A DNA stretch of 64,000 nt. Origin: a virus. Its lineage: Duplodnaviria > Caudoviricetes. Every line of letters begins with the position of its first letter. Positions within the stretch are counted from its first letter, which is position 1. Shown here piece after piece: positions 1 through 64,000 of this stretch. A program made the translations under genes and the position numbers. The notes beneath the pieces are model-generated. The model did not search any database and was not told the DNA's origin. It saw only the letters and a list, made by a program, of their open reading frames with translations. The stretch is taken from the IMG/VR virus record IMGVR_UViG_2926471356_000005, positions 16,798 through 80,797 of that record. One strand, given 5' to 3'.

Positions 1-88
1 AAGAAAGCGGGGTACGCACGTTACCCTTGTTAAACAGCATTCCGGAATAGTTCAGAACGCCTAAACTGGTTGCAAACGTATCTGCCAT
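1..88 (-). CDS. Major capsid protein, N-terminus (partial)
   Basis: MADTFATSLGVLNYSGMLFNKGNVRTPLS; GGAGG RBS; directly follows the scaffold gene. Confidence 0.7.
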   Translation of the reverse strand, partial: MADTFATSLGVLNYSGMLFNKGNVRTPLS

Positions 89-107
89 TGTCTTTTACCT
101 CCGATTT

Positions 108-698
108 TTACTCTTTCATCTGATTCGCTTCATCCTGCGCTTTCAGACGTGTATAGTAGGCAACTGCGGTCAAATCGCCGCTTGCCTGCGCTTCTTCGAT
201 TTTCTTAGCGTAATCCATGCCGCCCGTCCCATCAGAACCCGCAGCAGGTCTGGGAGTTTTCTTCATCTGTTCAGCACGAATTGCCTTTTCACGGGACTCA
301 TTGAACGTAACCTGGTTCTTCATAACCGTGTCCATATCGCCGTCAACCATTGCGATAGCAGTACTGTCAGCAAGTTTCTCATCGTAGCCCATAGCTACCA
401 GTTTGGTCTTTTTGTCTGCCAGAGCGATAGAACGCTTCAAATCGGTATTCTCCTGGGTCAGCTTGTCCATGGTTGCTTTCTGTTCAGCGGCAGCGGCTTC
501 ATCAGCAGTCTGCTTACCTCTTAACTGCTTTTTGTAATCAGCAGCTTCGGAATTGGCTTTAGAAAGCTGTGCTTTCAGACGATTGATTTCAGCGTCATTA
601 TTCTGACCTGCACCCGCAGCCTGTAAAGCAGTAGAAATCTCTTCCTCAGTCATACCTTCCTTGTAGGAATCCCCAAGCAAATCACTTAAATAACTCAT
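108..698 (-). CDS. Phage capsid scaffolding protein (DUF4355-like)
   Basis: 196 aa, coiled-coil, Ala/Glu/Lys-rich, KKTPRP then short C-terminal helix; lies between minor head and capsid genes. Confidence 0.8.
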   Translation of the reverse strand: MSYLSDLLGDSYKEGMTEEEISTALQAAGAGQNNDAEINRLKAQLSKANSEAADYKKQLRGKQTADEAAAAEQKATMDKLTQENTDLKRSIALADKKTKLVAMGYDEKLADSTAIAMVDGDMDTVMKNQVTFNESREKAIRAEQMKKTPRPAAGSDGTGGMDYAKKIEEAQASGDLTAVAYYTRLKAQDEANQMKE

Positions 699-712
699 TA
701 TAAAGTCCTCCT

Positions 713-792
713 TGCGTTTTAAGGTGTTCCCTCACCGTGTTCTTCTGTTTTATCCTCTTGTCTGAGTGTGCGTTTTAAGGTGTTCCCTCACC
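713..792 (-). repeat. 24-bp direct repeat x2 in the scaffold leader
   Basis: TGCGTTTTAAGGTGTTCCCTCACC at 713-736 and 769-792. Confidence 0.9.
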
Positions 793-803
793 ATACAAGC
801 AGG

Positions 804-1406
804 TCAATCCTGCGAAGTATCAGTTTCAAGTTTCAATACACAGCGGCAGTTCACATTATTCTCTGCCTTAGTGAACTCACCAGGTCTGGAAGCATGGTCA
901 CCATCAAAGGTATAAAACTCTTCGTCCAGAGCCACACTTACACCTTCCAGGTATTTGTGAGTATCCCGAACGGCTTCATCCCGGACAGTTACCCATTTCT
1001 TTGAGACTCCCAGTCCTCTTGTAGACTGAAACTCATAGGCTCCATCCTCTTCCGCTGCATTGAATACCCGGTGATATTCGGATTCGACTAACGTCTGTAA
1101 GCCCGACAAATCCCCGGCTATCACATGGTCAGCGATTCTATCCTCAAAGGTTTTACCGTCTATCACCTCATAAATAGCTTCCTCCATGGAATCCACGTCT
1201 ACGGTCAAATCGTAGGCAAGCATATCTGCCGTGGCTGTAATGCCCTGCTGATAAGCCCGAATGAGGAGTGATAAAATGTCATCCGCAATCTGAGCAACCT
1301 TTGAGGTCATATCCTTCCCGGAAGCGGAGTAATAACTGGTGGAAGTCAGAATGTTAAGTTCATCAAACGCAGCAATATAAGCTAAAAATGTATTATTCAT
1401 AGGCAA
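804..1406 (-). CDS. Minor head morphogenesis protein (SPP1 gp7/MuF-like)
   Basis: KKWVTVRDEAVRDTH...NNVNCRC motifs; downstream of portal. Confidence 0.85.
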   Translation of the reverse strand: MPMNNTFLAYIAAFDELNILTSTSYYSASGKDMTSKVAQIADDILSLLIRAYQQGITATADMLAYDLTVDVDSMEEAIYEVIDGKTFEDRIADHVIAGDLSGLQTLVESEYHRVFNAAEEDGAYEFQSTRGLGVSKKWVTVRDEAVRDTHKYLEGVSVALDEEFYTFDGDHASRPGEFTKAENNVNCRCVLKLETDTSQD

Positions 1407-1443
1407 AATAAAAAGGGACTATGAGTTCGTCACTCACAGTCCC
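1405..1443 (-). terminator. Intrinsic terminator between portal and minor head genes
   Basis: GGGACTGTGAGT-GACGA-ACTCATAGTCCC then TTTTTATTTT on the minus strand. Confidence 0.8.
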
Positions 1444-1473
1444 ATTGGACTCACCAGAACCTCTGCCCTGGTG

Positions 1474-1611
1474 TTACTCTTTCATTCTCATCTTGCGTTT
1501 GATTTCAACAATCGTAACCTTGCCCTGCTCAATCAGCACTTCCACTCTGCTGCCGTGCTTGAGCAGCGTTTCCACCTGCTGCACCATTTCCTTTGTCAGT
1601 ATTGGAGTCAT
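1474..1611 (-). CDS. Small basic protein (45 aa) overlapping the portal 3' end
   Basis: MTPILTKEMVQQVETLLKHGSRVEVLIEQGKVTIVEIKRKMRMKE; AGGAGG RBS at 1621-1626. Confidence 0.65.
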   Translation of the reverse strand: MTPILTKEMVQQVETLLKHGSRVEVLIEQGKVTIVEIKRKMRMKE

Positions 1612-3055
1612 CGGTTTCATCCTCCTTTTCCGTATTCTGCTTTTCAAGCAACTCCTGTGCTTTCTTCTCCTGTTCCTCTGCATATTCCGCACTTAATGTG
1701 TATGCCAGGTCAGAATCAACAAACAATCCGCAATGCTCAAAAGCAAGCCGTGGATGAATCTTACTGTTCTTCAACATAAGGTCAAGCACCTGCGCTTTTT
1801 GCAGAATGTTTTCGTAATTTCTTCGGGTAAAGCGAATTTCAATATTGCAAACCTTCAAGTCCATACCTTTCAGAGTTTTGCAGATATTCAGAATCAGTTT
1901 AAGGAAAATCCTCTCACTCTTCTTGAACATCAATTCGCTGTCCTTTGCTCTCGCTTCCGCAGCAGACCAACCATCTCTCATAATAACCGCAGACCCGGTA
2001 TCACTGGTAGACGTACCGCCGTTGCGGTTCGGCATACCACAGATAGTTAATACCGTCTGGTACATATGGTCAATCAGAGTTTGCGTTTCGCCCTGGTTCA
2101 GAGTACTGGTCAGATAAGATACTTCGGCTTTCAACTGAGGGTCAATATCCCGGAACTTAATAGCCCCGTCCTCTCTCAGCTTCTCATAATCGTCAGACGA
2201 AATATCTACGTTATGGAAAAGCATGAGTGCCTGGATGAACTGTTCAACACCATCCTGGCGGTTACTGTCCGTAAGGTTAATAGCGTCCAGAAGAGGAATA
2301 ACCAACTCAAACGCACCGATACGGGCAATGTTCAGAGGATATTCAATAATTGGAATATCACCCAGAATGTGCGGCTCTGCCTTGATGATATGAGATTCTA
2401 CAATCTCAAAATACTCATGGTCAGAGTAGCAACTATAGTGAACTATGCCGTTGTCATCCACCACATACTTGACACCCAGAAGCGGCTTGTTTCCAAGACC
2501 GTTGTTGTACACCACAAAGGCGTTTCGTGGGTCAAGCGTATAAATTTCAAACGGGGAGTCATCATCCTCACCTACGTCCTCATCTGGAAGAACCATTCTG
2601 AAAGACGTACCGCAGATATGGAACCAGTCAGCAAGTTCCTTATCTTTTGCAGGCTTCTCTTCGGCAAACACAAATTCGTTAAGCTGATTGATTGCGTCAG
2701 ATAAGTTATCACCGTTACCACGGGAAACATACTGTAGAGGTTCGCCCATCAAGTAGCCAGACTTGAAGGACACAATCTCATTCGCCCGGTTCTCTACGAT
2801 TTTATTACAAATCTCTGGACGAACCTGTTTCTCACGGTTGAGAATCGGCTGTAATCCTCTGTAGTAGTACCACAGATATTGAATTTCACTGCGATTCTCC
2901 CAGTGATAAGGAAGTGCCTTATTGAGAATCGCAACCACGTTCTCAACGGTCACTTCGGTTTCATCAGACTTTATCATGCGTCTACCGTATAAACCGAAAG
3001 ACACGCAAGCCACCTCCAATCCTAATATTTCTATTGTAATTATAGTACTCTCCAA
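1529..3055 (-). CDS. Phage portal protein (SPP1 gp6-like); true start probably GTG near 3004
   Basis: YYRGLQPIL...NKIVENRANEIVSFKSGYLMGEP; size and position after terL. Confidence 0.9.
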   Translation of the reverse strand: MESTIITIEILGLEVACVSFGLYGRRMIKSDETEVTVENVVAILNKALPYHWENRSEIQYLWYYYRGLQPILNREKQVRPEICNKIVENRANEIVSFKSGYLMGEPLQYVSRGNGDNLSDAINQLNEFVFAEEKPAKDKELADWFHICGTSFRMVLPDEDVGEDDDSPFEIYTLDPRNAFVVYNNGLGNKPLLGVKYVVDDNGIVHYSCYSDHEYFEIVESHIIKAEPHILGDIPIIEYPLNIARIGAFELVIPLLDAINLTDSNRQDGVEQFIQALMLFHNVDISSDDYEKLREDGAIKFRDIDPQLKAEVSYLTSTLNQGETQTLIDHMYQTVLTICGMPNRNGGTSTSDTGSAVIMRDGWSAAEARAKDSELMFKKSERIFLKLILNICKTLKGMDLKVCNIEIRFTRRNYENILQKAQVLDLMLKNSKIHPRLAFEHCGLFVDSDLAYTLSAEYAEEQEKKAQELLEKQNTEKEDETDDSNTDKGNGAAGGNAAQARQQSGSAD

Positions 3056-3067
3056 TTGTTATTTCAA
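3039..3067 (-). promoter_or_regulatory. Sigma-A-type promoter upstream of portal
   Basis: TTGAAA-17 nt-TATAAT on the minus strand. Confidence 0.65.
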
Positions 3068-3106
3068 GAGGTTTCTTGATAATAGGTTTGGAGAGTTTCA
3101 CATAAA

Positions 3107-4792
3107 TTAACACGGTCTTTTGAACACCTCAACCTTCGCTCCTACCAGTCCACGCAGTTCATTCTCAAGCAGAGAAAGAGAGTCTGGTGCGTCATCGTGC
3201 GGCACTTTACCAGACCGGGTGTAGGTTGTAACCTGCTTCATAAACATGGCATACTGACTGTTCCGTGCATAGAGTGACGGGTCTTTGAAGTAAAAGTGCT
3301 TGATTATATTATCAGAAGCAAACTCAATACGGGTCTGCTTATTACTAATAGTCCTCTTCGTTCGAATATTACAGACATACTTTCGGTCGATCAAAATCTG
3401 CTGTACATCCCTGGCAAAATATGTACCTGCATTATTCGACTCAAAGGTTCCTGCCACCACAAGATTGTCCATCAGAGCCTTTGCACACTCTGGCTTCGTA
3501 ACCTCTGGCGGGGAGTCATCGAACACTACATCCACTATGTAGACCTCATCTCCGTACACCGCAGCAATCGGCATAGAACAATAGTCAGCACCCTTGTCCG
3601 CAGTATCGCAGACGGCAATAATACTGTCTGGCTCACGGTCTACAGGGAGTTCAAAGTATCGGTTCAAGGACGCTTCCGGGAAAAGAATGCCCTTCGCTTC
3701 AAACGGCTGCTGCTGAAACTCAGACTCAAACTGCTCTGCCGAAAGCATTTCTCTCTGGTCACGGAAATACTGCGTGGTGAAAACCTTCCTACCCTCACGA
3801 ATGTATTCAAAGTTACTCTCATCCGTTACAGGGTCAAGAGCCGGGGTTTCAATAATCTTGCACCGCTTACCCTGCTTCTGCATTTCCTCCTGCAAATGAC
3901 CGATAGGGTCATACAGTGAATATCGTGTACCGCAGATAACGATAGGCGTACCCTCAATGGCACGTCCTATAATATCACCAGAAATGACCTCCCACTTATC
4001 ATCAAGCCGCTGTCTATTTTTCGCTTCTTCACGTCCTTCAACGCAGTCATCCAGGTAGAGAAGGTTAGTTGCTTCCGAAAGACCTACCTGCCGTGCGTCA
4101 ATAGAACGGCACATGACCGTAGGGAATCGGGACTTATGCAGAAGGTTGATGACTTTCGTATCGGCATTGGTCTGTACCAGTTTGCTCTCCGGGAAAATAT
4201 CATAAAAATGATAATCGTTCGGCTGCTGAATGTACTCAAGACAACCTTTATAGAAAGACTGAACAAGATCATCACCTGTACCCTCCATCAGCGTAGAGCG
4301 GTCTGGGAACTTTCCAGAAAGCATATTCGTAAAGTTAATACCAAGCTGAGACTTGCCACATCGTTTCGGCATGGAGATGGACAAGAAGTCCAGTTTTCCC
4401 TCAAGAACTTCCTGGTATCCTTCCACATACCGTCTAAGGTAATGACGGCGAGGAAGATAGAACTTCTTGTCAAGCGGCTTACCGTACTCTACCGCCTGTA
4501 AGTATGCGTCAAAATAGTGGGGCGCACAAAACAGCAAGGAACGAAACAGCAGATTGTCAAATTCCTCTGCCGTCTTGAAATCTCTGGTATCTACTGCCAG
4601 TTTCAGTCCTGCTCTGATTTCCTCCTGCAAAGCCTGGTTCCATTCGTGAGCCAGTCGGAACTCTGTCCCCTCATAATCACGGCACAGCGCGAACTTATCA
4701 TCATAGGCTGCAACATCAAGCGGACTCTTTAGGATAGCCCGGTCAATGCTACTTTTCATCTTACTATAATCCATACATACCTCCGTAAACAA
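3107..4792 (-). CDS. terL: Terminase large subunit
   Basis: Walker A MPKRCGKS, Walker B LLYLDD, motif III GTRY, C-terminal nuclease HDDAPDS. Confidence 0.93.
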   Translation of the reverse strand: MFTEVCMDYSKMKSSIDRAILKSPLDVAAYDDKFALCRDYEGTEFRLAHEWNQALQEEIRAGLKLAVDTRDFKTAEEFDNLLFRSLLFCAPHYFDAYLQAVEYGKPLDKKFYLPRRHYLRRYVEGYQEVLEGKLDFLSISMPKRCGKSQLGINFTNMLSGKFPDRSTLMEGTGDDLVQSFYKGCLEYIQQPNDYHFYDIFPESKLVQTNADTKVINLLHKSRFPTVMCRSIDARQVGLSEATNLLYLDDCVEGREEAKNRQRLDDKWEVISGDIIGRAIEGTPIVICGTRYSLYDPIGHLQEEMQKQGKRCKIIETPALDPVTDESNFEYIREGRKVFTTQYFRDQREMLSAEQFESEFQQQPFEAKGILFPEASLNRYFELPVDREPDSIIAVCDTADKGADYCSMPIAAVYGDEVYIVDVVFDDSPPEVTKPECAKALMDNLVVAGTFESNNAGTYFARDVQQILIDRKYVCNIRTKRTISNKQTRIEFASDNIIKHFYFKDPSLYARNSQYAMFMKQVTTYTRSGKVPHDDAPDSLSLLENELRGLVGAKVEVFKRPC

Positions 4793-4824
4793 AAAATGGA
4801 ACCGTCAATTAAGACAGTCCCATT
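4790..4824 (-). terminator. Intrinsic terminator directly upstream of terL
   Basis: ATGGGACTGTC-TTAATT-GACGGTTCCAT then TTTTTG on the minus strand. Confidence 0.7.
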
Positions 4825-4840
4825 GGACAAAAACCGCAAC

Positions 4841-4993
4841 TTACTTGCAGTTATATATTAACTTAAAAGGCAGGCTCAAGCACCATACCACAGGTCTGAT
4901 TACAATGTTCCAGGTGACCCATGCACAAAGCCAGAAAAAGGATTTAATGCACCACCACAGGAACCACAGACAGCAGAACAAAATATAGAACAT
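4841..4993 (-). CDS. 50-aa Trp/Cys-rich hydrophobic peptide (not in ORF track)
   Basis: MFYILFCCLWFLWWCIKSFFWLCAWVTWNIVIRPVVWCLSLPFKLIYNCK; AAAGGATGGT RBS-like sequence upstream. Confidence 0.55.
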   Translation of the reverse strand: MFYILFCCLWFLWWCIKSFFWLCAWVTWNIVIRPVVWCLSLPFKLIYNCK

Positions 4994-5018
4994 GGTTTCA
5001 CCATCCTTTCTCTTAGCG

Positions 5019-5107
5019 TGGTAGGGTAAATCAGAAAATCTGTATAAGTTTTCTTAGTAGAGTCTTTACTATAAAAACTTAGTGAAAAACTCGATTTTAC
5101 CCTACCA
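5019..5107. repeat. 89-bp imperfect palindrome, copy A
   Basis: Outer arms TGGTAGGGTAAA...TTTACCCTACCA; inner arms TAAGTTTTCTTAGTA...TACTATAAAAACTTA; reverse complement aligns ungapped to 8627-8715. Confidence 0.9.
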
Positions 5108-5348
5108 TGTCTGTCTGACCAACCTCATATCCACCTTCGGGGGTAGGCGTTTCATCGGGAACAACCACGATTTTATATCCCATAACGCTCAACATATTAC
5201 CCAGTTTTGCGACTGTAGTGTTATCGCTCTTCTTTGGATTCAGTCTATCCCAGAGAGCCGCCTGCGTAATTCCAAGGGTCTTTGCCATCTCAGCATTCGT
5301 TATATCATGCTCTACCATCAGAGTCTTAATCAGTTCTTTTGAAGTCAT
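5097..5348 (-). CDS. XRE/Cro-like HTH regulator
   Basis: ITNAEMAKTLGITQAALWDRLN HTH; GGAGG RBS. Confidence 0.85.
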   Translation of the reverse strand: MTSKELIKTLMVEHDITNAEMAKTLGITQAALWDRLNPKKSDNTTVAKLGNMLSVMGYKIVVVPDETPTPEGGYEVGQTDMVG

Positions 5349-5371
5349 ACGTTTTCCTCCTGTTCAAGATA

Positions 5372-5412
5372 AGGATAGCATTAAAGTTTTATCTTGTCAA
5401 GTTATATCTTGA
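5372..5412 (-). promoter_or_regulatory. Promoter of HTH gene with two palindromic operators
   Basis: TTGACA (5395-5400)-17 nt-TGn-TATCCT (5372-5377); T(C/A)AAG-N6-CTTG(A/T) at 5382-5397 and 5397-5412. Confidence 0.8.
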
Positions 5413-5562
5413 TTCTTTTTTATTTTTGCGGGATTTTCCAGGCTCACCCACCCAGGCTGCCTGGGGTCTGTATCCCCCGCCGGGGGTCTGTCCCTGGGAT
5501 GATCTGGACAGCCTGCACCACAGGCAGAACGGCGGGACGTGGTGAAAAAGTTTAAAAGCTTT

Positions 5563-5623
5563 TCAAGAAATATCTTGACAATAAAGATATATCTTGATAT
5601 ACTTGCATCAAGATAAAACTTGA
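5563..5623 (+). promoter_or_regulatory. Near-consensus extended -10 promoter with three operators
   Basis: TTGACA 5575-5580, 17 nt, TGn-TATACT 5598-5603; operators at 5563-5578, 5582-5597, 5608-5623. Confidence 0.85.
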
Positions 5624-5685
5624 TAAACAAGTTTGAAATCACAGCCGCCCGCCAGGGCAGCACCAACAAATTGGAGGTTAATATT

Positions 5686-6078
5686 ATGTATGATTATTTA
5701 GAGCATGTGATCGCAGACGTTAAGGACTATGTAGAAGAAGAAATTGACTTGACAGAATGGGCAGGTAACCGGGACGGATTAGAAGAAGAATTAAACGATG
5801 ATCTTTGGACGTGCGACAGCGTCACGGGCAACGCTTCCGGGTCTTACTATTATAACGCCTGGAAAGCTGAGGAAGCATTAGCGCACAATTGGGATTTATT
5901 AGCGGAAGCCCTGGAAGAGTTCGGACAGGACGGAACGGACGTATTAAGAGAAGGCGCGGAAGCTATGGACGTAACAATTAGATGTTATCTGTTAGGGCAG
6001 GCTGTAGCCGCTGTACTTGATGACCTGGAAGAAGATGGAGCGTTTGAAGAAGAGGAAGAAGAGGAAGAAGAGAACTAA
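5686..6078 (+). CDS. Highly acidic protein, candidate Ocr-like DNA mimic
   Basis: 130 aa from ATG 5686 (GGAGG RBS); by hand count about 41 D/E versus 5 K/R; poly-E tail. Confidence 0.65.
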   Translation: MYDYLEHVIADVKDYVEEEIDLTEWAGNRDGLEEELNDDLWTCDSVTGNASGSYYYNAWKAEEALAHNWDLLAEALEEFGQDGTDVLREGAEAMDVTIRCYLLGQAVAAVLDDLEEDGAFEEEEEEEEEN

Positions 6079-6215
6079 TAAACACGTTGCGCCGTGTATA
6101 AATAGCCAGTTAAGGCGCAAGCGTCCCGGCACTTTGCCGGGGGTCTGGAAAGTGTAGGCTTTCAAACCTGCACCACAGAAAAAGAACCGATAAATAGCAA
6201 AATGCACAAAGGAGG

Positions 6216-6494
6216 GTGCAAGCTGGGATGAAATACGATAATTGCAAAATGACGGACAACGAAAACACTGTATATAATTATTTTAATACGGTTATTGTCA
6301 ACGGGTGGACGTGGCAACGTCTAACCCCGGAAGAGCGGGAACGCTTCAAAACTTGCGTTGATTTTAGCAGAATTAAAGGAAACGCAAGGCAGCGGGTCGA
6401 AGTGCTTAATATGCTTTATAGTGCATTCTTGCACGGTATAGGCTACAAGCCTATAGGGTGGAGAGAATCAGACCCCGAAGCCCCAAATTTTTAA
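6216..6494 (+). CDS. Hypothetical protein
   Basis: ORF preceded by AAGGAGG, same strand as neighbours; start uncertain (6228 or 6249). Confidence 0.7.
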   Translation: MQAGMKYDNCKMTDNENTVYNYFNTVIVNGWTWQRLTPEERERFKTCVDFSRIKGNARQRVEVLNMLYSAFLHGIGYKPIGWRESDPEAPNF

Positions 6495-6515
6495 CAGAAA
6501 GAAGGTTATAAAGCT

Positions 6516-6785
6516 ATGACTAAATTAGATCGCTTGTTTTTACGTCTTGAAAAAGACGGCTTTACCGTCAAAAAAAGTGAGCTTTGCAATATTGATTGTA
6601 CAGGGCTCAACGCCCCGGTTTTAATTATTGATACCAATTATGAAGGGCTGTACCCGCCTAAATCGGTATTCGATAAACTGGGAATGATCAGGCATATTTG
6701 TAAAAACCGTTTTTCAGTGCAGGCACGCGGCTATTATACAGCCGTATTTATTCGCGAATGGTTACCCGATGAAAAGCACTTATAA
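6516..6785 (+). CDS. Hypothetical protein
   Basis: 89 aa, GAAGG RBS, operon position. Confidence 0.7.
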   Translation: MTKLDRLFLRLEKDGFTVKKSELCNIDCTGLNAPVLIIDTNYEGLYPPKSVFDKLGMIRHICKNRFSVQARGYYTAVFIREWLPDEKHL

Positions 6786-6835
6786 AACAGCCCCGCCGCC
6801 GTGCGGGGTATTCTTATATAAGGAGGCGTAAAACA

Positions 6836-7570
6836 TTGTTTAGAAAGACCTGGGAAACACCACAGGGGCACTATTATAACCTGTATGCCGATATGCTACA
6901 ACAACCGCATTTACTTGTAGCGGGGGCAACGGGTAGCGGAAAAAGCGTGATCATAAACGGCATAATAACAACGGCATTAAAGGACAGCCCCGCCGCCGTG
7001 CAATTTATATTTATAGACCCTAAACGGGTTGAACTTGTAGACTTTAGACCGTTGCCGCATACGCTTAATTATGCAAGTGAACCGGGGGGCATGGTACAGG
7101 CTTTACAGCTTGCCATAGATACCACAGAACGCCGCTATAAAGAAATGCAACGGCAACACCTTAAACAATACCCGGGTGGGGCGGTATACGTTGTTATAGA
7201 TGAGCTTGCGGACTTAATGACCACAGCCCGCCGCCAGGTGCAGCCGCTTATACAACGCCTTGCGCAAATAGGCAGAGCCGCAAACGTCCACGTTATAGCC
7301 GCCACACAATGCCCATTATCCGCTGTCATCCCTACCCCGATAAAAGTAAACTTTGATAGCCGGATAGGACTTAGAACCCGTAGCAGGCAGGACAGCCGCA
7401 ATATTTTAGGCGTTCCCGGTTGTGAGTGCCTGCCCCGTTACGGACAGGGGTATTATATGACCCCGGCAGGCTTGACGCTGTACAATATACCCATGTACAG
7501 CCCCGCCGAGGTACAGCGGCTTATAAACTATTGGAAGCACCACAGCCGCCCTAACTTGCGTTGGTTATAA
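6836..7570 (+). CDS. Stand-alone FtsK/SpoIIIE motor-domain ATPase
   Basis: HLLVAGATGSGKS, IDPKRVEL, VVIDELADL, LAQIGRAANVHVIAATQ; no TM or gamma domain; AAGGAGG RBS. Confidence 0.9.
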   Translation: MFRKTWETPQGHYYNLYADMLQQPHLLVAGATGSGKSVIINGIITTALKDSPAAVQFIFIDPKRVELVDFRPLPHTLNYASEPGGMVQALQLAIDTTERRYKEMQRQHLKQYPGGAVYVVIDELADLMTTARRQVQPLIQRLAQIGRAANVHVIAATQCPLSAVIPTPIKVNFDSRIGLRTRSRQDSRNILGVPGCECLPRYGQGYYMTPAGLTLYNIPMYSPAEVQRLINYWKHHSRPNLRWL

Positions 7571-7578
7571 CGCACGAA

Positions 7579-7614
7579 ATCCCGGACAGGTTCACAGCCT
7601 GCCGGGGTTCTTTT
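7579..7614 (+). terminator. Terminator ending the + strand cassette
   Basis: ATCCCGG...CAGG...CCTGCCGGGGT hairpin then TCTTTT. Confidence 0.6.
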
Positions 7615-7876
7615 ATGTCTATTTATATGCCCTCACAGCCCCACAGAGCCGCCCAGGACGGGCGCAAGCCATGCGGGGCTATACACTTATACTATAACAG
7701 GATAAAAAGCCGTCAAAAGGGCGCAGAGCGTCCACGGCAGCACCCCGGGCGGCGGGTGGTCTGTCCCTGTCCCACGCCTTGAACGCATGGTAAACCCCCG
7801 CAGCCTGGGCGGGTGGGTCTGCCGCAGGGTAGGCAGCAGGCGGGCAGGGGTTGCCGCTCTTCTGCGACTTTTGAAA

Positions 7877-8542
7877 TTAGTCTTTCTGCCCTTCTGCCCC
7901 TTCTGGGCTTTCTGTGATTTCTGTAAAAGTCCCTTCTGCGACTTCTGAGCCGTCATAGGCACTTTCAAGATATTTCTGCTCAAGGGCTTTCATGTCCTTC
8001 TGCTCTCCAAGAGGATTGTTCGGGGTAAGTACCATTTCTGTCTGATCTTTCATGCCGTCATAGTTCTTCTGCCAGAAGATACCAGTGACGGGGTTTACCT
8101 TGCCGTCCTGCATAAGACCTTCGCGAAAAACGCCGCAAAACTGGCGAACTTTTTTGATAAAGTCAGCGCGGGCGGGGTTCCCCTTCGTGACATTCTCCCA
8201 CTCCCATGCCTGTTCCTTCGTGATACCAATAGCCATATACGCAGCCTGGTTGCCTACCTTCATATCCCACTCAGAACACTTCTGCACATAATTCAAGAAC
8301 CGTCTTTCCATTTCTGGCACATCCTGCAAGTCCAGAGGTTCCTTCGGCATGATCTCCATCATAAAGGCAGTCACTTTCGCATTGTACCCTTCTGGCATTT
8401 CTATCTTCTGAGCCTGCATAATAGGACTGTTCTCCCTGGCTTTCACCAGATTCTTAGGACTGCTTTCTTGATACCCTTCTGTTCTTCTGGGCTTTCTGTC
8501 CCGGCTTCCCTTCGGTCTGCCCATCTTCTTTTCTTCTGCCAT
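7877..8542 (-). CDS. terS: Terminase small subunit (putative)
   Basis: GRPKG N-terminus; GKVNPVTGIFWQKNYDGMKDQTE motif typical of TerS; AGGAGG RBS; upstream of terL. Confidence 0.75.
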   Translation of the reverse strand: MAEEKKMGRPKGSRDRKPRRTEGYQESSPKNLVKARENSPIMQAQKIEMPEGYNAKVTAFMMEIMPKEPLDLQDVPEMERRFLNYVQKCSEWDMKVGNQAAYMAIGITKEQAWEWENVTKGNPARADFIKKVRQFCGVFREGLMQDGKVNPVTGIFWQKNYDGMKDQTEMVLTPNNPLGEQKDMKALEQKYLESAYDGSEVAEGTFTEITESPEGAEGQKD

Positions 8543-8626
8543 TGTCCTTCTGCACCTCCTTCTGCTCACGCTTCCATCTTTCTACATAAGACTCCATGTT
8601 TGTCTCCTTTCTGTCGGACATGAGGT

Positions 8627-8715
8627 TGGTAGGGCAAATTCAATTTTTACAGTAAGTTTTTATAGATACGCGCGTACTAAGAAAACTTATAGTAAAATCT
8701 TATTTTACCCTACCA
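8627..8715. repeat. 89-bp imperfect palindrome, copy B (candidate replication origin)
   Basis: TGGTAGGGCAAA...TTTACCCTACCA immediately after the helicase stop codon; inverted homolog of 5019-5107. Confidence 0.9.
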
Positions 8716-8721
8716 ACCCTA

Positions 8722-10200
8722 CTAATTTTGCCTTAAAGCTACTCCATAATAGAACAAAACGCCCTGGGTAACTGCCTTATCTGCATACCATTCCGGGTGT
8801 GCTGTCAGTTCTGCATTGAATTTCTTCATGCTGCACACATAATACCCATTGCCCTTGCACCACATTTTGTAGTTATCATAGAGGGACTTCGCACGGGTCT
8901 TACCTTCTGCATTCCGCTCACACTTCTCTTCCAGGAATTGCTGTACCAGGTCATTGTCCTTTTCATACTGCTTAATGACCTTCTGCATACCCTGGGACAT
9001 TTTCAGCCCGAAGCGGATATACTTGAAGTAGCCTGCTACCAACCATGTGAATATACCCCGCATTGCTTCTGGGGTTTCAAAGTAGTCCTTGAGTCCCTTG
9101 TCCTGTTCGTCATCGTTGAAGTGGCGGTTGAACTCAATCACTCGCACACGGTCAGATGCAAACAGGCTCTTGTCCTTTACGGACGGCAGGTCATTACAGG
9201 ACAACCACATGGTAAACTGCGGCTTGAAGGTAATTGCAGACTGGTAAAGTTCACGGGCGGTAATGTCCTCACCACCTGTGTACTGTTTAATCGTGGCTTC
9301 GTCCAGTTTGCCTGCGGTATCTGACTCACTCATGGTGACCATGCGCTTACCTTTCAGCTTTGCCAGTACCGGGTTCGCTGCTTCTGCGTTCTTCTGGCGG
9401 TCACCACGGCAGATAAGTTCCACAGGAGCCACGGTTGAGTAGTCACCAAGCAAGTGCTGAATAGCGTCAAGCATGGTACTTTTACCGTTGCGGGTGGTCT
9501 TACCGTGGAGGATGAACATACATTCTTCCTTGCTTGTACCTAAGATTGAATAACCCAAAGCCCTCTGCAAGTAGTCTGCCTTGTCCGCTTCGTTCTGGGT
9601 AACTTCCTTGATGAACTGTTCCCATCGTGGGCAGGTAACTTCCTGCAAGGTGTATTCAAAATTGGTCTGCATGGTCAAGAAATCATCCCATCTATGCTCA
9701 CGGAACTTCATGTGTTCCAGGTCATAAGTACCGTTCAGACAGTTAATCAGATAAGGGTGAGTGTCAAACTGTGCTGCCGCAATCTTCATGCTGTCCGCAG
9801 CGTCCTTCATAAGACGGTCACGGAAACGGCGGTCACCCATCTTTCCAACAAAAGCCATGTACTGCTTGCGCTTTTCCTCATCGGTGATTTCTCCGCAGTA
9901 CAAAGCCATGAGTCGCACAAACTCCTTAATCTTTGCAGAAACCAGAAGCGCACCCACATCCTTGTGCCACTTGCCAGTTTCATATGTGTACCAGGACTTT
10001 GCTTCTGGGCAGTAGCGGGTGTCATTCTGATAGCACTCAGAGAAGAGGTCAGCCATGCCCGCTTCATCCCAGGAGTACCCCGTGGAATCATCCTGGTAGG
10101 CGGTTTCCGGGTGGTGGTCTTTAATGTAATACAGCTTTCTGCTTATGTCCTCAGAGGTAATGTACCTGCCATTGGACAACTGAAATAACTCATCACTCAC
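8722..10200 (-). CDS. P4/D5-family SF3 helicase (primase-associated)
   Basis: D5_N region (LINCLNGTYDL), Walker A GKTTRNGKST, IKQYTGGEDITARELY. Confidence 0.92.
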   Translation of the reverse strand: MSDELFQLSNGRYITSEDISRKLYYIKDHHPETAYQDDSTGYSWDEAGMADLFSECYQNDTRYCPEAKSWYTYETGKWHKDVGALLVSAKIKEFVRLMALYCGEITDEEKRKQYMAFVGKMGDRRFRDRLMKDAADSMKIAAAQFDTHPYLINCLNGTYDLEHMKFREHRWDDFLTMQTNFEYTLQEVTCPRWEQFIKEVTQNEADKADYLQRALGYSILGTSKEECMFILHGKTTRNGKSTMLDAIQHLLGDYSTVAPVELICRGDRQKNAEAANPVLAKLKGKRMVTMSESDTAGKLDEATIKQYTGGEDITARELYQSAITFKPQFTMWLSCNDLPSVKDKSLFASDRVRVIEFNRHFNDDEQDKGLKDYFETPEAMRGIFTWLVAGYFKYIRFGLKMSQGMQKVIKQYEKDNDLVQQFLEEKCERNAEGKTRAKSLYDNYKMWCKGNGYYVCSMKKFNAELTAHPEWYADKAVTQGVLFYYGVALRQN

Positions 10201-10628
10201 TCTCCTGTACCTCCTTCCAGGTGGGCTTCAAACCACTCTTTCTGCTTCTTTGCCTGCAATGCAGTACGCTTGCAAGCCCTGGCAGAAGCAGCACAATCTT
10301 TTGCATACTTCTTCCAGTCTTTCTTCTGCTCTTTCGTCAGTGGGAGTCCCGCCGGGGTCTTGCCATCGGCAAGTTGATGTTCATAGTCAGCGGCTCTGTC
10401 CTGGTAATCCCAGTAGGCTTTACCCTCACGCTGAAAAACTTCTTCACATTCGGAAATACGCTTCCGGAAGAATGCCTGCATTTGCTTGAACAGGGCTTCT
10501 GCGTGTTCTACGTCCATCGCAATATACTTTTTCAGCTTATTGAGTTTCCCGGCAGTACAAGGGAAGAAAGCGAGCATATAGATTGCCATGTGTCCAGAAC
10601 TCCACTGGATACTCAGTATATTATCCAT
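10197..10628 (-). CDS. Hypothetical phage protein
   Basis: 143 aa, translationally coupled to neighbours. Confidence 0.7.
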   Translation of the reverse strand: MDNILSIQWSSGHMAIYMLAFFPCTAGKLNKLKKYIAMDVEHAEALFKQMQAFFRKRISECEEVFQREGKAYWDYQDRAADYEHQLADGKTPAGLPLTKEQKKDWKKYAKDCAASARACKRTALQAKKQKEWFEAHLEGGTGE

Positions 10629-10828
10629 TGTGCCTTTCCTCCTTTTTTTTTCTTTTTCCTTTGCTCGATTTTTTCAACTCTGTGCGGAAGTCCGTTGTAC
10701 ATCTTCGCATATTCTCTTGCGTCAGACTTTTTCTCACAGAAACTACCCATACAGGGAATGTAGGGAAAACCTTCTGCGTGGCAGTACCACATACCTGTTG
10801 ACTTTTCCTGCGATATGGTATAAGCCAT
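10613..10828 (-). CDS. Hypothetical phage protein
   Basis: MAYTISQEK...; GGAGGT RBS. Confidence 0.65.
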   Translation of the reverse strand: MAYTISQEKSTGMWYCHAEGFPYIPCMGSFCEKKSDAREYAKMYNGLPHRVEKIEQRKKKKKGGKAQWIIY

Positions 10829-10835
10829 TCTTAAA

Positions 10836-11627
10836 TCACCTCCTGTACCTGCTGATACTTTCTGCAATGATCTGTAGTTCTCTATCCGGTAACGGTGGCT
10901 TACACACTTCTACGTTGACTCTCTGTAATTCCTGATAAATCTGTATCGGCGTGTATCCTGTGTTGTGCAACGCTCCTGCCAGACTGGTAAGAGATATGTT
11001 TCTGCCGCCGTCCGGGATTTCCGGGTAGTCCGGTCTTACGAATATCTTTCCGTTTGCAGGTTTCGGAAATTTAGGAGAATAGATACGCTGTACCATACCT
11101 GAGTTGTTCCCGGTCTTTTCTGTCTCTTTGAAGTACTTCTCTACCACATAATCAATGGCTTCCTGGTTCTCAATGATGGTCGGAAAGATAAGCTGCTTCC
11201 CGGTCATTATAAAGAACCTGCGGGCTTTATAAATCTCAACCCCCGCAAGGTTGTTCTTGCCGTGGAATGGAAGTGTACCCCGCAGCAGGATATGTACGCC
11301 ACGTCCACTTCTGGACTTCTCTGTGTAGGACTTGCAGGCGGTCATAATATCGGCGCAAAGAGGGGTCATAAGACCATCCTCAAAGCCTGCGTCAATATCA
11401 ATACCAACCAGTCCATTGTCTGCGAACACAAATCCAAGGTTATCATAGTAGCCGTTCTCTACTGCCCACTCTGCCTGCTCAAAGGAACTCCATGTATCTG
11501 GGGCAGTAGAGGAAGCGGCTTTCTTCTCAAAGGCTTTCATGGGAATTTTGGAGTTATCCCAGGCACACACCCACTGATTCATTTTCTTTAATTCCTCTGG
11601 TATTTTGGAATAATCCTTCATTCCCAC
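10836..11627 (-). CDS. Primase-polymerase (AEP) with PriCT-like C-terminus
   Basis: GIDID, YTEKSRSGRGVH, GGRNISLTSLAG...PPLPDREL. Confidence 0.88.
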   Translation of the reverse strand: MGMKDYSKIPEELKKMNQWVCAWDNSKIPMKAFEKKAASSTAPDTWSSFEQAEWAVENGYYDNLGFVFADNGLVGIDIDAGFEDGLMTPLCADIMTACKSYTEKSRSGRGVHILLRGTLPFHGKNNLAGVEIYKARRFFIMTGKQLIFPTIIENQEAIDYVVEKYFKETEKTGNNSGMVQRIYSPKFPKPANGKIFVRPDYPEIPDGGRNISLTSLAGALHNTGYTPIQIYQELQRVNVEVCKPPLPDRELQIIAESISRYRR

Positions 11628-11634
11628 ACTCTCC

Positions 11635-12249
11635 TTATCCTGTGATTAACTGACTGTACGGCAGGGTTTCCACCCACTTGCAGAACTCACGCCACTCATC
11701 CAGTTTGTGATTCTGGCGGGAATGGTACATATTCTTGAGAACAGCATAGTTAAGCTGTACGGTTCTCTTCTGGTTGTAACAGGTTGGTAACATTTGAATC
11801 ATCTGCCACCAGTCCTTCTTGTCCTTTCTCTGCAAGAAATCCAGTCGGGCATTATTCATAGCGTCAATAATCGTGCAGAACACAATGAGGTTCGTAACGG
11901 AGAGGTGTTCCGTGCTGAAATCGCTCAGAACGAACTCCTTTGCCTGGATTTTGTGCATGGTGGAACAGGAGTTTGCTACAGTGCCTACCTTGTAGGTATC
12001 GTATTCCTTCCACCAATACAGGGGAGCGGTAATGTCTGCGGTCACGGTAATCATACGCAGGTACTTACCGTGATCAGTTCCCGCAGCACCCAGGGTTTCC
12101 ATCAGCTTTAAGTCATTGTCACCTACTGCGTACTTCCCACAATCTACAGCAGGATAGCTGTCTGACTTTTCCCAGGAGTTCTTCGGGTTTCTCATACCAC
12201 GGATAGCCGCCTGCCATCCGTAGGTTTCGACTTCGTCAATCTTTATCAC
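11635..12249 (-). CDS. ThyX/Thy1-like protein
   Basis: DHGKYLRMI, APLYWWKEYDTY, NSCSTMH, RQNHKLDEW; next to nrdD. Confidence 0.6.
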   Translation of the reverse strand: MIKIDEVETYGWQAAIRGMRNPKNSWEKSDSYPAVDCGKYAVGDNDLKLMETLGAAGTDHGKYLRMITVTADITAPLYWWKEYDTYKVGTVANSCSTMHKIQAKEFVLSDFSTEHLSVTNLIVFCTIIDAMNNARLDFLQRKDKKDWWQMIQMLPTCYNQKRTVQLNYAVLKNMYHSRQNHKLDEWREFCKWVETLPYSQLITG

Positions 12250-12658
12250 AACTTACACCATCCCTTCTGCGGACTCTCATGTAGTTCTTATAGTCCAGGT
12301 TATTCATCTTCGCTGCTCTATGCAAAGCCTGCTTCTTAGTTCCCAGTGTGCCGGGGATAGGCTCTTTACTGCCTACTTCATGCACATAATAACGGCTGCT
12401 GCCTTTCTGCTTTGATACGGTATATTTCAGAATCATCTTCTTCGCCTTTCTTTTCAGATTCTCTATAATGTAATCTGGTTCTAACTTGCATAAAACACTG
12501 AACCAGTCAGAATAAAAGAACCGTTCCAGTTCTGTGATATTGCAGTTTTTTTTTGTCGGGGTAATAAACCCTGCTAATAAGCTGATATAATCATCTACAG
12601 CCTGTTTCACGATTGCGAATCTGAGATTTTCCAGTCCGATATCATTCAAATCTCCCAT
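12236..12658 (-). CDS. Hypothetical phage protein
   Basis: 140 aa, AIVKQAVDDY...ELERFFYSDWF. Confidence 0.7.
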   Translation of the reverse strand: MGDLNDIGLENLRFAIVKQAVDDYISLLAGFITPTKKNCNITELERFFYSDWFSVLCKLEPDYIIENLKRKAKKMILKYTVSKQKGSSRYYVHEVGSKEPIPGTLGTKKQALHRAAKMNNLDYKNYMRVRRRDGVSCDKD

Positions 12659-14784
12659 TACATCGACTTCCTTTCTGCAATCTCAGCCATCTTCGCAGCG
12701 TTCAGACGGGTATCACCGTGAACTCTGCTGTAGGACAGATAGCCGTTCATGCGGTCAATCTTCGTGAGGTTCTTGCTACCGCAGACCGGGCAAACATCCA
12801 TCTCAAGTTCCTGATGTCCGCAGTCATCACAGTAAGCAAGGGAGAGATTCACACCCTCGTAGAAACCAAGTTGCATTGCTCTTCGAACCAGGGTCTTGAC
12901 TGCTTTCCGATTGTAGGAAATAGGATAGCGAACGTACTGAATCTTGCCACCGTTGAACATATTCCAGAAACGTCCTTCAAGATTTTGCTTTTCAATAGGG
13001 GTTAAGTCCTCTGTTACATGACAATGGAAGGAATTACTCACATACGGGCGATCAGACACATTTTCTATAATGCCGTACTTCTTACGGAACTGCTCAATCT
13101 GCAAACCACACAAGCTTTCAGCCGGGGTTCCGTAGATTGCATACAGCCAACCGTCCTCATTCTTGAACTCCGTAACCTTCCGGTTGATATGCTGCATAAC
13201 TTCCAGGGCAAACTCTCCGTCCTCTGCAATGGACTTGCCGTTGTAGAGCCGCTGCAACTCATTCAGTGCTGTGATACCGAAGGAAGCCGTCATGGGTTTC
13301 AGCAAGGGCTTGATTTTGTCAGACGGTTTGAGGTGTCCACCGTATACACCGCCCTCACAGTACATGATAGGATTGGTACTGGCTTTCATCTCACCTAGAT
13401 ATTCATAGGTACGCTTGTGAACCCCTCTAATCATTTCCAGGTAGTAGTCCAGGACTTCATAGAAGTCACGACTTTCGGCTCTGGCTTTTGCCAGAATCAT
13501 AGGTAGGTGCAGAGAAACTGCACCGACATTGAAGCGTCCCACAAATACAGGCTTGTCATCTGCGTCCGCAGGCTTCATGCCGCCACGCTCAAACCACGGG
13601 GAGAGGAATGCACGGCAACCCATAGGGCTTATTACTCTACCGTACTTTTTGTACATCTCAGCCACATAGCCGTCACCTGTGAGGGATAGCCAGTCGGGAT
13701 ACATGGTCTTGCTACTGCAATCAATACCTGCTTCAAACACATCCTCACTGAAACCGCCCTTACCGTGAAGATTTTCGTCATAGAGGAAAACCAGTTTCGG
13801 GAACAGTACAGGTTTTTTGAATCCCGGCTTGCCCTCACCCTCCATGTGAACCTTGAAGAAAGTCTTACTTGCCATTTTGCCGAACACATCGGTAGCCAAT
13901 CCGAAGGTCATAGTGATGAACGGATAATCGCCACGGGAAGAACCCACAGTGTTTAGCTTCATCTCAATACCCTGGAAGCCCTGTTCAAAATCGCGCTGCA
14001 CTTTGCTCATAGCCCAGTCCTTTACGTCCTGGGAGAAGGTCTGTTGATTGCGGATTTCCATGTATTCAGCACAGTACTTCTTGTAGGACTTCTCTGCATA
14101 TGGAGCCAGAATCTTGTCCACCTCTGGGACTGTGAAGCCACCGTACTGCTGTGACGCTGTAGCCAGGATAATATCTCCCAGAACGTCAAAAGCGGTATCA
14201 AGGGTTTTCGGCTCATTGTACCAGACATTGCCCATCTCAAAGCCGCCGCTCATAATAGAGGAAATGTCACACAGGCAGCAGTTCATAGTATCAAGGCGGG
14301 CTGACTGGTCATGGATATAAATGTATCCGTCCTTGCAAGCCTGCAACTCATCATTGGTCATAAAGAACTTGCGGTACAGTCGCTTATTCAGTTCGTTGAA
14401 AATCAGACATCTCTTCGTAGCAACTAAGGTGGAGTCCGTGTTTGCATTTTCCTTATCACCCAGAAAACGAATGGACTGAGATTTCTGATAGACCTCATCC
14501 ATAATGTGAACGAAATCTTTCTTGAAGTTTCGGTAATCCCTGTAAGATTTTGCAATCTTCGGGTTGACCTCATCAAGAACCTGCTCCACAATGTTGTGCA
14601 TATCCGCAACGTGAACCTGTTCCGGGAAACGCTCAGTAACAATAGCCATAACCTTAGATACAATTTCATGGTACTGTGTATCGTCCAATTCAATCATTGC
14701 ACGGGCGGCAGACTTACTGACTGCATTGACGATCTTCTGACCGTCAAACTGCTCAATCGTACCGTCCTTCTTAATTACTTTCAT
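12658..14784 (-). CDS. nrdD: Anaerobic (class III) ribonucleoside-triphosphate reductase
   Basis: N-terminal ATP cone, IYIHD, TPAESL, CxxC...CPVC zinc site, RMNGYL glycyl-radical loop. Confidence 0.95.
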   Translation of the reverse strand: MKVIKKDGTIEQFDGQKIVNAVSKSAARAMIELDDTQYHEIVSKVMAIVTERFPEQVHVADMHNIVEQVLDEVNPKIAKSYRDYRNFKKDFVHIMDEVYQKSQSIRFLGDKENANTDSTLVATKRCLIFNELNKRLYRKFFMTNDELQACKDGYIYIHDQSARLDTMNCCLCDISSIMSGGFEMGNVWYNEPKTLDTAFDVLGDIILATASQQYGGFTVPEVDKILAPYAEKSYKKYCAEYMEIRNQQTFSQDVKDWAMSKVQRDFEQGFQGIEMKLNTVGSSRGDYPFITMTFGLATDVFGKMASKTFFKVHMEGEGKPGFKKPVLFPKLVFLYDENLHGKGGFSEDVFEAGIDCSSKTMYPDWLSLTGDGYVAEMYKKYGRVISPMGCRAFLSPWFERGGMKPADADDKPVFVGRFNVGAVSLHLPMILAKARAESRDFYEVLDYYLEMIRGVHKRTYEYLGEMKASTNPIMYCEGGVYGGHLKPSDKIKPLLKPMTASFGITALNELQRLYNGKSIAEDGEFALEVMQHINRKVTEFKNEDGWLYAIYGTPAESLCGLQIEQFRKKYGIIENVSDRPYVSNSFHCHVTEDLTPIEKQNLEGRFWNMFNGGKIQYVRYPISYNRKAVKTLVRRAMQLGFYEGVNLSLAYCDDCGHQELEMDVCPVCGSKNLTKIDRMNGYLSYSRVHGDTRLNAAKMAEIAERKSM

Positions 14785-15280
14785 GGAGTATAACCCTCCC
14801 TTCCTTTAAGGACTTCGAAACATTGATAACTCTCTGGTTGGTAGAACCTGCCCAGTGATAACCCACGTCCTTTAATGCTTCTTCAAAACGTCCATCTACC
14901 AGAACGTCAATGTAATTCAGAATCTCTCTGCCGTAAAAGTTCTCAGCCGTTACCTCTTCCCAGGTGTACCCTGTATAGAGCCAGATAGTTTTGTGCGGGA
15001 AGAACTGTTTGATCTTTTTTACAAGCCATAAAATCTGACAACGATTGACGGGGTGCAGCGGGTCACCCCCAGAGAGGGTAAGACCGCTGATATAAGGCTT
15101 GCTCAATTCCGTGCAGATTTCGTGGAAAGCTGCTTTGTCAAACTCAACCCCGTCTGTGAAATCCCAGGTGATAGGGTTCTGACAGTTCTTACAGTGGTGT
15201 TCGCACCCTGCAACCCAGAGAACTACCCGTAACCCGTCACCGTTGTTCATATCATCGTGTGTGATATTGTGGAAGTTCAT
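14771..15280 (-). CDS. nrdG: NrdD activating radical-SAM protein
   Basis: NGDGLRVVLWVAGCEHHCKNCQN, GSTNQRVI. Confidence 0.95.
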   Translation of the reverse strand: MNFHNITHDDMNNGDGLRVVLWVAGCEHHCKNCQNPITWDFTDGVEFDKAAFHEICTELSKPYISGLTLSGGDPLHPVNRCQILWLVKKIKQFFPHKTIWLYTGYTWEEVTAENFYGREILNYIDVLVDGRFEEALKDVGYHWAGSTNQRVINVSKSLKEGRVILHESN

Positions 15281-15615
15281 TAAATATCGCCTACCTTACG
15301 ATGAAGAGAGTTCTCCACCGTAAAGCCCTCTGGGTAACGGACTTTCAGTTTGTCAATGTTCATCTGCATGACCGTATCAATGTCCGTACCCAGTGCGTCA
15401 CACGCTTCCGCAATCATCCAGAGACAATCTCCCAGTTCCTTTTCCATGTGTTCAAGGTTCACTTCATGCCCCTGGTACTTCTTCTGTAAGATACCTGCAA
15501 CTTCTCCTGCTTCGCTGTTCAGACCGAACACTGCATGATACAGACGGTCAGCCTTACAATCGTATGGAATGCTGCAAGTTCTAATGGCTAATGCCTGGTA
15601 TTCCTTGCCTGTCAT
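15280..15615 (-). CDS. MazG-like NTP pyrophosphohydrolase
   Basis: GLNSEAGEV...KELGDCLW...NIDKLKVRYPEGF. Confidence 0.88.
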   Translation of the reverse strand: MTGKEYQALAIRTCSIPYDCKADRLYHAVFGLNSEAGEVAGILQKKYQGHEVNLEHMEKELGDCLWMIAEACDALGTDIDTVMQMNIDKLKVRYPEGFTVENSLHRKVGDI

Positions 15616-15631
15616 ATCAATCTACCTCTTT

Positions 15632-15763
15632 CTATTCTTCCTTACTTTTAGGGGTATCGCTCATTGAGTCATGTGCTGCAAGAATTGCTATCGCCGCAAG
15701 CAGTACTGCACCACCAATGACTCCAATGATGAAAGCCAGAATTGCAATCAATACTGTTACCAT
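15632..15763 (-). CDS. Small membrane peptide (43 aa)
   Basis: MVTVLIAILAFIIGVIGGAVLLAAIAILAAH...; AGGAGG RBS. Confidence 0.55.
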   Translation of the reverse strand: MVTVLIAILAFIIGVIGGAVLLAAIAILAAHDSMSDTPKSKEE

Positions 15764-15777
15764 GACTGGAATCCTCC

Positions 15778-15969
15778 TTAGAACTCATCGAAATGTTTCT
15801 TGATACTCTTGTGGGTCTTATGAATTACCACCAACTGTGCCACTACGATAACAACGTAGAGAACACCTGCCAGAATCTCCGGGAGCAGGCATACCCACCA
15901 TGCCCAGGTGATAACTCCCAGTAACTTTAAGACGATGAAAATAATCGTCAGAATCTCAGTAAATCCCAT
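15778..15969 (-). CDS. Small membrane protein
   Basis: LTIIFIVLKLLGVITWAWWVCLLP; two hydrophobic segments. Confidence 0.7.
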   Translation of the reverse strand: MGFTEILTIIFIVLKLLGVITWAWWVCLLPEILAGVLYVVIVVAQLVVIHKTHKSIKKHFDEF

Positions 15970-16975
15970 TATTTTGTCCTCTCTTTCTCTTCGTTCTTCC
16001 GTTTCTGAACGTATTCTCTGAACATTCTGGTATATTCGTAACTGTCTTTGAATACATGAGAAACGGCTTTGAGCATTTTAGGTTCATGCTCTTCGATTAT
16101 GCTCAATTCATCCAGTAATTTTCGATTGAACGGACAACCTACACACCCCGTTCGGGTCATACCGTACTTTGTATAGCAATCGCTGTGCTGAATGCCGAAA
16201 AGTTCATCATAGTAAACTTCGTCTTTATCGCTATACCAAAATAACGGTCTGTACTGGTCGCATTCATCTTCTCTTGCTGTAAAGCAGGTTTTGTAGCTTG
16301 CAGACCTTATACCTTTTTCAGCTTTTCTGACTCCAATAATCATAAGGTCTATGTAGTTGTCCTTTATAAATTGAGCAGAAACTTCTTTCTTAGCATAAGT
16401 GCAGCACTTACTTGAAATTTTGAACCACGGGGGATTCTCAATCATAAATTCTTTCAGATACTTATGATAGTTAATGTTGAACATTGAGGTTTTGAAACCC
16501 GGTTTGTTTCTGCCATTACACCACCAATTTATTGCTCCCTGTGCTTTTGGGTATTCAGCCAATAGCTGCTCTACGGGTTTATCCTCCCATGTGAAGCCAT
16601 GGCGTTGTAGCCGGGAAATCATATCTGATACAAACTTTGATAAGAAAGGTTGCCCGTATTCACTACACGAAAGAGGGATAGGCTTGATTGCTTTGATTCT
16701 TTCGATTTCAATATGATATTTCTCTTCAAGGTATTTCAGATGGTCTTTGGTTGCCTGGTACTCTAACCCAGTGTCGAACCAGATATATCTAACCTTTCGG
16801 TCTTTATCAATCTTTGAAATCAAATCAAGCATTATATCACTATCCTTCCCCCCCCCGATATAGAGCAAGCTATGCTGTCATAACGGGAAAGAACGGAATG
16901 TGCTTTTGCTACAGAATCAAAGATTGCAAAATTGCCATCTGCCTTTTCTAAAAGTTTCTGTACTTCCAAGTCCAC
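15969..16975 (-). pseudogene. PAPS-reductase-family protein, frameshifted at a G9 tract
   Basis: GTG 16975 with AGGAGG RBS reads ...ACSISGG; G9 at 16848-16856 shifts frame before KDS; downstream DTGLEY, CC...KK, RTGCVGCPF. Confidence 0.85.
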
Positions 16976-16991
16976 GCCGTTTTCTTCCTCC

Positions 16992-17540
16992 TTAAATTTT
17001 GAAAATTCGTGCCGCCATCATGTCAGCGGTATGAGTCCACAGGACGTTCGGGTATTTCTCAATGGACTTTCCGTACTTATCCCAATTCTCTTTGTCATCA
17101 AAGGCTCCCATGTGCCAACGGATACAAGCCATTTCCTCATCTGTGAGATCAACAATCTTCTGTGCCAGAATCACGGACTTGTCACCGTGTCCTGGCAAAA
17201 GAATGTTGGGGTTGTAGCTGTATGTTCCATCCGGGTTGTGAATGTACGAATCACACTTACAGAGGTCATGGAGCATACCCACAATGTAGGGGCTTGCCTT
17301 GCGCTTCCAGTTCAGCCCCATTCGCTTTGTCAGAGAAAGCAGAGAAGAGGTTACTGTAAAGCTATGGTCAAACAGCCCGCCCTCATAGTTCCCGTGGTAC
17401 TTCGTAGAAGCAGGAGCCGTAAAGAACCCCGCAGCCATCAACTGATTTTTCAGAAAGAAAACATCCGTACTGGACATTCCACCGCTCATCAGCTTCTCAA
17501 AAGCCTTGACACGCTTATCTCGTTCACTCATATTCTTCAA
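16992..17540 (-). CDS. HD-domain hydrolase
   Basis: APASTKYHGNYEGGLFDHS, LHDLCK, IRWHMG, HTADM. Confidence 0.9.
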   Translation of the reverse strand: MKNMSERDKRVKAFEKLMSGGMSSTDVFFLKNQLMAAGFFTAPASTKYHGNYEGGLFDHSFTVTSSLLSLTKRMGLNWKRKASPYIVGMLHDLCKCDSYIHNPDGTYSYNPNILLPGHGDKSVILAQKIVDLTDEEMACIRWHMGAFDDKENWDKYGKSIEKYPNVLWTHTADMMAARIFKI

Positions 17541-17618
17541 TCCTTTCGTTTAACTTTATTAAATATAAACCATTGGAGAGTTCAAAGCTACACTTCTCCC
17601 TCTCCGCAGGTCATTTGA

Positions 17619-18116
17619 TTAACCCAGAATCCTATCCAGGTCGAACTTCTTACCGCTTGCCTTTTCAGCAGGTGCAGCAGCCGGGGCAGTAGCCGCAGGC
17701 TTGCTTTCCTTCTTCGATGCAGGGGCTTCCGCTTCGTCAAAACCATCCGCAGGCTCCTTATCGCCCAGACGAACGAACTTGAGCATTTTACCCGGAGTCT
17801 TGTTAGACTCAACCTCTTCGTGGTCTACCTCACAGCGGATATAGTGACCGACAAGTTCCTCATGGTCAATTTCCGTCAGAGTGTAGTCATTCAATGCAGT
17901 CTTTGCGAAGTAACTGAAAGCGTTCAGACCTCCCTGGTTCGGCTCACCGTCTGCATTCAGCAGAGAGAAGCGTTCTGTGTGCTTCTGACCCGAAACAAGC
18001 TGCATAACAATCTCCATCTTGCCGAAGTCCTCTTTGTACTTGACCTCAACAATCTTAAAAACGTGGGTTCCCTTCGGAATAAGCGTGAACCCCTCACTCA
18101 GTCCAATCTTTGCCAT
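17619..18116 (-). CDS. Phage ssDNA-binding-like protein (DUF669-like)
   Basis: FTLIPKGTHVFKI; flexible tail ending FDLDRILG; in recombination module. Confidence 0.6.
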   Translation of the reverse strand: MAKIGLSEGFTLIPKGTHVFKIVEVKYKEDFGKMEIVMQLVSGQKHTERFSLLNADGEPNQGGLNAFSYFAKTALNDYTLTEIDHEELVGHYIRCEVDHEEVESNKTPGKMLKFVRLGDKEPADGFDEAEAPASKKESKPAATAPAAAPAEKASGKKFDLDRILG

Positions 18117-18130
18117 TTTAAGTATCCTCC

Positions 18131-18373
18131 TTATAAGGTGTTTAATATATCCAGAGATTTCTTCTTGAGAGAATCAATACTCTGAGTACCAGGTGTATAA
18201 ATCTGCTTGAACAGGTGTTCCAGAACTGTAACCACGATGGAGTTTCCTGCCATCTTGTAAATCTGTGTTTTGGAGATACCATTCATTGCAAGCAGTTCAT
18301 AGGGAATACCCAGATTATCCAGTGCTTTCTCAAACGCTCCAATTCCGCTAAAAAGACTGAGGTATCTTATCAT
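18131..18373 (-). pseudogene. C5-cytosine DNA methyltransferase remnant (internal in-frame deletion)
   Basis: Motif I LSLFSGIGAFE joined to motif X QIYKMAGNSIVV within 80 aa; no catalytic PC motif. Confidence 0.8.
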
Positions 18374-19422
18374 GCGGACTCCTTTCTGGCTTTCGGAGTA
18401 AAGCGGTACTGCGGTTCGGGTGTGCCATGATACTTCTCAATATCAATGCCGTCCTCCTGCATTTTCACCATATCGTAGCCAGGGTCTTTCATGGTCTTAG
18501 AGGTAACCCAGTCGAAGGAAGCACCGCTGATAGTAACGGTCTTATCGCCCTCCTTGAACTGGCTGATAGCTTCCTTCTTGAGTATATCGGTAATCGTCTT
18601 ATACCTCTTCTCATCGTCAGCTACAGTACCCTTGACCTCATCAATGTGTTTCTTCAACTGCTCTGCTTCGGCAACCAGAGCAGCAATGTCAGTGTCCGGG
18701 GACAGGTTGTTATCACGCAGGACTTTCAGAATGTCTGCGTCCGCTTTCTCATCGAACTTCGGAGAAACACCGCTCTCAACATGAGTTTTCCACCACTTCT
18801 CAACCTTCTTGACGGTCTTTTTCAGTTCGGGATAACGCTCAGACAGCTTGAAAGGACGAACGATGGTGTTTTCAGTGCTACACTGATATGCGTCCGGGTT
18901 CTCATAGTCCTTGTCACCCAGGAAGCTACACACCATAATCACGTCATCTACACCCAGAAGGTACGCATAGAGCGCAGCCTGCAAAGCGTAGTACTCCGGA
19001 ATATCCTCAACCCAATCCTCAGACCTCTTCGTGGTTTTCATCTCAAGAACCGTAGTAGGCTTGCCGTCCTTGTCAACCAGAAGATAGTCCCACATACCAC
19101 CGAAGATAGGACTCTCTTTGAAGAAGTCACCCCAGGTTTTCTGGAAGTAGTCAGCCCCGTACACATCCGTAGGTGTGATGAGGTTGGTCATGAAATAAGA
19201 CTTCTTCATAAACTCAGCCTGCTTCGGCTCAATCGTCTTACCTGCAACGGTATAGATTGTGTCCTCAAACGGCTCTTCGTAGGTTCTGGTGATTGCACAC
19301 CAGGCATTGAACGGGGTTGTCCACTTGTTCAGCCCCATAATCGCCGCAAAGCGTGTACCCGTAATTTTCTTAGGACGCTTCGGCGGGGTGATAGTAATGG
19401 TCTTATCATCATTCCACTTCAT
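18370..19422 (-). CDS. YqaJ-like (lambda exonuclease family) nuclease
   Basis: ITGTRFAAIMGLNKWTTPF, WD...LEMKT, YYALQ. Confidence 0.85.
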   Translation of the reverse strand: MKWNDDKTITITPPKRPKKITGTRFAAIMGLNKWTTPFNAWCAITRTYEEPFEDTIYTVAGKTIEPKQAEFMKKSYFMTNLITPTDVYGADYFQKTWGDFFKESPIFGGMWDYLLVDKDGKPTTVLEMKTTKRSEDWVEDIPEYYALQAALYAYLLGVDDVIMVCSFLGDKDYENPDAYQCSTENTIVRPFKLSERYPELKKTVKKVEKWWKTHVESGVSPKFDEKADADILKVLRDNNLSPDTDIAALVAEAEQLKKHIDEVKGTVADDEKRYKTITDILKKEAISQFKEGDKTVTISGASFDWVTSKTMKDPGYDMVKMQEDGIDIEKYHGTPEPQYRFTPKARKESA

Positions 19423-20008
19423 TTTTCTTACCTCCTATGAACAGAAATCGTGTATCCACTTTCACGGACAACGCCGTGGTCACAGGGTTTTCATCGGCTT
19501 TTACCAGGTCACTCAAGTCAAACCCAAGGCTCTTGAGATATTCCATTGCCAGTTTTGCATTCTTCATATTGCTTACATTGGCAATCACATTCCTGTAGTT
19601 ATCGGTAATACCCTTAATCATTTCATTCTTTCGGGCTTTGATACCCTTTCTGATTTCCGTTCTTCCGTCCTCAAACTCTTTAAGCAAACAGGAACGGATT
19701 TCAGCTTGAGAACTCATATTTGCCAGTTTATAAGAGATAGAACCGTAGTAACCACAGAGGGTATCAACCCCCGGATATTCCGCTTTCACCTTCTCTTTGA
19801 AGGATTCAGTCAGACTGTAAGCCTGCTGCATAAGAGCAGCAATACTGGTTGCCGTATCTTCCAGACCGATTCTCCCATTTCTCTCTGCATAGTAAGTGTT
19901 GAGAGCCTTTTCACTCTGGGTTTCTACTTCGGCTAATGCCTTTTCGCTCTGCGACTCCAACCACTTAATGATTTGTCGTTTTGTCATTCTTTGCTTCCTC
20001 CAACTCAA
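19409..20008 (-). CDS. Hypothetical phage protein
   Basis: Long helical ORF coupled to neighbours; start probably MTKRQ. Confidence 0.65.
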   Translation of the reverse strand: MSWRKQRMTKRQIIKWLESQSEKALAEVETQSEKALNTYYAERNGRIGLEDTATSIAALMQQAYSLTESFKEKVKAEYPGVDTLCGYYGSISYKLANMSSQAEIRSCLLKEFEDGRTEIRKGIKARKNEMIKGITDNYRNVIANVSNMKNAKLAMEYLKSLGFDLSDLVKADENPVTTALSVKVDTRFLFIGGKKNEVE

Positions 20009-20204
20009 CGGCTTTGTTCAGATACCAGATTGCTTTCTGCAAATCTTCCATACCGTTTTTCTTCTTGTGCCTATACACGTACTTGAGAGCGTTGCACACG
20101 CAAAAGTTCTGCGTGGCTTCTACTCCCTGGGTTTCCACCATAACGTCAATGCACTCAAACTTCCCGGTTTCGTAATGAGCGGGATGGTTTACATTGTCAG
20201 CCAT
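19965..20204 (-). CDS. DUF3310-family phage protein
   Basis: DNVNHPAHY...ECID...NALKY...KNGMEDLQKAIWYL. Confidence 0.9.
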   Translation of the reverse strand: MADNVNHPAHYETGKFECIDVMVETQGVEATQNFCVCNALKYVYRHKKKNGMEDLQKAIWYLNKAVELEEAKNDKTTNH

Positions 20205-20217
20205 GACTCAGCCCTCC

Positions 20218-20967
20218 TTACTCACCGTAGGCGGCAATCATCTCACCAAGGTTCTGAATAAGCTGCTCACACGCTGCACGGGTGACATGGGTGAAGCCAT
20301 TGGTTTTCATGGCAATCTGCTGAACAAACTCTTCCTGGTCGGAATCCTTGTCCATCAGAGTCTTGCAGGCTTCTTTGAGTGCCTTAATCTGCAACTCATC
20401 AGCCTGTCCATCAGTACCCGTCATTTCCTTCTTAGCTTCCTCACGCTCCTTCGGAGTAGCAGGTGCAGCAGACTTCTTTTTCTTCTCCTTCTTAGCCGTT
20501 TCCGGGTTCGGAGCAGGAATCTCTTCTTCCTCTACCTGGTCATCAGAACCAAGGTTTGCGTCAATGTCATCGGGTTCAGTAATATCCAGAACTGCCATCC
20601 AGAGGTAACGGCGCAGGTAGGTAATGGAAGAGCCAAGAGCTTGCATAGGGTTGGTGACTTCCTTGCCCTGGTTACTGATAATGGGCTTGACCTCACGATA
20701 GGGAACGGTGAAGGTCATCGGGGCTTCCTCAATGTTGTCAGCGTTGAACACGCTCATAACAGCCTTGTCATCGGTGAACTCAATATTGGTGGTCAGACCG
20801 ACACGGGCGAAGATACGGATTGCCGGGGGAACAATATCCTCTAACTCAAAATACTTGAACTCAAGGTGCATATTCTTACCCGACTTCTGTACCTTCTGGT
20901 TCAGAAAGTACAGTCTTGCTTTCGCCAACTTCTGGCGCACGTTCATTGCTTCATAAATATTAGCCAT
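20218..20967 (-). CDS. ERF-family ssDNA annealing protein
   Basis: KSGKN...FKYFELEDI, QALGSSITYLRRY. Confidence 0.9.
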   Translation of the reverse strand: MANIYEAMNVRQKLAKARLYFLNQKVQKSGKNMHLEFKYFELEDIVPPAIRIFARVGLTTNIEFTDDKAVMSVFNADNIEEAPMTFTVPYREVKPIISNQGKEVTNPMQALGSSITYLRRYLWMAVLDITEPDDIDANLGSDDQVEEEEIPAPNPETAKKEKKKKSAAPATPKEREEAKKEMTGTDGQADELQIKALKEACKTLMDKDSDQEEFVQQIAMKTNGFTHVTRAACEQLIQNLGEMIAAYGE

Positions 20968-20981
20968 TGCTAATGTCCTCC

Positions 20982-22955
20982 TTAATCGAATAATGCTAAA
21001 GATTTCTTTTTCAAGGAATTGATTCTCCTTGTATTCCTCCGAGGCGGTTTCACACCCAGGAACTCACGGATATTCTTCTGTGCCAGTTTCAGATACCAGT
21101 TACGGTCTACCACATCAATAGACAACTCATTATTGTTGTCTACCATGCAGTGAACTGGCAGACTGGGAACTTTTGCAGCCTTGCCTGTTACAGCGTGGGT
21201 CTTGTAGATAGTTCCATACCGTCTGTCTGCCGTTGCATAGACCCGGTTGACCTTTTGGACAGGAACCTGTTCATCACCTACCATCTGATAGCACCCGGAA
21301 TACTTACCTCCAACCTTTGCGATAATCTGAAAGTCCAGGATATTCTTACTTGCCATTATCGTTTCTTCTGGGTCTACACCCTTTACAAAGTAATCCTGTA
21401 TGGCTTTTGCCACTATCACAGCGTTGTTGTTGATATTCCATGCGCCACCACTCATGTTCTCCCAGGCAGGGAGTCCCATTTTGGTAAAGTCAATGTTTGC
21501 ATTGGTCAGAATACCTCTCACCAGTGCGCCACCCTTGACCTTCGGCTTACCGTCACCCACAGGAACCTCAACGTAGTTGTTTACATCTCTCTGCACAATT
21601 TTCTGAATGAAATCCTCTTCCAGTTCAAACCCGGTTCTGTCCTGCCATTCCTGGGTAATTTCCTGCCATTTTGCTTCATCGGAGTTGTCGAAACTTACCA
21701 TGATACCATCCGTGTTAAGCTGAATGATTTTCAAAGTCGGACACTCACTGACCAAGTGCATTGACAGTTCCAGTAGGAGAAGCTGTCCTGTGATACAAAC
21801 TGAACGTCCCATCAGAGGGTCATACAGGTCATTGAAAGCCACGCCATCTTTACCGTTAAGCATGGTTCCGTAGGTGGTGTTCAGTACCAGTTTCAGAGCG
21901 TTTGCTGTGACCTTATCCCCGGCTTTCTTCGCCTGTACTCTCTCTTCCAAGGTATCTACATACACCTGCGGGGACGGGATATTGCGACTACAGAAGCCGT
22001 ATTTCTGTCCCTTTGAGAGAGGAATGGTCATCAAGTGCGGGTAATAACTTGCCACGTCCTTGTTTCGGATTGACCTACCCTCAGTAGCTTCTTCCACATA
22101 AGTAGGAATTGCACCGTGGATACCTCCGTAGGCTATCGTACATTTGCACTCACCAATGGAAAAATCCAGGGCGGCTCCCTTGTGCTTTACACCCTGTTCA
22201 TCGTAGCCACCAAACAGAAGGTAGTTCGGAATGTTCGGGTCATGCAGCTTGTCAAAGAAGTCAAATACTTCCTGCGGAATATACTGCCGAAGCAGCTTAT
22301 CTGGATACTGATAATCTCTTTCGTCTGTCCATGGCTTCTCTGGTTTCTGGGCTTGCAGGTACACGCTTGTCAGTTTGGCATTGGTCATATACATAGCCTG
22401 CCTGTCTGTCAAACCACGCTTCCTGCCTACAGCCACTTTGTTATCCAGATAACCTTGCCGCAACTTGAAAAGAATCTCTGTTGCGTCCACATCGTACTTA
22501 CAGTAGTAAGTAGTCTGTGCCTTTTCTGATTCAGAGAGAACATGGTCAACATTGAAATCAACCTCTGTTTCCTCAATCGGGATACCCAGGTGGGCTTCAA
22601 TCCCTTTAAGGGATACCCCGTCCTGGCAATCATCCTTGAGGTCGAAACTGTCAAAATAGACCCGGTACTCTCTCAGAGCGGGAATGTCCCACCCGTTTAA
22701 TTCGTGAACAATGATGAGGTCATTTATCTCCTTCACCTGTTCCGGGGTGAACCCACACATAACTGCCTTGAGTATGTGGTTATCGTAGTGCTTGTTATTG
22801 AAGCCACCCAGATACGGGTTACGCTCCATGAAAGCCAGAACTTCATCATTGTCATTCCAGATAACCGTGTACTCTCCCGTGGCTACTTCTTTGAACACAA
22901 ACAGCCAGTCATGGGCAAATACCTCACAGTCGAATATGTAGGTTCCCTCAACCAT
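20982..22955 (-). CDS. Phage DNA polymerase, B-family-like
   Basis: Exonuclease FDCEV/FNNKHYD/YCKYDV; polymerase DVASYYP, KLVLNTTYG, NTDGI. Confidence 0.88.
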   Translation of the reverse strand: MVEGTYIFDCEVFAHDWLFVFKEVATGEYTVIWNDNDEVLAFMERNPYLGGFNNKHYDNHILKAVMCGFTPEQVKEINDLIIVHELNGWDIPALREYRVYFDSFDLKDDCQDGVSLKGIEAHLGIPIEETEVDFNVDHVLSESEKAQTTYYCKYDVDATEILFKLRQGYLDNKVAVGRKRGLTDRQAMYMTNAKLTSVYLQAQKPEKPWTDERDYQYPDKLLRQYIPQEVFDFFDKLHDPNIPNYLLFGGYDEQGVKHKGAALDFSIGECKCTIAYGGIHGAIPTYVEEATEGRSIRNKDVASYYPHLMTIPLSKGQKYGFCSRNIPSPQVYVDTLEERVQAKKAGDKVTANALKLVLNTTYGTMLNGKDGVAFNDLYDPLMGRSVCITGQLLLLELSMHLVSECPTLKIIQLNTDGIMVSFDNSDEAKWQEITQEWQDRTGFELEEDFIQKIVQRDVNNYVEVPVGDGKPKVKGGALVRGILTNANIDFTKMGLPAWENMSGGAWNINNNAVIVAKAIQDYFVKGVDPEETIMASKNILDFQIIAKVGGKYSGCYQMVGDEQVPVQKVNRVYATADRRYGTIYKTHAVTGKAAKVPSLPVHCMVDNNNELSIDVVDRNWYLKLAQKNIREFLGVKPPRRNTRRINSLKKKSLALFD

Positions 22956-22957
22956 CG

Positions 22958-23344
22958 TTATACCGCCCTTCTTCCAGAGCCTTTTGTACCTGCAAGAGTT
23001 CTTGCCTTGCCTGTACGCAACGGCGAATTATTGACGCTTTGGAGTGTTCGGGAGGAATTACGCCCCACTTGCCGGGTTCGACTCCCATACTCTCTTCTAC
23101 GCCTGCCAGAAGAATTTGAGCCGTAGTGAAGTGGTTCTTCACATTCTTCGTCATCTTCATCTTCGTAGTCCTCCAAGTCATACCACCAGTTATTTGCCCA
23201 GGAGAACAGTGCCAGGTATGCCATACACAGAACATTGATGAAGAGCATTGTCATCCCGTAGACTTCATCATCCAGAGCGCAGGCAGTGAACAGCCACGTT
23301 ATGCCTACGATATATCCGACTGTTTTCAGAACTTTATTCTTCAT
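22958..23344 (-). CDS. Hypothetical membrane protein
   Basis: Two hydrophobic segments then an acidic stretch; GGAG RBS; 3' half overlaps an alternative ORF. Confidence 0.55.
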   Translation of the reverse strand: MKNKVLKTVGYIVGITWLFTACALDDEVYGMTMLFINVLCMAYLALFSWANNWWYDLEDYEDEDDEECEEPLHYGSNSSGRRRREYGSRTRQVGRNSSRTLQSVNNSPLRTGKARTLAGTKGSGRRAV

Positions 23345-23345
23345 G

Positions 23346-24731
23346 TCAATCTCCTATAAATTCGCACCCGCACTTCCTGTAACTGGTACATCGTTGTTTG
23401 AAAGATTTTTGCAATGACCGTATGCAGTCCACATAGTCATAAGCTATTGGCTGCTCCTTACCGTCAAAGGTTCGGGCAATACGTCCTACACTCTGAACTA
23501 TTACTGCGTAGTCTTTCTGGGGGGTTGTTAAGTACAATCTGTCCAGTCTGGGAATGTCCAGACCTTCTTTTGCCAGGGAATATGTTGCAAACAGATACCG
23601 TTTCTTGCCAATCCTCATATCCTCAATAGCCTGTTCCCGTTCAGCTTTCCGCTTCTTACTGGTCATCTTTCCATCTATCACCGCTGCCTGCGCCCTTAAC
23701 TTCAAAGGTAACTGCTCATATAGGTATTTGAGATGGTCAACTCTTTCTGATAGAATCAGATTGAAATGCTCACGGTTCTCAATTAAGTCATCAAGAATAA
23801 TCTTGTTTCGGCTCTCACATTCTGTGAGGTAGGTAATCATTTTGCAGTAGTTAATTGTGCCGTCACTGTTCAGATAAGCAGGACTCAGTTTCACGTCCGT
23901 ACCTTTCGGCAGAACACTTACTGTCATAACCCTGGACTTCACTGCTTCATCTGGAACAGTCCATACTACTTGACCTAACATTGCGTAGGTTGCTTTTATC
24001 ATGCCGTCCGAACGATGGACGGTTGCTGACAGCCCGAACTTATGTCTGGCACACAGCGTATTCAGCACCTTTGAGAACTGGGTTACCGCTGTAGGTGTAC
24101 CGCTTACTCTGTGACACTCATCCACAATCACGCAGTCCCACTCATCTCTATATTGGTCTAAGTCCAATTTGCACATGGTCTGGATTGTGGCGAAGGTCAT
24201 AGCCTCGCCGATATTGACCTTTCCTTCGGTTATCGTTCCCAGTAGTTTCGAATCAACGTACTGTTCTGCACGGCTCTTGCTCTGCGTCAGCAGGTCTTTG
24301 GTATGTGTCAGCCAGAGGGTTTTTACCCCTAACGCACACGCCAGGGCAATTCCCATCTGAGTCTTACCAGACCCGGCAGGGGATTGTAGAATGCCGTAGT
24401 GGTTTATCAGCATTGCCGCAACTGCTTCTTCCTGGTAGTCATACAGCGGAACCTTACCGCCGTAGTCAACCTTCTTCGGCTCTTTGAACAGCTTCTTCAC
24501 ATCTCCTTCCAGAAGCGGCAGAATTGCTCTCAGACACCCGAATGGGAGAATCAAGCTATTACCGTTCACCTCATAGAGATAAAGCGTTCGTGGGGTATTC
24601 CCAAGCCACAGGTGCATTCGTGCTTTTTGCTGATACTCTGGGTTTGTCATTTCCAGATTCTCTTTGCACCACTTAATCAGTTCGGGTGAGGGGTCAAGGA
24701 TTTTCAATCGGCTCCCGATTTCTATAAACAT
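23346..24731 (-). CDS. SF2 DEAD/DEAH-box helicase
   Basis: LYDYQ, SPAGSGKT, DECH, LSAT, EGLDIP, QSVGRIAR. Confidence 0.93.
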   Translation of the reverse strand: MFIEIGSRLKILDPSPELIKWCKENLEMTNPEYQQKARMHLWLGNTPRTLYLYEVNGNSLILPFGCLRAILPLLEGDVKKLFKEPKKVDYGGKVPLYDYQEEAVAAMLINHYGILQSPAGSGKTQMGIALACALGVKTLWLTHTKDLLTQSKSRAEQYVDSKLLGTITEGKVNIGEAMTFATIQTMCKLDLDQYRDEWDCVIVDECHRVSGTPTAVTQFSKVLNTLCARHKFGLSATVHRSDGMIKATYAMLGQVVWTVPDEAVKSRVMTVSVLPKGTDVKLSPAYLNSDGTINYCKMITYLTECESRNKIILDDLIENREHFNLILSERVDHLKYLYEQLPLKLRAQAAVIDGKMTSKKRKAEREQAIEDMRIGKKRYLFATYSLAKEGLDIPRLDRLYLTTPQKDYAVIVQSVGRIARTFDGKEQPIAYDYVDCIRSLQKSFKQRCTSYRKCGCEFIGD

Positions 24732-25155
24732 CCATTTCCTCCAACCACTCTTGAAAGGTCTTGTACTCTGGAAACTCTGACTCTGTAATGCTACCCTGTC
24801 CGTAAAGCTGCCGCAGACATAACTCATCGAAGTGAATCATATAAATCTGTCCGTCATTCAGCTTCATAGCAAAGTAACAATGCTCATTGCCCTGGGCTTC
24901 CCACATGGTCATAGCCGCTTCCTGGTTCGGCTCAATCCGGGATAACGGAAAGCGGTTGTTAGAACATACCTTGCAGTCAATCAAGACTGCTATGTTATCC
25001 CGAACCGCAAGCACGTCTGCGGGTTGTCCTACCTGGTTTTGTGCCAGATTGTGCGCCCAGAAACCTTGCTCTGCCAGAAGTTCACACAGTTCCTCTTCAA
25101 AGTGGTTTCCCATTGTTTTGTTCACTTGCTTCATAGGCTTCTGCTCCCATTGCAC
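24694..25155 (-). CDS. PD-(D/E)XK nuclease (Holliday resolvase/VRR-NUC-like)
   Basis: GNHFEEE...PADVLA...IDCK...Q. Confidence 0.75.
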   Translation of the reverse strand: MQWEQKPMKQVNKTMGNHFEEELCELLAEQGFWAHNLAQNQVGQPADVLAVRDNIAVLIDCKVCSNNRFPLSRIEPNQEAAMTMWEAQGNEHCYFAMKLNDGQIYMIHFDELCLRQLYGQGSITESEFPEYKTFQEWLEEMDVYRNREPIENP

Positions 25156-25173
25156 CTCACAAGGAGGTGCAGA

Positions 25174-25761
25174 TTAACGATTCTTGATTTTGAAAGCGGG
25201 GCGAACGCCAAAAGAGTACGAAGCGCCGTCGTTGTCCGCATAACCGCTGCCGTTGACAAAGGAGAAGTAAGTAGCGGATTCTCTGACCTTGTTCATCAGC
25301 CAGTACCACTGTAAGTTCTCATACTTGCTGCCATCGAACGCCATACGGTTTCTGCGCTTCTTCATAGGCTCCCACTGCTTCACATACGGGCTTTCGTACT
25401 CACCATAGTAGTTCTCTCCGAAAATCTCTTTCTCAGTCGGCAGACGGAGCAGATCACCGTTGTCAAACGGAGCCATCATAGCCTTGAGTTCTGCCGGGAA
25501 GAGATTCAGAATCTCACCATTCAGCTTCTTATGCAGGTCACTCTCTTCGTAACCTCCTTCGTTGGTACGGGTGCTGTTCATTGGGCACTCACCAGGCAGG
25601 CAATCAACCAGGCAGAAAATCATGCCGTCCTCTTCCTGCTGCATAGCCATAGCCTGCGCCTTCACACCGTCCGTGAGTTTGACCTCGATAATATCTCCAA
25701 CCTTAAAAGTATCAACGTCAGACTTAATCATTCTTTTTACTTTCATTGTGTTTTCCTCCAC
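25174..25761 (-). CDS. Hypothetical phage protein (DUF6273-like)
   Basis: YEESDL...LRLPTEKE...WYWL...GVRPAF pattern. Confidence 0.65.
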   Translation of the reverse strand: MEENTMKVKRMIKSDVDTFKVGDIIEVKLTDGVKAQAMAMQQEEDGMIFCLVDCLPGECPMNSTRTNEGGYEESDLHKKLNGEILNLFPAELKAMMAPFDNGDLLRLPTEKEIFGENYYGEYESPYVKQWEPMKKRRNRMAFDGSKYENLQWYWLMNKVRESATYFSFVNGSGYADNDGASYSFGVRPAFKIKNR

Positions 25762-25892
25762 TTGTACGGCTTACCGTATTTTTCTTGATACCAGATTTCA
25801 AACTTCTTGCGGTTTTCCTCATCTTTGAAGTATTCCTTTACCCTGTCAGCAAGGACAGAACAAAGTGCGCTTCCTTCTAATGTGCGAAGCAT
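25743..25892 (-). CDS. Small hypothetical protein (49 aa)
   Basis: MLRTLEGSALCSVLADRVKEYFKDEENRKKFEIWYQEKYGKPYKWRKTQ; start overlaps the cro-like stop. Confidence 0.55.
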   Translation of the reverse strand: MLRTLEGSALCSVLADRVKEYFKDEENRKKFEIWYQEKYGKPYKWRKTQ

Positions 25893-26116
25893 TAAGCCCC
25901 ATCAACGAGGACGGAACCATTTTCATACTTGTCCAGAATATCTATGGACAATTCAATGATTGCGTCCGCTTTAGTACCGTTTCTGGTTCCCGAAATTACT
26001 GAACTCATCTCTGTCTTATCAGTCACAATACCCCGCAAGGCAAGCTGACCAATCAACCAGACGTAAGACAGCTTGTGCTTTTTAAGCCGCTCACGAATGT
26101 TTTCACGTTCCTCCAC
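25892..26116 (-). CDS. Cro-like regulator
   Basis: HTH-like (LSYVWLIGQL...TDKTEMSSVISG); divergent from cI; GGAGG RBS. Confidence 0.7.
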   Translation of the reverse strand: MEERENIRERLKKHKLSYVWLIGQLALRGIVTDKTEMSSVISGTRNGTKADAIIELSIDILDKYENGSVLVDGA

Positions 26117-26148
26117 GTTTTCGCTTCCTCCTTTCATATTAGAATCTT

Positions 26149-26347
26149 GTAAACTAAAGTTGACAACAGAATCTCCAAAGGTTATAATGAAGCTACCACA
26201 CCCATATACCATTGAAAACTCTGCGGGGTAAAATTTACAGCCCGGAGGGGCTATTTCTTATACCCTGTAAACAACTTTTGTTGACATATTCAATATAGTA
26301 GAGATTTCCCAAATTGTCAACAGGTATTTTAGAGTTTTCCCAAATTT
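26149..26347. promoter_or_regulatory. cI/cro switch region
   Basis: GAG(A/T)TTTCCCAAATT repeated at 26301 and 26332; GTAAAC...GTTGAC pairs near 26149 and 26267; TTGACA on both strands. Confidence 0.6.
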
Positions 26348-26365
26348 ATTTTTAGGAGGGTTCTT

Positions 26366-26713
26366 ATGGATACCTTAGAACGCATTTTGGAGTTACAAAA
26401 ACAGTCGGGATTAACAGTAAAAGCCCTTGAAGCTGCTACAGGTATATCTAATGGCAGTTTTAGCAAATGGAAAAAGGGAACATATGCGCCCAGTGCCGAA
26501 GCTGTACTAAGACTGGCTAAATATTTTCACGTTTCTACTGACTATCTATTCTGTTTATCCGATTCACCTTATCCGAAAGTAGAGATTTCCCTAACCGAAG
26601 AAGAGCAATTACTGCTTGACGCATTTCGTTCCGCTTCCACGCAAGGCAGATTCAATATTATTACCACCTGTATGTGCGAGAAGCGAAAAGGGGGCAACGA
26701 AAGTGCCGGGTAA
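26366..26713 (+). CDS. CI-like XRE repressor
   Basis: LTVKALEAATGISNGSFSKWKKG...LAKYFHVSTDYL; next to integrase. Confidence 0.9.
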   Translation: MDTLERILELQKQSGLTVKALEAATGISNGSFSKWKKGTYAPSAEAVLRLAKYFHVSTDYLFCLSDSPYPKVEISLTEEEQLLLDAFRSASTQGRFNIITTCMCEKRKGGNESAG

Positions 26714-26740
26714 TTGATTTTATAGAATGGAGGAAGAACC

Positions 26741-28327
26741 ATGTATGAGGATATAAAAACAGCCTGCCTATACGTTAGATTCTCAAGCCATAATCAGACT
26801 GAGCAATCTATTGAAGGGCAGACCCGTGTTTGCCGTGATTTCTGCAAGCGGCATAATATTAGAATTGTAGAGATATATGCTGACAGAGCCACGTCTGCCA
26901 GTAAAGACATTGAGAAGAGAGTCCAGTTCCTCAAGATGATAAAATACTCTGAGAAGGGCTTGTTTGACGCTGTAATCGTATACAAACTTGACCGCTTCGC
27001 CCGTTCCCGGTATGACTCAGCCACCTACAAATATCGCTTGAAGCGTAACGGGGTACAGCTTATTTCAGCCACAGAAAATATCAGCAATGACCCAGAAGGT
27101 ATCATTCTGGAATCAGTGCTTGAAGGTATGGCTGAGTTCTACAGTGCCGAACTCTCCCAGAAAATTAACCGTGGTATGAGAGAGTCAGCCTATAAGCATA
27201 ACTCTATAGGAGGGGCAGTCCCTCTGGGATACAAGATTGAAGATAAAAAACTGGTGATAGACCCTAAAACGGCTCCCCTTGTGAAAGAAGCCTTTGAGAA
27301 ATATGCGGGCGGAGAAACGGTTGCTGAAATCTGCCGTCAATTTAATGCCCGTGGGTACAAGACCTCAAAGGGTACAGCTTTCGGAAAGAGTTCTTTCACC
27401 AAAATATTTCGTAATGAGAGATACATCGGAGTCTACACCTTCCATGACTACCGAGCAGAGAACGCCATACCTGCTATTATCGACAAAGAACTCTGGGATA
27501 GGGTGCAACTTAGAGTCGGTAAGATTAAAAATGCACCTGCCCGGAACAAAGCAAAAGTGGTCTACTTACTTAGTGGTAAAATCTTCTGCGGACATTGTGG
27601 TAGTAAAATGAACGGAAATTGCAATGCGGGAAATTACTATTACTATCAGTGTTACGGAAAGAAGAACGGCAATGTTGATTGCAATAAAAAGAATATCCGT
27701 AAGGAGTTCATAGAAAGACTGGTTGCCCAAGACGCACTATCGCTCCTTACAGATGAATATATAGAACAGATTGCTTCTATTGCCTGTGAAAAGAATCAAA
27801 ATGAGATTGAACTGGATTCAGCCCTTCCAACTATTCGTGACCGTATCCACCAGGTAGACGTATCCCTCAACAACCTTCTGAAAGCTATTGAGTCGGGATC
27901 AGCCCCAGATATGCTTGTAAAGCGTATGGGTGAATTAGAGAAAGAAAAGAAAGACCTGCAAGCACAGGCTAAGAAAGAATCTGAGGATATTGTTGAACTG
28001 GACAAAGCCCAGGTTATTTATTGGTTAGAACAGTTTCGGGGCGGCAGTATTGAAGATGAAGAGTTTTGCCGTATGCTCATTGACCTTTTCGTAAACTCCG
28101 TCACTGTATGGGATGAAGATGACGATACCTATAAGGTCACAGTGGCTTATAATCTAACCTCTTTACCGACAAAAACGTACCGCCTAAATAAAGACGGCAC
28201 GTTGTCGGATTTCGCTTCCAATGCACCAGCTTTGAGGGCAGGAATGAATATATCTCCCGACTTTGCAGCTTCCCGCTGCTTATCCTTGACGATTTTGGAA
28301 TGGAACGGGGAACGGAATACGGCTTAG
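26741..28327 (+). CDS. Large serine recombinase (phage integrase); last about 30 codons come from the target site
   Basis: YVRFSS, YKLDRFAR, recombinase domain, CGHCG zinc ribbon. Confidence 0.95.
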   Translation: MYEDIKTACLYVRFSSHNQTEQSIEGQTRVCRDFCKRHNIRIVEIYADRATSASKDIEKRVQFLKMIKYSEKGLFDAVIVYKLDRFARSRYDSATYKYRLKRNGVQLISATENISNDPEGIILESVLEGMAEFYSAELSQKINRGMRESAYKHNSIGGAVPLGYKIEDKKLVIDPKTAPLVKEAFEKYAGGETVAEICRQFNARGYKTSKGTAFGKSSFTKIFRNERYIGVYTFHDYRAENAIPAIIDKELWDRVQLRVGKIKNAPARNKAKVVYLLSGKIFCGHCGSKMNGNCNAGNYYYYQCYGKKNGNVDCNKKNIRKEFIERLVAQDALSLLTDEYIEQIASIACEKNQNEIELDSALPTIRDRIHQVDVSLNNLLKAIESGSAPDMLVKRMGELEKEKKDLQAQAKKESEDIVELDKAQVIYWLEQFRGGSIEDEEFCRMLIDLFVNSVTVWDEDDDTYKVTVAYNLTSLPTKTYRLNKDGTLSDFASNAPALRAGMNISPDFAASRCLSLTILEWNGERNTA

Positions 28328-28569
28328 AGCAGGTCTACAACGTGATTGACAGCCGTTACCGCAGCGGCAGGCCGCTGATCGTCACGACTAATCTCACGCT
28401 GGAGGACTTGCAGCACCCGGAGGACACCGCCCACGCCCGCATTTATGACCGTCTGATTGAAATGTGTTCTCCTGTCCGCTTTACCGGGAGCAACTTCCGA
28501 AAAGCCACGGCGCAGGAGAAAATGGGACAACTGAAAAAGCTGATGAACAGAAAGGAGAGCCGCCTATGA
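28226..28569 (+). pseudogene. 3' half of a DnaC/IstB-like ATPase gene interrupted by the prophage
   Basis: SFEGRNEYISRLCSFPLLILDDFGMERGTEYGLEQ..., near-identical to the C-terminal part of 54545-55399. Confidence 0.9.
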
Positions 28570-28748
28570 CCAACACCCCAAAGAATGACCGCAGCACCCG
28601 CCGCCCGGATTGCGTGACGGAAATCCGCATAGGTAATTCTGTCCTTGTCGTTTCCGGCTATTTCAAGCAGGACACCACCGCCACCGCCGCCGATAAAATG
28701 CTGAAAGTGCTGGAAGCGGAAGCTGCTACACAAAAATCGGCAATTTGA
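28566..28748 (+). CDS. TnpW-family protein
   Basis: TEIRIGNSVLVVSGYFK...TAADKM; paralog of 54354-54548. Confidence 0.85.
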   Translation: MTNTPKNDRSTRRPDCVTEIRIGNSVLVVSGYFKQDTTATAADKMLKVLEAEAATQKSAI

Positions 28749-28818
28749 CGGGACGTAAAGAAGCAGAAAGGACTGTACAGCCAGCCCCGGCGTGTGGTAT
28801 GATAGTCATACGGAATAG

Positions 28819-29046
<228 letters not shown>

Positions 29047-29097
29047 TAACGTAACCTTTTTTGCAGAGGGTGTTATCTTACCTCTTTTTGATGTATG

Positions 29098-30819
<1,722 letters not shown>

Positions 30820-30874
30820 CTATATTATACCACATACCGCTGCCTGTGTCATGTATAAAATGTGAAGAAACGCC

Positions 30875-31042
30875 CTATTTCCGGGCGTTTGCGGGGTTCA
30901 GTTCCATGTCTTTGCGAATGAGTTTTTTTATCTTTTTATCCAGTGTGTCCGTTGCGCGTTCACTTGCGGACGAACATACAAGGTAAGTAACTTTTCCTAT
31001 TTTATGCTCCGTTGTGGTAACGGGCGTTTGGTTTTGCGTCAA
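30875..31042 (-). CDS. TnpW-family protein
   Basis: EHKIGKVTYLV...TLDKKIKKLI; upstream of recombinase. Confidence 0.75.
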   Translation of the reverse strand: MTQNQTPVTTTEHKIGKVTYLVCSSASERATDTLDKKIKKLIRKDMELNPANARK

Positions 31043-31519
31043 AGAAAATCCCCCTTTCTTTCGCAAACATATAATACAGTCTATGAATAGCAGCAAGTCC
31101 ACTATTCAATAAAACAAAGGCTTTAATCGGACGGTTATTAGCATAACCTCATGGGAATTTCACCCCGGCATGGTTCTCATGCAGCCCTACCCATTGCCTG
31201 CGACGCTCTTAACGCTCGGACTGTGGCTGTAAGGAAGTATCATTGTATATTCTGCGTGTCGTCGCCCGCAAGCCGCTACACTTGCTTTCCGGCGCGGTGT
31301 TGGTCGCTCGGCTGTCCGGGCGGGGATAACCTCACCCGGATAGCGTCATGGCGCACCCGCCGTATGGCTCGGCGCAAAAGGAACGTATCCGATTTGCCCT
31401 ATGCTGCGCCGCCGTTATCTTGCGCCGCTTTCTTTGTCAAGGTTCAGAATGGCTTTGCTGCCGCGTCAGCAGCGGAACGGAAAAGGGGGAGAGAGAAAGC
31501 GTCCCGCCGCCGCTGCGGT

Positions 31520-31786
31520 TTATTCCTCTGCCTTAAAGGTGAGGACAGCCATCATCAGTTTTGCTTGCAGCCGTTCCCGAATGTCGTGGTCTACGCCGAA
31601 ATAGACATTCCCGCGCTCGTCGTACAGCTTCCGCATGGAGAGGCGGGCTATGTAGCCGCTGAAATGCTGCAAGACAATCTTCATAGCGTCCGGGTCGCCC
31701 TTTGTCGCTACCACAATGACAGGATAGGGAACAAGGGCATTTTCCGGGTAGCCGGGTTCGTTACCATTCGTCCCATTCATCAGCAT
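31520..31786 (-). CDS. HTH protein (Tn916 Orf8-like)
   Basis: VPYPVIVVATKGDPDAMKIVLQHFSGYI. Confidence 0.85.
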   Translation of the reverse strand: MLMNGTNGNEPGYPENALVPYPVIVVATKGDPDAMKIVLQHFSGYIARLSMRKLYDERGNVYFGVDHDIRERLQAKLMMAVLTFKAEE

Positions 31787-32201
31787 TTTCCTCCAGATAT
31801 TTTCTTAATCTCTCAAAAGAGCTTGTCCGCCTGTACTGTATCGTGCTTCTCGACGTATTGAACAGTTCCGCAATCTCGGTATCGTTCATTCCCTCGAAGT
31901 AATACAGCAGTATGGCTTTGCGCTTTTCTTCCGGCAAAGTACGGATTGCTTCAAGAAGCAGCTTTGGCGTGATTTTCTTCCCGGCTTTCTCAAAGACGGT
32001 TTCAACAGTTTCCCGTTTGAAATATTCATCAAACGTATGAAGCTGTCGCGCTTCGTCTAAGGTCATGTCGGAAAAGGTCACTTCCTTTGCCCTGTGTCTG
32101 CGAAGCTCTCTATGAGTGTCGCACGCTTCATTGTGAAGTACCGTATTACAAAACTTCTGAAAAGCACACTGTTTGTAAAACTCCCTGCTGTTAGGTTCCA
32201 C
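31761..32201 (-). CDS. Sigma-70 region 4 protein (Tn916 Orf7-like)
   Basis: LPEEKRKAILLYYFEGMNDTEIAELFNTSRSTI. Confidence 0.88.
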   Translation of the reverse strand: MEPNSREFYKQCAFQKFCNTVLHNEACDTHRELRRHRAKEVTFSDMTLDEARQLHTFDEYFKRETVETVFEKAGKKITPKLLLEAIRTLPEEKRKAILLYYFEGMNDTEIAELFNTSRSTIQYRRTSSFERLRKYLEENADEWDEW

Positions 32202-32657
32202 ATTCTCACCTCCTTTCTCGTTGGAAAGTTGGTGGTGCTTCCCCCTTTTCGCGGGGCAATACGGCGGTTTTCAAAAACGCCGAAGATTTTTTGAAATTTC
32301 TTCAAAAAATTTTTTGAGCAGCAAAATGCGCCTGTCCGAAAAGCCCGGACAGGCGCATTGGTATTGTGAGTAGTATTTAGATGATTAGACAGTTCATATA
32401 TACAAGCGTAATTTCCCCCGGTGGTGGTCGGGCTTTTTTTGATGTGTCAATGACCGTCGGATTTTGTCGATATGGTATGTGCTTCATGGCGGCTACCTCC
32501 TTTAGCCGCCGCTTTTAACAGTGATACCGCGTCATTTCTTGAGAAGATAAAAAGAAACGGCGGCTTTGATTTTTCAAAGCTGCTGCGGAAATCAAAGAAC
32601 GACAAGCAACAGTTCTGATTTTGCTCCAATATGGTTATTGGGGGCACAAATTAAATC

Positions 32658-32706
32658 AAAAAAGAGCCGATAACAGCAGTATTTCAAACTGCATATTATC
32701 GGCTCT
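32658..32706 (-). terminator. Terminator after the RlmN/Cfr-like gene
   Basis: AGAGCCGATAA...TTATCGGCTCT then TTTTT. Confidence 0.75.
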
Positions 32707-32736
32707 GCGTCTGTGCGTCTGGCTCTTTTAATTAAA

Positions 32737-33726
32737 TTATTTTTGTTGTTTTTTGGCTTTATTATATGTATTAGCTAACTGTCCACAAGCTGCTTTAATC
32801 TCTCTACCATGAGAAACTCTCATGGTAACTTCAAGTCCTGTTTGCTCTAATTGATGTTTGAACGCAACCATTTCTTGTTTTTGTGGTGCTCTAATTTTTG
32901 AATTACTCGTCGGGTTGTATTGCAGCACGTTAATCATAACATTTTTGCCCTTAAACCATTTTGCAAGTTGCCTTATATCTGAGGAACGGTCATTTATACC
33001 TGGTAAAAGCAAATACGCAAATACCACTTTTCGATTATGCCTTTGTGAATAGGACAATGCTTGCTTAACAACATCTTCAATAGCGTACATGTGCATATGA
33101 GGAATGATACAGTTTCTCACAGCCTGTGTTGCTGCATGTAAAGATATTGTCAACTGAATTTTTAGATGTTCTTCGCGCAATTTTTTTAATTGATTAACTG
33201 GACCAACTGTTGATATGGTAATGCCGTCGGTTGGAAAGTTAAGTCCATTTCTATCTCGAAGAATATGGATTGCTGCAATCAAGTTGTCGTAATTGAATAA
33301 AGGTTCTCCCATTCCCATAAAAACGATACGATTTACTTTTTGACGTATCAATATGACCTGCTGCACAATTTCAGACGGTGTTAGATTACGAACGAAACCA
33401 TTGCGTCCGGACTCACAAAAAATACAGCCAACAGAACAACCAACTTGCGTACTTACGCAAACAGTCCCACCATCTCGCCGTTTAATAAAAACCGTTTCGA
33501 TATACCTGTTGTCTTTCAATTCATAAACATACTTTTCAGTATCGCTACTTTTATAGACTTTTTTTGTTGATATTGATAGATTTTTTTTGTGAAATGGCTG
33601 TTTATACAATTTCGCATATAAGGCTCTTGCTTTATCCTCTCCAATTACTTCCGACATTTCTTTGTAAGTAAATCCGTATGGGTCATTCAATATTTCCGTA
33701 GGTGTACTTTTAGGTAAGTGTTTCAT
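32737..33726 (-). CDS. RlmN/Cfr-family radical-SAM RNA methyltransferase (AT-rich cargo)
   Basis: IETV, CVSTQVGCSVGCIFC, RNLT, MGMGEPL, ISLH, AACGQL; both catalytic Cys present. Confidence 0.92.
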   Translation of the reverse strand: MKHLPKSTPTEILNDPYGFTYKEMSEVIGEDKARALYAKLYKQPFHKKNLSISTKKVYKSSDTEKYVYELKDNRYIETVFIKRRDGGTVCVSTQVGCSVGCIFCESGRNGFVRNLTPSEIVQQVILIRQKVNRIVFMGMGEPLFNYDNLIAAIHILRDRNGLNFPTDGITISTVGPVNQLKKLREEHLKIQLTISLHAATQAVRNCIIPHMHMYAIEDVVKQALSYSQRHNRKVVFAYLLLPGINDRSSDIRQLAKWFKGKNVMINVLQYNPTSNSKIRAPQKQEMVAFKHQLEQTGLEVTMRVSHGREIKAACGQLANTYNKAKKQQK

Positions 33727-33748
33727 TTAATATCCTTCCTTTTCAAAA

Positions 33749-33928
33749 TTAAAAAGTTTGTTTTTCAGAGTTTTTGATTATGATTTCTAATTTTTCAACA
33801 TCAACGATATGTGTTAATTTACATTTAGGGCAGAAAAGAGGAAAATTTCTTAATACCGTATTATAAAATACTTGAACCCTCGTCTTTCCGTTACAAATTG
33901 GACATTTTATCCAATATTTTTCAAGCAT
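33749..33928 (-). CDS. Cysteine-rich KTR protein
   Basis: WIKCPICNGKTR...NFPLFCPKCK. Confidence 0.9.
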   Translation of the reverse strand: MLEKYWIKCPICNGKTRVQVFYNTVLRNFPLFCPKCKLTHIVDVEKLEIIIKNSEKQTF

Positions 33929-33946
33929 AATATTTCTCCTTTTGCG

Positions 33947-33990
33947 CAAAAAAATACAGGTCAATTCTCAACATGAGCATTGACCTGCAT
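33947..33990 (-). terminator. Leader terminator just upstream of the KTR RBS
   Basis: CAGGTCAAT...ATTGACCTG then TATTTTTTT. Confidence 0.75.
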
Positions 33991-34136
33991 TTATACATAT
34001 AACACTACAACAAAATTAAGGCATAGTTTTTATACTATGTCTATACATCGTTAGTTTTGTTGTATAGCATACGCAAAATAAGCATGACAAAAAAGCCCAT
34101 ATTGAAAATGGGAAAAATCTTTTTTAATTTCAATGC

Positions 34137-34163
34137 TTATCGAATACGCATGCTATGTAACAT
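34137..34163 (-). CDS. Leader peptide MLHSMRIR (ErmDL/MsrSAL-like)
   Basis: AAGGGGGG RBS 8 nt upstream; follows promoter TTGACA (34211-16)-17-TATAGT (34188-93). Confidence 0.75.
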   Translation of the reverse strand: MLHSMRIR

Positions 34164-34310
34164 AAACATTTCCCCCCTTTTAATAATACTATACAAAAAA
34201 AGCGGCTAGTTGTCAACATATACATATGAATTATTTTAGTCAACTGATAGAACAGTGTAGACATATCCAAGAGGAAAGGTGAACAGTAAAATGTAATAGG
34301 ATGAATAATT

Positions 34311-34664
34311 ATGGCAAAAAGACCAGTACCGAAATACGACTTCAAGGCTTTTGGGGCAGCGATAAAGGCGGCGCGGACAGGGCGCAAGGAGAGCCGCAAG
34401 AAAGTAAGCGACGAAATGTTTATCTCGCCGCGTTACCTTGCGAACATTGAGAACAAGGGGCAGCACCCAAGTTTACAGATTTTCTTTGAGCTTATGCTCC
34501 GCTACAATATATCCGTAGACCAGTTCCTTTTGGAAACGCCGCCGGAGAAGAACACGCAGCGGCGGCAGCTCGACGCGCTTCTTGACGGTATGAGCGATAC
34601 AGGCATACGGATTGTGACCGCAACGGCAAAAGAGATTTCCGAAGTCGAAAAAGAGGGCGAATAG
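34311..34664 (+). CDS. XRE-family regulator (Tn916 Orf9-like)
   Basis: YDFKAFGAAIK...ISPRYLANIENKGQHPS. Confidence 0.9.
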   Translation: MAKRPVPKYDFKAFGAAIKAARTGRKESRKKVSDEMFISPRYLANIENKGQHPSLQIFFELMLRYNISVDQFLLETPPEKNTQRRQLDALLDGMSDTGIRIVTATAKEISEVEKEGE

Positions 34665-34805
34665 GAATGTCCGGCTTAAAACTGAACAGGATTTAGAAAG
34701 CGTTGCAATCTTTTTTGAATTGCAGCGTTTTTCTTTTGCGGAAGTTTGGCAAAATAGCTTTTTCTCCGTAGTAAGGGATAAGGGCATAAGGGATAAAAAC
34801 ATTCG

Positions 34806-34905
34806 TAGCAAGCATAGGAAGCGGGTACCCACTTCCGTATTTTCGCCCTCCCGCGCTGCGGCGCGTCGGTTGAAAATGGCTTGTTGGGAAGTGTCCCAAA
34901 CCCTC
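34806..34905 (+). promoter_or_regulatory. Putative oriT/MobC-binding region, copy 1
   Basis: Hairpins GGAAGCGGGTACCCACTTCC and TTGGGAAGTGTCCCAA upstream of mobC-relaxase. Confidence 0.6.
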
Positions 34906-34931
34906 GGAACGGAAAGGAAAGGAGCGAAGCA

Positions 34932-35261
34932 ATGGACGGACGGAAAAGGACGGTGCAAATCAAATTCAGAGTGACGGAAGCGGAACGGGATTTAATACTG
35001 GAAAAAATGAAGCTCGTACCCACCCGGAACATGGCGGCGTATCTGCGGAAGATTGCCATTGACGGGTATATCATTCAGATAGACCACGCCGATATAAAGG
35101 CAATGACCGCAGAGATACAGAAAATCGGTGTCAACGTCAACCAGATAGCCCGCCGCGTGAACGCGGCGGGGAACGCATACCAAGAGGACATAGAGGAAAT
35201 AAAGGGGGTGCTTGCGGAGATATGGCGGTTACAAAGATTAAGCCTGTTAAAAGCACCCTAA
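34932..35261 (+). CDS. mobC: MobC relaxosome accessory protein
   Basis: RHH N-terminus, KIGVNVNQIARRVN. Confidence 0.9.
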   Translation: MDGRKRTVQIKFRVTEAERDLILEKMKLVPTRNMAAYLRKIAIDGYIIQIDHADIKAMTAEIQKIGVNVNQIARRVNAAGNAYQEDIEEIKGVLAEIWRLQRLSLLKAP

Positions 35262-36568
35262 GCAAAGCCCTTGACTATATCGAAAACCCGGACAAGACGG
35301 ACGGGAAAATGCTCATATCCTCTTTCGGCTGCTCCTATGAAACGGCAGACATTGAGTTCGGCTATACCCTCTCGCAAGCACTGGATAAGGGCAGCAATTT
35401 AGCCTTTCACTTGATACAGTCCTTTGCGCCGGGGGAAGTGGACTATGAGAAAGCCCACGAAATCGGGAAGCAGCTTGCCGACGCGGTGACAAAGGGGCAG
35501 CATGAATATGTTGTGACGACGCACATTGACAAGGGGCATATCCATAACCACGTCATTTTTTGCGCGGTGAATTTTGTAGACCATCACAAATACAATTCCA
35601 ACAAAAGGAGCTATTACGGCATACGGAACATGAGCGACAAGCTGTGCCGGGAAAATGGCTTGTCCGTCGTCGTCCCCGGCAAGGGCAGCAAGGGAAAGAG
35701 CTATGCGGAGTACCAGGCAGAAAAGACGGGTACAAGTTGGAAAGGCAAGCTAAAGATTGCCGTTGACGCGCTTATCCCCCAAGTTTCCAGTTTTGAGGAA
35801 TTGCTAACGCGGTTACAGGCGGCGGGCTATGAGATAAAGCCGGGGAAATATGTTTCATGCCGCGCCCCCGGACAGGAACGCTTCACCCGCCTAAAAACCC
35901 TCGGCGCAGACTATACAGAGGAAGCCATAAGGGAACGGATAGCGGGCAGACGGGCAAAGGCGGCGAAAGCCCCCAGAGAGCAGCGCGACGTTTCGCTGCT
36001 TATCGACATTGAGAACAGTATCAAGGCGGCGCAGAGTAAGGGCTATGAACAGTGGGCGAAAATCCACAATCTGAAACAGGCAGCTAAAACCATGAATTTC
36101 TTGACGGAACACAAGATTGAACAGTACGCGGATTTAGTCAGCCGGATTGAGGAAATGTCAGCGGAAAGCGGACAGGCGGCAGACGCATTGAAGAACGCGG
36201 AAAAGCGGCTTGCGGACATGGCGGTGCTTATCAAGAATGTTTCCACCTACCAAAAGACAAAGCCCGTCTATGACGCATACCGCAAGGCAAGGAACAGGGA
36301 GAAGTACCGCGCCGGACAGGAACAGGCGATTATCCTACATGAAGCCGCCGCAAGGTCGTTGAAAGCGGCGGGCATTGCAAAGCTCCCGAACCTTGCCGCG
36401 CTGCAATCGGAGTATGAAGCCCTCCAAGCGCAGAAAGAAGCCCTTTACGCCGACTATGGGAAGCTGAAAAAGAAAGTCCGGGAATATGATATTATCAAGC
36501 AGAACATTGACAGCATTTTACAGGCAGACAGGCAGCCGGAACGTGAAAAGGGAACAGAGCGCGGATAA
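35222..36568 (+). CDS. MOB-P-type relaxase
   Basis: LDYIENPDKT, HLIQSF, THIDKGHIHNH. Confidence 0.93.
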   Translation: MAVTKIKPVKSTLSKALDYIENPDKTDGKMLISSFGCSYETADIEFGYTLSQALDKGSNLAFHLIQSFAPGEVDYEKAHEIGKQLADAVTKGQHEYVVTTHIDKGHIHNHVIFCAVNFVDHHKYNSNKRSYYGIRNMSDKLCRENGLSVVVPGKGSKGKSYAEYQAEKTGTSWKGKLKIAVDALIPQVSSFEELLTRLQAAGYEIKPGKYVSCRAPGQERFTRLKTLGADYTEEAIRERIAGRRAKAAKAPREQRDVSLLIDIENSIKAAQSKGYEQWAKIHNLKQAAKTMNFLTEHKIEQYADLVSRIEEMSAESGQAADALKNAEKRLADMAVLIKNVSTYQKTKPVYDAYRKARNREKYRAGQEQAIILHEAAARSLKAAGIAKLPNLAALQSEYEALQAQKEALYADYGKLKKKVREYDIIKQNIDSILQADRQPEREKGTERG

Positions 36569-36633
36569 GGATAGCAAAATCCCCGCCGCTGTGCTATGAT
36601 AAGGCTATCAAATACAGACAGGAGCGTTGAAGC

Positions 36634-36885
36634 ATGGAAAACCAGAAAATGCCGGAATATGAAACCATACGCGCCGCCGTTGCCGGGGAAAAATGGGCGG
36701 TGGAGAAAGTCGTGGAGTGCTACAAGGACGAAATCGACAGGCTATCGACGGTAGCGGTCAGACAGCCGGACGGAAGCACGAAACAGGAAATCAACGAAGA
36801 TATGCGCCAGTCTATCACAAAGAAGCTGATAGAAGCCCTCCCGCAGTTCCCACTTGAAGAAATGGAAAAGGGAAATGTCAGATAG
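36634..36885 (+). CDS. HTH protein (Orf8-like)
   Basis: PEYETIRAAVAGEKWAVEKVV. Confidence 0.75.
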   Translation: MENQKMPEYETIRAAVAGEKWAVEKVVECYKDEIDRLSTVAVRQPDGSTKQEINEDMRQSITKKLIEALPQFPLEEMEKGNVR

Positions 36886-37062
36886 GCAAAAAAAGAACAG
36901 GACGCGGAAGCCGGTATATGACTTCCGCGCCCTGTCTTTTTATGGGTGCTGTTTTCGTGAATGTTACGCAGTAGAACGCCATTTTCGGGGATAAAGGTAT
37001 AAAGTATCGCCTATCCGATTTTCACGCCCGGAAAGCCCTGTAAATCAAGGGATTTTCCGCGC

Positions 37063-37428
37063 CTACTGCGTAACAGGGGTGCGTCTTTTCCTCATGCGCT
37101 CGGCGGCTTGTCTGCGGGTGATACGCTTCCGGCAGACGGGGCAGTATTTGACACTGTTAGAGGTTGACGCAAAGAACGCGCCGCACTCGGTACATTTCTT
37201 CTTATCCCCTGTCTGGTAAAGCTCCGCATAGAGCAGCCTGTCGGCGGGAAGCACCGCAACCCGGAACCACTTGCAGAGAAGCGAATAGGAAATGAGCTGC
37301 GGACATACGCATTCGTCTCCGTCGTCCAGTAAGATACAGTTCCCGTTATCATAGTTGCAGCACGTCCGGCGCACAAGGGCGTTGACTTTCCGGCTCTGGG
37401 GCGGCGTCAGCCGCTTAACCCCGTTCAT
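37063..37428 (-). CDS. Cysteine-rich VLP-domain protein
   Basis: CCNYDNGNC...LLCKWFRVAVLP...KYCPVC. Confidence 0.85.
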   Translation of the reverse strand: MNGVKRLTPPQSRKVNALVRRTCCNYDNGNCILLDDGDECVCPQLISYSLLCKWFRVAVLPADRLLYAELYQTGDKKKCTECGAFFASTSNSVKYCPVCRKRITRRQAAERMRKRRTPVTQ

Positions 37429-37637
37429 ACTTCATCAGCGGCGTAAATGGGAAGCTCTGCAAATTCCGCTTCGGTCAAAGCGTCCACTTTGGAAAGGGTG
37501 CGCTTTGCAAGCTCCCGCATATCCGCGTCCATGTAGGGCAGCGCGGCGTTGACATTCTCAATCAAAGCCCGCTTGCCGCCCTCGTTGTAAATGCTCAAAA
37601 GGTTTGTTTCTTCAACAGTCAGTCTAATCATGCTCAT
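37425..37637 (-). CDS. Transposon-transfer assisting (TTRAP-like) protein
   Basis: LTVEETNLLSIY...MRELAKRTLSKV. Confidence 0.75.
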   Translation of the reverse strand: MSMIRLTVEETNLLSIYNEGGKRALIENVNAALPYMDADMRELAKRTLSKVDALTEAEFAELPIYAADEV

Positions 37638-38587
37638 ACCTCCATATCGTGATTTTTTGTTTTTGCCGCCGCCTTTTTCGGGGCGGTCTTTGCCTTGTCT
37701 GCTTTAAGCTGCGCCCGGATAGAGGGGCGGGGCTTCCTTATCTCCCTGTCCCGGTTCTCCCCCTTGTCAATCAGCGCATACGTCCCATGTCTGCCCTCGA
37801 TTTTGGAAAAGGAAAGAGTCTTATAGGGCAGCATGGAGAAAAGGCGGTCAGTGTCCTTTGTGGCTGCAAGCCGCATGAACGCCGGGGAAAGCTCTGCCAT
37901 GAAATGGGTCTTGTTCGGGCTATTCGGCTCATAGTGCCGCTTCATTTCCCGCACAATGCGCCGCGCTTCCGTTTCAATCAGCCCGTCCCGCAAGGCTGTG
38001 ATATGCGCCTTGAAGTCCCCCGGTGGAAGCTGCTCCCGGCTGCGCCGTTCTTCCTGTAAGAGTGATTGCAGCGCGTCCGGGTCGTCGGGTAGGGCTTCAA
38101 AGCGTTCAAACTTCCCAAGCTGCGGGTCTGGGTTGCCGTTGAAGAACCGTCCGGCGGGTATCTCCCTTTCCCCTCGCTCATAAATCAGCTTCACCGTATC
38201 GGCGGGCAGTTCCTTTTCCTTGACGCGCTCATAATGTTTAGCGTAGTCCAGTTCGTACAGATTGCCCTTAATTTTCCCGCGCTCCTTTCCCGTCAGCTCG
38301 ATTGCATAGGCAAGGACGCGGTCGCTTGTCTGCTCCATGTAGAAACGCCATGTGTTGTGGGGCGCGGTGTCTTTGAGGAAAACGTCGCGCTCCCGGAAAC
38401 AGTGCGTCCCGGACGGGCGGCAGAACCACAAAAGGGTCTTGTCCTCCCTGTTGGGGCTTGCCGCCGCCTTTGCGATAATCTCTTTGTCAATGTCTAAGTC
38501 GCTCTGGTAAAAGCCTGTGTTCTGCTTCATAATCGCTTCAAGGGAAGCGAACAAATCCACGTTTTCAAATTTACTCTGTTCCGGCAT
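37634..38587 (-). CDS. Hypothetical ICE protein
   Basis: 317 aa ending PSIRAQL...DMEV, typical of conjugative-element proteins. Confidence 0.75.
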   Translation of the reverse strand: MPEQSKFENVDLFASLEAIMKQNTGFYQSDLDIDKEIIAKAAASPNREDKTLLWFCRPSGTHCFRERDVFLKDTAPHNTWRFYMEQTSDRVLAYAIELTGKERGKIKGNLYELDYAKHYERVKEKELPADTVKLIYERGEREIPAGRFFNGNPDPQLGKFERFEALPDDPDALQSLLQEERRSREQLPPGDFKAHITALRDGLIETEARRIVREMKRHYEPNSPNKTHFMAELSPAFMRLAATKDTDRLFSMLPYKTLSFSKIEGRHGTYALIDKGENRDREIRKPRPSIRAQLKADKAKTAPKKAAAKTKNHDMEV

Positions 38588-38590
38588 GGG

Positions 38591-41500
38591 TCAGCTCCTT
38601 TCCAAGTCCTGTGACTTCTGCTTTGCGTTTTTCTTCTGCGCCTTTTCCTTGTCGGCTCTAAGCTGCGCCCGGATAGAGGGCTTTTTTTCCGGCTTCGCTC
38701 CCTTGCCGCGCTCCTTGTCGGCTTTGACAGCGTTAGCCAGGTCAACAAGGGAAATCTGCTCGCCCGCCTTTACCTTTGCTTCCAGTTCGTCAACGGTGGG
38801 GGTGTTGTTGATGATACCGTCAATCATGTTTCCGTTCTGCTCTATGGTCTGCTCGGCGGTTTTCAAGGGATTGTCCCGCTGCGCCTGTTCTGCGGCAACG
38901 GCAAACGCCCGCGTCCCATTCCCCATAATCAGATACTTTCCGTCGTCCGACTGGTGGTGAAAGCCATATCCGGCGGCTTCTATCTGCTCCCGGCTCATAG
39001 CGGTTACATGGAAAGTCCCTCTCGGTGTTTTGACAGTTTCGCCCGTTTCCAAGTCGTCCGGGGTAAGCTGCTTCTGCTCCTGTAAAAACTCCGGCACTTC
39101 CCGGAAACCTACACTGTCAACGAAATGCGCCGCGTCCTGTCCGTCCTGATGAAGCACTACCACGTCCGAAACGGAAAGGCTGTGTCCCTTAAAATCTTTG
39201 GGGTGGTCGATATTGAAACGGGTGTAAATATCTTCAAGGGAAGTTTCCGGCGCAAGGGGCGCGGAATAGACAAGCTCATAGTTCGCCCTGTCAACCACAT
39301 TTCCCGCCGCCTGCAGGCGGTCGTATGGCTCAAAGCGGAAATCCCTTGTTTCGTCCCCGCCTTTTATCTGGTAAATGGAAAAGGTGTCTTTGTCCTGTCC
39401 GGCGGTCTGCGCCGTTTCCTGTGCCTTTGCGTAAAGCTGCTTTACGTCGCCCTCGGTCAGCCCGCCGCTTTTGAGCTGCCCCATAAGCTCGCGGCATTTC
39501 TCCGGCGTTCCCGTATAAAGCACGTCGCCCATTTTCGCCCGCCCGTTCTCCTGTGTCACATAGGCTTGCAAGAGGTGGCTGTTTTCCGGGCTGTCGCCGT
39601 AAGGGTTCCGGCGCATCTTGTAAATCGTTTCCGGGGTAAAGGCTTCTTTCGGGGCTGCGCCCGCCTTTTCCTGTGCGCCGGATTTTCCCGGTGCGGCTGC
39701 TTCCGGCTTCTCTTTCCCGGCTGTATCTGCCTTTGCCGGGGCTTCCGGCTGCGGCTGTTCTTTCGGGGCTGCCTTTTCCTCTCTGGTGGGCTGCTCCTGT
39801 CCGGCGGTCTGCTCCTTGTCCTGTGCCTTTTGCAGCTCCGCAAGATTTTCGTCTATGGAATTGATAATCTCGGCGGCTGCGCTGCGTATCGTTTCAAGGG
39901 AGCTTTTCAGCTCGGACAGCTCCCGCCCGCTGCTCCACCCGGCGACATAGCCGAAAGAGTAGTCCGACGTGTCAAGCCCGTAATGTTGGCAGACAGTATA
40001 GGCGACGCTTTCCGCTTCGACTTCGCGGGTGCGGCGGTCAACGTGGGGCTGCTGCTCGTCCTTTGGCGCGTTGAGGTCAATGTCGTGCAGCTTCGCATGG
40101 GCGATTTCGTGAATGGCGGTCTTTAAGGTCTGTAATTCGCTCATGCCCTCGTTGATAGCAATGCGCTTGTCCTCCAAGTGGTAGTAGCCATGAGAGCCGC
40201 CCTCGATATTCTCAAAGGCGATAGGAACGGGGGAAGTCTTTTCAAGGGCTGCGAAAAAATCCTTGTAGCGGTCAACGTCGCCCGTCAGCTCGTCAACGGC
40301 AATATCCGGCAGCTCCTTTCCCTCGGTCTGGGAAACGTCAAAGACGGATACCACCTTGTAGGCGGGTATGGTGACTTCCTTTTCCTCGGTGACGGGCTTT
40401 CCATCCTTGCCGATTATGGGCTTCTGTGTGTGCGGGTCGATTTTCTGCATTTCCTGTTTGATTTTATAGGGCGACGGGGCAATGATTTTAATTCCCTTTT
40501 GCCCTTTCATCACGTTTCGCTCAAAGTTATTCTTCCAAGCGGAAAAGCCCGCCACAAGGGAAGCGTCCGGCTTCTGCATGGCGATAAGGACGGTGTTTCG
40601 GAAGCTGTAATTATGGAATTTTGACATGACTTTCAGATATTCCTTGTAACGCTCGCTGTCAAAGAGTTCCGCAATACCCTGTTCCAGACGGTCGGTAATC
40701 TCTTTTAATTTCTCGGCGGGCTTCTCGCTCGTCAGCACGATAGGGATAACCGGGCGCGGCTCCTGTGGCTGCTCTGCGGTCTGCGCGGTTCTCTGCCCCG
40801 GCGCGGCTGCGTCAAAATCTGCTTTTTCCGGGTCGGGGCGTGACCGCTGCGGGGGCTGCGGCGTTACCCGGTATTCCTGTGGAACGTCGCGCCCGTCGTA
40901 CCATTCTGTAAAGGTGTTGCGGTTGTTGTAGATATAGCCCTTTTCGGTAAACATACCGTCGTCGTTAATGGAAGCGTCGCGCCCGTATTCCTCATACATG
41001 AAATACTTTTTCGCTTCTTCGGGCAGTTCGGGTTCTTCCAGTTCATCAACCAGATAACGCCCGTATTCTTCTTCATTGTGGACGGACGGATAAATCCAGT
41101 AGCAGTCAAGGTTTTGTGCAAGGTTGATGATGTCCTGTAAGCTGTCGGCATGGTCGCCGTATTCAATGGCTGCAATGAATTTCTCCCGGTCGTCGTCAAA
41201 CTGCATTTCCAAGAGCTTCCCTAAATAGTTCAGCTCGTCGGGGTGGGAATACTCGCTTAAATGTTCCGCCAAGCCGGGGATAGGGGATTGAAATTCTGTG
41301 AAATGCCATTCCTCGTAATGCTTGAAGTCAATCCCGATACGGTCAAAGACTTCTTTCAGATGTTCGGCAGTCGTGGGGAACGTCACCCATTCGCCCGCGG
41401 GTCTGCCCTCGGTGTACTTCCCAAGATTGGAAAGATAGCCGCTTAAAATCGGTTCTGCCATTTGTTCGCTCCTTTCTTTTTCAATCATGCGGTGCATAAG

Positions 41501-41959
41501 CTCAAAATCCTCAATGCTCATGCTCCCGTCAAATACATAGGGGTTAAAATCCTCTCCGTCCCGGTAGGGCTTTTCGGAAAAGGGAAGCCCCGCTTCATGG
41601 GCGGCTGCCCTCGCTTCCTCGATAACCTCCGGGGGAAGCCTGTCGTCATGCGCCCCGATAAAACCGTCAATGTCGTTCATGCTGTTTTCGTAGTGGTAGC
41701 GCACTCCGGCGGTCAGCTCGTCAAGGCTCATGTCCTCGCCTAAATGCCCGCAGTAATAGCCGTTTAGGATAACGGCGGCGGGGTCGGTGCTTTTGATTTC
41801 CTCTAACCGGCTCCTGTCCTCCGGGTAGAGGGTGTCGTCCATATCAAGATGAAAATATTCCGCGTTCCATGAACGCCCCTGTTTCCAGAACGCCACCCAT
41901 GCGATACCGTCCCTAAGCTCGTCTTGATAGTCCTTTACGGTGTCCCGTAAACTTGCCAT
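38591..41959 (-). CDS. Polyvalent antirestriction protein (ArdA + ArdC-N + zincin + YodL-like)
   Basis: NLGKYTEG..GEWVTFP (ArdA); FHNYSFRNTVLI (ArdC-N); HEIAH...EVEAES; FNIDHPKDFKGHSLSVSDVV (YodL). Confidence 0.85.
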   Translation of the reverse strand: MASLRDTVKDYQDELRDGIAWVAFWKQGRSWNAEYFHLDMDDTLYPEDRSRLEEIKSTDPAAVILNGYYCGHLGEDMSLDELTAGVRYHYENSMNDIDGFIGAHDDRLPPEVIEEARAAAHEAGLPFSEKPYRDGEDFNPYVFDGSMSIEDFELMHRMIEKERSEQMAEPILSGYLSNLGKYTEGRPAGEWVTFPTTAEHLKEVFDRIGIDFKHYEEWHFTEFQSPIPGLAEHLSEYSHPDELNYLGKLLEMQFDDDREKFIAAIEYGDHADSLQDIINLAQNLDCYWIYPSVHNEEEYGRYLVDELEEPELPEEAKKYFMYEEYGRDASINDDGMFTEKGYIYNNRNTFTEWYDGRDVPQEYRVTPQPPQRSRPDPEKADFDAAAPGQRTAQTAEQPQEPRPVIPIVLTSEKPAEKLKEITDRLEQGIAELFDSERYKEYLKVMSKFHNYSFRNTVLIAMQKPDASLVAGFSAWKNNFERNVMKGQKGIKIIAPSPYKIKQEMQKIDPHTQKPIIGKDGKPVTEEKEVTIPAYKVVSVFDVSQTEGKELPDIAVDELTGDVDRYKDFFAALEKTSPVPIAFENIEGGSHGYYHLEDKRIAINEGMSELQTLKTAIHEIAHAKLHDIDLNAPKDEQQPHVDRRTREVEAESVAYTVCQHYGLDTSDYSFGYVAGWSSGRELSELKSSLETIRSAAAEIINSIDENLAELQKAQDKEQTAGQEQPTREEKAAPKEQPQPEAPAKADTAGKEKPEAAAPGKSGAQEKAGAAPKEAFTPETIYKMRRNPYGDSPENSHLLQAYVTQENGRAKMGDVLYTGTPEKCRELMGQLKSGGLTEGDVKQLYAKAQETAQTAGQDKDTFSIYQIKGGDETRDFRFEPYDRLQAAGNVVDRANYELVYSAPLAPETSLEDIYTRFNIDHPKDFKGHSLSVSDVVVLHQDGQDAAHFVDSVGFREVPEFLQEQKQLTPDDLETGETVKTPRGTFHVTAMSREQIEAAGYGFHHQSDDGKYLIMGNGTRAFAVAAEQAQRDNPLKTAEQTIEQNGNMIDGIINNTPTVDELEAKVKAGEQISLVDLANAVKADKERGKGAKPEKKPSIRAQLRADKEKAQKKNAKQKSQDLERS

Positions 41960-42090
41960 AGTGAAAAACCTCCTTTCTTTGGGGCAGCGTCACAAGCTGC
42001 ATTTTTGGGCTGCATGGTCTACTACGGGTACGCCCGCATTTCTGCCAAAGATTTCTCAAAAATTTTTAGAGGGTGAAGCCCTCCGCAAAA

Positions 42091-42190
42091 GAGGGTTTGG
42101 GAAACTTCCCAACAAGCAAAATCCCCGTCCGGCGCGTCAGCGTCGCAACGGGGATTTACGGAAGTGGGTACCCGCTTCCTATGCTTGCTA
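42091..42190 (-). repeat. Inverted second copy of the oriT-like element
   Basis: 42157-42190 is the exact reverse complement of 34806-34839; 42091-42117 matches 34879-34905 with one mismatch. Confidence 0.88.
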
Positions 42191-42199
42191 TTCAAGTTT

Positions 42200-44290
42200 T
42201 TAGTTCTTCTGTACTTCGATACGGTAGTTGACGTATTTCCCGCCAGTGTCAGCCAGAACGATAGTTCCGTCATAGGTCTTGCCTGTTTTCGGGGAATAGA
42301 GCTTCTTCACATTCACTTTGCCGGATTTAAGGAGCGCGGCGGCAATCTTCGCGGAAAAAGCGGTCTTGCGTTCCTCGAAAAAGCGGTCATTCTTCCACAT
42401 GACAAAGGCACATTCTTTGTTGCTGCAATAATAGTTTTTCTTCCCCTCATGGACGGGGGAACCGCAACGGGGGCATTTGCCGACAGAGGGCTTTTCCTCC
42501 CGGAACAAATCCTTTTTCCCGTCCAGTGCTGCGGCGTGTGTCTGCACAAGCTCCCGCGCCATAGCTTCAATGCCGGACAGAAATTCGCCGGGGTCTGCGG
42601 CTCCCTTTGCTATCTGCGTCAGATTGTTTTCCCATTCTGCGGTAAGCTGCGGGGAAGTGAGCATATCCGGCAAGACTGATATAAGGGCGGCTCCGTTCTG
42701 CGTGGGGATAAGCTGCTTCCCCTTGCGCTCTGCAAAGCCGCCCTTTACCAGTTTTTCAATGACGGCGGCGCGGGTGGCGGGAGTGCCAAGCCCCCGGCGT
42801 TCCGCGTCCGGGTCGGTGTCCCCGTTCCCGGCTCGCTCCATAGCAGAGAGAAGCGACGCTTCGCTGTGGGGCTTCGGCGGCGTTGTGGTATGCTCCGTTA
42901 CTTTTGCGGCGGGGTTAGGAAAGTTCTGTCCCTCGGAAAGCTCCGGCAGCGTCACGCCCTCATTTTCCCCGTCCTCTGCTTCGGGCTTATCTTTCAGCGT
43001 CGCCCGGTATCTGCGTTCAAGCTCTTTCCAACCCTCCGCAAGTACGGTCTTTCCCCTTGCGGTGAAGTCTGTCCCGGCGCATGAGAAAACCGCCGTAACC
43101 GCTTCATAAATATGCGGCTCGGCGGTGGCAAAAAGCAGACGCGCCCCCGCAAGGGTAAGGATATTCTTCTCGCTTTCCGGCAGCGCGTCCGGGTCAGCCT
43201 TTGCAAGCTCCATAGTGGGAATGATTGCGTGGTGGTCTGATACTTTCTTGCTGTCTAATACCTTTGCAATCTCCGGCGTGAAGTCCGCGCCCGCCATAAA
43301 GGGGAGCTTTTCGCAAAGCAGCGCGATAATGTCCGCTGCGGTGCCGCCCATGTCGTCAGTAAGAAAGCTGCTGTCCGTCCTCGGATAAGTAAGGAGCCGC
43401 TTTTCATAAAGGGATTGTGCAAGGTCAAGGGTCTGCTTTGCGGTGTAACCGAAAATGCGGTTCGTTTCCCGCTGCAAAGAGGTAAGGTCAAAGAGCTTTG
43501 GCGGGGCTGCGGTTTTCTTCTCTCTGGTAAGGGAAACGCATACCGCCTTTCCCGCTTCGCAAGCCCCTTTCAGCGCGTCGGCTTCTGCCTTGTCCGAAAT
43601 CCTTTCGCTTGCCGCGTCCGCGCCGGATAAATCAAGGCGAACATGATAATATTTTTCTTTCTGGAAATGGGAGATAGCCGCGTCCCGGTCGGTGAGCATT
43701 TTTAAGGTCGGGGTCTGGACGCGCCCCACGTTCAAGGTCTTTCCATACAGGCAGGAGAAAAGCCGGGTGGCGTTAATGCCGATAAGCCAGTCAGCCTTTG
43801 CGCGGCAGAGGGCGGACGCAAAGAGCGCGCCATAGTCCCGCCCGTCTTTGAGGGAAGCAAAGCCCGCCTTAATCGCCCCGTCCTCCATTGAAGAAATCCA
43901 CAAGCGGCGCATGGGCTTCTTGCAGCCCGCCACTTCGTAGACAAAGCGGAAAATCAATTCACCCTCGCGCCCCGCGTCACACGCATTTACCACTTCGGAA
44001 ACGTCGGCGCGGTGCATAAGCTCTTTAATGGTTTTGAATTGCTTCCCCTTGTCCGGGTCAACGGCGTACTGCCATTCCTCCGGCAGAATGGGTAAGCTGT
44101 CAAAACTCCATTTTTTATATTGCTCCCCGTAGGCGGCAGCTTCCGCAAGCTGTACCAAATGCCCGACGCACCATGAAATGAGGTAGCCGCCGCCCTCGAT
44201 ATACCCGTCCTGTTTCCCCTTAATGCCAAGCGCGGCGGCGATAGTCTGCGCCATGCTCGGCTTTTCTGCAATCACAAGTCTAAATGCCAT
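42200..44290 (-). CDS. topB: DNA topoisomerase III
   Basis: IAEKPS, DAGREGE, GRVQTPTL, LTYPRTD, GLGTPATRA. Confidence 0.95.
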   Translation of the reverse strand: MAFRLVIAEKPSMAQTIAAALGIKGKQDGYIEGGGYLISWCVGHLVQLAEAAAYGEQYKKWSFDSLPILPEEWQYAVDPDKGKQFKTIKELMHRADVSEVVNACDAGREGELIFRFVYEVAGCKKPMRRLWISSMEDGAIKAGFASLKDGRDYGALFASALCRAKADWLIGINATRLFSCLYGKTLNVGRVQTPTLKMLTDRDAAISHFQKEKYYHVRLDLSGADAASERISDKAEADALKGACEAGKAVCVSLTREKKTAAPPKLFDLTSLQRETNRIFGYTAKQTLDLAQSLYEKRLLTYPRTDSSFLTDDMGGTAADIIALLCEKLPFMAGADFTPEIAKVLDSKKVSDHHAIIPTMELAKADPDALPESEKNILTLAGARLLFATAEPHIYEAVTAVFSCAGTDFTARGKTVLAEGWKELERRYRATLKDKPEAEDGENEGVTLPELSEGQNFPNPAAKVTEHTTTPPKPHSEASLLSAMERAGNGDTDPDAERRGLGTPATRAAVIEKLVKGGFAERKGKQLIPTQNGAALISVLPDMLTSPQLTAEWENNLTQIAKGAADPGEFLSGIEAMARELVQTHAAALDGKKDLFREEKPSVGKCPRCGSPVHEGKKNYYCSNKECAFVMWKNDRFFEERKTAFSAKIAAALLKSGKVNVKKLYSPKTGKTYDGTIVLADTGGKYVNYRIEVQKN

Positions 44291-44305
44291 GAAAAAATCC
44301 TCCTT

Positions 44306-44494
44306 TCAGCGTTCCGGCGCGGTGTGCTTCTTCTCCTGTGCCTGTTTCAGACAATAGCCGATACAGGGGGATTGCGCCTTATAAGGGCAACGCATACACG
44401 CCGGGGATTTTGGAACGGGCGGCGCACTGTCACGCCGCCCGGTGGGTCTTTGTACCATCATTTTTTCTAAAGGGTTTTCGGTGAAAAGCGTCAT
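44306..44494 (-). CDS. Small Cys-containing hypothetical protein
   Basis: NPLEKMMVQRP...CMRCPY...CIGYC; coupled to upstream gene. Confidence 0.6.
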   Translation of the reverse strand: MTLFTENPLEKMMVQRPTGRRDSAPPVPKSPACMRCPYKAQSPCIGYCLKQAQEKKHTAPER

Positions 44495-45192
44495 GCTTCC
44501 TCGTCCTCCTGTTCTTCATCAGAAAGCCCGTCCCCCTCGTCCTCGTCGTAATCGTCAAAATCGAAATCTTCAAGGTCGGTGTCGCCCTTGACGTTCTGCT
44601 TTGGCTTCATAAACTTAAAATAATAGAACGCGCCCCCGCCGCCAAGAAGTGCCACGACAAGGAAAAGCACAAGCCCGCCTGTATTGCCTTTCTCTTTGGG
44701 CTGCTCTGTTGGTTTCTCGGTTTCCGGCTCCGCTTCCTTGCCGCTGCAAGCGGTCATGTTGTCCTTGCAGACAGGGCAGCTCACATTTACCTTTCCGGCT
44801 TCGCATTTATCGGTGCAACTGCAAACGGCGGGCGGGGCTGCTTCGGTGCTTCCGTCCTCCATAAGTGCTAAGAGGTCGGCTTCGTCCACTTGATTAAGGA
44901 AATGTACGGTGTCCTCGCCCTCGTCGTCCCGGTCAATGAGGATATAAAAGTAATTGCCGTTTTTGGTCGTTACGGTGATAAGCTGCTTGTTGCCGCCGAA
45001 ATCGTCTACAAGGGTCGCGTTCCCGTCCGGGGTAAGGGGTTCTTCCTTTTGGGGTTCCTCGTAGACAACGCCGCTGTCGTTGGTGTCGTCCTCTCCCTCC
45101 GGGGTCTGTGCAAAAGCGGTGACGGAAAAGCCGCCCATAAGTACAAGGGCGGCGCAAAGTGCGGTCAAGGTTCTAAGGATTTTCTTATTCAT
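44491..45192 (-). CDS. DUF4366-like ICE membrane protein
   Basis: Signal peptide, LTPDGNATLVDD...FLNQVDEADL, C-terminal TM and acidic tail. Confidence 0.8.
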   Translation of the reverse strand: MNKKILRTLTALCAALVLMGGFSVTAFAQTPEGEDDTNDSGVVYEEPQKEEPLTPDGNATLVDDFGGNKQLITVTTKNGNYFYILIDRDDEGEDTVHFLNQVDEADLLALMEDGSTEAAPPAVCSCTDKCEAGKVNVSCPVCKDNMTACSGKEAEPETEKPTEQPKEKGNTGGLVLFLVVALLGGGGAFYYFKFMKPKQNVKGDTDLEDFDFDDYDEDEGDGLSDEEQEDEEA

Positions 45193-45466
45193 TCTCGGTG
45201 TCCTCCATTTCTTCGGTGTCATGGTCTGCGGGTTCTGCGGGGTAGCCCGGCGCGGCTTCCATACCCGGAATACCGCCCCCGGAAAGCATAGCGGAAAGCT
45301 CATGCGGGGAAAGGCGCATGGAGCGCACAAGCTGTACGATTTGCAGGTTTTCCGCTTCGGTTTTCTGCGCTTCAAGCCCCCTTAATCTGTTCTGGTACTC
45401 GGTGATTTTCTCGCGGGTCTTTGCAATCTCTTTGTCGATACGTTCAATTTTGTTCATAGCCATCAA
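45185..45466 (-). CDS. DUF4315-like protein
   Basis: KIERIDKEIAKTREKI...EAENLQIVQLVR. Confidence 0.75.
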   Translation of the reverse strand: MMAMNKIERIDKEIAKTREKITEYQNRLRGLEAQKTEAENLQIVQLVRSMRLSPHELSAMLSGGGIPGMEAAPGYPAEPADHDTEEMEDTENE

Positions 45467-45501
45467 TAAATTTCTCCTTTCAGATTTTCATTTTTTTGTT
45501 G

Positions 45502-47649
45502 TCAGTTCCAATTCATTAAGCCGTAGCCCTTGATACAGGAGTAATTGACGGGGTAGCTCTTTATCTTGCAGGCGTCGCCGGAATTGCCCTCGACGGTATA
45601 GACGCGCTCCCCGTCCGTTCCGATAACAAGCCCCACATGGTCTGCGCTCCCGTCCCCGTCCCAGTCGAAAAAGATAGCGTCGCCGGGGGCGATATTCTCA
45701 TAGCCCCTCGCGCCCCATTGCCCGCGTGACTGGAACCAGGGTACGCCCTGTGACTGGCACCCGGCAAAGCGCGGCTCGCTCTTTCCGGCTTGATTGTAGC
45801 ACCATGAAACGAAACAGGCGCACCATTCCACGCGGCTGTTAAATCCGTACCAGCTCCAAAAGGGTCGCCCGCCCACGTTGCCGACTTGCCGCTTCGCAAG
45901 GTCTACAACGGCGGTGTTGCCGGGGCGTGTGCCGTTTACAAGCTGTACGCCGCTTAAATCCTCGGACGCGCCCATATCGGGGGAGCCGCCGCCGAAAATC
46001 AGCGGTTTGTTTCCGCTTGTTTCCAGATAGACGCGGTACATTTCAAGCTGCTGTGGCGTTAGAAGTTCCTCCGCAATCTCGGAAATGGGCTTGTTCGTCA
46101 GCTTCACGTTGAGGATATGGTACTCGTAGGGTACTTCCTCGGTGGTCGTTTCCCCTGTTTCCGGGTCTGTGCTTGTTTCTGTGCGGTAGCGGATTTCCGT
46201 TTCTTCTGTCAGCGTCAAAGTGTACTGCATGGCAAAGACGCGATTTAGCTCTGCCTGTGCGCTCTGCGGGGTGTAGGTCTGCAAAAGGGCGGTGAGGTAG
46301 GACGCTAACTCATGGGGGTTATGCCCGATACTGTCAAGGTCATAGCGGTATTCGTCATAGCCGGGGTGGGTGCTTTCGATATTGTCAATCTGCTGCTGAA
46401 GCTCGTTTTCCTTTGCGGCGTAATTGTTCTCCGTCGCCACAAGGTCGCTGTCCTCCGACGTGTAGGAAGTCCCAAGTATGCCGTTCATCAAGCCGGAGAA
46501 CATGGAACCGCAAGAGGAAAGCCCCGCCGATACCATGATGAATAAGAGCAGCGCGGCAACGGCGATACATACGCCCGCCGGGTGCCGCCCTACAAAAGCG
46601 ATTGCCTTTTTTGTTTCCTCGGCGGTCTTTTTTGCCGCCTTGCGGGTGTTCTCTGCGGCTTTCTGCGCCGTTTTTGCGCCGCCTTTCCTTGCCGACTTTG
46701 CATACTGCCGCTTGATTTGCTGCTTCTGCATGAAGCGGGAAAGGGGATTGCCCGCAATCTGCGGATTGTCATGCAGGGCTTTATGGTACTGGAAATCCAC
46801 ATTCGCCTTGAACGCCGCTTTCTCTGCCTTTGCCGCCGCCCGGTAGGGTTTGAGCTTGTGGCTGTGGTAGCCCTCCTTGACTTTCCGCGCCCCGTACTTT
46901 GCGCCGCGCTCTGCCAGTTCTTCGGATTTGTGCGCCCCCTCAACGCCGGAATTGTCCTTTTCAACGGAATGTATCTTGTTGTGGACGAAAATACCCGCTT
47001 CCTGTGCGGGGCGGGATAGCGGGTTATTGTGGGGCTTATTCTTTCCTATGGGCTTTTCCTGTTCCTCAAAATGTAGGCGGGTCTTGCCTTTCCCGGTGGC
47101 TTCATCAAAGGTGCGCTCCCGTACAAGTTTCTTTTCTTTGGGGATAGCCGCCTTTGCCGCGTCCAGACGGTCGGCTGCTTTGTCCGATTTTCGGATATAC
47201 CTTTCAAGCTCCGGCGTTGCCCGTTCCTCGTCGGTAAACTGCAAGCGGGAAGATTTTTCTTTTGCTGTGGCTTCTGCCTGTGCTTTCCTCGCCGCCTTTT
47301 TGCTCGCCTTTCTGGTACGCGCCCCGTCGATACGTTCCAAGACGCGCTCGGCTGCTGCGGTGTCCTGTTCCCGTTCTGCCCCCGGCGCATGGGGAAGCGG
47401 CGGCGTGTCGGTTAAGGGCGGGGAAGTTGCGCCGCCCGGTAGGGGCTGCGCTGCCTGTTCCGGCTGCGGTGGGGCTTCGGTCTTTGCAAAGTCCGCGTCC
47501 CTTATCCGCTTGCTGATACGTTTCTTTTTCCCGGTAGCGGCGTTTACCTCGACAGCCCCCTCGCGGGTCATTTTCTGCGTGACTTTTTCACGCGCCTTAT
47601 ATTGTTTTATGTGTCTGTCCCTCCAATCCGCGCCCTTGCAAGGGCGCAA
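45502..47649 (-). CDS. Conjugative cell-wall hydrolase with C-terminal CHAP domain
   Basis: EWCACFVSWC, DHVGLV, TVEGNS; start uncertain. Confidence 0.88.
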   Translation of the reverse strand: MRPCKGADWRDRHIKQYKAREKVTQKMTREGAVEVNAATGKKKRISKRIRDADFAKTEAPPQPEQAAQPLPGGATSPPLTDTPPLPHAPGAEREQDTAAAERVLERIDGARTRKASKKAARKAQAEATAKEKSSRLQFTDEERATPELERYIRKSDKAADRLDAAKAAIPKEKKLVRERTFDEATGKGKTRLHFEEQEKPIGKNKPHNNPLSRPAQEAGIFVHNKIHSVEKDNSGVEGAHKSEELAERGAKYGARKVKEGYHSHKLKPYRAAAKAEKAAFKANVDFQYHKALHDNPQIAGNPLSRFMQKQQIKRQYAKSARKGGAKTAQKAAENTRKAAKKTAEETKKAIAFVGRHPAGVCIAVAALLLFIMVSAGLSSCGSMFSGLMNGILGTSYTSEDSDLVATENNYAAKENELQQQIDNIESTHPGYDEYRYDLDSIGHNPHELASYLTALLQTYTPQSAQAELNRVFAMQYTLTLTEETEIRYRTETSTDPETGETTTEEVPYEYHILNVKLTNKPISEIAEELLTPQQLEMYRVYLETSGNKPLIFGGGSPDMGASEDLSGVQLVNGTRPGNTAVVDLAKRQVGNVGGRPFWSWYGFNSRVEWCACFVSWCYNQAGKSEPRFAGCQSQGVPWFQSRGQWGARGYENIAPGDAIFFDWDGDGSADHVGLVIGTDGERVYTVEGNSGDACKIKSYPVNYSCIKGYGLMNWN

Positions 47650-48566
47650 TACTCGGCGTTTATCTCAATGCCTATATAATGCCTGTCAAGCTGCTTTGCG
47701 GCTGCCCCCGTCGTGCCGCTGCCGAAAAAGGGGTCAAGCACAACGCCGCCTTTCGGACAGCCCGCCTTGATACAGGTTTCGGCAAGTTTTGGCGGGAACG
47801 CGGCGAAATGCCCGCCCTTGTAGGGAACGATATTGATAAGCCACACGTCCCGCCTGTTCCGCATGGTCGGCATGAGGGCTTCGTCGTAGTAGCTGCCGCT
47901 TCGCGCCCGGTTAAGCCCCTGTACGTTCCCCTGTCCGGGTACTTCGTCCGCATATTTCTGTCCCGCGCTGCGCCCGGTGCGGTACCGCGCCGCCGTTGTG
48001 GGGGCTAACGGCTCGGCTATGGCGGCTGCGTCATAAAAATACTTCTTTGACTTCGTAAGCAGAAAGATATGTTCATAGCAGCGGGTAGGGCGGTCTTTCA
48101 CGCTCTCCGGCATGGGGTTTTCTTTCTGCCAGATAATGTCGCTCCTTAAATACCACCCGTCAGCGCGTAGGGCAAAAGCTAAAAGCCAGGGAATACCGAT
48201 TAAGTCCTTTTGTTTGCAGCCGGAAACGCGGTTGTTTCTTGCAATCTGCTGTCCGTTTCTCCCTTTCGGGTTCTTCGGGTCTGCATGGTAGCCTTTATTT
48301 CCTGTGCCGCAGTAGGTGTCCGCGATATTCAGCCAGAGCGTACCGTCAGAACGCAGTACCCGGCGCAGTTCGCGGAAAACCTCGGTCAGCCTGTCAATGT
48401 ACTGCTCCGGCGTGTCCTCCCGCCCAATCTGCATATCAAGCCCGTAATCCCTAAGCGCATAGTAGGGCGGGCTTGTGACGCAACAGTGTACGCTTTCCTC
48501 TGGAAGCTCCCGCAAGGCATAGAGCGCGTCCCGGTTGATAATGGTGTCTGTCCTTAATTTTGTCAT
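47607..48566 (-). CDS. Orphan N4/N6 DNA methyltransferase (beta class)
   Basis: TSPPY before LDPFFGSGTT. Confidence 0.92.
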   Translation of the reverse strand: MTKLRTDTIINRDALYALRELPEESVHCCVTSPPYYALRDYGLDMQIGREDTPEQYIDRLTEVFRELRRVLRSDGTLWLNIADTYCGTGNKGYHADPKNPKGRNGQQIARNNRVSGCKQKDLIGIPWLLAFALRADGWYLRSDIIWQKENPMPESVKDRPTRCYEHIFLLTKSKKYFYDAAAIAEPLAPTTAARYRTGRSAGQKYADEVPGQGNVQGLNRARSGSYYDEALMPTMRNRRDVWLINIVPYKGGHFAAFPPKLAETCIKAGCPKGGVVLDPFFGSGTTGAAAKQLDRHYIGIEINAEYCALARARIGGTDT

Positions 48567-51022
48567 GCTTCGCCCACTTCCTCCGGCTTCGTCGTCATTA
48601 CCCGGTAAAGCTCGGTGTCTTTCGGGAAGCGGTCTACAAAGGGCAGCACCACGTTCCCGTAGAAGATAAGCCCCTCGCCCGCTTCGGTGTGGGTGACATA
48701 CTTCATCTGCTGCGGGGAGATGTTGAGCTGCTTTGCAAGGATAGCCCGGTCGCCCGCCGCCTGATTGAGCATGAGGACAAAATCAGAGTTTTCAAAGATA
48801 TTCTCCACTTCGCGGGAAGCAAGCAAATCCTTGACGTTCTGCGTAATGGCTGTGGGTATGCCGCCCCATTTTCTGAAACGCTTCCAGATTTCAACGGAAT
48901 AGGCGGCGGTCTGTTCCTCTTTCAAGAGAAGATGAAATTCGTCCATAAAATACCGGGTGGATTTCCTTTCTGCCCGGTTGACGGTGACGCGGTTCCATAC
49001 CTGGTCCTGCACAATGAGCATACCTAACTTTTTGAGCTGCTTCCCAAGCTGCTTGATGTCAAAGCAGACAAGGCGGTTAGAAAGTTCCACGTTGGTACGG
49101 TGGTTAAAGACGTTCAAGCTGCCGGAAACGTAAAGCTCCAATGCCGCCGCGATACGCGCCGCTTCCGGCTCCGGCTGCTTCAAAAGCTCGTCGTAGAGGT
49201 CGCCCAAGATAGGCATTTTCTCCGGGTCGGGGTCTGCAAGGAAAGGGCGGTACACGTTCCTAACGGCGCGGTCAATGACGGTCTTATCGACGGGCTGCAA
49301 GCCCTCCTTGCCGCCGATTACAAGCTCGCAGAGGGAGAGGATAAAGTCGGATTTCAGCGCAAGGGGGCTGTCGTCCTCGGAATAGTTGAGGTTAATATCC
49401 ATAGGGTTCACATACTGGGGCTTCCCGTCAATGCCCTTGCCCGTAGGCGATAACCGTATCACTTGCCCGTCAAGCCGCTGCACAAGGGAAAAATACTCTG
49501 CTTCCGGGTCGCAGATAATTATGTCGTCGTCGGTAATGAGGAAAGCGTTTGTCATTTCCCGTTTGGCGGCAAAGGATTTCCCGCTTCCCGGCGTACCCAA
49601 GATTAAGCCGTTGGGGTTCTTTAGCTGCTTGCGGTCGCAGAGTATCATGTTGTTAGACAGGGCGTTTAAGCCGTAGTACAAAGCCGCGCCCGTCTGGAAA
49701 AGCTCCTGTGTGATAAAGGGGATAAAGATAGCGGTGCTTGACGTGGTAAGCCCTCTTTGAATGGGGATAAGGTTCTCCCCAAGCGGTACAGAGGACATAA
49801 GCCCCGCTTCCTGTTGGTAGTCAAGGCGGGTCAAGGCGCAGTTGTTCTTCTGTGCAATGCCCGCCGCCGCGAATACGTCATTTTCCAGTTTCCGCTTCGT
49901 GTCCGCCATGTTCACCACAAGGAACGTCAAGAGGAACATTCTTTCATTCCGGCTCTGCAAGTCCTGTAAGAGGTTCTTCGCTTCGCTGCCGAACGTGGCA
50001 AGGTCGGACGGGATTATATCCATGTCGTAGCCGCTGCGTACCGCTTTTTTCTGTTCCTCGATTTTCATTTTGTCAAGGTCGGTGATTTTCCGCTTGATTG
50101 TCTTTATGGCTTCGGTCTGGTCGATACTGTGGATATGCAGATTGACGATAACGCCCGTTTCCAAGTCCAGAATATCCGATAAGATACGGTCGTTTAATTC
50201 CGGCGCAAGGATTTCAAGGAATGAAACCGCGCCGATTTTGCGCCCCATGCGGAAATAACGCCCCTCGCCAAAACGGAAAGAGGATGGGGCGATAAAGTCC
50301 TTTGTGGAAAGCCCGGACGGGGCAAGCCATGAAAAATCAAAGGCAAACTGCCCGCCCTCCGGGTGGAAAATGCCATGCAGCATTTTAAGGCGTTCATAGC
50401 CTGTCATGGGGCGGGCAGACACGCCCAAGAGCTTAAAGTTGTTGAGTACGTCCGTTTCGATACGGGCAAGGCGGGATTTCGCCGCGCCCAGACTGTCGGC
50501 TTCAATGGCAAAGGTGATATATTTTGCTTTGACAAGCCCGTTGTTTCCCTTTGCAAGCTGGTTTTTCAGCATATTCCGGTATTCTGTGCGGATAGAGTTG
50601 AAAGCGTCCTCCTGTGCCGGGATATTGACCGCCTTTTCCGCTTCGCCCCGCTGCGTCCCCTGATTGATGAAAGAGAGCTGCACCGAAACGGAAGCGTCAA
50701 AGTAGTTGAGGAAGTCGCACCAGTTCTCAAAAATGGCGGTCTTGTCGTCTGCCTGTGCAAGCTGATAGTTAATATCTTCAAAGGCGACGGTCTTTGAGTA
50801 TTTCCGTCCCGTAACCTTGCAGATACCGTCCGGGTACATCTGGATATAGGGGATTGTCTGCTGTGCGGTGTGGGCTTTCCCGTCGCCCTTTGCCTGTCTG
50901 ATGATTTCCGCAATCTGCTTTTTCTCGGCGCGGGTGAGCTTGCGGGGCGGGTTAGGCTTTGCGCTTCCCGCCGCGCTGTTTCTTCGTGTTTCCTTTTGCA
51001 ATCGCTGATACCTCCTTTTCAA
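48563..51022 (-). CDS. VirB4-like conjugation ATPase
   Basis: GTPGSGKS, DPEAEY, MDEFH, KRFRKWGG. Confidence 0.93.
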   Translation of the reverse strand: MKRRYQRLQKETRRNSAAGSAKPNPPRKLTRAEKKQIAEIIRQAKGDGKAHTAQQTIPYIQMYPDGICKVTGRKYSKTVAFEDINYQLAQADDKTAIFENWCDFLNYFDASVSVQLSFINQGTQRGEAEKAVNIPAQEDAFNSIRTEYRNMLKNQLAKGNNGLVKAKYITFAIEADSLGAAKSRLARIETDVLNNFKLLGVSARPMTGYERLKMLHGIFHPEGGQFAFDFSWLAPSGLSTKDFIAPSSFRFGEGRYFRMGRKIGAVSFLEILAPELNDRILSDILDLETGVIVNLHIHSIDQTEAIKTIKRKITDLDKMKIEEQKKAVRSGYDMDIIPSDLATFGSEAKNLLQDLQSRNERMFLLTFLVVNMADTKRKLENDVFAAAGIAQKNNCALTRLDYQQEAGLMSSVPLGENLIPIQRGLTTSSTAIFIPFITQELFQTGAALYYGLNALSNNMILCDRKQLKNPNGLILGTPGSGKSFAAKREMTNAFLITDDDIIICDPEAEYFSLVQRLDGQVIRLSPTGKGIDGKPQYVNPMDINLNYSEDDSPLALKSDFILSLCELVIGGKEGLQPVDKTVIDRAVRNVYRPFLADPDPEKMPILGDLYDELLKQPEPEAARIAAALELYVSGSLNVFNHRTNVELSNRLVCFDIKQLGKQLKKLGMLIVQDQVWNRVTVNRAERKSTRYFMDEFHLLLKEEQTAAYSVEIWKRFRKWGGIPTAITQNVKDLLASREVENIFENSDFVLMLNQAAGDRAILAKQLNISPQQMKYVTHTEAGEGLIFYGNVVLPFVDRFPKDTELYRVMTTKPEEVGEA

Positions 51023-51353
51023 GTTTTCTCTGCCGTTCTAAGACGGAATAAAAGTTGTCTGTCCTGTATGGTCGTTCTTTGGGGGCTATGAATTTCGTCC
51101 GTATGATGTTCTTCACCACCACTTCAAGGGGCTGTCCATGCTTTTCATACATGGCGAACAGGAAACAGGGCAGCATGACGGCAATCATAGCCATAGACGC
51201 AAGGCTTGTGCCTGTGCTGTCTTTGAGCAGAAAGAAAAGCGGAAGCCCTAACAGGAGAGCTACCGCAAAACATACAATCTGCCGTTTGGTAAGGTTGAAA
51301 GCTACTTTTGTCTTGACTTTGGATAAGTCTTTGGGTACGGGTACATACGCCAA
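50952..51353 (-). CDS. PrgI-family protein
   Basis: VPVPKDLSKVKTKVAFNLTKRQ plus two TM segments. Confidence 0.9.
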   Translation of the reverse strand: MAYVPVPKDLSKVKTKVAFNLTKRQIVCFAVALLLGLPLFFLLKDSTGTSLASMAMIAVMLPCFLFAMYEKHGQPLEVVVKNIIRTKFIAPKERPYRTDNFYSVLERQRKLEKEVSAIAKGNTKKQRGGKRKA

Positions 51354-51530
51354 GTGGAAACCTCCTTTCTCTGGGTTTTTTGCTGCTGTAAGTTCCCATA
51401 GGGGTAATCAAGGCAAAGGTCAATTTCTGCCCTTTGCCCGTCCCTATTCTATGGGGTTTTCCCGCGTCAAGGTCGGGTAGTATTTTCGCCGCTTTGCTCT
51501 GAAAATCTCCACCCTACCCTTGACACGCCG

Positions 51531-52400
51531 CTAATGCGCGGAGAAAATCGACTTCGCCAGTGCGCCGGATTTGAACAGGGAGAAACAGAGGATAACGGTA
51601 TAGGCTGCAAGGGAAAAAATCGCGCTGTGCAGGTTGTCCGCTATTATCATGTTGTTCACCAAAACCGCGTAAATGCCGACGCATATCATTATGAGGAAGC
51701 CTTGAAAGCCAAGCGCGAACAGGGATTTTAGGTAGTTGTTCCCTATCTGTCCCCATTCCCGATTAGTCATTGTTGCGAACGGGATAGGCGATACCGAACA
51801 GTAAAGGTAAATTTCTATCATTCTGCCGTAGAGGATAACGGTTATCAGTACGGACATGATTTTCATGCACAAGCTCACAAGGCTTGTTTCCATGACAAGT
51901 AAGAGCAGTTCGGGGATTTCCATAGCGTCAAGCCCGCTTTGCATGGAAGCAAGGGCGGCGGCAACATCAATCTCTGTGCTGCCGCCGATTACCCCCGCCG
52001 CGCCGGAAACAACGTGCTGCGCCATATCGAACACCGCCATAGTGATGTCAAAGGTGTGCGTCACAAGGTAGACTGCCACAAACGCCTTGAACACCCACTT
52101 GAAGAACATGGAAGTGTCAACGTCGTGCATATTGTTCTTTTCCGTTACCATGCTGATAAGCTCATAGCATAGGACGTAGGTAATGACAAGCCCCGCAATG
52201 GGTACGATTACATTCTCACTAAGCGTCTGTATCATGGAGAATATATTTGCGTTCCACCCTTGCGGGGTCTGCCCTACCTCTGCGGCGATAGTGCCGACTT
52301 TCTCGTTTACGTCCCCGAACATAGTTGACAGATTACCGTTTATGGCTCCTATGAGGATTTCCTTTATCCATTCGTTAATCGCGTCAAGTATGCTCTGCAT
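51531..52400 (-). CDS. VirB6-like conjugation membrane protein
   Basis: Multi-TM, YGRMIEIY...PIPFAT; between maff2 and prgI. Confidence 0.85.
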   Translation of the reverse strand: MQSILDAINEWIKEILIGAINGNLSTMFGDVNEKVGTIAAEVGQTPQGWNANIFSMIQTLSENVIVPIAGLVITYVLCYELISMVTEKNNMHDVDTSMFFKWVFKAFVAVYLVTHTFDITMAVFDMAQHVVSGAAGVIGGSTEIDVAAALASMQSGLDAMEIPELLLLVMETSLVSLCMKIMSVLITVILYGRMIEIYLYCSVSPIPFATMTNREWGQIGNNYLKSLFALGFQGFLIMICVGIYAVLVNNMIIADNLHSAIFSLAAYTVILCFSLFKSGALAKSIFSAH

Positions 52401-52419
52401 AAGCCTTTACCCGCGCTTC

Positions 52420-52512
52420 TTAACCGAACAAGCCGGAAAGCAGCGGTACAAGGGTCATGCCGATAAGGGCAACGCCGCCGCCCGCCATAAGCTGCTTCAT
52501 GCCCTGGCTTTT
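52420..52512 (-). pseudogene. maff2 (pilin-like) 3' half
   Basis: KSQGMKQLMAGGGVALIGMTLVPLLSGLFG-stop. Confidence 0.85.
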
Positions 52513-52600
52513 TGCTTATGTGTGATAAAGAAGTAATAGAAGTGTAAAAAATTTTGCCGTTCCTATCCGGCACATGAGGTATGTCGGATAGGTCGGGCGG

Positions 52601-54226
52601 TTAGGTGTCGGGCAGTTCTACCTTGCCGACAAAAGAATAATAGATTTCGATTTCCTGTCTGCGTAACTTGCCCCGGCGTTTCCCGTCAAGGGCAACGCTT
52701 TCATGGACAACGATTTTCTCCACAAACTCCCGCAGCAGAGTAGGGGTAAGTTCTTCAATGGTAGTGTGCCTGCGTACCACATTCATAAACTTTTCAGCGT
52801 TTGCGGTGGCTTCCTGCGCTTTGGAAAGTTCTTCCCGCAGTCTGGCGGCACGTTCTTTCAGTTCTTTCTGCTCGGCTTCATAGTCTGCCGACAGCTCTGT
52901 GAAACGCTCGTCCGATATGCGCCCGGTTACGCTGTCCTCATACAGCCGCTTGAAGATAGCAGATAACTCGGCTATGCGTTTCTCGGCGGCTTCCAGCTCC
53001 TTTTTCTTGGCGGCGTTCCTGCGTCTGTCCCCGTCCTCATTCTGCTCGATTAAAAGCTTCATAAACCGGGCTTCATGCTTTGCCGCATAGCTGGTAACTT
53101 TCCGCAGATTGGAGAGTACGCCAGCGGTCAAGAGGTCAGTGCGGATAAAGTGCGCTGTGCAGTCGGCGGTGCGTTTCTTGTAGCTTCCGCAGATATAACA
53201 GTCCTGCTTGCGCTTGTCCGTCTGGTATCGCTGCTGGTACATGACGCTGCCGCAGTCGGCACAAAAGAGTATGCCGGAGAACAAGCCCACTTCGTCATAA
53301 CGGTTGGGGCGTTTGCGCTGCTTGCGTAACTCCTGCACCCGTTCCCACGTTTCCCGGTCAATGATAGGCTCATGGTGGTTCTCAAAAACCGCCTGCTTTT
53401 CCGGGGGATTTTCTATGCTGTGTTTCAGCTTGTAGGACGGCTTCTCGGTCTTAAAGTTTACCAGACAGCCCGTATATTCCCGGTTTTCCAGCAGATGAAC
53501 CACGGTATTGGTCGCCCACTTGCACTCATAGCCGGGGTGGTAGCGGCGGGTGCTGCCCGTCCTGCGGTATTCCAGCGTCCCCGGCGTGGGGATTTGCTGC
53601 TCGGTCAGCATACGGGCTATCTTGGTCGGACCGTTCCCGGCAAGGCAAAGGCTGTAAATCTGCCGTACCACCGGGGCGGCTTCCTCGTCAATGATAAAGT
53701 TTTCGTCCTCGTCCATGAGGTAGCCATAGACGGGCTTGCTTGTGATGGGCTTTCCGCTCATGCCCTTAGAGCGTTTTACTGCCTTGATTTTCTTGCTCGT
53801 ATCTCTCACCAGCCATTCGTTAAAAATGTTCCGCAGCGGGGCAAAATCATTTTCCCCCTGTGCGCTGTCCACTCCGTCATTGATAGCGATGAAGCGGACA
53901 CCTTTCTGTGGGAAAATCATTTCTGTGTACATTCCCACCTGTAAGTAGTTTCGCCCTAACCTCGACATATCCTTGACGATAACTGTCCCGACTTTCCCTG
54001 CTTCAATGTCTGCAAGCATGGCTTGAAATCCGGGTCTTTGAAAGTTCGCACCGGAATAACCGTCGTCGGTGTACCAGCGCAGATTAGAAAATCCATTCTG
54101 TTTGGCATAGGTTTCCAAAATCCTCTTTTGGTTGGAAATGGAATTGCTCTCGCCTTGCAGCTCGTCCTCATGGGACAGTCTTGGGTAAAGGGCGGTAATG
54201 AGTTGCTGGGTGGTCTGTCTTAACAT
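52601..54226 (-). CDS. TnpX-like large serine recombinase
   Basis: ALYPRLS, KDMSRLGRNY, CADCG. Confidence 0.95.
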   Translation of the reverse strand: MLRQTTQQLITALYPRLSHEDELQGESNSISNQKRILETYAKQNGFSNLRWYTDDGYSGANFQRPGFQAMLADIEAGKVGTVIVKDMSRLGRNYLQVGMYTEMIFPQKGVRFIAINDGVDSAQGENDFAPLRNIFNEWLVRDTSKKIKAVKRSKGMSGKPITSKPVYGYLMDEDENFIIDEEAAPVVRQIYSLCLAGNGPTKIARMLTEQQIPTPGTLEYRRTGSTRRYHPGYECKWATNTVVHLLENREYTGCLVNFKTEKPSYKLKHSIENPPEKQAVFENHHEPIIDRETWERVQELRKQRKRPNRYDEVGLFSGILFCADCGSVMYQQRYQTDKRKQDCYICGSYKKRTADCTAHFIRTDLLTAGVLSNLRKVTSYAAKHEARFMKLLIEQNEDGDRRRNAAKKKELEAAEKRIAELSAIFKRLYEDSVTGRISDERFTELSADYEAEQKELKERAARLREELSKAQEATANAEKFMNVVRRHTTIEELTPTLLREFVEKIVVHESVALDGKRRGKLRRQEIEIYYSFVGKVELPDT

Positions 54227-54353
54227 AAATTCCTCCGTTTCCGACAGCCAGCCCCACTATTCCGTACCTTGATTGTACCACATGGGGCGGCTGTCTGTAT
54301 AGCGGCAAAAGCGTCAAATCTGCTTCTTTACGGTCGGTAAAAATGACGGTTTT

Positions 54354-54548
54354 TCAATCAGGCTTATCACAGGTCAAATATCCGGCGGCGGCTTCTGCTT
54401 CCAGCACTTTCATCATCTTGTCAGCGGCGGTGTCGGTCGCCCCCTCCTTGAAAAAGCCAGACACCACAAGGATTGTGTTGCCTATCCTCGTTTCGGTCAC
54501 GCAGTCCGGGCGGCGGGCAGGGCGTTTGTTTCTCTGGGTGTCGGTCAT
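54354..54548 (-). CDS. TnpW-family protein
   Basis: TRIGNTILVVSGFFK...TAADKM. Confidence 0.85.
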   Translation of the reverse strand: MTDTQRNKRPARRPDCVTETRIGNTILVVSGFFKEGATDTAADKMMKVLEAEAAAGYLTCDKPD

Positions 54549-55399
54549 AGGCAAATCTCCTTTCCGGCAAGCAGCCGTTTCAGCTGTTCCATTTTTCCCT
54601 GTGCGGCGGCTTTCCTCAAATTCTCCCCGGTAAAGCAGAGAGGGGAACACATTTCAAGCAGGCGGTCATAAATCCGGGCGTGGGCGGTGTCCTCCGGGTG
54701 CTGCAATTCCTCCAGCGTGAGGTTGGTCGTCACAATCAGCGGCTTCCTGCTCCGGTAGCGGCTGTCAATCACATTGTAGACCTGTTCCAGACCGTATTCT
54801 GTGCCACGCTCCATTCCAAAATCGTCAATGATGAGCAGGGGGAAGCTGCAAAGGCGGGAAATATATTCGTTCCTGCCCGCAAAGCTGGCGGCAAGGTCGT
54901 TTAATATTGCTGCAAAGTTTGTCATGCACACCGGGACTTCCTGCTCCATGAGGGCGTTTGCAATACACCCGGCAAAATAGCTTTTCCCAGTGCCTACCCT
55001 GCCCCACAAGAGCAGCCCGTAGTTCCCGTCCTTTATCTGTTCCCAGCGTGCCACATATCCGGCGGCGTTCTTCATCTGCGGGCAGCTGCCGTTATCGTTG
55101 GCAAATGTCCAGTCCTGCATGGTCTTGTCTGTAAAGCCCTGCCGTTTCAGCCGTTCCACCGTTTCAAGGTGGCTGCGCCGCTTCTCGGCGGCTTCCCGTT
55201 CCTTACGGGCTGCCCGCTGGCAGTCGCACTCTGACGGGTGGCGGTCACGCCCGAAAAAGGTCTTGCCCTCCGGGAAATAGGCTTCTTTGGGTTTCCGGCA
55301 TTTGCCGCAGTATAAAAGCCCGTCCTCCCCGGTGTAATCCTCCGGCTCGGCTGTGGTGTCGGTCATAGGCAGTATGGTGTTGTGGATTGTATCGGTCAT
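54545..55399 (-). CDS. DnaC/IstB-like ATPase (helicase loader)
   Basis: GRVGTGKS, IIDDFG, IVTTN, RIYDRL. Confidence 0.92.
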   Translation of the reverse strand: MTDTIHNTILPMTDTTAEPEDYTGEDGLLYCGKCRKPKEAYFPEGKTFFGRDRHPSECDCQRAARKEREAAEKRRSHLETVERLKRQGFTDKTMQDWTFANDNGSCPQMKNAAGYVARWEQIKDGNYGLLLWGRVGTGKSYFAGCIANALMEQEVPVCMTNFAAILNDLAASFAGRNEYISRLCSFPLLIIDDFGMERGTEYGLEQVYNVIDSRYRSRKPLIVTTNLTLEELQHPEDTAHARIYDRLLEMCSPLCFTGENLRKAAAQGKMEQLKRLLAGKEICL

Positions 55400-56157
55400 A
55401 GGCTTTCTCCCTCCTTGAATGAATAGTCCGGTATGCCTTTCTTTGGCTTCTCTTTGGCAGCGTCCTCCTGCGCCCACTTGTAAATGGTGGCTGCATGGCT
55501 CTGGTACTGCTTCCCGGTGGAAGCGATGTGGCAGGAAAGGCGGTCAAGGTAATACTCCCACTTGCCGGGGAAGTCCTGTTCCAGCTCCAAAAGTTCTGTG
55601 TCAGAAAGAAATACATTTTTATATCTGCCATAAGCGGCGGGGGGCTGCCCCTCACTCGCTCCTTTTGTTTGGCTCTCTATTAGGTTGTTTATATTAGTTT
55701 GGTTAGGGGACGGTTTTCCGACCGTCATAAGGTCAGTTTTCCGGCTGTCAGTTGGTCGGTTTCCCGCCCTTATGAGGGGCGGTTTTCCGTCCGTCAGTTG
55801 GTCGGAAAACTGTACCACTGGGATAGGCGGCACTTTCACATACAGACGGTTGGCGGCAGAAAAGCCCGTCCGTCTGCGTTCCAGCAGCCCGGCAGCGTCC
55901 AGTTCGTTCAGTGCGCCCTTTATGGTGGTGCAGCCTTTATCCAGCATTTCCGCTATCTCTGCTATGGGGTAGACAATGTATGTCCGTCCCTCGCTGTCCT
56001 GCCAGCCGTTCTTCTGCGAAAGGGTGGAACGGTCTAACAGCAGCGCATATAACTCTCTTGCGGTGTGGGATAGGTCTGTTTCCAGCAGGAAACGGGGGTA
56101 AGGCAGGTAAGCGGGCAGCTCCGTTCCTGCGGTCATATAATCAGCGATAGGGTTCAC
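55396..56157 (-). CDS. Replication initiator (RepA_N-like)
   Basis: LYALLLDR...SQKNGWQDSEGRTYIVYP; ends GESL. Confidence 0.85.
   Translation of the reverse strand: MNPIADYMTAGTELPAYLPYPRFLLETDLSHTARELYALLLDRSTLSQKNGWQDSEGRTYIVYPIAEIAEMLDKGCTTIKGALNELDAAGLLERRRTGFSAANRLYVKVPPIPVVQFSDQLTDGKPPLIRAGNRPTDSRKTDLMTVGKPSPNQTNINNLIESQTKGASEGQPPAAYGRYKNVFLSDTELLELEQDFPGKWEYYLDRLSCHIASTGKQYQSHAATIYKWAQEDAAKEKPKKGIPDYSFKEGESL
55708..55815. repeat. Iteron-like repeats inside repA
   Basis: CGGTTTTCCG-like units recur at roughly 21-22 bp spacing. Confidence 0.55.
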
Positions 56158-56266
56158 CTCCTTGTGGTGTCTGTCTGTGGGTTCTGTTACGCTTTTAGGG
56201 GGCGTTTTTAAGGGAAAAGGATAAATGTATCACGCACCCTTTGACACCCTCCAAAAAAGCCTTGAT

Positions 56267-56653
56267 TTATGCGGGTTTGAAATGCCCTAAAGCGTGACAT
56301 TTCTCCCTTTGTTTCCGCTTCCGTTTGGCGGCGTTTATCCGCTTCATGCGTCCGGCGCAGTCCGGGCAGTATTTCCCCCGGTTGGATTTTGGGAAGAAGA
56401 ACGCCCCGCAGACAGCGCAGCGTTTCCGGCTTCCCCGGCGCAAGAGGGCGGCTTCCAGTGCTTCATCAAGGGGCAGGACAGCGGCGGTAAACCAGCGGCA
56501 GAGCAGCGAATAGCTGATACTCTGTACACACACGCAAGGCTCGCCGTCCTCCAACAGCAGGCAGTTCCCGCTGTCATAGTTGCAGCACTCATGCACAAGG
56601 CGGCGGGCTGCCCGGTACTGGCGGTAGTCCATGCGGGGGATATTACCGTTCAT
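56267..56653 (-). CDS. Cysteine-rich VLP-domain protein
   Basis: CCNYDSGNC...LLCRWFTAAVLP. Confidence 0.85.
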   Translation of the reverse strand: MNGNIPRMDYRQYRAARRLVHECCNYDSGNCLLLEDGEPCVCVQSISYSLLCRWFTAAVLPLDEALEAALLRRGSRKRCAVCGAFFFPKSNRGKYCPDCAGRMKRINAAKRKRKQREKCHALGHFKPA

Positions 56654-58298
56654 GGCTCTGCTCCTTTCTGCGCTGCGGCTCGCTCCGGCGTAAAATCTGG
56701 TCGATATTGCCCTTGACAGTCTGCAAGCGGCGGTACTCCTCCCGTTTTGCCCGGTAATCGTTGTAGCCGCTGTTTTTCTCTTTGATAAGGCTTTCAATCT
56801 CTGCTTGCAGGGATTTATAGCTCGGCAGCTTGGAAATGCCGTTCTCCCTGAAATAGCGGGCGGCTGCGTCTGCTATGATAAAGTCACTTTCATGCTTCTG
56901 ACGGTAGGCTGCTTTTGCTTTGGCGTTTTTCTGCTGTTTCAGCCCGTCCCGGACAGGGCGGGTCTTGGAATAGGCAAGCACCTGCCGTTGCAGCTCCTTT
57001 TTCCCGTTCAGCGTCTTTTCCACCTGCTTCAACCACGCAAGGCTTTCCTGCATGGCGGCATAGGCGGCAGAACAGGCTTCGTCCAGTTCCTCCGGGGAGG
57101 AAAAGCCGTACTGCTGATAGGCGGTAACGGTAGCTGCCATTTGCTTTAGGTTGTGCTTTGCCGCCCAGCGGTCATAGCCCACGCCCTTGCCCTCGGCTCG
57201 CTTGGCTTCCCGGTCAACCATGCGCTGCAAGGTGTTGTCTGCCGGGGTGGTTTTTGCAGCTTTTTCCCCTTGTAACGGCTTTTTAACTGCGGCAGGGTAT
57301 TCGGGTATGGCTTTGGTCTGTTCGGCAGCTCTGTGGGCGTTCTGCGTGAGCAGGGCAAGGACAGCAGCCTTGTCAAAATCGTCCCCCAGCTTTCGGGCTG
57401 TGATAGGCTTTGTCCTGTCCGGCGTGAGGTAGGAAAGCCGCCCCCGGCTCTCCTTGACGGTCACACCCTCCCGCAGCAAAAGGGAAGAAAACTCGTCAAA
57501 GCTGCCAGCTTGGGAAAGTGCCTGCCGTATCGTCTGGCGCAGCTTCGCCTTGTCCGTTTCAAACTTGGTGGGCTTGGTCGGCTGTCCGGCGGCTTCTCTG
57601 GCGGCGTTCTCTTTGTCAAGGGCAAGCTGCCCTTTCTTTGCCGCCCAGTATTCCCGTTCGGTTATCCGTTCCTTGCTGCCGTTCAAGAGGTCGATTTGGT
57701 AAAGCCCCTCCCGGTGGCACATTTCCATGACTTCGCTCTTGAAATATTCCATAGCGGCGTTGGTGCAGCGGTGCTTGCAGCCCTCCAGCGTGTCGGCTGG
57801 TCTGTCCATGTAGGGCAGAAGCGGGACTTCGTAAATCCGCAGGGAGTTGATGACGATATGCACATGGATATTCCCGCTGTGGTTATGCCCGTCCGGGTGG
57901 GTGCAGATTAGGGCTTGGTGTCCGGGGAAATGCTCCTTGCAGAACTGCTCGCCCAGCTCCTGCGCCCGGTCTACGGTCAAGCCGTTGTCTGTCCCGTCCC
58001 GTGGGTCAAAGCTGATGATATAGTGGTGGCTTTTCACATCTTCCCGTTTTTGGTTTTTCTCATAGCGGAGATTGGCTCGCATACAGGCAACAGCGAAATC
58101 CTCGCCCCCGCAGTTGAGGGAAGAAATGCGGTAATCCTCCCTCGGTATCAGCCGCCCGTTTTCATCAAGGGTGGCTTTCATGGTAAACTCGTCATGCTCA
58201 AATGTGAGATAGGCTTCCGCTGCGCCATAGTCGGCGTTTTTAGAGCTGATATGTTTGAATGTTGCCAACAGCGTCACCCACTTTCTGCAAGACTTCAA
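56643..58298 (-). CDS. Relaxase (MOB-P type)
   Basis: HHYIISFDP, THPDGHNHSGNIHVHIV. Confidence 0.9.
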   Translation of the reverse strand: MKSCRKWVTLLATFKHISSKNADYGAAEAYLTFEHDEFTMKATLDENGRLIPREDYRISSLNCGGEDFAVACMRANLRYEKNQKREDVKSHHYIISFDPRDGTDNGLTVDRAQELGEQFCKEHFPGHQALICTHPDGHNHSGNIHVHIVINSLRIYEVPLLPYMDRPADTLEGCKHRCTNAAMEYFKSEVMEMCHREGLYQIDLLNGSKERITEREYWAAKKGQLALDKENAAREAAGQPTKPTKFETDKAKLRQTIRQALSQAGSFDEFSSLLLREGVTVKESRGRLSYLTPDRTKPITARKLGDDFDKAAVLALLTQNAHRAAEQTKAIPEYPAAVKKPLQGEKAAKTTPADNTLQRMVDREAKRAEGKGVGYDRWAAKHNLKQMAATVTAYQQYGFSSPEELDEACSAAYAAMQESLAWLKQVEKTLNGKKELQRQVLAYSKTRPVRDGLKQQKNAKAKAAYRQKHESDFIIADAAARYFRENGISKLPSYKSLQAEIESLIKEKNSGYNDYRAKREEYRRLQTVKGNIDQILRRSEPQRRKEQSHER

Positions 58299-58635
58299 AC
58301 TTTAGGGCAGCAAGGTCGGAAACCGCCGCCCGTACCTCCCCGGCAAGCTGCGGATAGGGACTGTGCCACTCGTTCAGCGTCCGGGCTATCTGGTTTAAGT
58401 TGCCGCCGATCCTCCCGTATTCGGCGGTCAGCTTCCCGACAGCGGCAAGCAGCTCGTCATTGATGGGGGAAACGGTTATGATGGGGCGTATGGCTGCCCC
58501 GGTTATGGCTTGCCGGATAAACTCGGCTTGGCTCATGTGGTAAGCAGAAAGCCGCTGGGCAAACTCGGCGTATTCTTCCTCGGTCATGCGTGTTTTGACT
58601 ACCCGGCTGCGGTGCGGCGTGTTGTATCGTTTCAT
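58240..58635 (-). CDS. mobC: MobC
   Basis: RIGGNLNQIAR. Confidence 0.85.
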   Translation of the reverse strand: MKRYNTPHRSRVVKTRMTEEEYAEFAQRLSAYHMSQAEFIRQAITGAAIRPIITVSPINDELLAAVGKLTAEYGRIGGNLNQIARTLNEWHSPYPQLAGEVRAAVSDLAALKFEVLQKVGDAVGNIQTYQL

Positions 58636-59262
58636 AGGTGGTTGACCTCCTTTCTGTGCGTGGTGTCCTCTCACTAATAGGAGAAAAACAGGGTGTGAAG
58701 CGGAACTGTTTTTGAAAAATCCGAAAAATATTTTGAGGGGTTTTTCAGCGGCGCAAGCCGCATAAGCAGGGTTTGGGGAAGGCACTCCCCAACAAGATTC
58801 CCGCAGGGGCAAAATGAGCGATAAGCGAATTTTGGCACCTCGGTAGAATCTTGCTCTAAGAAACTGCCGGCCTGCCGTTCACTTGCTACTGCCACTTTTT
58901 CAGAAAATCTATAACCAGCTTTTTTTATAAAAGGCTGCGGGCTGGCGTTTTTCCCTTACTCCCTACAAACCACAAAAGAGCAGAATGGACGGACTTTCCG
59001 GCAAGAACTTTTCCGGCGGCTCGGTCTTTCCCGACAATAAGGCGTTTCGGAAGCTGCGTTTTGCCCGCTGTCTGAAAAAAATGGCAGCCTTTTTTGGTTT
59101 CACTGTCTAATACGGAACTTTTGGAAATTTGCCAAAAATGGACGCAAAAAAAGCAGCAAATCTTTTTCGGATTTACTGCTTCATGTGCCGCTGCGGTGCG
59201 GCGGGATGGATATTCAGTTGAAATAAAAGAGGATGGTGGTACTTTAGTCTATCGACTCTTTA

Positions 59263-59751
59263 CTAACTATTAGGTAATCTTGAAAGATTTTCCTTGAATT
59301 TATCTAAAGAATGTTCATTGTTTCCCGCAAAAATAAGTGGAATTGTATATTCATATGATATGCCATTTTCATAGTCCGATAATTGTATTTTTATAGTATC
59401 ATCCCTCTCATCTTTAGGTGCTATATATATGAATGAATTTTTATTTATATCAGATATTTTCCCTTTTTCAGAAGAAACAGTATAACCCCAGTCTGTTAAA
59501 TTTGTCTTTATTGTAACTTCTGTTTCTGTTTCTTTTCTAGTCTGCAATGCTGTTTTATCGATTTGGATATCAAAAGGAGTCGAACCTAACAATTCACTGT
59601 TTATATTTACAAGTTCTTCTCCATTTGTTTTAGAAATATTAGATTCATCTTCATAATTTTGTTGAGATTCATCTTTTGGTGTTTCTCTGTTACATCCTAA
59701 TAAAAAGCATAAAATAATTAGTACTAATACAGAAAGTTGTTTTTTTTGCAT
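59263..59751 (-). CDS. Putative lipoprotein (AT-rich cargo)
   Basis: MQKK + hydrophobic core + LLGC lipobox. Confidence 0.75.
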   Translation of the reverse strand: MQKKQLSVLVLIILCFLLGCNRETPKDESQQNYEDESNISKTNGEELVNINSELLGSTPFDIQIDKTALQTRKETETEVTIKTNLTDWGYTVSSEKGKISDINKNSFIYIAPKDERDDTIKIQLSDYENGISYEYTIPLIFAGNNEHSLDKFKENLSRLPNS

Positions 59752-59865
59752 TTATTTCTCCTTTCATATTATCAAAGAAAGCACTGAGAGTACTTTCAAG
59801 AAATTTTGAAATATTCTCAATGCTTTCTATTTTTTGATTATAAACTTGCCGGTAATGATACTATG

Positions 59866-60171
59866 TTAATTTATCTCTTTCGCGTAACCTTTGTTGCAAT
59901 ATACACATGCACCATTCACCCATTTGTGAGACATTTCAATCGTCTCAACTTCATAAATGCTTACTTCTCCACAAATTAAACATTGTTTGTAATTATATAC
60001 ATGACGTGTCGCACATTTATCCCAGTCATCATATATACCAGGCATTTCATCTTCATATCCATAGTACTGGGGAGAACCCCAACTATGAGTATGAGCGGCA
60101 AATACAGTCATTGGAGCAGCTACAATTCCAGCTACTACTGAAAGTGCTAAAATAGATTTTCTTAAATTCAT
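59866..60171 (-). CDS. Small secreted Cys/His-rich protein
   Basis: Signal peptide ending VFA; HTHSW, CLICG, HKW, CVYC. Confidence 0.75.
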   Translation of the reverse strand: MNLRKSILALSVVAGIVAAPMTVFAAHTHSWGSPQYYGYEDEMPGIYDDWDKCATRHVYNYKQCLICGEVSIYEVETIEMSHKWVNGACVYCNKGYAKEIN

Positions 60172-60350
60172 AAGTTCCTCCCTTTCCTTAAAAATACATA
60201 GCTCTTTGTTACATTGTCATTTTAACATAATAATTGGTAAAATGCAATAATTTATTTTCTATTTACGAGAAAATACTGTGCATATTATCTTATTTAGGAA
60301 TAGTTAAGGCGGCTACCTAAATCTTTTTATTACTTTACCGCACATGAGCA

Positions 60351-60475
60351 TTCGCGCCCGGATTGTCGTTGCCGTAGCCTTCCATGAGGTTAATCACGCC
60401 CCAGATACCAAGCCCGGCTCCAAGTGCTACAACAAGGGTCTGCAAAACGTCTACTGCGCTATTGAAAAATGCCAT
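60351..60475 (-). pseudogene. maff2 5' half
   Basis: MAFFNSAVDVLQTLVVALGAGLGIWGVINLMEGYGNDNPGA. Confidence 0.88.
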
Positions 60476-60886
60476 AAATATATCCTTTCTGCCGCGTCTG
60501 CGGCTGTCCGGCAAGCGGACAAAAGGCGGTCAGCGTATGGTCGCCGCCGCATAAAAAAACCGCCCTCTGGTAAAGGCGGCTGTCCCCGCGCTGCGTAAGT
60601 CCTGCGGCGCGGCGGTATTCAGTTGTAAGGGGTGCGGCTCCTGCCGCTGTGTACTGCGCCGGAAAGTGGGGGCGCGTATCATGTAGCCGGTATGGATAGA
60701 TGTGATTGCTTCAATCGCTCCTTTCTGTGTCCCGCTGTGCTGCCGGACGTTTTTTTCAGACTTGCGGGAAGTGAATAGCTTGCGTAGCAAGGTGTTCGCT
60801 TCCCGCAAGTTCACAAAGGGGTAGCTGCCGCAAGGCAGCGTAGGGGAAGTGTAGCTTCCCCTGTCCCCCGGCGGTCTGCCATGCTG

Positions 60887-61057
60887 TCACTGTTGCGGGA
60901 TAAGCCCCCGGCGCGTGACATACTCCGTTGCAAAACGGCGGTGTTCCGCTTCCTTTTCCCGCCAATACTCCCATAATGCAGCGTCGGCGGCTTCCGCAAC
61001 ATTCATTAAAAACCGTTCAAGCTGCTTTTGTTTTTCCTCTGCGCTACGTTTCCTCAT
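60887..61057 (-). CDS. Small hypothetical protein
   Basis: MRKRSAEEKQKQLERF...; AGGAGG RBS; overlaps virD4 end. Confidence 0.55.
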   Translation of the reverse strand: MRKRSAEEKQKQLERFLMNVAEAADAALWEYWREKEAEHRRFATEYVTRRGLIPQQ

Positions 61058-61886
61058 GGTCTGCGTCCTCCTGTAAGTCTGCTGCGTCAATCTCGTAATA
61101 GTCAAAAACCTCGTCGGGCTTGACAATGGCGGGGCGGCGTTTAAGGTGCTTTTCCATGTCAAAGGCGTTCTTCGGGTCTGCGTCGGATAGGTACTTGTAT
61201 TTCGGGTGTTTCGTTATGTCGAATTTGTCCGAAAAGAACGGGCGCACCCCGCGTAGCTGCAAGATACATTTCCCTCCGTCCATGACTGCGATTTCATCTT
61301 CCGTCATAAGCTGCTTTCCCAATTTCTGATAGTTCAGCCCATGCGAAAGCTCCCGCCCTCTGGTTTCGGAAGTGTTGAAGCTGTCTATCGTTTCCTTGCC
61401 TAAAATCTCCGATATTTCTTTGAGGGTGGTTTTCTCCTTGCCGCCCAAGAAAAGCGTGGTGTCGCAGTTGCCGACTATGGTATCGGCGTTGTCCTTGTAG
61501 ATTGCCTTTAGCTGTGACTGGCTCTGCAAGATGATTGACGCGGAGATTTCCCGGCTCCGTATCGTTGCAATGAGCTTTTCAAACTTTGGTATCTGCCCGA
61601 TATTCGCAAATTCATCAAGTAAGCACCTAACATGGACGGGAAGCCGCCCGCCATATTCATCATCTGCTTTGTCGCATAAAAGGTTGAATAACTGTGTGTA
61701 GAGAATACTCACGACAAAGTTAAAGGTGTCGTCGGTGTCGCTGATAATCACGAAAAGGGCTGTCTTTCTGTCGCCTATGGTGTCAAGCTCCATTTCGTCG
61801 GTTTCCATAAGCTCCCGCAGCTCCTTAATGTCGAATGGGGCTAACCTCGCGCCGCATGAGATAAGTATGCTTTTTGCGGTCTTGCC
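61044..61886 (-). pseudogene. 3' part of VirD4/TraG coupling protein, interrupted
   Basis: GKTAKSILISCGARLAPFDI...LLDEFANIG...QSQSQL; abrupt GC drop at about 61887. Confidence 0.9.
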
Positions 61887-61909
61887 TGTAACAACTTGTC
61901 AAGGACTTT

Positions 61910-62095
61910 CTAATCATTTTTATCGACTTTTTGATGTTTTTCTCTCTCCATTTCTCTAATCATTATGCGTTTTAATTTGTCTTGCATTGTTTCCGTTGCA
62001 TTTTCATTAAAGTGAACAACAACCTCATAGGTTGCTTTACCAATTTTCTTTATGGTTTTTGTTCCCGTATTCTGTTCATTTTTATTTTCGTGCAT
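61910..62095 (-). CDS. TnpW-family protein
   Basis: KKIGKATYEVVVHFNENATETMQDKL. Confidence 0.85.
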   Translation of the reverse strand: MHENKNEQNTGTKTIKKIGKATYEVVVHFNENATETMQDKLKRIMIREMEREKHQKVDKND

Positions 62096-62272
62096 ATATT
62101 TTTCCTCCTGTTTGTTTCGATAAAAAAGACGATTAGATTTTTAATTTTCTAATCGCCTTTAAAGTGTCATATTTATATTTTTATTATCTCTGGCATACTT
62201 TTATACCTTTTTAGACTTAAAGTCTTTAATAGTGCCTTTCCACCTCTTTTTATCTATAAAGATTCTCCTACA

Positions 62273-62989
62273 TCATAGTTCATTTTTTTTATTTCCTCCT
62301 TGATGTCTTAGTTTTTCTTTATCTTCTTCATACCATTTTAAGATTGTCACATAGTGGTTTTGATAGGTCTTACCACTGCTTTCCATGTATCTTGATAGTT
62401 TGTTTATCATTATTTCTGTGTGTGAGTTTAATTTTTCTTTTAGATTTTTATATTCTTCTTTGCTTAGCCTTACATTTTTGAATTCTCCATAAAAGATGGG
62501 GGTGGACTTTTTATCTATCTCTCCCTCTCTCTCTTTATCTTTATCTATCTCTATATCTTTCTCTATCTCTATCTCTTGTCGGACATGGGTTGGACTCATT
62601 AAGGACAATGTCCTCTGTTTATTTTGTCTGTATCTTCTTTTTTTCTCTGCCCAGGCTGTTTCTGATCCGATTAGGTTTGGTATTTCAGTTAAATAATATT
62701 CATCATTTTCTGTTACAACTTCTAATAAGCCTTGATTGATTAAATAATTAACTGTAACCATTACATCATCGTCTGTTTCATCTATGGTTAGTGCTAACTC
62801 TTTTATAAAATCACTTTCTACTCCGTCATAATAGAGTTTGCCCTCATCTTTTAGGCTTAGTAGTAGAAGTTTTAGGTATATTATCGTGTAGGTATCTCCT
62901 CCCGATATTCTCCTTAATCTTTTTATCCTCTTGTCTGTGAAAAATTCTTCTTTTAATTTTATCCAATAATATCTTTTGTTTGTTGCCAT
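62273..62989 (-). CDS. Replisome-organizer-type replication initiator
   Basis: YYWIKLKEEFF...GGDTYTIIYLKLLLLSL. Confidence 0.88.
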   Translation of the reverse strand: MATNKRYYWIKLKEEFFTDKRIKRLRRISGGDTYTIIYLKLLLLSLKDEGKLYYDGVESDFIKELALTIDETDDDVMVTVNYLINQGLLEVVTENDEYYLTEIPNLIGSETAWAEKKRRYRQNKQRTLSLMSPTHVRQEIEIEKDIEIDKDKEREGEIDKKSTPIFYGEFKNVRLSKEEYKNLKEKLNSHTEIMINKLSRYMESSGKTYQNHYVTILKWYEEDKEKLRHQGGNKKNEL

Positions 62990-62999
62990 ATCTGCTCCT

Positions 63000-63068
63000 T
63001 TCTTGATTTTCGATAATCGAAATTCTTGATTTCCGATTTTCGGAATTCTGGACTCCTGCTTTTCGGAA
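63000..63068. repeat. Three imperfect 23-bp tandem repeats upstream of rep
   Basis: TTCTTGATTTTCGATAATCGAAA / TTCTTGATTTCCGATTTTCGGAA / TTCTGGACTCCTGCTTTTCGGAA. Confidence 0.6.
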
Positions 63069-63114
63069 GTCTTGTTATTGTGGTTATTTAAGGATGTAAC
63101 TTTTCGTTACTCCC

Positions 63115-63642
63115 TTAGATTTCTCTGGTCATATCTTTTTTACTTGGTTTTACTTTTTCTTTTACTTTTCTTTTGACTTTCTCTTTTGTCTTATCCTTGT
63201 TCTTGGATAGGTCTTTGTATTTCTTTATTTGCTTTAGGATACTTTCCTTTTCTTTTTTATTTTCCTTGGCTATGACTTGCTTAAAGGCATATTCCATTAC
63301 TTTTATGTCTTTGGCTTGGAAAAATATTTCATAGTTTTGGTTTTCTTTGTTTTTCATTACTGAGAAACTTACTCCAAGTTTGTTTAGTTCTTTTTTTAAG
63401 TCTTTGAGGTCGCTTTGATCTATGCTTATATTTTCTAGTTGTCCTTTCTTGTAGAGGTCTTTTATTTTCATTTCATCGCCCATAAGGCTTTTTAGGTTTC
63501 CATTTGCTTTTTCTAAAGTATCATTCATCTTTTTTCTTATTTCTTTGTCTAAGTTGATTGATTCTTTTGCTGCTTTTATTGTGTATGATATTATGGTTTG
63601 TGCTGCTTGACCCGCTTCTTTGCTTATTTCTTCGTTTATCAT
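63115..63642 (-). CDS. PcfB-family protein
   Basis: LKKELNKLGVSFSVMK...YEIFFQAKD. Confidence 0.8.
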   Translation of the reverse strand: MINEEISKEAGQAAQTIISYTIKAAKESINLDKEIRKKMNDTLEKANGNLKSLMGDEMKIKDLYKKGQLENISIDQSDLKDLKKELNKLGVSFSVMKNKENQNYEIFFQAKDIKVMEYAFKQVIAKENKKEKESILKQIKKYKDLSKNKDKTKEKVKRKVKEKVKPSKKDMTREI

Positions 63643-64000
63643 GTTTTATCTCCTTTGTTTGAGTTAAAAAAAAGGGAAGTATAGGCTTTAATTTTTCTAT
63701 ACTTCCCTTTGCTTGTTTTTATTTTATTGTTCTTGGTGGTGGAATGCTTTATTTTGATGTTTTTATAGCTTACTTAGGTCTTTGTACCTTTTATACTTTT
63801 AAATAGCTTACAATACCTTTCCACCTTTAGTAGTTTATGTGTGTTCTTTTGTCTGATAGATAGTTTTTCATGTTGGAATATAATATCTGCACTTCTTCAT
63901 TGTTCATTGCTTTTATTTCTTCTGTGCTTTTATATGTTTTGTATGTTCCATCTTGATCTGCTTTTATAAGTTCATTTATTAGCTCTTGCCTTTTATTCAT

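Follow-up and report, generated by a model that had tools for sequence, protein, structure and literature searches.

Between terS and terL lies what is probably (we put this at roughly 0.65) a lineage-typical accessory operon that is owned by the phage and read opposite to the late genes. The cassette is a member of the known ribozyme-associated phage gene neighbourhood. Positions refer to the window, i.e. the whole stretch of 64,000 nucleotides analysed, and are collected in Table 1. An earlier note, made from the letters alone, had described the layout as terL, palindrome A, an HTH gene on the minus strand, four plus-strand genes including an FtsK-type ATPase, terS and palindrome B, and every part was found where it had been placed. 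Since all other family-supported genes between 1 and 26.2 kb lie on the minus strand, the cassette is also, as claimed there, the sole unit on the plus strand apart from cI and int. The statement that this architecture is not recognised from described systems could not be upheld. The arrangement matches the ribozyme-associated phage gene neighbourhood as set out in the relevant parts of the literature (PMC3088659, PMC4604425, PMC6765202), and the pistol ribozyme had been missed.

Table 1. Features of the terS–terL region and its flanks (positions in the window; strand "." where no direction applies).
Feature	Position	Strand	Basis and remarks
terL, large terminase subunit	3107..4792	-	phrog_38, 1.9e-46; TIGR01630, 4.8e-10, slightly under its cut-off
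Terminator-like hairpin between small ORF and terL	4795..4824	-	12-pair stem and T run; consensus scan
s50, 50-aa hydrophobic ORF, first after palindrome A	4841..4993	-	tblastn, 76-96% identity in close relatives
Palindrome A, 89 nt	5019..5107	.	overlaps HTH stop; 26 nt before s50
HTH regulator, 83 aa, divergent from cassette	5097..5348	-	phrog_1468 repressor, 4.5e-7; HTH_37, 5e-5, below cut-off
HTH gene promoter-like site	5372..5400	-	TTGACA, 17 nt, TATCCT, with TG
Five operator-like 15-nt repeats, AAGTTATATCTTGAT type (family D2)	5384..5624	.	repeat search
Left GC-rich block, between both promoters	5439..5545	.	68% GC; 88-92% conserved in close relatives
Cassette promoter-like site	5575..5603	+	TTGACA, 17 nt, TATACT, with TG; 11/12 match
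Slot-1 gene for an acidic 130-aa protein, a candidate DNA mimic of the Ocr type	5686..6078	+	composition, fold match
Pistol self-cleaving ribozyme (RF02679)	6082..6148	+	58.8 bits vs gathering score 34.5; full model 1-68
Slot-2 gene o88, 88 aa	6228..6494	+	ORF; shared by 4 complete cassettes, the window's own among them (cluster 19)
Slot-2 gene o89, 89 aa	6516..6785	+	7 homologues among 5.8 billion proteins
GC hairpin directly 5' of FtsK-like gene	6790..6809	+	19-nt repeat family D4
FtsK/SpoIIIE-type ATPase, 244 aa	6836..7570	+	FtsK_SpoIIIE PF01580, 1.3e-32
Terminator hairpin 3' of FtsK-like gene	7581..7617	+	stem in 11/11 aligned relatives, then TTCTTTTAT
Right GC-rich block, between convergent FtsK-like and terS genes	7620..7876	.	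61% GC; base composition
Polar CAGAAR array (TTCTG on + strand), pac candidate	7860..8613	-	partly 9-nt periodic
terS, small terminase candidate	7877..8542	-	phrog_606, 3.8e-5; relatives' N-termini
Upstream ORF, 47 aa, conserved (MESYVERW...)	8454..8597	-	overlaps terS start in another frame
Palindrome B, 95 nt	8624..8718	.	between primase stop and upstream ORF/terS
D5-type primase/helicase, last gene of replication module	8722..10200	-	D5_N, 4.5e-27; phrog_1156, 2e-91

Conservation and ribozyme

Among related viral contigs, 53 loci extend 3.6 kb or more upstream of terL and were compared. An FtsK-like gene occupies the same site in 50 of them, always opposite to terL and with 40-88% identity. 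The small genes ahead of it differ between loci, the slot genes forming unrelated clusters. At the sequence level, the comparison shows that the frame is retained in relatives, while the slot genes are exchanged and the class of ribozyme can change as well. The variable cargo in a conserved frame, proposed earlier as a check in relatives, was thus found, and a fixed FtsK-like gene with exchanged upstream genes means that the cassette is not a simple moron.

The predicted pistol ribozyme begins 4 nt past the slot-1 stop codon. Our own covariance model detected pistol in 40 of 80 related loci, and every copy lies on the same strand as the FtsK-like gene. A search of 19 pistol-less loci returned hammerhead II in one and twister-P1 in nine (E 9e-11 to 2.3e-4), the twister matches scoring under the Rfam gathering score. 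A pistol, twister or hammerhead ribozyme separates the first gene block from the remainder in 39/50 complete cassettes (38/49 relatives), pistol mostly beginning a few nucleotides from the stop codon; in the other 11 none was recognised, two of these (L031 and L038) having been searched for pistol only. Cleavage by the ribozyme would cut the transcript behind slot 1, and the two halves may then differ in stability and translation. Twister, pistol and hatchet were themselves discovered via shared gene associations (Roth 2014, Weinberg 2015; according to parts of PMC6765202 and PMC4604425).

Cassette genes and their control

The slot-1 protein is strongly acidic, with 41 D+E compared to 5 K+R and a pI of 4.05, and its AF2 model reaches a pLDDT of 95.5. 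Among 48,161 chains, T7 Ocr (1S7Z) is its top VIA fold match with a Z of 6.8, the alignment covering 100 of 106 residues. A language-model search placed an Ocr cluster at rank 13 (score 0.75), and the family of the acidic protein comprises 1268 clusters at 50% identity. Foldseek against the PDB and the Pfam ocr profile gave no match to the protein, and a PDB profile search came back empty. A rough control was provided by c4, a helical slot-1 protein that is not related to this one: chains with which it clearly has no kinship scored up to Z 5.9, so that the value of 6.8 for Ocr is not far above background. The anti-defence cargo suggested in the earlier note receives modest support from this top fold match of the first gene. 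Slot 1 might house counter-defence proteins, in the present case an Ocr-like DNA mimic directed against restriction or BREX-type defences. A prophage anti-restriction gene, ardA, flanked by hammerheads is described by Perreault et al. 2011 in the part of PMC3088659 considered here.

Behind the ribozyme, slot 2 with its two small genes, the fixed FtsK-type ATPase and the conserved terminator follow in this order. Profile searches gave no family match for o88. A paralogue of o89 (90%) is located on another contig of the same genome (C19), 31 nt behind a twister-P1 match; the o89 type is ribozyme-associated twice within this genome. The ATPase is reduced to the RecA-like beta domain, carries Walker A (GATGSGKS) and Walker B (VVIDELAD) motifs and matches PDB 2IUS and 2IUU at 1e-34 along the later part of the motor. 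Its terminator hairpin is preserved with 92-97% identity, distant relatives included. Known Acr or Aca families were not matched by any part of the cassette in family profile searches.

The operator-like repeats form two groups, 5384-5413 and 5565-5624, which cover both promoters. The motif CAAG-N6-CTTG occurs eight times in the window (1.8 expected), three of these copies in the operator-like region, and in relatives with different HTH types different palindromic repeats surround the TTGACA box. The design fits the proposed control of the cassette by the HTH protein: the HTH gene is divergent, and CAAG-N6-CTTG repeats lie across the near-consensus promoters that it faces. Slot 1 is preceded by the near-consensus sigma-70-type promoter, overlain by repeats shared with the HTH promoter, and the HTH protein could turn the operon off following a burst.

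terS, repeat array and palindromes

The identity of terS is weakly indicated by sequence matches: Pfam GP3_package recognises the protein in 4/19 relatives, not the window's own. The reading frame is open to 8569, with a likely start at 8542 or 8527. TTCTG is present in 23 copies within 754 nt, corresponding to 30.5 per kb in comparison to 3.5 per kb, the highest value among 505 windows scanned. In a codon-shuffle control 21 observed copies compare with 3.5 +/- 1.7, and none of 2000 shuffles reached 21. CAGAAR is enriched in terS (z at least 3.7) in 46/50 complete cassettes, the present one among them, and metagenome contigs show 9-nt indels in the array. The TTCTG array in terS is thus confirmed and is conserved in relatives, and this polar repeat is a candidate for the pac site. 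In P22 and SPP1 pac is situated within the terS gene, and in P1 loxP is located near pac. The CAGAAR repeats would serve as packaging recognition array, which would make headful packaging from a pac site probable.

The palindromes are conserved and position-specific. Their folds are more stable than those of shuffled sequences (z -5.4 to -8.0; 0/200 shuffles equal), A and B are 75% complementary and 78% alike, and they represent the sole two copies in the 2.5-Mb genome. The core arm of A is located in the FtsK-to-terL zone of 41/50 loci (control: 2 arms in 602,699 bases), that of B was detected in 36/50, and the outer stem of B exhibits compensatory changes in 10 of 13 pairs. The related palindromes may head two late-direction units that are split by the operon, B before terS and A before s50/terL. 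No family match was obtained for s50 in profile searches. It is probable that a phage protein binds at A and B. Of the GC-rich inverted repeat described previously, the two GC-rich blocks exist, and their common arm amounts to only 27 nt at 81% complementarity. The right block showed covariation in 0/89 pairs.

Alternative explanations

In the earlier note the cassette enters first, possibly as a terminal repeat of roughly 2.4 kb copied from flanking sites that are termed ori-like there. On this model a direct repeat, some 2.4-3.5 kb long and with the GC-rich blocks or the palindromes as its limits, would be duplicated at packaging, enter ahead of the other DNA, be expressed at once and then be repressed. 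In T5, SPO1 and Twort-like phages early takeover genes do reside inside long terminal repeats. Two related, unique and conserved palindromes bracket terS and the cassette, terL gives weak matches to T7-type nuclease domains (PF22530, 0.0012; NF033889, 0.0013; both below cut-offs), and in three relatives the contig end coincides exactly with the edge of a palindrome, which is A in L014 and, just past it, B in L035 and L057. Among the assembled contigs analysed, the other ends within 8 kb upstream of terL are, however, scattered over FtsK, terS, primase and elsewhere, and the 95%-complete contig of L035 breaks at B and within the primase, not at A. The five records checked are classed as linear or provirus in IMG/VR, with end repeats in none, the A core is not detectable in 9/50 relatives, and the shared GC-rich arm is short. 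The weak P22 gp3 family link of terS together with the repeat array inside it points to pac/headful packaging instead, and we regard a terminal repeat as very unlikely. A headful variant, which is compatible with the accessory operon and would add to it, is possible, if on the doubtful side. Packaging would run from pac in or beside terS towards terL. In each series, the first headful would then include the cassette in its terminal redundancy, and only some of the virions would have it at the end that enters. Besides the P22 gp3 link, this is in accordance with a polar array that is conserved in spite of the low identity of the terS proteins (only 54-63% for most relatives), with its variation by 9-nt units and with the cassette adjoining terS in every case. 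Start and direction of packaging are assumed in this variant, and the CAGAAR array might serve the overlapping ORFs or another protein.

The accessory operon could also be a lysogenic-conversion or defence unit that is expressed from the prophage and excludes other phages or plasmids, the ATPase acting as its effector or sensor. Opposite strand, own promoter and own terminator are typical of morons, the operon design would suit prophage-expressed defence or exclusion equally well, the ATPase domain matches the defence proteins SspH (1.8e-26) and mad8 (1.3e-24), and the adjacent slot ahead of terL is occupied in relatives by an Mrr-type nuclease, a lipoprotein or a Bro-N protein. However, models of whole defence systems were all unmatched, the shared ATPase domain alone giving matches, and the ATPase lacks a sensor, nuclease or membrane part. 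The first gene resembles a counter-defence DNA mimic and the autoregulating HTH on a strong promoter suits burst-then-off control; this role appears improbable. It is hardly credible that the segment is a foreign mobile element whose recombination ends are the palindromes, be it a module of the conjugative type, a satellite or an invertible segment. FtsK-type ATPases act as conjugation coupling proteins and weak TraB and TrwB-type matches were obtained, the segment is flanked by palindromes, its GC content exceeds that of the phage in places, and four relatives possess a serine recombinase in the neighbouring slot. Against this, place and orientation are constant in 50/53 relatives, down to 73% terL identity, the phage's only terS sits within the palindrome pair, and profile searches found neither relaxase, integrase nor replication gene in the window's segment. 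In addition, the centres of A and B differ in sequence, the recombinase-bearing relatives are without the A core, and the source assembly shows no alternative joints.

Comparison with known systems

T7, T5 and SPO1 have first-entering early regions or long terminal repeats. In comparison, the phage carrying the cassette is temperate, with an integrase, and a genome-end position of the cassette is conjecture. Slot 1 resembles T7 gene 0.3 (Ocr) in that the gene closest to a strong host-type promoter encodes a very acidic protein, all-helical and about 115-130 aa long, but without membership of the sequence family. The ATPase has the RecA-like beta domain, Walker A and B included, in common with the FtsK/SpoIIIE motor (PDB 2IUS, 2IUT, 2IUU), whereas membrane anchor, alpha domain and the KOPS-reading gamma domain are missing; with 244 aa it has about one fifth the length of E. 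coli FtsK. The small terminase resembles the P22 gp3 type in the weak GP3_package link in relatives and in the repeat array within the gene. In contrast to P22 gp3, the array is a many-copy polar pentamer/hexamer with a partly 9-nt period, the upstream ORF overlaps the terS start, and 3 kb lie between terS and terL.

Anti-CRISPR operons under Aca control combine a small HTH regulator, variable small genes and a conserved marker gene. The cassette is alike in that a small HTH regulator adjoins a strong promoter with inverted repeats and in that variable small genes stand next to a conserved marker. Here the HTH gene is divergent and not the final gene of the operon, the marker is an ATPase, and a predicted ribozyme would split the transcript.

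With the ribozyme-associated phage neighbourhoods, as far as they are covered in the parts of the reports used, the cassette shares interchangeable classes of self-cleaving ribozymes between phage operon genes (PMC3088659, PMC6765202, PMC4604425), Firmicutes gut phages as carriers, and an anti-restriction DNA mimic beside the ribozyme, ardA there and the Ocr-like candidate here. The same parts state the function of these neighbourhoods as unknown (PMC3088659, PMC4604425, PMC6765202). In comparison, the present cassette constitutes a defined set placed between terS and terL, with an HTH gene, two slots of variable content and, as the fixed member, an FtsK beta-domain ATPase.

Organization and Conservation of the Cassette

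The window is part of contig C2 of a 2.5-Mb genome, and the prophage genes visible at 1-26.2 kb around the cassette all lie on the minus strand, in the order head genes, portal, terL, the region in question and primase/helicase. The layout described in the earlier note, with palindromes, HTH gene, plus-strand operon and an array in terS, proved correct and every listed part was found; a pistol ribozyme within the cassette had been overlooked. GC-rich blocks are indeed present on both sides of the operon, while the "GC-rich inverted repeat" proposed there amounts to just 27 nt at 81% and is a weak element. The two blocks have short direct and inverted pieces in common, and in relatives the right block carries tandem CGCAGAGGGG-type units along with many indels. 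Its interpretation as a structured RNA was rejected, since covariation is absent and no RNA family matches. A 19-nt GC-rich word of the ACAGCCCCGCCGCCGTGC type occurs three times, before and inside the FtsK-like gene. The pemK RNA motif (RF02913) just beyond the integrase end of the prophage reached 60.1 bits compared to a gathering score of 34.8.

Features of the terS-terL region and its surroundings (window positions)
Feature	Position	Strand	Remark
terL	3107-4792	-	
Terminator-like hairpin	4795-4824		terL side of palindrome A
50-aa hydrophobic ORF	4841-4993	-	beside the hairpin
Palindrome A	5019-5107		
HTH gene		-	83 aa, follows palindrome A
Control region			two near-consensus promoter-like sites facing apart; five 15-nt repeats; 68%-GC block between promoters
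Left GC-rich non-coding block (the 68%-GC block of the control region)	5439-5545		
Acidic protein gene	5686-6078	+	130 aa, first of four ORFs
Pistol ribozyme (RF02679)	6082-6148	+	
o88	6228-6494	+	second ORF
o89	6516-6785	+	third ORF
19-nt GC-rich word	6787-6805; 6984-7002; 7497-7515		before (first copy) and inside FtsK-like gene
FtsK-like gene	6836-7570	+	244 aa, fourth ORF
Terminator hairpin	7581-7617		conserved
Right GC-rich non-coding block	7620-7876		61% GC
terS candidate		-	
47-aa ORF (MESYVERW...)	8454-8597	-	overlaps terS start, other frame
Palindrome B	8624-8718		
D5-type primase/helicase	8722-10200	-	followed by NrdD/NrdG, Erf-like annealing protein, RecE-like nuclease, DNA polymerase, helicase
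cI-like gene and serine integrase	26.4-28.3 kb	+	
pemK RNA motif (RF02913)	31149-31246	-	

For comparison, 80 IMG/VR loci were gathered via terL (69-99% identity) and compared with the proteins of the window by tblastn. The gene order in the relatives is throughout primase - terS - FtsK-like (opposite strand) - variable genes - terL - portal. With 40-88% identity and always on the opposite strand, the FtsK-like gene occurs in 50 of the 53 loci with 3.6 kb or more of sequence ahead of terL; the three loci without it are the most distant ones (terL 69-75%). The ORFs of the 50 complete intervals, the window among them, were clustered. Right behind the promoter, a first block holds the family of the acidic protein (14/50), the 125-140-aa family c4 (16) or a pair of 125 and 81 aa (8). 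The second block carries a 96-125-aa family in 18 of the 50 cassettes and o88 in four, and o89 is found in the window only; the FtsK-like gene is the last in the cassette plan. The relatives hence fix the FtsK-like gene and vary the small genes, which is the variable cargo in a conserved frame that the earlier note had proposed to look for. The first-block families are unrelated, as hhalign found no homology of the acidic family with c4 or with c8, another family of this block. Metagenome contigs (Logan, runs X1, X2, X6 and X12) carry other DNA at 6210-6789/6822; the replaced part begins exactly behind the ribozyme and stops shortly ahead of the FtsK-like gene. A search of a phage collection returned two short matches (68-71%) in unannotated records, and a plasmid collection gave no match.

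Between palindrome A and terL, where the window has the 50-aa ORF only, relatives encode a Bro-N protein, a membrane-anchored Mrr-type nuclease, a lipoprotein or a serine recombinase (for example L015 6995-7723, L024 7411-7944 and L036 6768-7571). Accessory genes have a second hot spot in this slot. The core of palindrome A is absent from the four loci with a serine recombinase at this place.

Self-Cleaving Ribozymes at the Gene Joint

The pistol ribozyme was detected with 58.8 bits (gathering score 34.5) over model positions 1-68 of 68. It begins 4 bases past the stop codon of the acidic-protein gene and ends 79 bases ahead of the next start. With self-cleavage presumably occurring at the G-U step, the predicted cut lies at 6143/6144. 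The Rfam search of 4700-8900 at E ≤ 1 revealed the pistol ribozyme and nothing else. Across 11 aligned copies P1 is either ACAC/GTGT or ACCC/GGGT, a compensatory exchange as read directly from the alignment; in the copy of L024 the P3 stem is entirely replaced with pairing kept.

A covariance model built from these 11 copies and run on the 80 IMG/VR loci found pistol ribozymes in 40 of them, every copy on the FtsK strand and within the cassette. Nineteen pistol-less loci were searched with Rfam in permissive mode. Nine gave twister-P1 at sub-threshold scores of 36.9-59.2 bits (gathering score 67.2) and E values of 9e-11 to 2.3e-4, one gave a hammerhead type II with 36 bits compared to 37, and the other nine had no ribozyme match. 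Of the 50 complete cassettes, the window included, 39 have a ribozyme at the joint of the first block with the rest. No recognised ribozyme was found in the remaining 11 (L021, L023, L028, L030-L032, L036-L038, L060 and L068), L031 and L038 having been searched for pistol only. These are candidates for divergent or new self-cleaving motifs. In several of them the joint still has 250-1500 nt of non-coding sequence. Two pistol copies in a single cassette were observed in L018 (5898-5973 and 6222-6297, minus strand).

The genome of the window holds a second locus of this kind on contig C19 (L165, 25022-25369), where twister-P1 was matched with 49.7 bits and E 4.2e-10, below the gathering score. 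A 90% paralogue of o89 follows 31 nt downstream, and a GNAT-like ORF precedes the ribozyme match. The phage-like region around it differs and has its own terS-like gene, without an FtsK-like gene. With pistol in the window and twister-P1 on C19, one genome thus places two ribozyme classes ahead of the same rare gene.

Proteins of the Cassette

The acidic protein has 41 D+E compared to 5 K+R and a pI of 4.05, a strongly negative charge as expected of a protein like Ocr, which mimics bent DNA as a dimer, and its family comprises 1268 clusters at 50% identity. The AF2 model is an all-helical domain with a pLDDT of 95.5. In a VIA-align comparison with 48,161 chains, T7 Ocr ranked first (Z 6.8, rmsd 3.7, 100 of 106 residues), and a language-model search separately returned an Ocr cluster with a low score. 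By sequence the protein stands outside the Ocr family PF08684 (T7 gene 0.3), with no Pfam match at E ≤ 0.01 and an empty PDB profile search at E ≤ 1; Foldseek gave no PDB match and BFVD none at E ≤ 0.001. The AF2 model of the slot-1 family c4 (pLDDT 80.8), likewise helical and with no informative fold match, reached Z 5.9 with unrelated chains, and we therefore keep the Ocr likeness as a lead with roughly even odds. For the acidic protein, o88, o89 and the slot proteins of relatives nothing was found in Pfam, PHROG and NCBIfam. o88 and o89 have no informative relative, and the ESM Atlas gave no usable match for o89.

The FtsK-like protein belongs to PF01580 (113.4 bits, cut-off 24) with the Walker A motif GATGSGKS and the Walker B motif VVIDELAD. 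Its similarity is to the later, RecA-like portion of the motor (PDB 2IUS and 2IUU, 1e-34), from residues of about 288/344 on, and the best stretch of the match to E. coli FtsK is restricted to 1136-1267. In contrast to the full FtsK/SpoIIIE translocase with anchor, alpha and gamma domain, the 244-aa protein has none of the three, neither membrane anchor nor alpha nor DNA-reading gamma domain, and no other Pfam domain was found. Its family is very large in metagenomes, with members of 242-244 aa. Against the genome contigs, the matches listed are mostly host FtsK with at most 45% identity, which is uninformative on distribution. PADLOC matches on the cassette were confined to the ATPase domain.

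As in Aca-type regulation, the HTH gene adjoins the operon and inverted repeats lie over the operon promoter. Relatives with other HTH types have different repeats at the promoter. The PADLOC matches of the HTH protein were weak (capH and HTH, E 0.016-0.03), the libraries used containing no Aca model. Directly before palindrome B, some relatives carry an extra small HTH gene built like that of the window (L045 3920-4318, L075 2143-2547, L018 3388-3870 and L062 1406-2067), an order that mirrors HTH and palindrome A in the window.

Repeat Array, Palindromes and Packaging

The terS candidate is tentatively assigned from its position between the replication module and the genes for packaging and morphogenesis (primase - terS - (cassette) - terL - portal in the window and relatives), a weak match to phrog_606 (3.8e-5) and weak matches to the P22 gp3 family (Pfam GP3_package) in 4 of 19 relatives (best 2.4e-4), the window's own protein being without such a match. 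No PDB relative was found for terS, and TerL gave no PDB match either. The TTCTG array reported in terS is real: its enrichment is extreme and codon content does not explain it. On the coding strand CAGAA occurs 21 times compared to 3.5 expected, with a purine after every copy and some copies 9 nt apart, at both ends of the gene. The enrichment is found in 46 of 50 cassettes (z at least 3.7) although the terS proteins are mostly 54-63% identical. The polarity of CAGAAR is confined to the array, the motif being non-polar elsewhere in the prophage. The array looks like one for protein binding, most obviously as a candidate pac site, which fits the earlier remark that pac often lies within terS. 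Metagenome contigs show 9-, 15- or 24-nt indels relative to the window in the array (7858-7909 and 8561), so it grows and shrinks by repeat units.

At the terS start, the overlapping 47-aa ORF has a strong ribosome-binding site, and its start is kept in all relatives inspected. In L023, L057 and L062, terS itself has an open frame from here on. Behind the overlap could be a small protein in its own right, a frameshift or a signal at the nucleotide level.

Palindromes A and B, the sole copies in the genome, fold far better than shuffled sequences (z -5.4 to -8.0). Counting a single 16-nt core arm with up to 3 mismatches, we found it in the primase-terS spacer in 36 of 50 loci and between cassette and terL in 41 of 50, compared to 2 core arms in 602,699 bases of control DNA elsewhere in the same loci. 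The outer arms show compensatory changes in 10 of 13 pairs and are of several types around the conserved core, among them pairs of heptamers in direct orientation and 16-mers that are palindromic by themselves. A site for a DNA-binding protein appears more likely than an RNA element, given that palindromes occur among the outer motifs. A and B each directly precede a late-direction unit, immediately before the ribosome-binding site of its leading ORF. Their role could be in the control of late transcription or in recognition by the terminase. Several other assignments were discarded: intrinsic terminators for want of a T run, sigma-70 promoters for want of a good hexamer pair, and Cre/lox-type partner sites because the central parts of A and B differ. 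Rfam matches to plant microRNA precursors are spurious long-hairpin matches.

The earlier note interpreted the module as a first-injected or terminally repeated anti-defence unit. The underlying observation is confirmed and this interpretation is partly supported. Concerning a cassette that forms a fixed terminal repeat of the T5 or SPO1 type, with constant virion ends, the indirect evidence is mostly against it: contig ends of the IMG/VR relatives are scattered, none of the five IMG/VR records examined has end repeats, and the terS family link together with the internal array suggests headful packaging. In the record of L035 the other end breaks within the primase. If packaging were to start in terS and proceed in the terL direction, the terminal redundancy of the first headfuls would contain the cassette.

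A joint reading of these elements would make the terminase-linked position functional. The pac array and the palindromes would put the ribozyme-processed operon into the first-headful terminal redundancy, and expression of an Ocr-like mimic from the entering end would begin immediately. Through the ribozyme, the burst of the mimic would be separated from the FtsK-type motor. This motor would work on the DNA while it enters or in early replication, either to pull the genome in or to clear it. We give this reading about one chance in ten. If true, bacterial self-cleaving ribozymes would gain a defined job in the timing of phage counter-defence. On present evidence, the locus does not reveal a novel strategy for packaging or terminal repeats. 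The conserved repeat array may be the pac site of these gut phages, and the locus also offers a common, uncharacterised minimal FtsK-type ATPase.

Comparison with Known Ribozyme Neighbourhoods

In the literature we found no description of an FtsK-ending, ribozyme-cut operon between terS and terL; the families may already be listed in Roth 2014 and Weinberg 2015. According to Perreault et al. 2011 (PMC3088659), hammerheads flank prophage genes, either one gene or a short block of them, the processing of long transcripts was proposed, and the anti-restriction gene ardA occurs beside hammerheads. Common gene associations, including phage genes, are described for twister, hammerhead and pistol, with the reason given as undetermined (PMC4604425, PMC6765202). 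The clustering of the three classes near certain phage genes appears there as a question standing since 2011-2015 (PMC6765202).

The locus, in which a single promoter and a single regulator are combined with one ribozyme placed exactly after a candidate anti-restriction gene, provides a clean test case for self-cleaving ribozymes in phage operons, and the relatives represent natural swaps of the ribozyme class or the flanking genes. The cassette belongs to a kind of ribozyme neighbourhood that is known and functionally unexplained.

What the first reader, a model, noticed from the sequence alone, without database searches (positions are those of the whole stretch)
32737..34216. ErmDL-like leader and attenuator control an RlmN/Cfr-family gene: candidate inducible resistance determinant
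Seen: promoter, strong RBS, uORF MLHSMRIR (34137-34163), a segment (34064-34075) able to pair with the HSMR codons, a CCCAT/ATGGG hairpin with U tract, further stems, and a terminator just before the KTR RBS. Known: ErmDL (MTHSMRLR...) and MsrSAL (MTASMRLK) stall at R/K-x-R/K motifs with macrolides; Cfr methylates A2503 C8 and has MGMGEAL, whereas RlmN has MGMGEPL as here. Inference: a divergent mobile rRNA methyltransferase induced by ribosome-targeting drugs, with unknown target.
Basis: partly seen in the sequence, partly recalled or inferred. Interest (0 to 1): 0.8.

Follow-up and report, generated by a model that had tools for sequence, protein, structure and literature searches.

The report
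Macrolide-sensing leader before an mrmA-like gene
A mobile element in this gut bacterium carries a close variant of mrmA, a ribosomal-RNA methylase gene reported in 2025 to give erythromycin resistance, and in front of it sits a drug-sensing RNA switch related to the one that controls the mef/msr(D) macrolide-resistance genes.

Summary

**The enzyme (32737-33726, minus strand, 329 aa).** It is neither a housekeeping RlmN nor a Cfr.
- It is 86% identical (280/327) to the gene type whose two ends match the published mrmA primers exactly.
- It falls inside a well-supported MrmA clade that is separate from both RlmN and Cfr.
- MrmA (PMC11983580, 2025) raised the erythromycin MIC 512-fold in E. coli. 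Its target nucleotide is still unknown.

**The leader.** It is a divergent homologue of the experimentally characterised mef(E)/mel transcription attenuator (Rfam RF02862).
- The match is full-length, at 44.3 bits and E 1e-8. This is just under the gathering score; near-identical copies elsewhere pass it.
- The uORF peptide MLHSMRIR keeps Ser4, Met5 and Arg6-x-Arg8 of ErmDL.
- 14 of 41 pairs of the uORF-containing stem change on both sides relative to mef leaders.

**What may be new.** I found no paper that mentions this leader. The drug response itself is inferred. Static folding does not by itself open the terminator, unlike in mef leaders.

Earlier reports of this scan reached the same identification on other DNA (e1-2674794, e1-5887809).

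**Verdict:** a known gene family and a known kind of switch, in a combination that appears undescribed.

The parts
34188..34216 (-). sigma-70-type promoter: TTGACA, 17 nt spacer, TATAGT
   Evidence: 11 of 12 consensus positions, the best of the 12 sites in the region. An RNA-library contig (run X1) begins at 34171, just downstream.
34137..34180 (-). ribosome-binding site (34180-34172) and leader ORF MLHSMRIR with its stop (34163-34137)
   Evidence: The same peptide is kept through two synonymous codon changes in the mrmA-type loci L036 and L005. It retains Ser4, Met5 and Arg6-x-Arg8, the residues shown to matter in ErmDL (PMC8298421).
34060..34163 (-). long stem-loop domain (equivalent to R1/R2 of the mef leader). 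The uORF codons pair with 34064-34075, and the domain encloses an A-run/U-run helix and the CCCAU/AUGGG hairpin (34112-34096).
   Evidence: Independent folds are superimposable on mef leaders. A covariance model built from 8 mef-type leaders only finds this stretch at 27.2 bits, E 8.5e-5. 14 of 41 pairs change on both sides.
34005..34055 (-). central hairpin (equivalent in position to R3/R4)
   Evidence: Minimum-energy folds. This is the least conserved part in the alignment with mef leaders.
33948..33992 (-). intrinsic terminator of the attenuator: 14+4 bp hairpin followed by U7
   Evidence: -21.6 kcal/mol alone. It aligns with the R5/R6 terminator end of RF02862.
33947..34158 (-). full-length match to Rfam RF02862 (sRNA_1300, the mef/msr(D) leader)
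   Evidence: 44.3 bits (gathering score 48.8), E 1e-8, model positions 1-231 of 231.
33749..33928 (-). Cys-rich KTR small zinc-ribbon protein, 59 aa, function unknown
   Evidence: PF14205, E 5.4e-21. It is 100% identical only in the two other genomes of the order sample that carry the ~98% identical enzyme gene; other KTR genes are 53% identical or less.
32737..33726 (-). mrmA-like radical-SAM rRNA methyltransferase, 329 aa
   Evidence: 86% identical to the mrmA-type gene of L036. Lies within the MrmA clade, SH-aLRT 99. RlmN model 273 bits against a cutoff of 290; Cfr models 190-197 bits against cutoffs of 468-550. The radical-SAM cysteines and the C-terminal Cys are kept.
32657..32706 (-). 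intrinsic terminator ending the operon
   Evidence: an 18-bp stem plus a U-run, z = -5.6 against shuffles.

Best explanation
This is a three-part operon on a Tn1549/CTn-like conjugative element: a leader, a small KTR gene, and an mrmA-like gene.

**The enzyme.** It is a variant allele of MrmA, a radical-SAM methyltransferase of the RlmN/Cfr superfamily. The prototype makes ribosomes resistant to 14-membered macrolides and streptogramin B. It presumably does so by C-methylating a 23S rRNA adenine other than A2503; this is the published authors' hypothesis and has not been shown.

**The proposed switch.** The leader would work like the mef(E)/mel attenuator.
- Without drug, the 8-codon uORF is translated and released. 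The uORF then pairs with nt 89-100 in one long stem-loop, the downstream terminator forms, and transcription stops after about 215 nt.
- With a macrolide in the exit tunnel, the ribosome arrests on MLHSMRI with the Ile7 codon in the P site and Arg8 in the A site.
- The arrested ribosome holds the 5' arm. The weakened inner hairpin and A-run are then free to pair with the terminator: nt 55-69 with 186-200, and the A-run with the U-tract.
- RNA polymerase reads through into the KTR and mrmA-like genes.

**Shown here:** the anatomy, homology of the leader to the mef leader with compensatory changes, clade membership of the enzyme, mobility of the module, and the presence of a second, housekeeping RlmN in the same genome.

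**Taken from papers:** the resistance phenotype of MrmA, the mef attenuation mechanism, and the ErmDL arrest rules.

**Inferred:** drug-dependent arrest and read-through for this leader, and the same phenotype for this 86% allele.
For: **Enzyme**
- The best NCBIfam hit is RlmN at 273 bits, below its cutoff of 290. The Cfr models score 190-197 bits, far below cutoffs of 468-550.
- The same genome has a separate RlmN scoring 399.7 bits, only 38% identical to this protein.
- Identity is about 33% to Cfr, 34% to Cfr(C) and 32% to Cfr(D).
- In a 41-row tree, the 17 family rows form one clade (SH-aLRT 99), apart from the 3 Cfr rows (100) and the 21 RlmN rows.
- The gene-specific parts of both published mrmA primers match the start and end of the gene in L036, L037, L038 and L005 exactly. 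The window protein is 280/327 identical to the L036 type.
- MrmA phenotype (PMC11983580, passages read): erythromycin MIC rose from 2 to 512-1024, pristinamycin IA from 64-128 to 1024. Tylosin, clindamycin, linezolid, chloramphenicol and tiamulin were unchanged.

**Leader**
- Full-length RF02862 match, E 1e-8. Copies upstream of the same gene family score 50.1 (L034) and 49.5 (L036, L005), above the gathering score of 48.8.
- RF02862 corresponds to the mef(A) upstream region (PMC13613805). I confirmed this directly: a 132.7-bit match in G431 carries the uORF MTASMRLR, followed by a protein above the Mef(A) cutoff.
- A model built from 8 mef-type stem-loop domains only finds the window copy.
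- On that alignment, 93.7% of cells are paired and 14 of 41 pairs change on both sides. 0 of 500 shuffles reach this, and slid controls give 1-3 such pairs.
- The uORF peptide is identical in the 85%-identical L036 leader despite two synonymous changes.
- ErmDL arrest needs Ser4 (only Ala or Gly tolerated), Met5 and Arg6-x-Arg8, with codon 7 in the P site (PMC8298421). All of these residues are kept here.

**Mobility and expression**
- Copies at 98% identity or above occur in 3 of 301 genomes of the order, spread over two families, and in named genomes of different families.
- One RNA-library contig of 1419 nt spans 32753-34171, that is the leader, KTR gene and enzyme gene, and nothing beyond.
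Against: - The window copy of the leader is below Rfam's gathering score (44.3 against 48.8).
- With the first 33 nt masked to mimic a stalled ribosome, mef-type leaders give the anti-terminator as their minimum-energy fold. The window leader and the L036 leader keep the terminator. Their homologous anti-terminator costs a further 5.7 and 9.0 kcal/mol.
- No induction data exist for any mrmA leader. The MrmA paper's main text has no occurrence of 'leader' or 'attenuat', and it reports high-level resistance (above 256 mg/L) without mentioning induction.
- The X1 contig runs through the terminator, with no known drug exposure. Logan contigs cannot prove transcription or exclude DNA.
- I did not hold the sequence of WP_002584956.1 itself. 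Identity to MrmA rests on exact primer matches and on length.
- 86% identity does not guarantee the same phenotype.
- The alignment used for pair counts was fitted to the model's structure, which biases the counts toward that structure.
Confidence: 0.7

Rival explanations
1. The leader is a relic. The mrmA-like gene is expressed constitutively or leakily, and the hairpins no longer respond to drug.
For: - Static masked folding keeps the terminator in both mrmA-type leaders (+5.7 and +9.0 kcal/mol for the alternative fold), while mef leaders switch.
- An RNA-library contig crosses the terminator.
- Natural copies exist with a damaged leader: 5' truncated in L035, an insertion before the terminator in L151, and a 14-nt deletion at 34109 in run X4.
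- The Segatella copri copies lack the leader altogether.
Against: - The uORF peptide, ribosome-binding site, stem-loop and terminator are intact. They are conserved between leaders only 85% identical in sequence, with synonymous codon changes and compensatory pair changes.
- Damaged leaders are also the classic route to constitutive expression of inducible erm genes (stated in PMC4335068). Their existence therefore does not argue for a relic.
Confidence: 0.17
2. The terminated leader acts mainly as a trans-acting small RNA, as was proposed for E. faecium sRNA_1300, rather than as a cis switch.
For: sRNA_1300 is an abundant RNA of about 230 nt seen on Northern blots (PMC5593968). PMC13613805 suggests that such premature termination products may act in trans.
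Against: - For the mef leader, cis attenuation was shown by deletions and RNA-seq (PMC4335068).
- No target of sRNA_1300 is given in the passages I read.
- The two roles do not exclude each other.
Confidence: 0.06
3. The enzyme is an ordinary second copy of RlmN (m2A2503 in rRNA, m2A37 in tRNA) with no resistance role.
For: RefSeq names near-identical proteins RlmN. TIGR00048 is the best-scoring model. The catalytic cysteines and MGMGEPL are RlmN-like.
Against: - It scores below the RlmN cutoff.
- The genome already has an RlmN at 399.7 bits.
- It lies in a separate clade.
- The N-terminal 40-60 residues do not align to RlmN models.
- The 86%-identical MrmA gives a 512-fold rise in erythromycin MIC.
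- It sits behind a macrolide-type leader on a mobile element.
Confidence: 0.04
4. The enzyme is a Cfr-type C8-A2503 methylase that gives the multidrug PhLOPSA phenotype.
For: It is mobile and lies in the same superfamily.
Against: - The Cfr models score 190-197 bits against cutoffs of 468-550.
- The Cfr rows form their own clade.
- MrmA did not change linezolid, chloramphenicol, clindamycin or tiamulin MICs.
Confidence: 0.03

Closest known systems
MrmA (macrolide resistance methyltransferase A) of Tn6105 in Tn6110/Tn7806, Clostridioides difficile RT176 (PMC11983580, 2025)
   Same: - Same clade of RlmN/Cfr-superfamily radical-SAM enzymes.
- 86% identity to the gene type that matches both mrmA primers.
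- Same length class (327-329 aa) and same divergent short N-terminus.
- Carried on mobile elements of Clostridia.
- The mrmA-type loci L036 and L005 have the same leader peptide and the same KTR gene in front.
   Different: - 47 of 327 residues differ.
- It sits on a different, larger conjugative element, with ArdA, topoisomerase III and a VirB4-like ATPase.
- This allele's cluster is the larger one in metagenomes: 2429 members against 1672.
- The paper's main text does not describe any leader. I could not see its supplements.
mef(E)/mel = mef(A)/msr(D) transcription attenuator, leader peptide MTASMRLR (PMC4335068, 2015); Rfam RF02862 'Enterococcus sRNA_1300'
   Same: - An 8-codon uORF ending in M-R-x-R directly before the stop codon.
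- The uORF is buried in a long stem-loop that encloses an A-run/U-run helix and a small hairpin.
- A central hairpin follows, then an intrinsic terminator.
- Full-length covariance-model match and compensatory changes.
   Different: - The peptide is MLHSMRIR.
- Nucleotide similarity is too low for blastn (one search found no mef plasmid).
- The window copy scores 44.3 bits, below the gathering score of 48.8.
- The downstream genes are KTR plus a methyltransferase, rather than an efflux pump and an ABC-F protein.
- The terminator is stronger (-21.6 against -14.7 to -17.6 kcal/mol), and the anti-terminator is not the minimum-energy fold under a static mask.
ErmDL / Erm(K)L arrest peptides (MTHSMRLR...)
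   Same: His3-Ser4-Met5-Arg6-x-Arg8 is identical. ErmDL arrests with codon 7 in the P site (PMC8298421). erm(K) is also controlled by transcription attenuation (stated in PMC4335068).
   Different: Leu2 replaces Thr2 and Ile7 replaces Leu7. The uORF stops right after Arg8, whereas ErmDL has 14 codons. I tested no RNA homology to erm leaders.
RlmN and Cfr
   Same: Radical-SAM fold, CX3CX2C motif, and the two mechanistic cysteines (Cys90 and Cys314 here).
   Different: Identity is 32-41%. It scores below both families' cutoffs and lies in a separate clade. The reported phenotype of the family prototype (14-membered macrolides and streptogramin B) matches neither RlmN nor Cfr.

Membership tests
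MrmA | High identity to the prototype. The 80% amino-acid rule for one MLS resistance-gene class is recalled from memory, not taken from a call. | tested here: met
   280/327 = 86% identity to the L036 gene. That gene's first and last codons match both published mrmA primers exactly. The accession WP_002584956.1 itself was not available to me.
MrmA | Forms a lineage distinct from RlmN and Cfr | tested here: met
   the 17 family rows form one clade (SH-aLRT 99) and the Cfr rows a separate clade (100). This was a quick IQ-TREE search with no bootstrap. The sister row, L040, is on a long branch.
MrmA | Radical-SAM cluster motif and the two catalytic cysteines of the RlmN/Cfr mechanism | tested here: met
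   C90, C97-x3-C101-x2-C104 and C314 are invariant in the 15-sequence family alignment and align to RlmN and Cfr chains.
MrmA | Confers resistance to 14-membered macrolides and streptogramin B | not testable with these tools
   Shown only for the prototype, in an E. coli tolC deletion strain.
RlmN (TIGR00048) | Score at or above the curated cutoff of 290 bits | tested here: not met
   273 bits, aligned only from residue 43 onward. The genome's own RlmN scores 399.7 bits.
Cfr (NF000424, NF011024, TIGR04432) | Score at or above the curated cutoffs of 530, 468 and 550 bits | tested here: not met
   197.2, 194 and 190.5 bits.
RF02862 (mef/msr(D) leader, sRNA_1300) | Score at or above the gathering score of 48.8 bits | tested here: not met
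   The window copy scores 44.3 bits, E 1e-8, full length. Leaders of the same module elsewhere pass: 50.1 (L034) and 49.5 (L036, L005). L033 and L035 score 45.0.
RF02862 (mef/msr(D) leader, sRNA_1300) | uORF enclosed in a long stem-loop, supported by covariation | tested here: met
   93.7% of cells paired, 14 of 41 pairs changed on both sides, 0 of 500 shuffles as high, slid controls 1-3.
RF02862 (mef/msr(D) leader, sRNA_1300) | Intrinsic terminator before the first structural gene | tested here: met
   33992-33948.
RF02862 (mef/msr(D) leader, sRNA_1300) | Anti-terminator that forms when the uORF is occupied (dIR1/dIR2 of PMC4335068) | tested here: inconclusive
   A homologous alternative exists: nt 40-47 with the U-tract, and nt 55-69 with nt 186-200 (15 bp). 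It is 5.7 kcal/mol above the terminator-containing fold, whereas the difference is 0.0 in two mef leaders.
RF02862 (mef/msr(D) leader, sRNA_1300) | Induction by 14- and 15-membered macrolides | not testable with these tools
   No raw RNA reads were available. Run X23 laid 0 reads.
ErmDL-type +x+ arrest peptide | Ser/Ala/Gly at position 4, Met5 and Arg6-x-Arg8 at the same distance from the start | tested here: met
   MLHSMRIR checked against the rules read in PMC8298421.

The most novel reading that the evidence does not exclude
The mef-type leader may be a portable macrolide-sensing cassette that recombination has placed in front of three mechanistically unrelated resistance genes:
- a Mef efflux pump,
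- an Msr ABC-F ribosome-protection protein,
- here, a radical-SAM rRNA C-methylase.

On mrmA it would make this methylation drug-inducible. I know of no experimentally shown drug-inducible radical-SAM rRNA methylase (recalled, not searched).

The leader lesions seen in the wild would then be constitutive-expression mutants under selection. These are the 14-nt hairpin deletion, the insertion before the terminator, and the 5' truncation.
Probability: 0.5. Interest if true: 0.55.

Novelty: new member of a known kind. Interest (0 to 1): 0.4.

Why it matters
- **Misannotation.** RefSeq annotates mrmA-family genes as housekeeping RlmN. AMRFinderPlus did not report mrmA in the isolates studied (PMC12409861). 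No NCBIfam model reaches its cutoff on this protein.
- **A large reservoir.** This allele is common in metagenomes. Its 90% cluster has 2429 members, and the exact sequence was seen on at least 1000 contigs. It sits on a conjugative element shared between bacterial families. Gut commensals therefore hold a large, mostly unlabelled reservoir of a macrolide-resistance gene.
- **Phenotype.** If the leader works as proposed, resistance would be inducible. Phenotypic tests without pre-exposure could then underestimate it, and leader mutations could raise it.
- **A testable system.** It would also show one sensor RNA reused across efflux, ribosome protection and target modification. It gives a ready system for mapping MrmA's unknown target nucleotide.

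Tried and rejected

- **Is the KTR gene and its leader a general backbone regulator of these elements?** Rejected. 37 of 301 genomes have KTR genes, but 0 of the first 20 other-KTR loci of the 27 fetched (L120-L139; L140-L146 were not scanned) has an RF02862-like match at E <= 0.1. Those KTR genes lie next to varied cargo. MrmA alone was enough for resistance in E. coli.

- **Does the attenuator drive the element's sigma factor and recombinase, as the tet(M) leader does in Tn916 (recalled)?** Not favoured. A strong terminator follows the enzyme gene. Read-through is not excluded.

- **RNAalifold on a plain MAFFT alignment of 14 leaders.** It gave only 22 pairs and 1 compensatory pair. The 3' arm is shifted by 1-2 columns between the two leader types. 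I replaced this with a model-based alignment.

- **Static ribosome-mask folding as a test of anti-termination.** It reproduces the mef model but not a switch for mrmA-type leaders. I report this as evidence against.

- **An 8-bp complement between nt 27-34 and the terminator's 5' arm (-10.5 kcal/mol).** Set aside, because a ribosome arrested at codon 7 should cover those bases. This rests on recalled ribosome footprint sizes.

- **Context of the actinobacterial sister gene L040.** Uninformative.

- **Raw-read RNA run X23.** 0 reads laid, so it was no test.

- **blastn of the leader against plasmids.** It found only two records that carry the same leader (H41 and H42), and no mef plasmid.

- **Literature.** No paper in the library holds MLHSMRIR or HSMRIR. 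The searches found nothing on regulation of mrmA. The search for 'cysteine-rich KTR' found no paper using the term. The MrmA paper's Table S4 and Figures S4-S5 might annotate the leader or the KTR gene.
Full report
**Observation**

- A near-consensus promoter: TTGACA, 17 nt, TATAGT, at 34216-34188. It matches 11 of 12 positions and is the only site above 9/12 in the region.
- A strong ribosome-binding site.
- An 8-codon uORF, MLHSMRIR, at 34163-34137.
- A segment at 34064-34075 that pairs with the His-Ser-Met-Arg codons.
- A CCCAU/AUGGG hairpin with a U-run at 34112-34096.
- A central hairpin.
- A 14+4 bp terminator with U7 at 33992-33948, just before the ribosome-binding site of a 59-aa Cys-rich KTR gene (33928-33749; PF14205).
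- The 329-aa radical-SAM gene at 33726-32737.

The leader folds far better than shuffled sequence (z = -6.3). A second strong terminator at 32706-32657 closes the operon.

**The enzyme**

NCBIfam puts it closest to RlmN, but below that family's cutoff (273 bits against 290). It is far below the Cfr cutoffs (190-197 bits against 468-550).

The same genome has a proper RlmN elsewhere, scoring 399.7 bits. That protein is only 38% identical to this one.

Against plasmid records, identity is about 33% to Cfr, 34% to Cfr(C) and 32% to Cfr(D). One 98.8% hit is annotated rlmN and sits in the same gene neighbourhood.

In the 5.8-billion-protein collection the protein heads a tight family:
- 2429 members in its own 90% cluster;
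- further clusters down to about 62% identity.

The family alignment keeps the radical-SAM cysteines, Cys90 and Cys314. These also align to solved RlmN and Cfr chains.

Among one genome per species, only 7 of the best 80 loci are 72% identical or more.

A 41-row tree was built from 17 family rows, 3 Cfr rows and 21 RlmN rows (quick search, SH-aLRT only). The family forms one clade (99), separate from Cfr (100). An actinobacterial MAG gene on a long branch is its sister.

**Literature on the enzyme**

A full-text search led to PMC11983580 (Emerg Microbes Infect 2025; I read passages).
- It describes MrmA, an 'RlmN-type' methyltransferase on Tn6105 within Tn6110/Tn7806 of C. difficile RT176.
- Expressed in an E. 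coli tolC deletion strain, it raised the erythromycin MIC from 2 to 512-1024 and pristinamycin IA from 64-128 to 1024.
- Tylosin, clindamycin, tiamulin, chloramphenicol and linezolid MICs were unchanged.
- The methylated nucleotide is unknown.

The gene-specific parts of both cloning primers match the first and last codons of the gene in L036, L037, L038 and L005 exactly, but not the window gene. The window protein is 280/327 (86%) identical to that type. It is therefore a variant allele of mrmA.

A second paper (PMC12409861, passages read) links mrmA to erythromycin MICs above 256 in RT955 isolates. It notes that AMRFinderPlus did not report the gene.

**The leader**

Rfam gives a full-length match to RF02862, 'Enterococcus sRNA_1300', at 33947-34158. 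The score is 44.3 bits against a gathering score of 48.8, with E 1e-8.

What RF02862 is:
- sRNA_1300 is an abundant 230-nt RNA from a genomic island of E. faecium Aus0004 (PMC5593968, passages read).
- PMC13613805 states that sequences upstream of Mef(A) match this family.
- I checked this directly. In a sample of 151 genomes of the class, 3 have a match, including this genome.
- The strongest match (132.7 bits) carries the uORF MTASMRLR, followed by a protein above the Mef(A) cutoff. The other carries MTHSVRLR, followed by a Mef(A)-like protein.

The mef(E)/mel leader was shown by deletions, reporters and RNA-seq to be a macrolide-responsive transcription attenuator. It has exactly this anatomy (PMC4335068, abstract and passages read).

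Leaders in front of the same enzyme family elsewhere score 50.1, 49.5, 49.5, 45.0 and 45.0 bits. These are 5 of the 7 loci scanned. The two loci without a match also lack the KTR gene.

A pattern scan of viral contigs found 21 loci.
- 16 carry MTASMRLR. Of these, 9 are followed by a Mef-like ORF (read by eye; L150 was confirmed), 1 by an Msr-family ABC-F protein (confirmed), and 6 are cut by the contig end.
- 5 carry MLHSMRIR. Of these, 4 are followed by the KTR gene and 1 is cut by the contig end.

**Conservation and covariation**

The L036/L005 leader is about 85% identical in sequence. It encodes the same peptide through two synonymous changes, TTA to TTG and CGA to AGA.

Independent folds of mrmA-type and mef-type leaders give the same nested architecture.

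A covariance model built from 8 mef-type stem-loop domains alone finds the window copy at 27.2 bits, E 8.5e-5. On the resulting alignment:
- 93.7% of cells are standard pairs;
- 14 of 41 pairs change on both sides;
- 0 of 500 shuffles reach this;
- slid controls give 1-3 such pairs.

Where the peptide differs (Thr-Ala-Ser against Leu-His-Ser), the partner strand differs in step. One caveat applies: the alignment is fitted to the model's structure.

**Arrest peptide**

PMC8298421 (passages read) shows that ErmDL (MTHSMRLR...) arrests with codon 7 in the P site. Arrest depends on Ser4 (only Ala or Gly tolerated), Met5 and Arg6-x-Arg8. MLHSMRIR keeps all of these residues.

**The switch**

This is the weak point of the mechanism.

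With the first 33 nt masked, two mef leaders adopt as their minimum-energy fold the published anti-attenuator, in which the A-run and inner hairpin pair with the terminator and U-tract. The window leader and the L036 leader keep the terminator under the same mask.

When the terminator's 5' arm is barred from pairing downstream, a homologous anti-terminator appears. It consists of nt 40-47 with the U-tract, plus a 15-bp helix between nt 55-69 and nt 186-200. It costs a further 5.7 kcal/mol in the window leader and 9.0 in the L036 leader.

Its 5' strand is transcribed long before the terminator's 3' arm, so a kinetic route is plausible. That remains inference.

**Expression and variants**

In one RNA library, a single 1419-nt contig covers 32753-34171. 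That is the predicted transcript from just after the promoter to the end of the enzyme gene, and nothing beyond. This is consistent with one transcript, but contigs cannot prove it. The only raw-read run laid no reads.

**Mobility**

The module lies between a divergent HTH gene with a MobC/relaxase region on one side and a sigma factor with a large serine recombinase on the other. Further on are an ArdA polyvalent protein, topoisomerase III, a CHAP protein and a VirB4-like ATPase.

Copies at 98% identity or above occur in 3 of 301 genomes of the order, spread over two families. They also occur in named genomes of several families.

**Verdict**

- The enzyme family has been known since 2025. 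This copy is a new, abundant allele of it.
- The leader is a divergent member of a known, experimentally studied attenuator family.
- I could not find the pairing of that leader with mrmA in print (supplements not seen).
- Two earlier reports of this scan on other DNA reached the same conclusions.

Interest is moderate. The finding bears on annotation, on surveillance and on how a drug sensor is reused across resistance mechanisms. It is not a new kind of system.

Noticed in passing
window 34096-34109 (as seen in RNA run X4): A variant contig in a metatranscriptome lacks 14 nt at 34109, inside the small CCCAU/AUGGG hairpin of the leader, and carries several substitutions. It may be a natural regulatory mutant.
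   Followed up: no
L151:491-980 (IMG/VR contig): An mrmA-type leader in which foreign sequence is inserted just before the terminator. The KTR gene starts about 210 nt further downstream than usual. This resembles the case in the earlier report e1-5887809.
   Followed up: partly
L035:3350-3570: In a MAG contig labelled Candidatus Aphodousia, the promoter, ribosome-binding site and first two uORF codons are replaced by unrelated sequence, with the junction inside the uORF. The rest of the leader, the KTR gene and the 98%-identical enzyme gene are intact.
   Followed up: no
L038:3560-4984 (Segatella copri): The mrmA-type gene lacks both the leader and the KTR gene. It is joined, via the last ~45 nt of the KTR region, behind the N-terminus of a protein-kinase-like ORF. 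Gene callers report a 418-aa fusion, seen on 75 contigs for one member. This suggests transfer into Bacteroidota with different expression signals.
   Followed up: partly
L039:3350-4960 (Candidatus Acutalibacter stercorigallinarum): A 72%-identical family member has no leader and no KTR gene. It sits directly after a high-GC gene in what looks like a chromosomal context. I read that gene by eye as a phosphatidyltransferase; this was not tested.
   Followed up: no
L152:1381-3217: An MTASMRLR leader is followed directly by an Msr-family ABC-F gene, with no mef gene between them.
   Followed up: partly
L139 and L141 (and other KTR loci, L120-L146): Cys-rich KTR genes recur at the edges of varied cargo. 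Examples are a position directly after a tetracycline ribosomal-protection-type gene (read by eye) and a position before ABC transporter genes. Their usual C-terminus...IKEPDAKTQ, is replaced in the window's KTR protein.
   Followed up: partly
window 31149-31246 (-): pemK RNA motif (RF02913, 60.1 bits), near the element's sigma-factor and recombinase end. The same motif appears in related elements L033, L036 and L005.
   Followed up: no
window 6082-6148 (+): Pistol ribozyme (RF02679, 58.8 bits) in the prophage-like part of the window.
   Followed up: no
L040:3836-5017 (Nitriliruptoraceae MAG): A 393-aa actinobacterial gene is the sister of the MrmA clade, on a long branch. It is 41% identical and its alignment reaches into the family's N-terminal region. 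Its gene neighbourhood was uninformative.
   Followed up: partly
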